From an uncultured Verrucomicrobiae bacterium (lineage in GTDB: Bacteria > Verrucomicrobiota > Verrucomicrobiia > Chthoniobacterales > UBA10450), in assembly GCA_963814965.1 (NCBI GenBank), contig CAWFFA010000021.1, positions 15,793-47,792 of the forward strand: 32,000 nucleotides of DNA, written 5' to 3'. The notes beneath the pieces were generated by a model that was given only the letters and a program-made list of their open reading frames with translations, did no database searches and was not told where the DNA came from. Each line of letters begins with the position of its first letter. Within the stretch, counting starts at the first letter, position 1. Below, piece by piece: positions 1 to 32,000 of this stretch. A program made the position numbers and the translations under genes.

Positions 1-1350
1 GGTGTTGTCGCGATCAAGCTGCGCGTTGGTGATTTGGACTTTCGGGGACGCGAGCGCTTTGAGATCGTTGTAAATCTTTTCGACCTCCGGTGTGTAGAGC
101 GCGAGTTGGGCGCGTTCCTTCAACAGATATTTCGCCGCTGCTTCCAGATCTTTTTCCGCCAGCGAAATCGTCACGGTCGCGAATTGGACCTGCGAATCCC
201 AGAACTTGAGATCACCCTGCATCTTCTCGATCTCTTCCCGCACCCGACCGAGTTCTTTCTCGACCTGGAGTAGATCGCTGATGTCGTCGCTCTTCTTCTT
301 CAACATGTCGATCAAGCGCTGCTCCATCACTCGCGCGTTTTTCAGGCGCGCTTCGGTATCGAAATAATTCTTGGTGATGTCTTCCGTGCCGAGTGTTTGA
401 TTCTTCAATTCGCCGAGCCCACGGATCTTTTGCAGAAACCGATCGAGATTTTCGGGAAGAACTTTGACCACGATCTGCCCCTTGAGTTTCCCATTCTCCT
501 GTTTTTCCGAGCTCGTCGTCGCGACGTAGCCTTTTTCTTCAGCCGCAAACGCGGTGATCTTCTGAAGTGCTTGATCGAAACTGACGATCTCGAGATCAAC
601 CGTCGCGTAGCGGGTCAATTTTCGGTTGGCGAGTGCTGGACTTGTTGCGGTAGTCGATGCCGTGTCGTCGCGGCGATAGGCATCCACCGGATTTTGCGCG
701 ACCTCTTCGGGGGTGGGGGTATCCGATCCCGTGACGACAACTCGTTCCTTAGTCGACGCAAGAGCCTTCTCTTCGTAAAGATGTGCAACTTCTGGTCGGG
801 CCAACCCGCCGGTTGCGGTTGCGGGAGGCGGTGGTGCCGCAACAGTTGCATCTCTGCTGTCACTCAGTGCACGAAACCCGTTCGCTTTTGCTCGGCCGCC
901 ATCAGATTTCGCGAGATCAGCCTCTCTGTCTTGTGCCTCCATGGGAGCAACAGACTGCTCGAGTGCAAAAGACTCGCCTCTGCCACCGAACAAGTGCTCA
1001 CCGGTCATGATCCTGCCGACTTGAACAAGGGCCAGGAGTAACGCCGCCACGCCTGCCAGCTGAGTTGCGCGCGAATGCAGGAGGTTGAACAGAGGTCCTC
1101 CGAAACTTCCTGCACGGTCGGGAATACGATTGCGAAAGGCAGCCAGCATTCGATTCTCGAACGCGATGTCCGGTTTTTCGTTTTCGCATTTTTCTTCCAG
1201 AACTTTGTTCATGACTTTGGTTTCCTGATGAGCCTGGCGACAGTCAGCGCACTCGACGAGGTGGATGTGCAACGCGTTGCGTTCCTGTTCGGAAAGCTCG
1301 TTGTGCAGATCCGCCGCCAGAAATTCGTCGATGTTGTCGTGAATGGTCAT
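1..1350 (-). CDS. Anti-sigma factor with a zf-HC2 N-terminus, one TM segment and a DUF4349-like C-terminal domain; the C-terminus lies beyond the window start
   Basis: The frame is open to the window edge, so it is absent from the ORF track. My own translation from the ATG at 1350-1348 gives MTIHDNIDEFLAADLHNELSEQERNALHIHLVECADCRQAH (H-x3-C-x2-C). This is followed by the TM segment ATQLAGVAALLLALVQVG and a long extracytoplasmic region. The start forms an ATGA overlap with the stop of the upstream ECF sigma gene. Confidence 0.75.
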   Translation of the reverse strand, partial: MTIHDNIDEFLAADLHNELSEQERNALHIHLVECADCRQAHQETKVMNKVLEEKCENEKPDIAFENRMLAAFRNRIPDRAGSFGGPLFNLLHSRATQLAGVAALLLALVQVGRIMTGEHLFGGRGESFALEQSVAPMEAQDREADLAKSDGGRAKANGFRALSDSRDATVAAPPPPATATGGLARPEVAHLYEEKALASTKERVVVTGSDTPTPEEVAQNPVDAYRRDDTASTTATSPALANRKLTRYATVDLEIVSFDQALQKITAFAAEEKGYVATTSSEKQENGKLKGQIVVKVLPENLDRFLQKIRGLGELKNQTLGTEDITKNYFDTEARLKNARVMEQRLIDMLKKKSDDISDLLQVEKELGRVREEIEKMQGDLKFWDSQVQFATVTISLAEKDLEAAAKYLLKERAQLALYTPEVEKIYNDLKALASPKVQITNAQLDRDNT

Positions 1351-1886
1351 GGTTGTTCGGAGGCGAGAGCGGGTTTGAGTTGTTTGCGCAACGTGGCGAG
1401 CGCGCGCCCGAGAATTCCGCGAAGAGAGCCGTTGGTCAGGCCGAGCCGATTTTCGATGGTCGTGTAATCGAGTTCCTCAAAATAACGCAGAGCGAGAGCG
1501 CTTCGGTGAAGCTCGGGCAACGCCGCAAGCGCGGAGTGAAGCTGTCGATCTAATTCAGTCGTATCGGTCGTCCCGAATTCGGTTGATTCGTGGGTTTCGT
1601 GGGCAAAGGAAGTCGTTCGCCGTTTGCGAAAAACATCGCGAGCCCGATGGCGCGCGATCATGCAAAGCCACGCCGGAAACTTTTCCGGATCGCGGACCCG
1701 CCAACGCGATTTCCAGGCCTTAACCAGCGCGTCCTGGACGGCGTCCTCGGCTTCCTCGCGATTTTGGAGAATGCCGTAGGCGATGGCAAAAAGCGGGCGG
1801 CTATGGGTCCGGATGATCATTTCAAATGCCTCGCGATCGCCGTGAATGGCTGCCCGGTAAGTTTCGCGCTCATTGGCGTCCATCAT
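1347..1886 (-). CDS. ECF-type RNA polymerase sigma-70 family factor
   Basis: The 179-aa ORF has a region 2-like segment (DAVQDALVKAW ... FPAWLCMIARHRARD) and a region 4 HTH (LDYTTIENRLGLTNGSLRGILGRA). It is followed by the overlapping anti-sigma gene. Confidence 0.9.
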   Translation of the reverse strand: MMDANERETYRAAIHGDREAFEMIIRTHSRPLFAIAYGILQNREEAEDAVQDALVKAWKSRWRVRDPEKFPAWLCMIARHRARDVFRKRRTTSFAHETHESTEFGTTDTTELDRQLHSALAALPELHRSALALRYFEELDYTTIENRLGLTNGSLRGILGRALATLRKQLKPALASEQP

Positions 1887-2089
1887 GTTGATCTAAAGCC
1901 TAGACGCCGCAGTTGCCGATTCCGCGCGAAAAAACTCTAGATTTTTTAGCTAGGGGCGGTTGATTCGCTCGCTTCCCACTCGCTCACCCTCTCGGGCTTT
2001 CCCGTCCATGTCGCTCGGCTCCCGCCGGCTCCATTCACCGAACCGCCATGGCGATTGAGGTCAATCGCCGCTACCTGGCACGGAAGAGA

Positions 2090-3139
2090 TCAAAAAATAA
2101 TCACGGTATTGCCAACGCTGATGACGTCCTTAACCCGAATGGCATCCCAGTTGGCCAGTCGAATGCAGCCGTGACTGGAAGCCCGACCAATCGTCTCCGG
2201 ATTGTTTGTGCCATGAATGCCGATTCCCGGCTTGTCCAAGCCCATCCAAACCACGCCGACCAGGTTATTCGGACCGGGCGGGAGATTGTAATATTCTTCG
2301 CTGCGAACGCCGTAGTTGAGCATCGCTTCGTCGTATCGGAACCACGGCCAGGTTGCTGCGCCAACGATTTTCCAGGTCCCAACCGGCGCGGGCAAGGTGG
2401 TCGAACCGGGCGTGATCGGGAAAACGCAGACCAGTTTATCGTTCTCGAAGACTTCGAGCAGGCGTTCAGTGGTGTCGACGTAGATTTTCCGGGCCGCGAA
2501 CGCCTTGACTGGCTTTAACTGGGATTCCTTCACCTTTTCGATTTCAAACGGCAACACGTTCGGAACTTTCAATTCGTCTCCGACCTCGAGATGGTCGCAA
2601 TCAAGGTCGCGGTCGCGATTGATCTTCCGAATATAATCTTCCGCGGAATGAAATCGCTCCGCGACGAACTCGAGCATTGTCGTGTATGGCAAAAACTTCA
2701 GCTTCGCCTGGCTCGGATGGTCCAACGGCAGTTCGCCGACGTAGGCGAGATCATCGCCTTTGATCGTGTAGGTCGTGAACGTCTGCGGCACTTGATCGAG
2801 CATCTGTTGATCGATTACGCCGGTCTCGCGTTGGGCGTGCGCGTGCTTGAATGAGATGAGCGCTTTCCGGAAAAACTCGCCCATCTTGCCGTCAATCTTT
2901 CCCGGACCGAACTCGTTGTTATCGAGAAAAATCTGGAGCCGAGTGGCCGTTTCCTCGTCGTAATTGGGAAGCGCGACGAAAACCTTGGGAGTCGGTTTGG
3001 GGGTTGGGGCCACCGGAGCCGGCGCGGGCTGCCGATAAGGCACGGCACGTACGGGCTGCTGCTTTGGCGGTGGCGCGCCAACCGCGCACAGGATCGCGCC
3101 CGAACAAATTGCGAAAGCCAACAGACGTCTCATCGGCAA
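2090..3139 (-). CDS. Secreted L,D-transpeptidase (YkuD domain) with a peptidoglycan-binding domain
   Basis: It has the catalytic signature GIHGTNNPETIGRASSHGCIRLANWD. It also has an N-terminal signal peptide and a PG-binding-like segment, TRLQIFLDNNEFGPGKIDGKMG. Confidence 0.9.
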   Translation of the reverse strand: MPMRRLLAFAICSGAILCAVGAPPPKQQPVRAVPYRQPAPAPVAPTPKPTPKVFVALPNYDEETATRLQIFLDNNEFGPGKIDGKMGEFFRKALISFKHAHAQRETGVIDQQMLDQVPQTFTTYTIKGDDLAYVGELPLDHPSQAKLKFLPYTTMLEFVAERFHSAEDYIRKINRDRDLDCDHLEVGDELKVPNVLPFEIEKVKESQLKPVKAFAARKIYVDTTERLLEVFENDKLVCVFPITPGSTTLPAPVGTWKIVGAATWPWFRYDEAMLNYGVRSEEYYNLPPGPNNLVGVVWMGLDKPGIGIHGTNNPETIGRASSHGCIRLANWDAIRVKDVISVGNTVIIF

Positions 3140-3171
3140 AAGTTATGCGCTGGAGAACCGCGTTGTGCAAC

Positions 3172-3606
3172 TTAGTAGATGCGATAATCGATCACCCGCC
3201 AACCGTCCGCTTGATCAATTAATATAACCCGCTCAGCGGTTGGGTTCTTGTGTTCGAAGTTCGTCTTGAAGAGCACAGTCTCGTAAATGCCGTCCGGCGC
3301 GCCCACGAATTTTTGAATGTGCGCGGCGCCGATGAATTTTCGGCCGATCGCTTTGCCAAACGGCGCGCGGCGTGCCTGCATTAAACGCACAAACTGACTT
3401 TGGGTTCGATTCATTCGGAAATCCTGCGCTTCGAATTCGAAGGCTTCTTCATAATCGCCTTGGTCAAGAAGCTCCAACCAGTGGATCGCCGCGGCGCGTG
3501 CTTCGATTTTGTATGTGCGTTCTTCCGAAGGCGGCACCAAATTCGATGCGCAACCGGGCAATAAGATCGACATCGCGCAGAAGGCGGCGAGAATTCCAGG
3601 TCGCAT
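3172..3606 (-). CDS. Lipoprotein, DUF4019-like
   Basis: The signal peptide carries the lipobox LLPGC. The family call is from memory of DUF4019-type sequences only. Confidence 0.55.
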   Translation of the reverse strand: MRPGILAAFCAMSILLPGCASNLVPPSEERTYKIEARAAAIHWLELLDQGDYEEAFEFEAQDFRMNRTQSQFVRLMQARRAPFGKAIGRKFIGAAHIQKFVGAPDGIYETVLFKTNFEHKNPTAERVILIDQADGWRVIDYRIY

Positions 3607-3663
3607 CCCGGGATTTCACCAAGAAATGTTGACTCGCGCAACCCCGCTGGAGTTTCTATTTCC

Positions 3664-4332
3664 ATGCCGAACTTCATTTTCGTAACCGGCGGCACTGGCT
3701 ACATCGGCTCGCGGCTGATTCCGCTTTTGCGGAAGCGCGGTTCTGAAATCAAAGCGCTTGTCCGAAGCGGTTCGGAGAGAGAATTACCGGCCGGTGTCAC
3801 CGGCTTGGTCGGCGATGCCTTGAAGATCGATTCCTACACTGAGCATGTTCGCGGCGCTGACACGTTTGTTCACCTCATCGGTGTTCCGCATCCCAGCCCG
3901 GCGAAGGCAAAACAATTTCACGACATCGATCTCGTTTCAATCCAGGTGGCGATCAAAGCCGCCCGGGAAGCCGGCATTCGGCATTTTGTTTATCTAAGCG
4001 TGGCCCACCCGGCGCCGATGATGCAGGAATTCATCGCTGTCCGAAGCGCGGGCGAACAAATGATTCGCGAAAGCGGTATCCCGGCGACATTTGTCAGGCC
4101 GTGGTACGTGCTCGGCCCGGAACATCGCTGGCCCTACGCGATTCTTCCCGTCTATTGGGTTCTGGAAAAACTGCCCAAGACCAGGCAATCAGCCGAACGA
4201 CTCGGCTTGGTCACGATCGACCAGATGTTGAGCGCGCTCGTTTGGTCCGTCGAAAACCCGCCGAGTGGAGTCCAAATTGTCGATGTTCCGAAAATTCGCG
4301 AGCTCAGCCGGACTTTGCCATTGCGCCGATGA
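3664..4332 (+). CDS. NAD(P)-binding Rossmann-fold protein (atypical SDR / NmrA-like epimerase family)
   Basis: The N-terminus has the glycine motif FVTGGTGYIGSRLI. The ORF is 222 aa. Confidence 0.8.
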   Translation: MPNFIFVTGGTGYIGSRLIPLLRKRGSEIKALVRSGSERELPAGVTGLVGDALKIDSYTEHVRGADTFVHLIGVPHPSPAKAKQFHDIDLVSIQVAIKAAREAGIRHFVYLSVAHPAPMMQEFIAVRSAGEQMIRESGIPATFVRPWYVLGPEHRWPYAILPVYWVLEKLPKTRQSAERLGLVTIDQMLSALVWSVENPPSGVQIVDVPKIRELSRTLPLRR

Positions 4333-4462
4333 GAATGAGAACGCCGGCCGCCAATCCAATCAGATAAAGCAAAAAGATAAACGGACCGAGGTTCAGTCCA
4401 AAGCCGAGCAGGCTGTCCACGATCAAGTAAAGCGCGAGCAGGATCATTCCGAGTTTCTTCAT
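4304..4462 (-). CDS. Small (52 aa) two-TM hydrophobic protein, paralog of 10446-10595
   Basis: It is below the ORF-track size cutoff. My own translation is MKKLGMILLALYLIVDSLLGFGLNLGPFIFLLYLIGLAAGVLILIGAMAKSG. It shares the blocks GMxLLAxYLI and AGVxILIG with the second copy. Confidence 0.5.
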   Translation of the reverse strand: MKKLGMILLALYLIVDSLLGFGLNLGPFIFLLYLIGLAAGVLILIGAMAKSG

Positions 4463-4478
4463 GACTTAAACTGGTTTA

Positions 4479-4499
4479 GTAGCCGCTGTCCTCAGCGGC
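4479..4499 (+). repeat. REP-like unit: GTAG head plus a 7-bp hairpin
   Basis: The sequence is GTAG overlapping GCCGCTG-tcct-CAGCGGC, a perfect stem. Confidence 0.4.
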
Positions 4500-4516
4500 A
4501 ATCCAAAACGACTTGT

Positions 4517-4674
4517 CTGGGGAGCGCACGCGCCCTCGCGTGCTGGCGATTACGCCCTCGCAATCGCGAACTTCTTCTTCGATCTCTGAAAATCTGACTT
4601 TTCCCCAGCTATCACGTCAAAATGATTTCGGCGGGGCGCCGCAATCGGCACGCGAGGGCGCATGCGCTCCCCAG
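4517..4674. repeat. MITE/REPIN-like element: two inverted arms of about 45 nt around a roughly 70-nt spacer
   Basis: The left arm is CTGGGGAGCGCACGCGCCCTCGCGTGCTGGCGATTACGCCCTCGC. The reverse complement of the right arm is CTGGGGAGCGCATGCGCCCTCGCGTGCCGATTGCGGCGCCCCGC. Each arm contains its own hairpin, GCA(C/T)GCG-ccct-CGCGTGC. Confidence 0.6.
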
Positions 4675-4676
4675 AG

Positions 4677-6277
4677 CTACAATGTCTTTAAGTACTCGAT
4701 CAGATCGTGTTTGTCGTTGTCGGACAATTTCGTCCCGTAGTCGTGACCGGAATTTGAATTGCCGCTGCCGGCGGTATCGAGAACGTAGGAACCTTCGTCG
4801 GTGTAACCCATTTCGTTTTCATCGAAGACCCGAGAGCCGCGATGAAACGTTTTCGCGCGTTGCCCGGGGGAGGTGAGGAGCTCGTGCATCGTCCTCACCG
4901 ATCCGTTGTGGAGATACGGGGATCGCGCCCAAACACCACTCAGCGTCGCGGCCCAATATTTTCCAGTGCTGCGAACGCCGGCTTCCTTGGGCGGCTGATA
5001 ACCTTCGCTTTCAAGGTCGGCCAGGAATTTATTGAAACCGTCGGCGAGCTTTTGAGTGAACATTTCTGCGCGGTGTGGATCGGTCCCGACATCCGCGACC
5101 GCGAACAATCGTTTGTCACTCTCAGGACCGCCGTGGCAGGCGTTGCAATTCTGCGCGAACAGCGGCGCGCCGCGCTTTGCTGATTCGTCGTCGAGCTTGA
5201 ATGGATATTTTGGCGGCGCAATTTTCTCCGAGAGATCGGTCTGGCGCTTCACGTCCGCGAAAATCAAGTCGCCGTGTTTCCCGTGCATCGGCGCGCCGAG
5301 ACCAAATTACGCGCGATCGGCGATTTCGTATTCCCGTCCCAATGGACCCAGGTCCGCTTTTCGATGTTCCAAACCAAACCGAATTTGATTGGTGAATACG
5401 GTTGCGGCGAATTCAATAGGCTCGCAGCCAGCAAACCGAACGCGTCGTTGCGTCCGGGACCGGATTGCGGCGGGACTTTATCGGGCGGTTGATCTGGAAC
5501 GTGCAACGCCGCACGCATATTGTGAAACAGCCTGAGCATCGCGTGTGCGCGTGCAGCAAGATGAAGATCCAATATCACATCATCCGGTTCGATTTTATGC
5601 AGTTCGCCGGCGGGAATACCTTTGGCGCCAAACGGATCATCGTTCATCGTCGCGACGATCTCTTGTTCCTGCTCCTGCCAGGACTTGTTGAAGACGTCTG
5701 GGATAGCGACGTCGAGATAAGCAGCGAGAAACTTCTTCATGTTCGCAGGGTCGGAGGTCTTAAACGTCGCAACGAGGACCGATCCGTAAAACCCTTCGAC
5801 GTTGAAATGACTGGTCACGCCGAGGATCCGGATGGGTTGCTCTTGGAGGGACGGGCTCCGTCCCGTCCCGGACGACACGGAGGTCGTCCCTCCATTGGTA
5901 CGGGTAATTTCTGCTACGTGACATGACGCGCAATTGATTCCGACGGCGGACAGGTTGCCGAGGTGCTGAACATTTTTGCGTGAGAATCCGATCGGCCAGC
6001 CGAACGCCTTATCCGGAATCAATCCGAGATGAGTAAGGTCCGAGCTGGGAAATAAATCGGGATAAGTCTTGATGAATGCCCGGAGCACGGATTCCGGCAC
6101 GACCTCGGTGCTCATCGAGCCGTGAAGAAAGAAGTTCAAATCATCCTTGGACCAACTTGGAGCCTGTTGGTGCGCCACCGCAACATTCGGCGCGTTCTCC
6201 GCGACGGACCTTTGAAAACTGCCGCCAGAGACAACGGCAGCTACCACGCACGCGGCGCAAACTCGCCCCAATTGCAT
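4677..6277 (-). pseudogene. Di-haem c-type cytochrome (RoxA/cytochrome c peroxidase-like family) split by a frameshift
   Basis: ORFs 5264-6277 (haem motif CASCH) and 4677-5288 (haem motif CNACH) overlap by 25 nt in different frames. The upstream ORF carries the signal peptide. Together they give about 530 aa. Confidence 0.65.
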
Positions 6278-6287
6278 GGGCTAGGAT

Positions 6288-6890
6288 TTAGCGAGAGCCG
6301 TTTGAAATTTCAACGCGAATTAAACCGGTTGTTTCAGGGCGCACCATGAATGCTTCGACCCAACCATCGTTGCGGTAGAAAAACTGTTCGTATCGCCAAA
6401 GCATTTCCAGTTTCGAGCCATTTGGTTTCTTCCAGGTAAGCCTCCGATAAATGTAGCGTTTCCATTTTGGTGAATTGCCTGTCATGAAGTTCACCTCGAA
6501 AAAGTTCGGCCAAGCCAGCGCGCTATGTTCGATCAAAATCGTAGCCGTGTCGTCACCCGGCACTTTCGCTGCAAGCTTGTCGTCTTGCGGCAGCGTCGGT
6601 CCAAACGGGAAAACGTTTCCACCAAACGACAATGCAAGCTGTCCATCTTTGGTCGTGCCCATATTCGGTTTTGGACCGCCAAAAACCCTTTCGTCGAGCG
6701 TTAGATCAACGTCTGCAACGTGTAAAACTCCGCCACTTCCAGTGCCTTCGTAACTTATCGCGGCAATTGGTCGCGAGCTTGTTTCGATTGTCTTAAACCG
6801 ATCGACGACTCCAGTTAAGTCGCGTCCCCGCCACAGCCACGCCACCGACAGGGCGATGATGATCAACAGCGCGACTAAAATCTTACGCAT
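6288..6890 (-). CDS. Hypothetical protein with an N-terminal membrane anchor
   Basis: The 200-aa ORF has the N-terminal TM segment ILVALLIIIALSVAWLW. It ends 10 nt upstream of the cytochrome gene. I recognise no family. Confidence 0.55.
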   Translation of the reverse strand: MRKILVALLIIIALSVAWLWRGRDLTGVVDRFKTIETSSRPIAAISYEGTGSGGVLHVADVDLTLDERVFGGPKPNMGTTKDGQLALSFGGNVFPFGPTLPQDDKLAAKVPGDDTATILIEHSALAWPNFFEVNFMTGNSPKWKRYIYRRLTWKKPNGSKLEMLWRYEQFFYRNDGWVEAFMVRPETTGLIRVEISNGSR

Positions 6891-6896
6891 CTGATT

Positions 6897-6922
6897 GGTG
6901 TAGCCACGGCGCTGTGCGCCGT
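6897..6922 (+). repeat. REP (type 1), 5' flank of RAYT-1
   Basis: The sequence is GGTGTAGCC + ACGGCGC-tgt-GCGCCGT. Confidence 0.65.
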
Positions 6923-6970
6923 CTGCATTGGGTATTGCGAGTTTCCGAAGTTCCGACTTACCCTGCGCTT

Positions 6971-7447
6971 GTGCCCCCCAAAAAGTTTGGCCGGCGTCCG
7001 CCGCGTCTCGACGAGATCTTTCAACGTTATGATTCGCCGGTTTATTTCGTCACCTTTTGCACGCATCGCCGTAAACCGATTCTTGTCTCAAAGAGAATCC
7101 ATTCTGCCTTCGTTGAGTTTGCCCGCCGCGCAGTCGAATTCAATGTCGCAGTTGGCCGCTATGTCATCATGCCAGATCACGTGCATCTGTTTGTATGTGG
7201 AGATGACGAATTTGTCCTCAGCCGCTGGATTACCGGTCTGAAACAAGCGCTCGCGCGAGCGAACGCTTGGTCGAGGAACAACGGCCAGATCTGGCAGGAA
7301 GGATTCTTCGATCATATTCTGCGTAACGACGAAAGCATGAATCAAAAGTGGGAATACGTTGTTCAGAATCCAGTGCGCGCCGGATTAGTCAAAAACGCTG
7401 AAGATTGGCCTTACCAGGGAGAAGTCGTCATCATTGACCGCGTATGA
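6971..7447 (+). CDS. REP-associated tyrosine transposase (RAYT, IS200/IS605 Y1 HUH family)
   Basis: It has an HUH motif in IMPDHVHLF and the catalytic-Tyr helix KWEYVVQNPVRAGLV. The track start at 6914 is a GTG inside the REP hairpin loop, so I prefer the in-frame GTG at 6971 (VPPKKFGRRPPRLDEIFQ). Confidence 0.85.
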   Translation: MPPKKFGRRPPRLDEIFQRYDSPVYFVTFCTHRRKPILVSKRIHSAFVEFARRAVEFNVAVGRYVIMPDHVHLFVCGDDEFVLSRWITGLKQALARANAWSRNNGQIWQEGFFDHILRNDESMNQKWEYVVQNPVRAGLVKNAEDWPYQGEVVIIDRV

Positions 7448-7459
7448 TCTGTGGAAAGA

Positions 7460-7485
7460 ACGGCCCACAGGGCCGTGGCTACACC
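7460..7485 (-). repeat. REP (type 1), 3' flank of RAYT-1, inverted relative to 6897-6922
   Basis: Its reverse complement is GGTGTAGCC + ACGGCCC-tgt-GGGCCGT. The head is the same as in 6897-6922, and the stem differs by compensatory changes. Confidence 0.65.
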
Positions 7486-7489
7486 GCGG

Positions 7490-9313
7490 TCACGCCTTTT
7501 TCTTCGCGACGTAATCGTTGACCTGTTCTTCGAGAATTTCGAGCGGCAACGATCCGTTTTTGAGCATCGTGTCGTGGAATTCGCGCTGATCGAACTTGTC
7601 CCCAAGCTCCTGCTGCGCGCGGGTGCGCAATTCCTGGATCTTCAACATTCCAACTTTATACGCACAGGCCTGACCTGGATTCACGATGTAGCGTTCGATC
7701 TCCGCCTTCACTTCTTTTTCGCCGATGCCAGTCTTGTCGCGCATATAAGCGATCGCCTGTTCCCGGGTCCAATGTTTGGCGTGAATTCCCGTATCGACGA
7801 CCAATCGCACGGCGCGCAACATTTCGTCACGCAAACGGCCGAGATCGCCGAACTGATCGTTGTCGTACCAACCGGCCTGCTTGGCCAGCCATTCGCAATA
7901 GAGCGCCCAGCCCTCGGCATAGGCTGTGAACGGAAGGACTTTGCGAAATTGCGGAACGCCTTTGAGTTCCTGTGCGATCGAAATTTGCCAGTGATGTCCC
8001 GGGACGCCTTCATGATAGGCGAGCGTCGGCATGCTCCATTTCGGGACTTCATTCATGTCGCGCAGGTTCGCGTAAAAAATTCCGGGTCGCGATCCGTCCA
8101 TCGAACCGCCTTGATAATATGCGCCCGGGGCAGTCGCCTCCTTGAATGGTTCCACTCGGCGGATGTCGAGCTGAGCTTTTGGCGCGATGTAAAACAGATG
8201 CGCTTTCGATTCCGCAACCGCGTGATCGATTAAGCGTTTGTATTCCGCCAGCGCTTCGGCGCGGCCTTTGTCGTCGTTGGAGTAAAGAAAACGCGGATCC
8301 TTGCCGAGCTTGTCGATCGTCGGGCCAATCGGCTGACCAGCGAAACCGTTTGCATCCAGAATGGTCCGTATCTCAGCCTCAATCCGAGTTACTTCGCGCA
8401 ACCCGAGGTCGTGAACTTCGTTCGGCGGCATGTTCGTCGTCGTGTTGGAGCGCAGTACGTAGGCATAAAACGCATCGCCGTCCGGCAATTTCCAAACGCC
8501 ATCGTCGGTGGTCGTTTTGGGAAGTAGTTCCTGGAAATACGCGATCAACTTTTGGTAGGCGGGATAAACGTGGCTTGCGATGGATGCTTCGACGCGCTTC
8601 TGAAAATCAGCGCGCTGCTGGTCGTTTAGCTTGTTAATTTTGGTCGCGCGTTCCTTGAACGAGGTGGCGAGAATGTTTTCACCCGGCGGCTTGGCGACGA
8701 ATTCGCTCATTTCCTTGAGCACTTCCTCAACCACGAACCGCGGCGGTGTGATCTGCTTCTGCTCGCGCAATCTCAGGCCTTCGAGCGTTTGATCGAACTT
8801 CGTTGGCAATGCGTCGAGCCGCATGATGTAATACTCGCAGTCCTTCGCATCGAAGAGCCGATGAGTGTTCGCCATGAACGAGGGGTATTGGTTTTGCACG
8901 CCGAAGAGCTGGTTGACCGGATAGTCGTGGAACTGCCACTTCTCGCCATCGGCCTGGTCTTGGAGAAACCATTCGAGCACGTGAGTGGAGAGTTTTTGCG
9001 ACGGCGTTTGCTTCTCCAGGGGATACTCGTGCAATTGCTGGAGATCCTTTTTCCAACGGTCGATCTGCTTCTGCTGGTGCGCGGGCGACTCATCGCTCAG
9101 CTTTCCGTTGTGGCTGGTGAACCCAAATTGCTCGACCAGTCCAAGCTGTGAGAGCAATTCCGGTTCGCTGAAGATCGTTTCCGCAAAAACCTTTTCGTAA
9201 AAGAGATTGAGGCTCCACGGCCGGAACCAGATCAGGTTGATGAGGAAAACCGCGAGGACAACGATCAGGATCAGGATGATTCCTCCCAGCCACTTCAGGA
9301 TGCGTTTAAACAT
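7490..9313 (-). CDS. DUF885 family protein (metallopeptidase-like), membrane-anchored
   Basis: The 607-aa ORF has the N-terminal TM segment GGIILILIVVLAVFLINLIWF and the motif YHEGVPGHHWQ, which is typical of DUF885. Confidence 0.8.
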   Translation of the reverse strand: MFKRILKWLGGIILILIVVLAVFLINLIWFRPWSLNLFYEKVFAETIFSEPELLSQLGLVEQFGFTSHNGKLSDESPAHQQKQIDRWKKDLQQLHEYPLEKQTPSQKLSTHVLEWFLQDQADGEKWQFHDYPVNQLFGVQNQYPSFMANTHRLFDAKDCEYYIMRLDALPTKFDQTLEGLRLREQKQITPPRFVVEEVLKEMSEFVAKPPGENILATSFKERATKINKLNDQQRADFQKRVEASIASHVYPAYQKLIAYFQELLPKTTTDDGVWKLPDGDAFYAYVLRSNTTTNMPPNEVHDLGLREVTRIEAEIRTILDANGFAGQPIGPTIDKLGKDPRFLYSNDDKGRAEALAEYKRLIDHAVAESKAHLFYIAPKAQLDIRRVEPFKEATAPGAYYQGGSMDGSRPGIFYANLRDMNEVPKWSMPTLAYHEGVPGHHWQISIAQELKGVPQFRKVLPFTAYAEGWALYCEWLAKQAGWYDNDQFGDLGRLRDEMLRAVRLVVDTGIHAKHWTREQAIAYMRDKTGIGEKEVKAEIERYIVNPGQACAYKVGMLKIQELRTRAQQELGDKFDQREFHDTMLKNGSLPLEILEEQVNDYVAKKKA

Positions 9314-9377
9314 GGGACTCCTTAGGATTGAGATGCAGCAGCAAGCCTCTTGGATTCAAGATGTTTGCTCAATGACA

Positions 9378-9514
9378 ATAGCCCAGCGTTTTAACGCTGG
9401 GTTCGCAAATGCGCAACCAATCAGTCCCGCCCAGGGACGAAAGAGACTTTCTGTCGTCCCGCTGGGACTCGGGCGTGTTCCTTGTGGAAACCCAGCACTG
9501 ACGTGCTGGGCTAC
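9378..9514. repeat. 137-bp REPIN-like doublet, copy A
   Basis: The termini are ATAGCCCAGCG-ttttaa-CGCTGGG and, on the reverse complement, GTAGCCCAGCAC-gtca-GTGCTGGG. There is a central hairpin, GGGACGA...TCGTCCC. The architecture and length match 18795-18931. Confidence 0.65.
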
Positions 9515-9560
9515 TTTCGGGTTGTTTGCTCCAACACAATCTCTAATAGACATTCTGTAA

Positions 9561-10439
9561 ATGAAAAGGCGGTCGCGACATCACGTTGCCATCCGGTCCG
9601 GCCAGGTCGAGTTCGTGAAGGTCAATACGGACGCCGGGAAATGGCGCGACGTTTATCGTTGGTTGCTCGGCCTGAGCTGGCCGGAGTTCGCCGCTTTCGT
9701 TTCGATTATTTACGTCGCTCTCAATCTGGTTTTTGCGGTTTTCTACAGCCTGGATCGCAACAGCATCGCCGGGACGACGATGTCGGAATGGTTTCTAGAT
9801 TGTTTTTTCTTCAGCGTCCAAACCCTGGCTACGGTGGGTTACGGGCACATCTATCCCCAAAACATTTACGGCCACGTCGTGAGTACCGTCGAAATCATGA
9901 CCGGTGTTTTCCTGCTCGCAGTAATGACCGGCCTCATCTTCGTGCGTTTCTCGCGGCCGGTTGCCCGGGTTGTGTTTAGCCGATCAATCGTGATCGGTCC
10001 CTTGAACGGCAAACCCACGTTAATGGTTCGGGTTGGAAACGAAAACCACCACAGCATGGTCGAAGCAAAGTTTCGGATCATGTACACCCGCGACCAGCAA
10101 CTGGTCGAGGGCGGCGATTTCAGATACTTTCACGATCTCAAACTCCATTTCGCCCAGCTCACCGTCTTTCCCGCCGCGTTAACCCTTCGTCACGAGATCG
10201 ACGAGAACAGTCCGCTTTTCGGCGCGACACCCGAATCGCTCGAGACGGAGCGCGCGCTTTTCTTCGTCTCGGTGGTGGGAATCGATCCGGTGATCGCCGC
10301 CGAAGTGCAAACTCAAAAGGATTACACCTTTCGCGACGTGAAATTCGGCCACCGATTCGTCGAGATTTACACTGCACACGGCGGCGGCAGGCTAACCGTG
10401 GATTACGGTCGCCTGCACGACACTGAGCCGGTCGGGTAG
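9561..10439 (+). CDS. Inward-rectifier-type K+ channel (KirBac family)
   Basis: The selectivity filter is TLATVGYG. The two-TM pore module is followed by a Kir C-terminal beta-rich domain (GKPTLMVRVGN ... FHDLKL), which resembles KirBac1.1 throughout. Confidence 0.9.
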   Translation: MKRRSRHHVAIRSGQVEFVKVNTDAGKWRDVYRWLLGLSWPEFAAFVSIIYVALNLVFAVFYSLDRNSIAGTTMSEWFLDCFFFSVQTLATVGYGHIYPQNIYGHVVSTVEIMTGVFLLAVMTGLIFVRFSRPVARVVFSRSIVIGPLNGKPTLMVRVGNENHHSMVEAKFRIMYTRDQQLVEGGDFRYFHDLKLHFAQLTVFPAALTLRHEIDENSPLFGATPESLETERALFFVSVVGIDPVIAAEVQTQKDYTFRDVKFGHRFVEIYTAHGGGRLTVDYGRLHDTEPVG

Positions 10440-10445
10440 GGACGC

Positions 10446-10595
10446 CTATTTACCGATCAGGATGAAAACACCGGCGAGAACTGCCAGGATACCCATGAGC
10501 ACACTGGGAATCACGAGCGCAAACAATAGCCCCACGCCCGCCAGTATTAGATAAACGGCCAGCAACAGCATTCCGATATTTTTGGTGAAGTTCAT
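10446..10595 (-). CDS. Small (49 aa) two-TM hydrophobic protein, paralog of 4304-4462
   Basis: My own translation is MNFTKNIGMLLLAVYLILAGVGLLFALVIPSVLMGILAVLAGVFILIGK. Confidence 0.5.
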   Translation of the reverse strand: MNFTKNIGMLLLAVYLILAGVGLLFALVIPSVLMGILAVLAGVFILIGK

Positions 10596-10685
10596 GAATC
10601 AGCCTTTCGTTAGGTGAGGTTGTCGATCTTTCACGGGGCGAAGGATTTGTCACGATGATTTTCAGCATCTATTCTCGCCACGACC

Positions 10686-11342
10686 GTGACCGAGCAGCAC
10701 CACGTCGACAAACCCGAACCGCGCTGGCAGGCGTTGCTCGCTTTTCTTGCCATCGGCGGGATCTACCTCGCGCTCCCGCGGAATCTGGTTTTCGGCCCGA
10801 TTTGGTTGTTGCCGACGATCATTGTGGTGTTGCTCGTTCCGACCGTGGTGAGCCATCGCACCGGTAAGGCTTCGCTCAATCGCGCTCTCGGCAATCTGAT
10901 CAACGGAATCACTACGCTCGCATTGATCGGCTCGGTCGCGTTGCTGGTGCGCGCGTTGCCCTCGCACCAGGAATCGCCGCTTCGGCTGTTATTCTCCGGC
11001 GGATTGCTCTGGTTGACCAACGTCATCGTCTTCGCACTCTGGTATTGGCGACTCGATGGCGGCGGAGCGACCAGGCGCCACGAAGAAAACAAATTCGGGA
11101 GCACCAGCTTTCTTTTTCCTCAAATGCAAATCCCCCACGACGAGCGCGCTCAATTTGCCTGCACCGGCTGGCGTCCGCGATTTGTCGATTACCTCTTCGT
11201 CGCCTTCACTCAAAGCTCAACCTTTGGCCCGACCGACGCGCCATTGCTCGCGCGCTGGACCAAAATATTCGCGATGATCCAGATTTTTATCTCGCTCAGC
11301 ATCGTGATCCTTCTCATCTCGCGCGCCGTCGGCGTCCTCTGA
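10686..11342 (+). CDS. Integral membrane protein, DUF1345-like
   Basis: The 218-aa ORF has a GTG start and multiple TM segments. The segment DYLFVAFTQSSTFGPTD resembles DUF1345, from memory. Confidence 0.55.
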   Translation: MTEQHHVDKPEPRWQALLAFLAIGGIYLALPRNLVFGPIWLLPTIIVVLLVPTVVSHRTGKASLNRALGNLINGITTLALIGSVALLVRALPSHQESPLRLLFSGGLLWLTNVIVFALWYWRLDGGGATRRHEENKFGSTSFLFPQMQIPHDERAQFACTGWRPRFVDYLFVAFTQSSTFGPTDAPLLARWTKIFAMIQIFISLSIVILLISRAVGVL

Positions 11343-11368
11343 TTAGGAAAACCCAGAAGACTCGAATT

Positions 11369-11458
11369 AGGAAAGCAGGAACTCAGGAATGCCAAGAAAG
11401 TTTGAAAAGCGGAATTCTTATTCCTGTTTTATTTTTCCTGCTTTCCTGCGTTCCTGAT
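11369..11458. repeat. Inverted pair of octamer micro-arrays: (AGGAAnnn)x3 and (TTCCTGnn)x3
   Basis: Positions 11369-11392 read AGGAAAGC AGGAACTC AGGAATGC. Positions 11435-11458 read TTCCTGCT TTCCTGCG TTCCTGAT. Extra single units lie at 11344 and 11421. Confidence 0.6.
11411..11436 (+). terminator. Weak intrinsic-terminator-like hairpin after the DUF1345 gene
   Basis: The hairpin GGAAT-tctt-ATTCC is followed by TGTTTTATTTTT. The stem is only 5 bp. Confidence 0.3.
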
Positions 11459-11470
11459 TAAATTTACCTG

Positions 11471-12169
11471 ATGAACATCTGGGTTGGCACTTCCGGCTTC
11501 CAATACACCGAATGGAAGGGAAACTTTTATCCGGAGGGTTTGTCGACTGCAAAGATGCTGCCCTATTACGCCGAACGATTTTCGACCACGGAGATCAATT
11601 ACACATTTCACCGGATTCCGGCGCCGAAGACGATCGACAATTGGAAAGCGCAAACGCCGGCAAAATTTCGATTCGCGCTCAAAGCGCCGCAAAAGATCAC
11701 GCACTGGTCGAAGCTGAAAGATTGCGCCGATACGCTGGAATATTTTTGCAAAGTTGTGAGCGGGTTGGGGGACCGATTGGGGCCGGTGCTGTTTCAACTG
11801 CCGCCGACTTTTAAAAAAGACGCCGACGTCCTGAGTTTTTTTCTTCGCGAGTTTCCTGATATGCGGGCAGCGTTCGAGTTTCGACACGACTCCTGGTTCG
11901 ACGACGAAATCTTCGAGCTCCTGAAGTCGCGAAACATTTCTCTGTGCATCGCCGATACCGACGATCTCGCGACGCCGAAGAAACTCACTGCGGACTACGG
12001 TTATCTGCGTTTGCGCCGCGAAGATTATCAGAAAAAGGATGTTGTAAGCTGGTCAAAGTTCGTCACCGAGCAAAAAGCGAATTGGAAAGACGCCTTCGTC
12101 TATTTCAAACACGAAGAAAGCGGCATCGGCCCGAAGCTCGCCAAACAAATGATGGATTTGGTAGCGTAA
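11471..12169 (+). CDS. DUF72 (YecE-like) family protein
   Basis: The N-terminus IWVGTSGFQYTEWKGNFYP ... YYAERFSTTEINYTFH is typical of DUF72. Confidence 0.85.
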   Translation: MNIWVGTSGFQYTEWKGNFYPEGLSTAKMLPYYAERFSTTEINYTFHRIPAPKTIDNWKAQTPAKFRFALKAPQKITHWSKLKDCADTLEYFCKVVSGLGDRLGPVLFQLPPTFKKDADVLSFFLREFPDMRAAFEFRHDSWFDDEIFELLKSRNISLCIADTDDLATPKKLTADYGYLRLRREDYQKKDVVSWSKFVTEQKANWKDAFVYFKHEESGIGPKLAKQMMDLVA

Positions 12170-12186
12170 GCCGAACCGATCAACCC

Positions 12187-12655
12187 ATGCCGCCACGTGC
12201 AAATTTCCTCTGTCGCTTCATCCTCGGACTGAGCGGACTCGTGTTGTTCGTCGGAAACATTTCCGCGCAAAAAGTCGGTGATCCAGTGGGTCACTTGCCC
12301 ATGAAGAAGTATGACGATATGACCGGTGCGTTAGTGACATCCGGAACTATCGTGGCACTCGATCGGCCAGGTTTGCGCTTGTTTATGAAATGTGACAAAC
12401 CATTTTGGGGACCTCTCCGCACCGGAAGCGATTCCGTCTGTACTCTGGCCCACTGTCGTGCAACTTGCAGTTTGGGTGAAAGCAGCCCCGATGACGATGG
12501 ATGGAAAAAAAGCGCATTTTGACGACCTCGCCGTCGGCCAAAGGGTTGGTGTCCAGTATATCATGCACTGGGTCAGTTATGGGTGGGTTGACGGTCTTCA
12601 CTGCTTTGCCCGCCGCGTCGATATCGTTAGTGCCCCAACCAAGATCGGAAAGTAA
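12187..12655 (+). pseudogene. Small exported protein, apparently frameshifted
   Basis: The signal-peptide frame (MPPRANFLCRFILGLSGLVLFVGNISAQK, stop at 12522) overlaps a second frame. That second frame opens at 12392 directly after a TGA and encodes a more protein-like body (VVQLAVWVKAAPMTMDGKKAHFDDLAVGQRVGVQY), ending at 12655. Confidence 0.4.
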
Positions 12656-12716
12656 GGATTCCGGAAATTCGTTCCGATTTTTCCCAAAGCTGGCGAAACA
12701 AATAATAGATTTTATT

Positions 12717-12800
12717 CTGTCATGTTGAGCGAAGCGAAACCTCTCTGATTGTTTCCGAGTCAAAAAGTTCAGAGATTCTTCGCTTCACTCAGAATGACAG
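12717..12800. repeat. Palindromic element: 31-nt inverted arms with a 22-nt spacer
   Basis: The left arm is CTGTCATGTTGAGCGAAGCGAAACCTCTCTG. The reverse complement of the right arm is CTGTCATTCTGAGTGAAGCGAAGAATCTCTG. The two match at 25 of 31 positions. Confidence 0.55.
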
Positions 12801-12838
12801 GACTGACCGATTACGAACCCTCTTCACGCCGGCCGATT

Positions 12839-13444
12839 ATGGGAGTGTTTCGCCAGACGGCAAACGCGGCGACGCGGTTCTGCGTGCGGAATAGAATTGG
12901 TCCGGACACGATTTCATATTCGTCGATTGTCGCGGCGCTGATTGCGGCGGTTTGTTTTTGGAAGTCGGGCGAAACGCGCTGGCTGCTAATTATCGCCCCG
13001 CTGTTGTGCTACTTGCGGCTCTGGTTCAACATGCTTGACGGTATGGTCGCAGTCGCCGCGAACAAGGCGAGCCGGCGTGGCGAAATTTTCAACGACCTGC
13101 CTGACCGCGTTTCCGACATTGTTATTTTCGTCGGGATCGCACACAGCGGCCTAATGAATCTCGTTTTTGGTTATTGGGCGGCGGTTTTATCCATCCTCAC
13201 AGCCTATGTTGGGCTTTTCGGGCAAGCGCTCGGTGTTCAACGCGAGTTTGGCGGAATGATGTCGAAACCGTGGCGTATGGTTGCGCTCGGCATTGGCGCG
13301 TGGCTCACTTATTTTGCCGGCCAGCGATCAATCACGCATTTCACAATCCTGGACTGGACCTGTCTTGTTGTCATCATCGGCTGCGTACAAACAATCGTTG
13401 TGCGCTTGAAACGAATCACTGCTGCGCTGCAAGATAAACGGTGA
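12839..13444 (+). CDS. CDP-alcohol phosphatidyltransferase family protein with a non-canonical signature
   Basis: It is a multi-TM protein containing NMLDGMVAVAANKASRRGEIFNDLPDRVSD, which aligns with D-x2-DG-x2-AR-x8-G-x3-D-x3-D. The track start at 12749 lies inside the palindromic repeat, so I prefer the ATG at 12839 (12794 is also possible). Confidence 0.75.
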   Translation: MGVFRQTANAATRFCVRNRIGPDTISYSSIVAALIAAVCFWKSGETRWLLIIAPLLCYLRLWFNMLDGMVAVAANKASRRGEIFNDLPDRVSDIVIFVGIAHSGLMNLVFGYWAAVLSILTAYVGLFGQALGVQREFGGMMSKPWRMVALGIGAWLTYFAGQRSITHFTILDWTCLVVIIGCVQTIVVRLKRITAALQDKR

Positions 13445-14397
13445 TGTCGCCGCAGAATGCACTGCACGATCCAGTCTTCCGCGCCTATTTCGTAATCGTC
13501 CTTATCTCACTCGTAGCCGGCGGCGGGGTCCTAGCGTTCGTGCGGTTCATTTTGAAACGCGAAACCACGGCGATGTTCAAGACGTATTGGTCCTGGATCC
13601 TCATGGCCGGGATCGGTCTGCTCGTCGTTTTTCTCGGACGCATTCCAACGATCGTTGGCGTCACGTTGCTTGCGATTTTTGCATTCAAGGAATTCGCGCG
13701 CGCGTCGGGTTTGTATCGGGATTGGTGGATGACCGGCGCGGGTTACGCCGGCATTGTCGCGGTTGGAGTTGCCTCCCTGATTTCGCATCCGCGCGGCGAA
13801 GAACCGGGCACCGGATGGTACGGATTGTTTGTCGCGGTGCCCGTATTTGCGATCGCTCTCATCCTGTTAATTCCAATTCTGCGCAATCGGGCCCGCGGAG
13901 AATTGCAACGAATGTCGCTGGCGATTGTCGGATTCATCTACATGGGCTGGATGTTCGGGCACCTAGGGTTTCTGGCGAACGCGCGCAATGCCTACGGCTT
14001 TGTCTGCTTCATCATTTTCGCGACCGGCCTGTGCGACGTTGCGGCCTTCACGTTCGGCAAAATTTTCGGGCGCCATCCATTGCGAAGCGAAATCAGCCCG
14101 AACAAAACCTGGGAAGGTGCAATCGGTGCATTTTGTGTAGCGATGGTTCTCCCATGGTTGCTGCGATTCTCGTTTCCATTCTTCGGCGTGCGCGATCTCA
14201 TCCTTACCGGCTTGATCGTTGGAATCGGCGGACAACTGGGCGATCTTTCCATCAGCGTGATCAAGCGCGACATCGGCACCAAAGACATGGCCGCGACGAT
14301 TCCAGGTCACGGCGGTATTCTCGATCGGATCGACAGTTTGATTTACGCCGCGCCGCTGTTCATGCACATGGCCGGCTATTATCATCCGCTGCGATGA
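13444..14397 (+). CDS. cdsA: Phosphatidate cytidylyltransferase (CDP-diacylglycerol synthase family)
   Basis: It has the C-terminal signature SVIKRDIGTKDMAATIPGHGGILDRIDS and the segment SPNKTWEGAIGA. The ATG overlaps the upstream stop (TGATG). Confidence 0.9.
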   Translation: MSPQNALHDPVFRAYFVIVLISLVAGGGVLAFVRFILKRETTAMFKTYWSWILMAGIGLLVVFLGRIPTIVGVTLLAIFAFKEFARASGLYRDWWMTGAGYAGIVAVGVASLISHPRGEEPGTGWYGLFVAVPVFAIALILLIPILRNRARGELQRMSLAIVGFIYMGWMFGHLGFLANARNAYGFVCFIIFATGLCDVAAFTFGKIFGRHPLRSEISPNKTWEGAIGAFCVAMVLPWLLRFSFPFFGVRDLILTGLIVGIGGQLGDLSISVIKRDIGTKDMAATIPGHGGILDRIDSLIYAAPLFMHMAGYYHPLR

Positions 14398-15188
14398 AAC
14401 GGTGGCGCTACGACTCCGCACGCGACCTGGATCAGGCGCCAATCGATCGGTTGCGGCAGTTTCCGCGCCAACCGGACATGCTCGTTTACGGATTGCGTTC
14501 GATCTGTGCCTTGATCATTCGCGGATTGCTACGCATTTACAATCGTTTCGAAATCATCGGTCACGAAAATCTGCGCACCAATCGTTCGCTTGTTGTGGTG
14601 GCGAATCACTGCAGTCATCTCGACACTCTTTGCCTTTTGGCGGCTCTACCGTTGCGGAAATTGCATCGCGCGTTTCCGGTGGCCGCATCGGACTATTTTT
14701 TTCAACGTGTTCCGCGACTCTGGGCCGCCGCAGTGCTGGTGAATGCGCTACCGTTCGGGCGGCATAGCCGGACTCGAAAGAGTCTGACCATTTGCAGCGA
14801 ACTTCTGGCCAACCCGGGAACGATTCTCATCATTTTTCCCGAAGGAACGCGTTCCACCACCGGCGAGATCAATGAATTCAAATCTGGCATTGGCGCACTC
14901 GTCGCTGGCACGGACGTCGCGGTCGTGCCTTGTTTCATCGACGGTTCGTTTCGAGCCTGGCCGAAAGGCAACCGCCTGCCGCGACCGCGAAAACTTCGAT
15001 TAATCGTGGGCCAGCCACGGAATTATCACTCTCGTAGCACAGACAAAGTGGAACTCACGACGATCGCTAACGAACTGCGCGATGCTGTGATCGCGTTGGG
15101 CGAAGGTGGAACGCGAATCTCCGAGCGCGTTGCTAAAAAGAATGCGGCTGCGCCGCCTGACTTAACATCGTCTTCCGATCCACCATGA
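14394..15188 (+). CDS. Lysophospholipid (1-acyl-glycerol-3-phosphate-type) acyltransferase, PlsC family
   Basis: It has the H-x4-D motif NHCSHLD and the block FPEGTRS. The start forms an ATGA overlap with the cdsA stop. The upstream part of track ORF 13587-15188 is an out-of-frame read through cdsA. Confidence 0.9.
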   Translation: MKRWRYDSARDLDQAPIDRLRQFPRQPDMLVYGLRSICALIIRGLLRIYNRFEIIGHENLRTNRSLVVVANHCSHLDTLCLLAALPLRKLHRAFPVAASDYFFQRVPRLWAAAVLVNALPFGRHSRTRKSLTICSELLANPGTILIIFPEGTRSTTGEINEFKSGIGALVAGTDVAVVPCFIDGSFRAWPKGNRLPRPRKLRLIVGQPRNYHSRSTDKVELTTIANELRDAVIALGEGGTRISERVAKKNAAAPPDLTSSSDPP

Positions 15189-16888
15189 CAGAAAACACTT
15201 TCCGAACTTGGGACGGCGCAGATTTATTTTATCGCGGCTGGATCCCAACCCAGGCGACTAACAAAGCGTTGCTCCTGTTTCATCGCGGCCACGAACACTC
15301 CGGTCGCTGGCATGAGACGGTCGATTCGCTAGGCCTCGATGACGTCGCAATTTTCGCGTGGGATGCGCGCGGTCACGGCCGATCGCCTGGGGAACGCGGC
15401 GCGGCAAACAGTCTCCACGATGTGATCAAAGATCTGGACGCGTTCGTTCGACACATTTCCGAAGCGCACAGGGTTCCGATCGAAAACATGATCGTACTCG
15501 CGCACAGCCTCGCCGCTGTGACGGTGACTGCGTGGGTCCACGATTACGCGCCGCCGATTCGCGCGATGATTCTCGCGACCGCTGCATTTAAGGTGAAGCT
15601 GTACATTCCGTTTGCGATTCGGTTCCTTCGGATTCTTCGGCCGCCGTTTGTGAAGAGTTACGTGAAATCGAAAATGCTCACGCACGATCCCGAGCAGGCC
15701 GAGCGTTACGATTCCGATCCACTCATCTTTCGGCAAATCGCCGTCAATGTGCTCCTGGATCTTCACGACACTGCGAAACGGCTGGTGGCCGACGCCGGTA
15801 CAATCGATGCCCCGACCTTGATGATCGGCGCCGGTAAGGATTGGGTTGTTAGTCTCAAAACGCAGAAAGTGTTTTTCGACCGGCTTTCTTCACCCGAAAA
15901 ACGCTTCAAGATTTTTCCGGACGCCTATCACGCGATTTTTCACGAAACCAATCGTCGCGAAGTTGTCGATCTTGTCCGCGAATACATTTTGGAATGCTTT
16001 GCGAAACCACCAGAGCCCATGTCGCACCTGAACTCCGACAAGACAGGTTACACTGCGGACGAATACGAACGGCTAAAAAGAAATGGCAGCCCGGCGTTCG
16101 CGATTGTGCGCGGAAGTTTGGCGATCGCCGGACGACTGAGTCGCGGCATCGAGATCGGTTCCTATTACGGTTTCGATTCCGGCCTTTCGCTCGATTATGT
16201 TTATGAGAACCAACCCCACGGATCGTTAGGCGTGGGCCGCCTGATCGATCAAGCATATCTTAACAACATCGGCTGGCGCGGGATTCGCCGTCGCAAAGCG
16301 AATCTTGAGAAAAGCCTTCGCGATTTAGTTTTCAAAGTGCACGACGAAGGACGGCCGGTAAGAATTCTTGACGTGGCCGCGGGTGCGGGACGTTATGTCA
16401 TCGAGACGATTCGTGCAGTGACGGAAATTCCGATTGCTGCCTTACTTTGCGATTACAAACAGGAGAACGTCGAAGCCGCGCGTGCTTTGGCCGACCAATT
16501 GAATCTCAACGGCGCCGTTGTCACGCAGCATCGCGATGCGTTCAACCGGAAGTCTCTTGGTGATATTCATCCGCGGGCGACTATCGGAATCGTGTCCGGT
16601 CTTTATGAATTGTTTCCGTCAAACGAAGCGGTGTTGAATTCGTTACGCGGTCTCGTCGACGCGATCGAGCCCGGCGGATATTTGATTTACACCAACCAAC
16701 CGTGGCATCCGCAGTTAAAGTTCATCGCCCACGTGCTGCGCAATCGCGAAGGAGAACGCTGGGTCATGCGACGACGTACAACCGCCGAAATGGATGAGTT
16801 GGTGCGGGTTGCGGGATTCGAAAAACTCGACATGAAGATCGACGAGTGGGGGATGTTTACGGTTTCAATCGCGCGCCGTGGAGATTAA
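15185..16888 (+). CDS. Fusion protein: lysophospholipase/monoacylglycerol-lipase-like alpha/beta hydrolase + class I SAM-dependent methyltransferase
   Basis: The N-terminal half has HRGHEHSGRW, the nucleophile elbow LAHSLAA, and DWVV ... YHAIFHE. The C-terminal half has SAM motif I, VRILDVAAGAGRYVIE. The start forms an ATGA overlap with the upstream stop. Confidence 0.85.
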   Translation: MTENTFRTWDGADLFYRGWIPTQATNKALLLFHRGHEHSGRWHETVDSLGLDDVAIFAWDARGHGRSPGERGAANSLHDVIKDLDAFVRHISEAHRVPIENMIVLAHSLAAVTVTAWVHDYAPPIRAMILATAAFKVKLYIPFAIRFLRILRPPFVKSYVKSKMLTHDPEQAERYDSDPLIFRQIAVNVLLDLHDTAKRLVADAGTIDAPTLMIGAGKDWVVSLKTQKVFFDRLSSPEKRFKIFPDAYHAIFHETNRREVVDLVREYILECFAKPPEPMSHLNSDKTGYTADEYERLKRNGSPAFAIVRGSLAIAGRLSRGIEIGSYYGFDSGLSLDYVYENQPHGSLGVGRLIDQAYLNNIGWRGIRRRKANLEKSLRDLVFKVHDEGRPVRILDVAAGAGRYVIETIRAVTEIPIAALLCDYKQENVEAARALADQLNLNGAVVTQHRDAFNRKSLGDIHPRATIGIVSGLYELFPSNEAVLNSLRGLVDAIEPGGYLIYTNQPWHPQLKFIAHVLRNREGERWVMRRRTTAEMDELVRVAGFEKLDMKIDEWGMFTVSIARRGD

Positions 16889-17522
16889 ACGCAGCAGAGC
16901 GCTCGCAGTCTCAATCGGGCTGTCGATCTTGTTCCTAATCGTTTACGGCGGGTGCAACTGGATCACCGCGCGGCGCGCGAACGTCGGCACGTTCTTCTTT
17001 TGGTGGGAGATCGCGATTCCGTTCGTGCCGTTTTTTATTCTTCCCTACATGTCGATCGATCTGTTCTTTGTTGCCGCGCCGTTTCTCTGCCGAACGGAGC
17101 GCGAGTTGTCGATCTTCACGAAGCGAATTGCGACCGCGATCCTTGTCGCCGGAGTTTGTTTCCTCATTTTTCCGCTACGGTTCGCGTTTCCGCGGCCGCA
17201 CGCGGACGGCTCGCTCGGCGCGATCTTCGATTGGTTTCGCGGAATGGATGCGCCGTTCAACTTGCTCCCGTCACTCCATGCGGCGCTGATGTTGATTCTT
17301 GCCGACCTATACGTTCGGCATACGCGAGGAATGGTCCGGGCTTCGATCATCGTCTGGTTCACTCTGATCGCGCTTTCGCCGGTGCTCACGTACCAACACC
17401 ACCTGGTCGACATCGCCGGCGGATTTGTGCTCGCGGCGTTCTGTTTTTGGATCTTTCGTGACCGCGATTTGTCCTCGCCTCAGTTAAACCGCGTCCCTCA
17501 TAATCCTCAACCGCCCTTATGA
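16878..17522 (+). CDS. PAP2-superfamily integral membrane protein (PAP2_3 / IPC-synthase-like motif pattern)
   Basis: The motifs present are FPRP, PSLHAA and YQHHLVD (C1-, C2- and C3-like). The GTG start overlaps the upstream gene by 11 nt. Confidence 0.6.
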   Translation: MEIKRSRALAVSIGLSILFLIVYGGCNWITARRANVGTFFFWWEIAIPFVPFFILPYMSIDLFFVAAPFLCRTERELSIFTKRIATAILVAGVCFLIFPLRFAFPRPHADGSLGAIFDWFRGMDAPFNLLPSLHAALMLILADLYVRHTRGMVRASIIVWFTLIALSPVLTYQHHLVDIAGGFVLAAFCFWIFRDRDLSSPQLNRVPHNPQPPL

Positions 17523-17944
17523 ACTACAACGAACTGATTCAACTTTATTTCGAGCGCTCGAACGCGTTGCAAGGATATTGGAACCTTTATGTCGTGGTCG
17601 TTGGCGGACTCCTAGCGTTTTCATCTCTTCGCAAACAGCCCGCCGTAATCACGACCCTGATCGTGTCTCTGCTTTTCGGCTTGTTTGCTTATGAGAATCA
17701 CGACGCGATCCAGGTTGCGACAGCTCAACGCCTGGCAACGCATGAGGCTATTACGAAATTCGACGCTGGGGCCGCCGAGCCAACTGCGAAGCAAGTGCGC
17801 GATGTCTTGGAACCTACGTTAACGCCGGCCAGTCACGGGAGTGTGCGAATGACTCATGTTACCAGTGACATCCTTGTCCTTGCCGGGCTCTGGGCGATGG
17901 AATTGCGGCGAAGGAAATTGAAAGAAGGAATCGCCAAGCCGTAA
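17519..17944 (+). CDS. Hypothetical 3-TM membrane protein, last gene of the coupled lipid cluster
   Basis: The 141-aa ORF starts with an ATGA overlap on the PAP2 gene stop. I recognise no family. Confidence 0.55.
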   Translation: MNYNELIQLYFERSNALQGYWNLYVVVVGGLLAFSSLRKQPAVITTLIVSLLFGLFAYENHDAIQVATAQRLATHEAITKFDAGAAEPTAKQVRDVLEPTLTPASHGSVRMTHVTSDILVLAGLWAMELRRRKLKEGIAKP

Positions 17945-17968
17945 GGACGCGATTCAGGGGACAAAAAG

Positions 17969-18775
17969 ATGAACCGCACTCACATCAAGTGGCTTCCGAT
18001 TCTCGCCGCGCTTGGGTTTATCGCCTATCAATATCTTACCTCGGAAAAATTTGTGAATCCGGAGACAGGGCGTGCGAGCCACGTCGGCCTGTCGACCCAG
18101 CAGGAAGCAGCGCTCGGTTTGCAAACCTACCAGCAAGTCCTGTCGCAATCACAAACAATTAAATCGGGGCCGGAGTTAGACATGGTCCAACGGGTTGTCC
18201 GGCGGCTGGCCGCGGCGACCGGTGATGATGGGAAAGACTTTACCTGGAACGTATCGTTGGTTCAAAGCGACCAGGTGAACGCGTTCTGTCTGCCCGGCGG
18301 AAAAATTGTCGTTTACACGGGGATTCTTCCGGTCGCGAATAGCGAAGCTGCGCTGGCCACCGTCCTTGGCCATGAAATGGCGCATGCCACGTCCCGCCAC
18401 GGCGCACAACGTGTCTTCGAGCAGAACCTCACCCAGACCGCGATGATCGGCATCGCCGGCTCACTTTCGGATATGGATTACGAGAAACAACGAAGCGTAA
18501 TGGCTGCGCTGGGCGCCGGCGCGCAGTATGGCGTGTTGATGCCGTTCAGCCGCAAGCACGAATCCGAGGCGGACCATATCGGCCTGCTTTACATGGCGCG
18601 CGCCGGTTACGATCCGCGCGAAAGTATTGCGTTCTGGCAGCGAATGGAAAAAATGTCGAGCGCGCAACCGCCACAATTCCTTTCAGACCATCCCTCGCAC
18701 GGAACGCGTATCCAACAACTGGAAGGCTGGATGGCGCAAGCGACGGCGGAATACAACAAATCCCAGTCGCATTGA
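17969..18775 (+). CDS. M48 family zinc metalloprotease
   Basis: It has the HExxH motif in LGHEMAHATSRH and a downstream ESEAD segment. It also has an N-terminal membrane anchor. Confidence 0.9.
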   Translation: MNRTHIKWLPILAALGFIAYQYLTSEKFVNPETGRASHVGLSTQQEAALGLQTYQQVLSQSQTIKSGPELDMVQRVVRRLAAATGDDGKDFTWNVSLVQSDQVNAFCLPGGKIVVYTGILPVANSEAALATVLGHEMAHATSRHGAQRVFEQNLTQTAMIGIAGSLSDMDYEKQRSVMAALGAGAQYGVLMPFSRKHESEADHIGLLYMARAGYDPRESIAFWQRMEKMSSAQPPQFLSDHPSHGTRIQQLEGWMAQATAEYNKSQSH

Positions 18776-18794
18776 ATCGATTGGCGGAATACGA

Positions 18795-18931
18795 ATAGCC
18801 CAGCGTTTCAACGGTGGGTCACTAAAGCATTCAATAGCCAAGTCCGGTAGGACGACAGAAGAATTTCTTTCGTCCTCTTGGGACTTAGTTTGCTAGGAAA
18901 CAATTTTCCCAGGCTTAAAAGCCTGGGCTAT
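18795..18931. repeat. 137-bp REPIN-like doublet, copy B
   Basis: The termini are ATAGCCCAGCG-tttcaa-CGGTGGG and, on the reverse complement, ATAGCCCAGGCT-ttta-AGCCTGGG. The central hairpin is AGGACG...CGTCCT. It is exactly the same length as copy A. Confidence 0.65.
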
Positions 18932-18950
18932 GCTCGCCTTGTATTCCCTT

Positions 18951-19649
18951 ATGGGTTTAATCGCTGAAAATCTTGAGCGGGTGCGCGAGCAAATCGCGGA
19001 GGCGGCGCGCAAATCGAATCGAAGCGTTGAAGACATCGAGCTGGTGGCAATTTCGAAGACCCATGAGGCCGAGAAAGTCCGCGAAGCGGTCGAAGCCGGT
19101 CAGACTTTGTTTGGTGAAAGCAAGATTCAGGAAGCGCGGATAAAAATTCTAGAACTGCCCTCGAATTTGCGGTGGCACTTTGCCGGCCACCTGCAAAAGA
19201 ACAAAATTCGGCACGCGCTTCCGCTGTTTGAACTAATCCACAGTGTCGATTCGCTGGCGCTCGCTCAGGACATAAATCGAGTCGCAGAAGAAGAGGGCTT
19301 GCATCCGCGGGTGTTGATCGAGGTCAACGTGGCCGGAGAGGGGAGCAAGTTTGGTTTCGCGCCTGAGAAATTGCGCACAGACATGGAATCGCTGCTCGCT
19401 TTGCCGCGATTGTCGATTCTGGGTCTGATGTGCATTCCGCCGATCGCTGACGAAGCAGAAGGCTCACGAAAATATTTCGTTGAGTTGCGGGAGGTGCGCG
19501 ATCGCATTCAAGCGGAGTTTCATGTTGATCTTGCGCAACTCTCGATGGGGATGACGCAAGACTACGCGGTCGCGGTCGAAGAAGGCGCGACGCTGGTTCG
19601 GGTGGGCACGGCGATTTTCGGTGAACGCTCTAAACGGCAGAAAGATTAA
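18951..19649 (+). CDS. yggS: YggS-family pyridoxal-phosphate homeostasis protein (PLPBP)
   Basis: The sequence IAENLERVREQI ... VELVAISKTH (PLP lysine) ... HFAGHLQKNK ... LSMGMTQDY is typical of the family. The track start at 18930 lies inside the REPIN terminus, so I prefer the ATG at 18951. Confidence 0.9.
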   Translation: MGLIAENLERVREQIAEAARKSNRSVEDIELVAISKTHEAEKVREAVEAGQTLFGESKIQEARIKILELPSNLRWHFAGHLQKNKIRHALPLFELIHSVDSLALAQDINRVAEEEGLHPRVLIEVNVAGEGSKFGFAPEKLRTDMESLLALPRLSILGLMCIPPIADEAEGSRKYFVELREVRDRIQAEFHVDLAQLSMGMTQDYAVAVEEGATLVRVGTAIFGERSKRQKD

Positions 19650-19726
19650 GCCACAGATGGACACAGATCTTCACAGATTCTGAAATCCAGAACTCTGATC
19701 GTTCTTATCTGTGTAAATCTGTGGCT
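19649..19726. repeat. Inverted-repeat element of the CCACnnATGGACACnnAT family
   Basis: The left arm is AGCCACAGATGGACACAGAT. The reverse complement of the right arm is AGCCACAGATTTACACAGAT. The spacer is 38 nt. The element starts at the yggS stop codon. Confidence 0.5.
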
Positions 19727-19790
19727 AAGAATCGTAGATCGGTTCGGTAATTGCTATCAAGATCGGCGTTGTGGTAGAATTGGAATTCCA

Positions 19791-20105
19791 ATGCGCCTGG
19801 AACCGACGAACGTCCAGCAGATCGGCACTGAATTGGCGATCCGGTGGAACGACGGGACGGAATCGTATCTCGATCTGCAGTTCCTTCGCCGCGCCTGTCC
19901 GTGCGCGGCCTGCGGCGGCGAGCCCGACGTGCTCGGAAACGTTATGCGACCGAACGTGAGTTATTCCGACAACAGCTTCGAGCTCGCCGGATTTCAGGTT
20001 GTGGGCGGTTATGCCTTGCAGCCAACATGGCGCGACGGGCACGGCACCGGCATTTACAGCTTCCAATATCTCCGGCGAATTTCGCAGCCGGTGAGTTCGA
20101 AATGA
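19791..20105 (+). CDS. DUF971 (gamma-butyrobetaine-hydroxylase-like N-terminal domain) protein
   Basis: The sequence LAIRWNDGTESYLDLQFLRRACPCAAC ... YALQPTWRDGHGTGIYSFQYLR is typical of the family. Confidence 0.8.
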   Translation: MRLEPTNVQQIGTELAIRWNDGTESYLDLQFLRRACPCAACGGEPDVLGNVMRPNVSYSDNSFELAGFQVVGGYALQPTWRDGHGTGIYSFQYLRRISQPVSSK

Positions 20106-20533
20106 AAGTTCGAACCCGGTTCACAATCGTTGCGGCAAGCGCACTACTTTGCGCCGCAGGAATTTTTATTGTCAACGCCAGTCGCGATGAAATTGCCGAG
20201 GGCGATTTCGAATTCAAATCGACAAGTTCGACCTGGATGGATGACGGCTATCAACTCGCTTCAAGTCGAACGCCGCGACTGACGTTCCAACAACTTGAAA
20301 CCATCATTCGCAAAGATCCAACTGCAAAGCAACAACGCGGGAAGATTGAATTCGGCTCTGTGCGAATGGAGCAGGGGACGGCCCTGGCGGAAGTGATGTT
20401 CGTTAGCGACGACGGACACGTTCTGCCGATGCTTTACAAGCTTCTTGCCCAGCAAAATTCTTGGAAGATCGTGAACGTGCAGCGGATCTGGTACGTGCCG
20501 CGTTCGCACCTGCTGCGCGGAGTTAGGGCGTGA
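20102..20533 (+). CDS. Hypothetical membrane-anchored or secreted protein (possibly NTF2-like)
   Basis: The ATG at 20102 forms an ATGA overlap with the DUF971 stop. The N-terminal hydrophobic segment is FTIVAASALLCAAGIFIV. The upstream part of track ORF 19844-20533 is an out-of-frame read. Confidence 0.55.
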   Translation: MKVRTRFTIVAASALLCAAGIFIVNASRDEIAEGDFEFKSTSSTWMDDGYQLASSRTPRLTFQQLETIIRKDPTAKQQRGKIEFGSVRMEQGTALAEVMFVSDDGHVLPMLYKLLAQQNSWKIVNVQRIWYVPRSHLLRGVRA

Positions 20534-20536
20534 GAT

Positions 20537-20559
20537 GTAGAGGCGGCCGTGACGGCCGC
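20537..20559 (+). repeat. REP (type 2), 5' flank of RAYT-2
   Basis: The sequence is GTAGAG + GCGGCCG-tga-CGGCCGC. Confidence 0.65.
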
Positions 20560-20575
20560 AATTTAGTTCCCCCAA

Positions 20576-21040
20576 ATGATCAAAAATCGTCCGCCCCGAC
20601 TCGACGCGATCTTTCAGAGCTACGATAGGCCTTTATTTTTCGTAACGATCTGCACAATTCATCGCCGAAAAATTGGCGATCTGGACGCCGCACACCATGC
20701 GTTTCAAAAATATATTGCCCTTGGAATGCATGAGTTCGGCGTCGCTGTCGGGCGATACGTGATCATGCCAGACCACATGCATCTTTTTGTCTGTGGTGGA
20801 GATGATTTTAGGCTCGAGCAATGGGTCAGCGGGCTGAAACGATGTATTTCCGTCAGGCTTGGAGCAACAAAGAACCGCCCGCTTTGGCAACCCGGATTTT
20901 TTGATCATCTTTTGCGAAACAACGAATCGTAGGATCAAAAATGGGAGTACGTACGCCAAAATCCGGTTCGAGCACGACTTGTCAACCGGGCAGAGGAATG
21001 GCCCCACCAGGGTGAACATGTCTTGATTGATCGGGTTTGA
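20576..21040 (+). pseudogene. RAYT paralog interrupted by an in-frame TAG
   Basis: The HUH motif IMPDHMHLF is intact. There is a TAG at 20930-20932, and the same frame then continues as DQKWEYVRQNPVRARLV...LIDRV to the TGA at 21038-21040. The stop therefore precedes the catalytic Tyr. Confidence 0.75.
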
Positions 21041-21046
21041 ATACGC

Positions 21047-21072
21047 GCGGCCGACACGGCCGCCACTACACC
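21047..21072 (-). repeat. REP (type 2), 3' flank of RAYT-2, inverted
   Basis: Its reverse complement is GGTGTAGTG + GCGGCCG-tgt-CGGCCGC. Confidence 0.65.
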
Positions 21073-21084
21073 AACGGGGCCTTC

Positions 21085-22029
21085 CTACACGGGGATGGTG
21101 ATTCGTAACAACGTCGTGCCACCTTCGCGCGGCTGAACTTTCCGCTCCTTTAGCGCTGCTGGGACGAGTGCGAATTCGCCGGGACGAAGATCGACATCGA
21201 CACAGCGAACCGAGCCGGTCAAACAACAGATGATCGAGAACTCACCGGGCGGAACGATTTCACGCGCCGCTTCAAGGTTCCATTTCTGGATTTCGAAAAG
21301 CTCATTGCGGACGAGCAACTCGCCCTCGGGCTGAGTTAACGCCGGAGCGACATCGTTGAAGTCGATCGACTCGAGAGCCTGGTCGACATGAAGTTCTCGC
21401 GGCTTTCCGTTATCGTCGAACCGGTTCCAATCGTAGACGCGATAAGTGGTGTCGCTGTTTTGCTGAACTTCCACCAGCACGTTGCCGGCGCCGACAGCGT
21501 GAAATCGACCGGCCGGCAAAAACATTGAGTCGCCAGGCTTGACTTCAATACTGTGGACCACATCGGCCACCGTTCCCCCGCGCACGGCATCCGCGAATTG
21601 GTCCGGCGTGACGGCTTTCCGGAGTCCGACGTGCAACCTGGCGCCAGGAATCGCTGAGGCGACGTACCAAAATTCCGTCTTTGGTTCGCCCTTCAGTTTC
21701 GTGGCGATCGCTTCCGGTGGATGGACCTGCAACGAAAGTTGGTCGTGAGCATCGAGCAGCTTGATCAGCAGCGGGAAGCGCAGAGCATCGGGCACGTCAC
21801 CAAAAATCGTTTTCCGGTCGCGTGTCCAAAGCTCATGCAGCGTCCGATCCCGAAACGGCCCGTTCCGAACAACGCTTTGGGCTTCCGGTCGATCGACAAT
21901 TTCCCATGATTCACCGATTGTCGCCGTCGGCGGTGTTCGTTTTCCGAACAAGGAAGCGAGACGGTGGCCGCCCCAGATTCGTTCCATAAAAATGGGCTCA
22001 AAAGTCAGAGGGCAGAGTTCAGAGGTCAC
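21085..22029 (-). CDS. manA: Type I (cupin) mannose-6-phosphate isomerase
   Basis: The N-terminus is LTFEPIFMERIWGG. It has the metal-site motif LSLQVHP and a later FLPAGRFHAVG segment. The ORF is 314 aa and has a GTG start. Confidence 0.85.
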   Translation of the reverse strand: MTSELCPLTFEPIFMERIWGGHRLASLFGKRTPPTATIGESWEIVDRPEAQSVVRNGPFRDRTLHELWTRDRKTIFGDVPDALRFPLLIKLLDAHDQLSLQVHPPEAIATKLKGEPKTEFWYVASAIPGARLHVGLRKAVTPDQFADAVRGGTVADVVHSIEVKPGDSMFLPAGRFHAVGAGNVLVEVQQNSDTTYRVYDWNRFDDNGKPRELHVDQALESIDFNDVAPALTQPEGELLVRNELFEIQKWNLEAAREIVPPGEFSIICCLTGSVRCVDVDLRPGEFALVPAALKERKVQPREGGTTLLRITIPV

Positions 22030-22080
22030 AAGTCAGAGGCTGAAGGATGCCAGATTGTAGATTGCGGATTTCCGATTGCA
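22003..22080. repeat. Heptamer micro-arrays in the manA/vanZ divergent region
   Basis: Positions 22003-22044 read AGTCAGA GGGCAGA GTTCAGA GGTCACA AGTCAGA GGCTGAA. From 22052 the sequence reads AGATTGT AGATTGC ... GATTGCA. Confidence 0.55.
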
Positions 22081-22567
22081 AAACAGAGTAGGACTCGTCT
22101 TGAACATTAAGCTGTTCCATTTCGTCAAATACTGGATGCCGGCGATTGTCTGGATGGCGCTAATTTTTATCGGATCTACCGACATGCTTTCGGCCGAGCA
22201 TACGTCGCGGTTTCTGGCGCCATTTTTACGCTGGCTTGATCCCCAGATTACCTGGGCAACGCTGAACGCGGTCCAAACGATTATTCGCAAACTCGGACAT
22301 GTCACCGAATACGCCATTCTAGCGGCGTTGCTGTGGCGCGGGGTGCGCGGCGGCGCTGTTTGGAAATCGAAGATGTCGATCCTGTTTGCAATTGTTTGGA
22401 TCGCCTGCGCCATTTTCGCGGCAAGCGATGAATTTCATCAGTCATTTGTGCCGTCTCGCACGTCATCTTTCCACGACGTGATGATCGACGTTTGCGGTGC
22501 ACTGGTTGGCCTGACAATTTGTGTTGCACTGGCCTCCCGAAAGATTGTTAAACAGAAGAGTGCTTAA
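22076..22567 (+). CDS. VanZ family membrane protein
   Basis: It has the segments HVTEYAILAALLWR and SDEFHQSFVPSRTSSFHDVMIDVCGALVG. The start is uncertain; the TTG at 22076 and the TTG at 22100 are both possible. Confidence 0.75.
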   Translation: MQNRVGLVLNIKLFHFVKYWMPAIVWMALIFIGSTDMLSAEHTSRFLAPFLRWLDPQITWATLNAVQTIIRKLGHVTEYAILAALLWRGVRGGAVWKSKMSILFAIVWIACAIFAASDEFHQSFVPSRTSSFHDVMIDVCGALVGLTICVALASRKIVKQKSA

Positions 22568-23471
22568 TCGAACTGCGCAGACGCTCATTATAACGCTGCT
22601 GCTGTTAAGTTTGGGTCGCGCAAGCGCAGAGGACTACGCGGCGCGCTTCAAACAATTGCGGGAACAAAAAGCGGATGGGGGACAAATCGATTCGCTGCTC
22701 GATGAGTGGCGCGCCAAAAGCTCGAACGACCCGGACGCCTGGATCACCAGCGCGAATTATTACTTCAACGAATCTGTCGGTATATACTTCTCAACCGACC
22801 CACATGATAAAGGGAAATACGCTCTAACTGACCAGAAGACTGGGAAGAAAGCAGGAACTATCTTGTCCAAGCCGGGCGTGGCCCAGACATCGCGGGACCC
22901 GGCAGCGATCCTGACTGAAGCGACCACGAAATTTCCGGACCGTCTCGATATTTGGTGCGGGTTGAGCTGGATGTATCAGGAGCGTGGTGATTTCGATACC
23001 GAATTTGCGACTTTGCAAAAGATGGTTGGCTATGTCCGCGAGCACCCAGCCGGTTTGAAATGGTTGAAAGGCGAGCCGATCAACGAACCAGCTGACAAGT
23101 TCGTTCCGGAAAAATTGCACAGCTACGCGACCTACTACGGGAAGAAGGAGAACTCCGAGGATGATCAACGAATGCTAAAGATCGCGACTTATTCGGCCGA
23201 TCAATTTCCGAATCATCCCTACGCGCTTAACGATGTCGCCGTTTATTACTCCATTAGCAAAGATTATCCCAAGACGCGCGAATGGTTGGAAAAAGCGCAC
23301 CGGGCGGATCCCAAGGACGGATTGGTTATATACAACCTGGGATACGTCTCGGAGAAAATGGGCGATAAAAGCGCCGCGAAAAAGTGGTACGAGGAAAGCC
23401 TCAAAATCGAGCCCGACGGCGAGCACGCGCAGAAGGCGAAACAGGCCCTGGCGAAACTGAAGAAGAAGTAA
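22560..23471 (+). CDS. Secreted TPR-repeat protein
   Basis: The signal peptide is LIITLLLLSLGRASA. The C-terminus has TPR-like repeats (YALNDVAVYYSISKDYPKTREWLEKAHRADP ... YNLGYVSEKMGDKSAAKKWYEESLKIEP). I prefer the GTG at 22560 over the track start at 22521. Confidence 0.7.
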   Translation: MLNRTAQTLIITLLLLSLGRASAEDYAARFKQLREQKADGGQIDSLLDEWRAKSSNDPDAWITSANYYFNESVGIYFSTDPHDKGKYALTDQKTGKKAGTILSKPGVAQTSRDPAAILTEATTKFPDRLDIWCGLSWMYQERGDFDTEFATLQKMVGYVREHPAGLKWLKGEPINEPADKFVPEKLHSYATYYGKKENSEDDQRMLKIATYSADQFPNHPYALNDVAVYYSISKDYPKTREWLEKAHRADPKDGLVIYNLGYVSEKMGDKSAAKKWYEESLKIEPDGEHAQKAKQALAKLKKK

Positions 23472-23478
23472 CGAAGAG

Positions 23479-23552
23479 TGGGCCTGACTGGGCTCGAACC
23501 AGTGACCCTGCGCTTATCAAGCGCATGCTCTAACCAACTGAGCTACAGGCCC
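23479..23552 (-). tRNA. tRNA-Ile (anticodon GAU)
   Basis: The reverse complement is GGGCCTGTAGCTCAGTTGGTTAGAGCATGCGCTTGATAAGCGCAGGGTCACTGGTTCGAGCCCAGTCAGGCCCA. It folds into a full cloverleaf, and CCA is not encoded. Confidence 0.95.
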
Positions 23553-23570
23553 TCGAGAAATTTCGCGACT

Positions 23571-23645
23571 TAGTGATTTAGCGATTTAGCGATTGGCCGC
23601 AAATTAAATCGTTCAATCTCTGACTCGTTAAATCGTTAAATTAAT
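23571..23645. repeat. Octamer micro-arrays forming inverted arms in the tRNA-Ala/tRNA-Ile spacer
   Basis: Positions 23571-23594 read TAGTGATT TAGCGATT TAGCGATT. After a GGCCGC centre come AAATCGTT-type units (23606-23645), which are roughly the reverse complement of the first array. Confidence 0.5.
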
Positions 23646-23718
23646 TGGAGGCAAGGGGATTCGAACCCCTGACTTCCAGCTTGCAAAGCTGGCGCTCTAC
23701 CAACTGAGCTATGCCCCC
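23646..23718 (-). tRNA. tRNA-Ala (anticodon UGC)
   Basis: The reverse complement is GGGGGCATAGCTCAGTTGGTAGAGCGCCAGCTTTGCAAGCTGGAAGTCAGGGGTTCGAATCCCCTTGCCTCCA. The G3:U70 identity pair is present, and CCA is not encoded. Confidence 0.95.
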
Positions 23719-23725
23719 ACAAGAA

Positions 23726-23753
23726 AGTTGATAGTTGATGGTTGAGAGTTGAT
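23726..23753. repeat. Heptamer micro-array directly upstream of tRNA-Ala
   Basis: The sequence reads AGTTGAT AGTTGAT GGTTGAG AGTTGAT. Confidence 0.5.
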
Positions 23754-23771
23754 GGAAAATCAAATTCTCTT

Positions 23772-23795
23772 TTCCTGCGTTCCTGGCTTCCTGAT
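23772..23795 (+). repeat. (TTCCTGnn)x3 octamer array, copy 2
   Basis: The sequence reads TTCCTGCG TTCCTGGC TTCCTGAT. It is a direct repeat of 24153-24176. Confidence 0.55.
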
Positions 23796-23826
23796 TCGCT
23801 TTCTACCAAATCCGCACCCGTTGCGT

Positions 23827-24030
23827 TTAGTGGCACTGATTCAGGCCGGCGTAAACGCGCGACCTCAGCTTCAGAATTTGTTCAAAAGCGAACCAAGCGG
23901 GATCGAGCTCTCGCAACTCTGCTTCTGCCTCTTCGAACATTCCGAGATCGACGTAGCCCTCAATCGCCTGAACATGGCGAAAGGCGTGATATTCCTCCAG
24001 GCTGATAGATCGCATGATAATCCCGCGCAT
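23827..24030 (-). CDS. Small TPR-like ORF, possibly a truncated remnant
   Basis: The translation is MRGIIMRSISLEEYHAFRHVQAIEGYVDLGMFEEAEAELRELDPAWFAFEQILKLRSRVYAGLNQCH. It resembles the N-terminal half of a common TPR-like small protein family (from memory), and it lies between 16S and tRNA-Ala. Confidence 0.35.
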   Translation of the reverse strand: MRGIIMRSISLEEYHAFRHVQAIEGYVDLGMFEEAEAELRELDPAWFAFEQILKLRSRVYAGLNQCH

Positions 24031-24126
24031 AATTGTCTCTGAAGCTTTGACGAAATCCGCGAGCAAGTTCTTCAACGGCGAGAAGGAAGTGTAGTGCTGC
24101 CCCTATCGGGCGCGATGACTGAAACT

Positions 24127-24149
24127 GCAGCCGGCGCGGCCGCCTCTAC
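24127..24149 (-). repeat. Orphan REP (type 2)
   Basis: Its reverse complement is GTAGAG + GCGGCCG-cgc-CGGCTGC, with one wobble in the stem. Confidence 0.55.
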
Positions 24150-24152
24150 AGT

Positions 24153-24176
24153 TTCCTGGGTTCCTGCTTTTCCGAT
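24153..24176 (+). repeat. (TTCCTGnn)x3 octamer array, copy 3
   Basis: The sequence reads TTCCTGGG TTCCTGCT TTTCCGAT. Confidence 0.5.
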
Positions 24177-24197
24177 TGAATCTTTCGCGGAAAAGGA

Positions 24198-24229
24198 AAA
24201 TGCCGTCCGGCGTTGGCAGGACGGCATTT
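24198..24229 (-). terminator. Intrinsic terminator directly after the 16S 3' processing-stem arm
   Basis: The minus strand reads AAATGCCGTCC-tgccaacgcc-GGACGGCATTT, an 11-bp perfect stem, followed by TCCTTTTCC. Confidence 0.65.
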
Positions 24230-24240
24230 AAGTCGATGGG

Positions 24241-24266
24241 CAGCAAATACTGAATTGTGCGTTATC
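24241..24266 (-). promoter_or_regulatory. 3' arm of the pre-16S processing stem (RNase III-type)
   Basis: Its reverse complement, GATAACGCACAATTCAGTATTTGCTG, matches plus-strand 26124-26149 at 23 of 26 positions, including 16 contiguous positions. In the minus-strand transcript the two segments are therefore complementary. Confidence 0.7.
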
Positions 24267-24414
24267 CGCGTCATTTCCTTGGGCTCTGGTTTCTTTCGAT
24301 TCCAAAGTCTTCACGGCATATCGCCTCAGATGATCAATTGATTCACCCGAGGGACTTAGCCGTCGACCTATTCAACCGCGCTTCGAAAAATAAATTTCTC
24401 GAGTGCGATGAATC

Positions 24415-25974
<1,560 letters not shown>

Positions 25975-26123
25975 AAAAACGGTGAGACTCTTTCAAGCCT
26001 CAAAGTTTGCGTCGAACCCCGCTACGGGGCCGACAAAATCTGACCATTCGATAATCTGTTTCCCGCCGTAGCGGGCCACAGGTTCGTCCGATCTGTAATC
26101 TTTTTTTCCAAAGAAAATCAACA

Positions 26124-26149
26124 GATAACGCACAATTCAATTTTCGCTG
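26124..26149 (-). promoter_or_regulatory. 5' arm of the pre-16S processing stem
   Basis: It is complementary to 24241-24266 in the transcript and lies about 150 nt upstream of the mature 5' end. Confidence 0.7.
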
Positions 26150-26412
26150 ACTTCATATCATTTCAGATCCGCTTGTGTTCCGGCATGCGCCAAAACAACT
26201 GTGACTGCGAATCCAAAACCAAACTGTCAAAGATCGATATCTTCCTCCCGGTACAAAGCAAAACACGACCCTCGTCATTTACTTGACCAGCGTCGGCTCG
26301 CTTCGAGCCAGAGGAGAACAACCCCGCTAATGCGGGCCCGCTTATCTGCGGGTCACTAAACTAATCAGGTTGGGCCAATCTGCAAGTGGCAAATCGCAGC
26401 GTTACCCAAAAT

Positions 26413-26437
26413 ATAGAGGGCGGCCACATGGCCGCCC
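26413..26437 (+). repeat. Orphan REP (type 2-like, ATAG head)
   Basis: The sequence is ATAGAG + GGCGGCC-acat-GGCCGCC. Confidence 0.5.
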
Positions 26438-26466
26438 CCAAATCTGCCCATATTTCCTGCTTTCGG

Positions 26467-26931
26467 CTAGGCTTTGTCGTAAACCGCTGTGGTGTGAACC
26501 TTTTTGCCTTTCGGTCCCATTCCCGTGGTCGTAACCGCGCGGCTCTTGCCGTCCGGCGCCACCATAATCTTGCCGCTCGACGTGACCTTCCCGCCTTTCT
26601 TCACCCAAAACTCCATCGTGCGATCGTCGACTTTTCGATAACCGCGGGCGTCGGACTCAGGGTCTCCGGTTACCGGGTAATCCTTCCCATCAAACATGCC
26701 GACCCATTCATCGTGACTCGGTTTCCCTTTGGCGTCCATGCCGTCGATCGTGACCTTCGTTCTAAATGGAAATGACATTTCGTATTTAACGGTGTCGTTT
26801 CGGCCCATCCCCCGGCCGAGATGCGATTTCTTCGCATTCAATTTCCAAGTCCCATCGAATGCGCTCCCAAAACAAAGCGTCCCAGCAGCAAGCCAAACTG
26901 CGAGAGCTATTAAAGTAGTTTTTGATTTCAT
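26467..26931 (-). CDS. Secreted small beta-rich (lipocalin-like) protein
   Basis: The signal peptide is MKSKTTLIALAVWLAAGTLCFGSA, followed by FDGTWKLN. I prefer the ATG at 26931 over the track start at 26967. Confidence 0.55.
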   Translation of the reverse strand: MKSKTTLIALAVWLAAGTLCFGSAFDGTWKLNAKKSHLGRGMGRNDTVKYEMSFPFRTKVTIDGMDAKGKPSHDEWVGMFDGKDYPVTGDPESDARGYRKVDDRTMEFWVKKGGKVTSSGKIMVAPDGKSRAVTTTGMGPKGKKVHTTAVYDKA

Positions 26932-26990
26932 GGCGCAGATGAAGACGGGATTTGCCTGTCGCGTCAATGATTTTTTCAGTCCGAGCGCCG

Positions 26991-27563
26991 TTAGCCGAGG
27001 TTACTGCTAAACATAATCGCGAATCCGACTATCAGTACCAGATAACAAACGGCCGCCGCCCACTGAACCACCCGGTTGCGTGATAGCAATCCGAATGCGG
27101 CCGGAATCAACAGCGCGATGGTTCCCAGATTTTCTTTTACCAACAGTGCCGTGTTCGGTGTCTTCAAAAAATCAAGATTGGCGAGCAACGCCAGAAGGAG
27201 ACAAACGATAATGGCGCCGTAGAAATAAGTGCGTTGGCGCCAGAAAAAATCCTCCAGATCGATCGTGCCGTCATCCGGGGCCTTGGGTCCCACCAGCGCG
27301 CAGACCACGTAGACAGAAACGGCAAACAGGAACTGAATGGCCACGGACGCAATATCCCAATTCGTGACTGAACGAAGGTCCCAAAGCGCTAGCCAGTTTA
27401 CGAACACCAGGAGAACGGCGTTGACCATTCCTAGTGCCAGCAATCCGGAAAAGCGCACCCGCTCGCGTGCCACGATGAGTTCGGCGATGCGCGCTAGCAG
27501 ATGGGTCAGCGCCAAGGCGTAGACGAATGACAACAGCGCGGTGACGTGTTCGAAGGCGGACAT
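26991..27563 (-). CDS. Hypothetical integral membrane protein (about 6 TM)
   Basis: The 190-aa ORF is strongly hydrophobic. I recognise no family. Confidence 0.55.
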   Translation of the reverse strand: MSAFEHVTALLSFVYALALTHLLARIAELIVARERVRFSGLLALGMVNAVLLVFVNWLALWDLRSVTNWDIASVAIQFLFAVSVYVVCALVGPKAPDDGTIDLEDFFWRQRTYFYGAIIVCLLLALLANLDFLKTPNTALLVKENLGTIALLIPAAFGLLSRNRVVQWAAAVCYLVLIVGFAIMFSSNLG

Positions 27564-27570
27564 TAGCAGA

Positions 27571-27598
27571 AGTGACCAGTGACATGTGACCAGTGACG
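27571..27598. repeat. Heptamer micro-array (AGTGACn)x4 directly upstream of the start codon at 27563
   Basis: The sequence reads AGTGACC AGTGACA TGTGACC AGTGACG. Confidence 0.55.
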
Positions 27599-27636
27599 AG
27601 CAAGAACATCAATATCGAACATCAGGTAACGCGGCG

Positions 27637-28035
27637 CTAACCGCGTATCTGACGTTCGTAATCAGCGGCGTCGAAGTGGCCTAACGATTCCGCGATCAGA
27701 CCGTCATTGTCGATCTTCCACAATTCGTAGCCGCTGATCCGGACCTTATTTCCGTTGCCGCCTGGTCCGCTGTTCGTTCCGGTTAACGTCCAATGAAACA
27801 CGGACGCATCTCCGCGCGGTTCCAATTTGTCGAACGTGACGATCATGTCGGGAAATGTGATCATGAAGGCGTGCGCTTCCTTCGCGATCGCCGCGCGTCC
27901 AACCGCGGGCGGCCCGTTGTTGATACTGATCGAGCCACGCTCGGCGAAAAATGCGGCGACCTTCTGTGGATCCTGACTGCACCAAGCCTTCGCATAATGC
28001 GTCGCGAATTTTTGAAGCTCGGCGAAATCGTTCAT
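27637..28035 (-). CDS. SnoaL-like / NTF2-fold (ester cyclase family) protein
   Basis: The sequence FATHYAKAWCSQDPQKVAAFFAERGSISINNGPPAVGRAAI ... ISGYELWKIDNDGLIAES is typical of SnoaL-like proteins. Confidence 0.75.
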   Translation of the reverse strand: MNDFAELQKFATHYAKAWCSQDPQKVAAFFAERGSISINNGPPAVGRAAIAKEAHAFMITFPDMIVTFDKLEPRGDASVFHWTLTGTNSGPGGNGNKVRISGYELWKIDNDGLIAESLGHFDAADYERQIRG

Positions 28036-28556
28036 GCACTTTCTTTCGGTAATCGAACCTCGCTCAGATTGTAAGCTGAGAATGCCGTCGGCTTGTTCTG
28101 TCTCGCAATGATCGCGCGAACGAGACGGTCAAATTCTTCGGTATGCCAGTGTTTCCGAAATTCCCACCACTGTTGTACCCCAGGGTAAGCGATCAGATCG
28201 CTCATCGTCCTTTCAACGGCTTTCCATGATGAGCCAGTCAGGATTCCCTGCGCATGCGAGAAGTACATTCCTTCGAAGATGTTCAAAAGACGATTGAAGA
28301 ACGCGCTAAAGCGGAGTTTCGATACCGAATCCAGATCGTTAAAGGAATGTGCGCCGCGGAGAAAAATCGCAGCCATTTCCGGATTATTGTGCAGCGATTC
28401 AGTGAGCGCTCCCCATTGCTCGGTGAGCGCGTGGACGGCAGCCTGCCTCCGTTCTTTCGTCTGTTCGCGAATTTGAACGGCGAGGTAAATCAAAGAGGGA
28501 ATTCCGACAAGCACGGCCGCCAATTGCCCGATCGCTGCCAGCATTTCCCAATTCAT
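28032..28556 (-). CDS. Hypothetical protein with an N-terminal TM helix
   Basis: The 174-aa ORF has the N-terminus MNWEMLAAIGQLAAVLVGIPSLIYLAVQIREQ. Its stop forms an ATGA overlap with the downstream SnoaL-like gene. Confidence 0.55.
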   Translation of the reverse strand: MNWEMLAAIGQLAAVLVGIPSLIYLAVQIREQTKERRQAAVHALTEQWGALTESLHNNPEMAAIFLRGAHSFNDLDSVSKLRFSAFFNRLLNIFEGMYFSHAQGILTGSSWKAVERTMSDLIAYPGVQQWWEFRKHWHTEEFDRLVRAIIARQNKPTAFSAYNLSEVRLPKESA

Positions 28557-28562
28557 TGAAGA

Positions 28563-28645
28563 AGTGATTAGTGACCAGTGTTCAGTGATCAGCTGCAGAG
28601 CTTCACCATTTATGTTTGGTCACTTGTCACTGATCACTGGTCACT
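28563..28645. repeat. Inverted arms each made of (AGTGAyy)x4 heptamers
   Basis: The left arm is AGTGATT AGTGACC AGTGTTC AGTGATC. The reverse complement of the right arm is AGTGACC AGTGATC AGTGACA AGTGACC. The right arm overlaps the last codons and the stop of the ADH gene. Confidence 0.6.
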
Positions 28646-29667
28646 CTTATAACGCTCCGGACGTGATCAATGGAATCCTTAAGTTCGTCGAGAGACGCGT
28701 TGATTCGCCTCGCATCAAGGTCGACACCGCGCAGGGTCTCAGATGGAAAACGTAGTTTCCCGCTGCGCGCAAATTCAATCAGAACCGGAAGTTCGCTCGC
28801 CAAATGATCTGACACGCCGATGATCTCCGCTTCTTTATTGATCAATTCCGAATACGGAAAGATCGACATCGCTTCTGCGGTCAATCCGACGAGCGCGGCG
28901 CGGCCGAGGACGCCCAAACATTCAACCGCTTGCCGCATTGTTTTTGCAGAGCCGATCAACTCGAGTGAAACGTCAACACCTTTGCTATCAGTTGCGTCTT
29001 TAATCTGCTCGACCGGATTGCTCGCCTTTGCATCGATCGCGATAGCTCCGAGCTTCGCGGCTAACTGAAGCTTCGCCTGGTTAACCTCAACTACATAGAT
29101 CTGGCCGCACTCGAGAGTTTGCGCCAACTGCAAAGCCGAAAATCCCAACCCACCGAACCCGAAGATTGCGATCGACTCTCCGGACTTGAAGCGCGCTTTG
29201 TTCAACGCATGGAGCGCAGTAGCCGAAGAGCACATCATGATCGCGCCCACTTCGAATGAAATTTCATCAGGCAGCGCGAACGCGTTCTTGCCGGGAACTC
29301 TAATAAACTCCGCGTATCCGCCGTCGTGATGTTTGCCGATCATTTGCACTTCGGGGCAAAACTGCTCCAAACCGGCTGTGCAGAAGTGGCAGTGTCCGCA
29401 GTGTACTAGATAATGCACGCAAACGCGGTCGCCCGGCGCGAGATTCGCGACCTCCGCGCCAACTTTTTCCACGGTGCCCGCGACTTCATGGCCGAGCGTT
29501 ACCGGTAAATTGTCGATCTTGGAGATGCCGGCGCGATAATGCGCATCCGAATGACAAATTCCCGCCGCAGCAACGCGAATCAAAACGTCGCTCGGTTCAA
29601 CCTCCGGAATCGGAATATCCGTGTCCTGCAGCGGTTTTCCTGTCCCAACCAGTCGGACAGCTCTCAT
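28627..29667 (-). CDS. Zinc-dependent alcohol dehydrogenase (MDR family)
   Basis: It has GICHSD, GHEVAGTV, a structural-Zn Cys cluster (CGHCHFCTAG) and the NAD motif IFGFGGLG. Confidence 0.9.
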   Translation of the reverse strand: MRAVRLVGTGKPLQDTDIPIPEVEPSDVLIRVAAAGICHSDAHYRAGISKIDNLPVTLGHEVAGTVEKVGAEVANLAPGDRVCVHYLVHCGHCHFCTAGLEQFCPEVQMIGKHHDGGYAEFIRVPGKNAFALPDEISFEVGAIMMCSSATALHALNKARFKSGESIAIFGFGGLGFSALQLAQTLECGQIYVVEVNQAKLQLAAKLGAIAIDAKASNPVEQIKDATDSKGVDVSLELIGSAKTMRQAVECLGVLGRAALVGLTAEAMSIFPYSELINKEAEIIGVSDHLASELPVLIEFARSGKLRFPSETLRGVDLDARRINASLDELKDSIDHVRSVIRVTSDQ

Positions 29668-29708
29668 TTTCGGAGCTGGTCACCGGTCACGTGCGTCAAG
29701 ATTTTTCT

Positions 29709-29786
29709 AACCACTAATGGACACCAATAAACACCAATTGGTTCGTGGAACAAAACCTTCGTGTCTATTCGTGTCCATTCGTGGTT
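29709..29786. repeat. Inverted-repeat element of the CCACnnATGGACACnnAT family
   Basis: The left arm is AACCACTAATGGACACCAATAAACAC. The reverse complement of the right arm is AACCACGAATGGACACGAATAGACAC. They match at 23 of 26 positions, and the spacer is 26 nt. Confidence 0.55.
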
Positions 29787-29795
29787 AATTCCGTC

Positions 29796-30620
29796 ATGAA
29801 GTCGATCGACGAAAAGCGCTCTGAATTTCGAAAACTCCACGAGAGCGGATGCTTTGCGATTCCGAATCCTTGGGACATAGGGAGCGCGAAATATCTGCAA
29901 CATCTCGGCTTCAAAGCGATCGCAACGACGTCGGCCGGTTTCGCGTTCTCCCGCGGTTTGTCTGACGGCTCCGTCAAACGTGATGACATGATCGCGCACA
30001 TTCGTGAGCTGGTGGAAGCGACTGACATTCCGGTGAACGCCGATTTCGAAAACGGTTACGCGGACGATCCAAACTGGTGCGCTGAGAATGCGCGGCTGTG
30101 CGCCGAGACAGGCGTCGCCGGCCTGTCGATTGAAGACGCAGCGGATCGGAAAGAAAGCCCGCTCTACGACGTGCACCTCGCAGTCGAACGAATTCACGCC
30201 GTTCGCGAAGCGCTTCATGGAACCGGAGTTCTCCTGGTTGGACGCGCGGAAGGATTTCTCGTCGGTCGTGAACAGCTCGACCAGGTGATCAAACGCCTTG
30301 TGAAATATTCCGAAGCCGGCGCTGATTGTTTGTACGCACCGGGTTTCAAGGATCGCGATTCCAACAAGGCGATCGTCGAAGCGGTCGCGCCGAAACCGGT
30401 CAACGTTCTGATCGGTGGACCCGGCAGCTTAAGCAGCTTAGCAATGCGCGACGCAGCTGAGCTCGGCGCGCGTCGCGTGAGTGTTGGTGGCGCGTTCGCC
30501 CGCGCGGCCTGGGGCGGATTCATTCGCTCAGCGAAGGAACTCATGGAGAAGGGGACGTTCGACGAATTGACTCACGCGGCGTCTTACGCAGACCTGCAGA
30601 AGTTATTTAGACAAACGTAA
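29796..30620 (+). CDS. Isocitrate lyase / PEP mutase superfamily protein (2-methylisocitrate-lyase-like)
   Basis: It has FRKLHESGCFAIPNPWDIGSAKYLQHLGFKAIATTSAGFAFS ... VNADFENGY ... GLSIED. I prefer the ATG at 29796, because the track start at 29745 lies inside the repeat. Confidence 0.85.
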   Translation: MKSIDEKRSEFRKLHESGCFAIPNPWDIGSAKYLQHLGFKAIATTSAGFAFSRGLSDGSVKRDDMIAHIRELVEATDIPVNADFENGYADDPNWCAENARLCAETGVAGLSIEDAADRKESPLYDVHLAVERIHAVREALHGTGVLLVGRAEGFLVGREQLDQVIKRLVKYSEAGADCLYAPGFKDRDSNKAIVEAVAPKPVNVLIGGPGSLSSLAMRDAAELGARRVSVGGAFARAAWGGFIRSAKELMEKGTFDELTHAASYADLQKLFRQT

Positions 30621-30678
30621 CCGCGGATTACGCGGATCGAACTGATTGCTGTGGCGGCAGGCGTCTCGCCTGCGATCT

Positions 30679-30706
30679 CGTCACTCGTCACATCTCACTG
30701 GTCACT
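30679..30706. repeat. Heptamer micro-array (reverse complement of AGTGAnn, x4) adjacent to the hdeD stop
   Basis: The sequence reads CGTCACT CGTCACA TCTCACT GGTCACT. Confidence 0.5.
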
Positions 30707-30710
30707 TCTG

Positions 30711-31214
30711 TTACGCGCGACGACGCATCGCTGAAGCGAGAGTGATTCGCGAAATGCCGCTGAAGATCAGACTGATGCCGATGATCGTTCCAATGAACCA
30801 GAGCGAGCTGCTTGGCCATTGCGACCAGATCAAAATCGCCAGGATCAACGTGACGATTGCGTCGAACAATATCCAGCCCGCGTTAATCTTGCCGCGAACC
30901 TGGAAATAGAGCGCCGTCTCCAGCGCGGCTTCGATGAGGAGAAAAGCCGCGAGCACGAGCGTCAGCGTCACCAAGCCGGCGAGCGGATGCATGAGCATGA
31001 ACACGCCGGCCGCACCATAAATCAGCGTGAGCAGAATTTGCCACAAAACGCCGCCGACGTTGTGAGTGTGAAACGCGAGGAACAAGTGCGATACCCCCGC
31101 AACCAAAAGCACCCAAGCGACGACAATCACCACACCAATTCCCGATACCAACGGCAGCGCGATTGCGGCGATGCCGCAAATCAACATCACGATTCCCCAA
31201 AACATCATGTTCAT
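30711..31214 (-). CDS. HdeD-family (DUF308) membrane protein
   Basis: The 167-aa ORF has about 6 TM segments and repeated G-rich helices typical of DUF308. Confidence 0.75.
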   Translation of the reverse strand: MNMMFWGIVMLICGIAAIALPLVSGIGVVIVVAWVLLVAGVSHLFLAFHTHNVGGVLWQILLTLIYGAAGVFMLMHPLAGLVTLTLVLAAFLLIEAALETALYFQVRGKINAGWILFDAIVTLILAILIWSQWPSSSLWFIGTIIGISLIFSGISRITLASAMRRRA

Positions 31215-31324
31215 AATAAATGCCAGTCCGGCTCGAACCTTATGCGCCGTTATTTAGTCGGCGTCGAGTATCGAATTGAACGCCGCATGGTCTCGACCGC
31301 TGCTTGTGACGCGCTTACCAAGCC

Positions 31325-31342
31325 GTAGCCTTGGCGAAGGCT
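31325..31342 (+). repeat. REP-like unit: GTAG head plus a 6-bp hairpin
   Basis: The sequence is GTAG overlapping AGCCTT-ggcg-AAGGCT. Confidence 0.35.
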
Positions 31343-31402
31343 GGTCGAGCCTAGAAACGTAGAGACCAGAAATCAGCGATTAAATTATTGGCCATCGCTC
31401 TT

Positions 31403-32000
31403 CTATTCTGGATGAACTCCGGGAGACTTGTCACCACGCTCGTGCTCGCTGCCGGGCGTGGGCTCGACGTCGGACGATTTTCGGCGTGCCGGATGCGGAC
31501 GTTCATCGTCGACGTTTATGTTGCGGTTGCGCGGGAGGCTTTCTGGATAGTTGCGGACAAGAAATTGGATCAACCCTTCACGGACGTCGCAACGGAGGTC
31601 GCCGAGTTTGCCGGGATCGGTTCCGCTCATCAGCGCGCGCACTTCGATCACGTGTTCTTTAGTGTCGGTGACTTGAAGGCCACAGACTTTCCTGTCCCAC
31701 TTCGGATGATTTTCGACGAGGCGTTTCAATTCTTTGCGCAGCTCGGCCATTGGCACCTGATAATCGAGATAGAGAATCACCGTCCCGAGCAGGTCGGTCG
31801 AAACCCGGCTCCAATTCTGGAACGGTTTCTCGACAAAATAAGTGATCGGCAAAATCAACCGTCGCAGGTCCCACGTCCGCACCGTGACGTAGGTCAGCGT
31901 GATCTCTTCGATCTGGCCGAACTCGCCTTCCACCATCACGATGTCGTCGATCAACAGCGGTTGGGTGAGGGCGATCTGAATTCCAGCGAGCACATTGCCG
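31403..32000 (-). CDS. MscS-family mechanosensitive channel; only the C-terminal part is in the window
   Basis: The sequence NVLAGIQIALTQPLLIDDIVMVEGEFGQIEEITLTYVTVRTWDLRRLILP matches the conserved TM3/beta-domain junction of MscS. The frame stays open to the window end. Confidence 0.85.
   Translation of the reverse strand, partial: GNVLAGIQIALTQPLLIDDIVMVEGEFGQIEEITLTYVTVRTWDLRRLILPITYFVEKPFQNWSRVSTDLLGTVILYLDYQVPMAELRKELKRLVENHPKWDRKVCGLQVTDTKEHVIEVRALMSGTDPGKLGDLRCDVREGLIQFLVRNYPESLPRNRNINVDDERPHPARRKSSDVEPTPGSEHERGDKSPGVHPE

Follow-up and report, generated by a model that had tools for sequence, protein, structure and literature searches.

In the window analysed here, a 32,000-nucleotide stretch of DNA from a Chthoniobacterales/Udaeobacter-like verrucomicrobium, we identified a six-gene region that is probably a ynbABCD-type operon encoding an accessory CDP-diacylglycerol (CDP-DAG)-dependent lipid branch (Table 1). 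By sequence comparison, the cluster is the Chthoniobacterales/Udaeobacter counterpart, that is, the soil-Verrucomicrobia version, of Escherichia coli ynbABCD. The orphan lipid pathway is genuine but not new: ynbABCD is already annotated in E. coli K-12 (b1408-b1411) and in many bacteria, its names are assigned routinely by PGAP and YnbB has been characterised, so that the assertion of an earlier note on this DNA that no characterised pathway has this gene set does not hold. A 2026 Pseudomonas protegens paper lists the cluster as a "membrane phospholipid remodelling/biogenesis module". YnbB is the only ynbABCD product that has been studied experimentally, in the context of MPIase; for the function of YnbA, YnbC or YnbD, we found no study and no demonstrated activity in the literature.

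Table 1. Features of the ynbABCD-type region, in window coordinates.
Feature	Coordinates	Strand	Description
REP-like element	12718..12799	.	imperfect palindrome, directly upstream of g1
g1	12794..13444	+	YnbA-like membrane protein with CDP-alcohol phosphatidyltransferase fold
g2	13444..14397	+	317 aa; YnbB-like CDP-diacylglycerol synthase paralogue
g3	14394..15188	+	264 aa; PlsC-like lysophospholipid acyltransferase
g4	15185..16888	+	567 aa; YnbC-like hydrolase/methyltransferase fusion
g5	16878..17522	+	214 aa, GTG start; PAP2 half of YnbD
g6	17519..17944	+	141 aa; small membrane protein with ~3 hydrophobic segments

The six open reading frames lie back to back on one strand of the window, and the junctions from g1/g2 to g5/g6 are, in order, TGATG (1 nt), ATGA, ATGA, an 11-nt overlap and ATGA. 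These five consecutive start/stop overlaps, together with a gene order that recurs in dozens of relatives, show that the six genes form an operon. The open reading frame calls, the sequence itself and Pfam bear out the six genes, motifs and overlapping junctions that the earlier note described, whereas its deduction of stoichiometric co-expression over-reads the data, given that overlaps alone do not show stoichiometry. In HMM searches with each protein, which the same note had proposed, g1 to g5 matched Pfam families, and g6 matched no Pfam or NCBIfam family.

The note had also suggested examining gene order across phyla. The order g1-g2-g3-g4-g5 is kept in ~50 loci of Verrucomicrobiota and Planctomycetota, and the same five families cluster, rearranged, in Alpha-, Beta- and Gammaproteobacteria, including Burkholderia and Shinella replicons and P. 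protegens; proteobacterial copies are located on plasmids or chromids. The PlsC-like gene is found in the proteobacterial, planctomycete and verrucomicrobial clusters but not in the E. coli operon. Furthermore, a CTP_transf_1 gene lies immediately 3' of all four independent, distant YnbA-type genes (28-35% identity), three of which also have a PF01553 acyltransferase nearby.

The first gene is real, but the start at 12839 given for it previously (201 aa) is probably wrong; the ATG at 12794 (216 aa) is the likelier start, because the N-terminal "SRRPI" motif conserved in homologues lies 5' of 12839. This probable start codon falls inside the right arm of the REP-like element, which contains a 21-mer in two inverted copies (0 expected by chance). 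Like E. coli YnbA, g1 is a protein of ~200 aa with the CDP-OH_P_transf fold (22.5 bits against a Pfam cut-off of 22) and an N-x2-D-G...N-x3-D motif; the two proteins are 29% identical by BLASTP (E 4e-13), and the g1-family HMM scores 105 bits on YnbA. The g1 protein is not a canonical enzyme of the CDP-alcohol phosphatidyltransferase family to which the earlier note assigned it. The canonical signature of PgsA, PssA and PIPS is D1xxD2GxxAR...GxxxD3xxxD4, with the four Asp residues forming a di-metal site, whereas the degenerate motif of g1 reads N-x2-D-G-x2-A-V-x8-G-x3-N-x3-D; in the alignment to M. kansasii PIPS, D1 is replaced by N, R by V and D3 by N, and D2 and D4 are retained. Among the top 150 g1 homologues, the N-x2-D-G...N-x3-D motif is present in ~100 of the 105 representatives spanning the motif region. 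The present analysis adds that, as judged from this alignment, the active site conserved in the YnbA family is non-canonical, Asn taking the place of the metal-ligand residues D1 and D3. The roles of D1-D4 are known from PgsA1 structures, in which three Asp hold Mg-1 and a bridging ligand; with Asn at two of these positions, YnbA-type proteins may not perform classical phosphatidyl transfer. The best NCBIfam matches of g1, to archaetidylinositol-phosphate synthase (76 bits; cut-off 180) and PIP synthase (52 bits; cut-off 170), are far under the cut-offs, with further scores of 47 bits for the Bacteroides BT_1523 family and 20 bits for pssA (cut-off 107), and its best PDB matches are mycobacterial PIPS. 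A phosphorylated acceptor is the substrate of these closest characterised relatives.

The product of g2 matches Pfam CTP_transf_1 (4e-51) and retains an intact PROSITE-type CdsA signature, SVIKRDIGTKDMAATIPGHGGILDRID. Housekeeping CdsA is recognised by the NCBIfam equivalog PRK11624 (cut-off 385 bits) and by a context of the uppS-cdsA-rseP type; g2 reaches only 95 bits, over its C-terminal half, and lies in a different context. Plain BLASTP does not discriminate between YnbB and CdsA (94 and 96 bits, respectively), but the g2-family HMM scores 202 bits on full-length E. coli YnbB compared with 128 bits on E. coli CdsA, and it identifies the N-terminal half of g2 as YnbB-like. Thus, g2 combines the features of YnbB: it is a paralogue of CdsA in which the catalytic C-terminal half is conserved and the N-terminal half is distinct, and its gene directly follows that of the YnbA-like protein. 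In vitro, the E. coli paralogue forms CDP-DAG; it also increases the level of the glycolipid MPIase and supports its synthesis. However, it does not complement a cdsA knockout, and knocking out ynbB in E. coli gives no phenotype in lipids or MPIase.

The acyltransferase encoded by g3 (Pfam PF01553, 1e-21) carries the HX4D motif NHCSHLD and FPEGTRS; it scores 50 bits against AGP_acyltrn (TIGR00530; cut-off 103), and its best match is an Aas-type lysophospholipid acyltransferase domain. In one 843-aa protein (P0105), acyltransferase, hydrolase and methyltransferase domains are joined in a single chain. The g4 protein is 46% identical to E. coli YnbC over its full length (581 columns, E 4e-179) and has the same architecture, with N-terminal Hydrolase_4 (7e-60) and C-terminal Methyltransf_20 (6.5e-114) domains in a single polypeptide. 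Residues ~1-262 constitute a serine hydrolase resembling monoacylglycerol lipases (PDB matches 1e-21), in which the family alignment shows no variation at S107 and D219, and the third residue of the triad is likely H249, also a His in E. coli YnbC. Residues ~264-567 form a class I SAM methyltransferase with the motif ILDVAAGAGRY; the AlphaFold model of this domain (pLDDT 93) is closest in fold to 3ocj, an uncharacterised entry, and to O-, N- and C-methyltransferases that act on small molecules.

The g5 protein is 32% identical to the N-terminus of E. coli YnbD (E 8e-31), on which its family HMM scores 330 bits; in Pfam, it barely exceeds the cut-offs of both PAP2 (29.7 bits) and PAP2_3 (29.5 bits). 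Compared with PgpB-type motifs (C1 Kx6RP, C2 PSGH, C3 SRx5Hx3D), g5 shows [R/K]x4RP, PSLH and SPx5Hx3D, so that the H-H-D residues (PSLH ... QHHLVD) and an R-P remnant of C1 are retained and the canonical C1 Lys and C3 Arg are missing. These motifs are as close to the phosphotransferase-type PAP2_3 as to phosphatases, and the sole NCBIfam match, a weak one, is to BT_1522-type phosphoinositol-dihydroceramide synthase. YnbD of E. coli and most relatives consists of PAP2, a transmembrane (TM) linker and a C-terminal dual-specificity phosphatase (DSP) domain, whereas g5 comprises the PAP2 half only: the DSP half is deleted in the window and in ~14 related loci, no DSP domain is encoded anywhere in the window, and a segment of ~810 bp is missing relative to the related locus L002. 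The HCxxGxxR[ST] motif is present in 38 of 59 homologous ORFs, and the closest PDB matches of the DSP domain of family members include PTPMT1, the PGP phosphatase of mitochondria (E 1.4e-9). By this comparison, which is new to the present analysis, a two-domain protein is truncated in g5: the YnbD of the window has lost its PTPMT1-like domain. Across lineages, PAP2 only, DSP only or both are found, a pattern that fits a shared dephosphorylation step. The last gene, g6, is coupled start to stop with g5 and conserved beside the cluster in 33 loci, including one Phycisphaerales MAG; its product has no similarity to YnbD and no detectable homology to the small protein found at the corresponding place in the Burkholderia and Shinella clusters.

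The most economical reading of these genes still follows the reaction order envisaged in the earlier note, that is, acylation, CDP-activation, head-group transfer, dephosphorylation and modification. The g3 protein would acylate a lyso-lipid, yielding a dedicated phosphatidate pool, which g2 is predicted, from its intact signature and the activity shown for E. coli YnbB, to turn into CDP-DAG. With its PIP-synthase-like fold and altered two-metal site, g1 might then move the phosphatidyl group to a probably phosphorylated or anionic acceptor. The extra phosphate would be removed by the PAP2 protein g5, and in most relatives by the fused PTPMT1-like phosphatase, with or instead of PAP2. Finally, the soluble g4 could deacylate the lipid or a by-product, and methylate, and g6 might be an accessory membrane subunit. 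We counted against the accessory-branch reading the Asn residues at two metal-ligand positions of YnbA-type proteins, the lack of a phenotype of the E. coli ynbB knockout, the motifs of g5, which are no closer to phosphatases than to PAP2_3, and the lineages in which YnbC and DSP occur without A, B and PlsC.

Among the alternatives, we consider it unlikely that the operon makes a pyrophosphate-linked DAG glycolipid anchor (sugar-PP-DAG, compare "compound I" of E. coli MPIase), whereby the YnbB-like protein would provide CDP-DAG, the N/N-type YnbA would place the phosphatidyl group on a sugar-1-phosphate or phosphate, and PAP2 would recycle DAG-pyrophosphate. The sole experimental link of any family member is that of YnbB to MPIase and GlcNAc-PP-DAG, an anionic phosphate acceptor would be in keeping with a YnbA that has lost two acidic metal ligands, and lipid pyrophosphates are commonly hydrolysed by PAP2 enzymes, such as PgpB and Dpp1. 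However, the window contains no glycan genes, and at none of the loci examined does the cluster contain or adjoin genes for glycosyltransferases, sugar-nucleotide metabolism or flippases. Moreover, MPIase is described in E. coli only, where it is not lowered in the ynbB knockout and CdsA alone is enough; CdsA and YnbB of E. coli are the only enzymes shown to raise or form GlcNAc-PP-DAG or MPIase, and no connection between YnbA and MPIase was found in the literature.

Distinctly unlikely is a conserved core of the YnbC hydrolase/methyltransferase and a lipid phosphatase dedicated to lipid turnover or remodelling, with A, B and PlsC only feeding or repairing the substrate pool; one possibility is that an acyl chain or head group of ordinary phospholipids is released and methyl-esterified. 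In MAGs of Puniceicoccaceae, Woeseiaceae-like and other lineages, YnbC is accompanied by a stand-alone DSP protein, and no A, B or PlsC gene lies within 8 kb, which suggests that the hydrolase/methyltransferase may act on a general lipid. A Moraxella plasmid links a methyltransferase-only homologue with genes for a patatin-like phospholipase, a CdsA-like protein and PAP2. The similarity of the hydrolase domain to monoacylglycerol lipases and of the methyltransferase fold to small-molecule methyltransferases points in the same direction. However, the A-B(-PlsC) module is also found without YnbC, so that the two halves can occur apart and neither ranks above the other, and in most lineages the genes are tightly packed into one operon with those of biosynthetic enzymes, which favours a biosynthetic role.

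We attach little weight to an inositol-lipid pathway, in which g1 would be a PIP or archaetidylinositol-phosphate (AIP) synthase, g5 (together with DSP in relatives) a PIP phosphatase or IPC-synthase-like head-group transferase, and g4 would methylate or deacylate the product. The best NCBIfam and PDB matches of g1 and the sole NCBIfam match of g5 favour it, but none of the scores comes near the equivalog cut-offs of 170-480 bits, g1 has replacements at D1 and D3 of its catalytic motif, and no inositol-1-phosphate synthase gene was detected in the inspected clusters or in the larger ORFs of the window that were scanned. E. coli, which has ynbABCD, is not known to make inositol lipids, and we counted this against the inositol-lipid reading as well. 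Finally, it is highly improbable that these genes are simply the housekeeping cdsA, pgsA, plsC and pgpB of the organism in one operon: the four enzyme classes would formally suffice for the route from LPA through PA, CDP-DAG and PGP to PG, but g1, g2 and g3 widely miss the respective equivalog cut-offs (PgsA/PssA/PIPS, CdsA and PlsC), the catalytic motif of g1 is non-canonical, g2 is nearer to YnbB, which is no substitute for CdsA, E. coli and proteobacterial plasmids carry the cluster as a dispensable extra, and the fused hydrolase/methyltransferase has no housekeeping counterpart. The same cut-offs, the preference of the g2-family HMM for YnbB, the plasmid and chromid location of the proteobacterial copies and the coexistence in E. 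coli of the homologous operon with an essential cdsA that YnbB does not complement uphold the proposal of a conserved, self-contained module distinct from the housekeeping genes.

The proposed accessory branch has several points of comparison among known systems. With the housekeeping CdsA-PgsA-PgpB/PlsC enzymes, the window shares Pfam superfamilies and formal reaction types but differs in the missed equivalog thresholds, the YnbB-like g2, the transferase motif and the genomic context. In the mitochondrial PG branch (CDP-DAG synthase, Pgs1 and PTPMT1), a phosphatase likewise follows CDP-DAG synthase and phosphatidyltransferase, and the DSP of the YnbD family resembles PTPMT1 at the sequence level; unlike that branch, the window lacks the DSP domain, and its transferase belongs to a different subfamily. 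The PIP pathways (Mycobacterium PgsA1, Bacteroides BT_1522-BT_1526 and archaeal AIP synthase) include the nearest characterised relatives of g1 and a weak match of g5, and resemble our proposal in that transfer to a phosphorylated alcohol precedes dephosphorylation; against these stand the low scores, the Asn at D1 and D3 and the lack of inositol-phosphate synthase among the larger window ORFs scanned; the window has in addition a dedicated CdsA paralogue, an acyltransferase and a hydrolase/methyltransferase. The six-gene clusters of Burkholderia ambifaria, Shinella/Rhizobium and P. protegens PBL3 (cluster 25) share the five families, including the PlsC-like one, and a small membrane protein (~150 aa, not detectably homologous to g6) after YnbD, but their order is A-C-D-small-PlsC-B, or PlsC-B is divergent, and their YnbD is full length. 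E. coli ynbABCD differs from the window in the full-length YnbD, with its TM-linker and DSP half, whereas in the window B and C are separated by a PlsC-like gene and D is followed by a gene for a small membrane protein; the two operons have in common the A-B-C-D order, the 1-nt overlap of the A-B gene pair, a YnbA of ~201 aa with the N...N motif, YnbB, the YnbC fusion and the PAP2 domain of YnbD.

A tblastn search of plasmid records with g4, the fourth of six overlapping plus-strand genes (g1 to g6) in the window, matched genes annotated as ynbC in E. coli, where the K-12 locus comprises ynbA-ynbB-ynbC-ynbD (b1408-b1411). Over its whole length, g4 is 46% identical to E. coli YnbC, and g5 aligns with the N-terminal PAP2 half of YnbD (32% identity, E 8e-31). 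YnbA is matched by g1 in BLASTP and by the g1-family HMM (105 bits). For g2, plain pairwise BLASTP cannot separate YnbB from CdsA and a family profile is required; the profile of g2 homologs aligned YnbB end to end with 202 bits, compared with 128 bits for CdsA. Given that g1, g2, g4, and g5 correspond to YnbA, YnbB, YnbC, and YnbD, respectively, the cluster is, on homology, a ynbABCD-type operon. The earlier note knew of no characterized pathway with this gene set; treating the set as unknown was mistaken, because the cluster belongs to a known, routinely annotated, and biochemically orphan family. The six consecutive genes and five overlapping junctions that the note described match the ORFs and junction sequences exactly.

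Features of the operon and its surroundings in the window
Feature	Position	Strand	Evidence or remark
IS200-like Y1 transposase (RAYT-type) gene	6914-7447	+	
KirBac-like inward-rectifier potassium channel gene	9561-10439	+	IRK_C + Ion_trans_2; upstream of operon; syntenic in close relatives
g1	12839-13444	+	ORF; CDP-OH_P_transf (Pfam), 22.5 bits against a cut-off of 22, barely over threshold
g2	13444-14397	+	ORF; CTP_transf_1 (Pfam), 4e-51
g3	14394-15188	+	ORF; Acyltransferase (Pfam), 1e-21
g4	15185-16888	+	ORF; Hydrolase_4 + Methyltransf_20 (Pfam)
g5	16878-17522	+	ORF, GTG start; PAP2 and PAP2_3 (Pfam), each only slightly over cut-off
g6	17519-17944	+	ORF; no Pfam family
IS200-like Y1 transposase (RAYT-type) gene	20576-20932	+	
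Two tRNAs	23646-23718, 23479-23552	-	after the 16S rRNA gene
16S rRNA gene	24424-25976	-	complete; followed by two tRNAs

The g1/g2 junction reads TGATG, g4 and g5 share 11 nt (g5 starting with GTG), and the remaining three junctions read ATGA. Homologs of g1 start ~10 residues ahead of a conserved SRRPI motif, and because the window copy of this motif lies upstream of 12839, the ATG at 12794 is the likelier g1 start. A REP-like imperfect palindrome (window 12718-12799) overlaps this probable start codon, and its translation gives the peptide FASLRMT. A promoter and terminator scan of 12100-18900 returned only background levels, and Rfam detected no riboswitch or other element near the operon. 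No Pfam or NCBIfam family was found for g6, nor any match to the YnbD linker. The operon neighbors (Kir-like channel, DUF72, M48 peptidase, YggS, and others) are unrelated to lipids. Recent horizontal transfer of the operon is rejected on the uniform GC content over the region and on the flanking synteny, which is kept in close relatives. Rfam identified no 23S rRNA over the full 32 kb of the window, and the rRNA genes therefore appear to be unlinked or split.

The order g1-g2-g3-g4-g5 is kept in ~50 loci of Verrucomicrobiota and Planctomycetota (Phycisphaerae, Pirellulales, and Gemmataceae), often together with g6. Homologs of g4 number in the thousands, the nearest (80-88% identity) coming from Chthoniobacterales/Candidatus Udaeobacter MAGs, which assigns the window to a soil verrucomicrobium. 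The five families recur in another order on replicons of Burkholderia ambifaria and Shinella, where the small membrane protein after YnbD is not homologous to g6 (hhalign probability 0.4%). For Pseudomonas protegens, a 2026 paper lists this set as accessory, under the label "membrane phospholipid remodelling/biogenesis module." Next to four distant YnbA-type proteins (28-35% identity) chosen from an exhaustive search, a CTP_transf_1 gene lies directly downstream in all four cases and a PF01553 acyltransferase gene is nearby in three, which points to YnbA-YnbB(-PlsC) as the tightest module, with the YnbA-YnbB pair as its invariant core. A metagenomic protein of 843 aa (P0105) joins the PF01553 acyltransferase, Hydrolase_4, and Methyltransf_20 domains in a single ORF, equivalent to a g3-g4 fusion; this is either a true fusion, which would back a functional coupling, or the effect of a 1-nt indel where the two genes overlap (ATGA).

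Other arrangements were also observed. In Puniceicoccaceae and several other MAGs (L074, 7983-11514; also L075, L077, L079, L070, L072, and L076), YnbC precedes a stand-alone protein made up of TM-linker and dual-specificity phosphatase (DSP), and in L074 a sulfotransferase follows. No YnbA, YnbB, PlsC, or PAP2 was found within 8 kb of YnbC in L074, L075, L077, and L079; in L076, YnbA, YnbB, and PlsC lie upstream of YnbC and the stand-alone DSP. The Moraxella osloensis plasmid pNP7-2 (L086, 6001-13119) shows a further lipase/methyltransferase/CdsA/PAP2 association: its YnbC homolog is annotated as methyltransferase only, with an upstream hydrolase part that may be a pseudogene, and linked to it are genes for a patatin-like phospholipase, an SDR, a CdsA-like protein, and PAP2. 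In Burkholderia ambifaria, bcsB/bcsZ cellulose-synthesis genes and a fragment of a diguanylate cyclase adjoin the ynb-like cluster (L084, 10495-13740); the 19-kb record, labeled a "plasmid," may instead be a piece of the chromosome.

The motif of g1 and the YnbA family, N-x2-D-G-x2-A-[VIL]-x8-G-x3-N-x3-D, differs from that of canonical CDP-alcohol transferases, D1-x2-D2-G-x2-A-R-x8-G-x3-D3-x3-D4, in having Asn in place of D1 and D3 and Val, Ile, or Leu in place of the Arg. Among the 105 top representatives whose sequence spans the motif region, ~100 have this motif; the family comprises 865 representatives (50% clustering, E<1e-10). In Mycobacterium tuberculosis PgsA1, Mg-1 is held by D1, D2, and D3, the last of which also bridges to Mg-2, and D4 serves as catalytic base; read against these roles, the YnbA family retains D2 and the base, and its di-metal site is altered. 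Ordinary phosphatidyltransferase activity should not be assumed for proteins with this motif.

YnbC has been described as a putative hydrolase/methyltransferase. Among PDB matches, monoacylglycerol lipases come nearest to the g4 hydrolase domain; S107 and D219 do not vary across the family alignment, and the triad is probably completed by H249. The methyltransferase domain is predicted with confidence (pLDDT 93), and its nearest folds, an uncharacterized Bordetella protein (3ocj) and methyltransferases acting on O, N, or C of natural products or other small molecules, allow no substrate to be assigned to it; a sequence-profile search against the PDB returned only generic class I methyltransferases (E >= 9e-4). 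In g5, an ~810-bp segment for the TM-linker and DSP domain (motif HCKIGYSRS) is missing, whereas close relatives and E. coli have the domain. The DSP domain is present in 38 of 59 homologous ORFs, and other lineages retain the DSP half only. In nearly all cases, YnbC has as its neighbor one of the two halves of YnbD (PAP2 or DSP) or the two together. PTPMT1, the mitochondrial PGP phosphatase, is among the closest PDB matches of the DSP domain; a sequence search of the PDB with g5 gave no match. The MAG SMAG_U9518 contains both cluster types, one having YnbD with DSP (L017) and one without (L059). In a comparison that covered the flanks of L001, L005, L012, L014, L019, L044, and L059, the DSP-less type occupies a conserved Kir-mem218-DUF72-[cluster]-YggS context that is absent around the DSP-containing type. 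These observations suggest that genomes have two paralogous ynb-like clusters or that the bin is mixed.

In the most economical model, g3 would make a dedicated phosphatidate, g2 would activate it to CDP-DAG, and g1 would move the phosphatidyl group onto a phosphorylated or otherwise anionic acceptor; g5 would then take off the phosphate, as the PTPMT1-like DSP would also do in relatives, and g4 would deacylate and/or methylate the product. For the acceptor in the g1 step, the nearest characterized relatives of g1 use inositol-1-phosphate. Only the CDP-DAG synthase step is experimentally backed, in E. coli, and the other steps are predicted from homology and gene linkage. YnbB, a CdsA paralog with a homologous C-terminal half, makes CDP-DAG in vitro; it fails to restore bulk phospholipid synthesis when cdsA is knocked out, the ynbB knockout has no phenotype, YnbB is cold-induced, and the ynbA promoter is activated by BglJ-RcsB. 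Literature searches on YnbA, YnbC, and YnbD turned up no work on their function, and those on Methyltransf_20/PF12147, MPIase with CDP-alcohol transferases, and PAP2 with DSP and CDP-alcohol yielded none beyond YnbB.

Overproduction of YnbB increases the glycolipid MPIase, for which GlcNAc-PP-DAG is the proposed first intermediate, and an MPIase-like pathway to a sugar-PP-DAG anchor is a rival to the model. Another is a turnover or remodeling role centered on YnbC and a phosphatase. A third, an inositol-lipid pathway, is countered by the lack of an inositol-phosphate synthase among the larger window ORFs scanned. Plain housekeeping genes are disfavored because equivalog thresholds failed, the g1 motif is non-canonical, g2 is YnbB-like, and the operon is accessory in E. 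coli and on proteobacterial plasmids. The separate, self-contained lipid branch proposed in the earlier note was a reasonable general inference that agrees with the comparative data; the window operon is best read as an accessory lipid operon, neither housekeeping nor a new kind of system, and for the window the outcome is mostly a correct annotation. A bolder proposal, which we consider unlikely, is that the YnbA family forms a distinct phosphatidyltransferase class, in which the Asn-substituted metal site couples CDP-DAG from a private YnbB to an acceptor closed to canonical enzymes. The operon product would then be an undescribed membrane lipid (for example, a pyrophosphate-linked DAG anchor or a methylated phospholipid) common to E. 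coli, plant-associated Proteobacteria, Planctomycetota, and Udaeobacter-like soil Verrucomicrobiota.

In E. coli K-12, few multi-enzyme lipid gene sets lack an assigned product, and the ynb operon is one of them; a fuller version with its own acyltransferase is retained over at least three phyla, including the Udaeobacter-like lineage, which is known nearly only from metagenome-assembled genomes. The window itself adds little novelty; the family product and the atypical active site of YnbA pose questions that are worthwhile and can be tested, with the YnbA-YnbB core and the systematically altered catalytic motif as experimental handles. Compared with E. coli ynbABCD, the window operon has two extra genes, g3 (PlsC-like) and g6 (small membrane protein), and its YnbD counterpart, g5, is devoid of the C-terminal part; the operon thus joins an already known family as a new member whose YnbD is PAP2-only.
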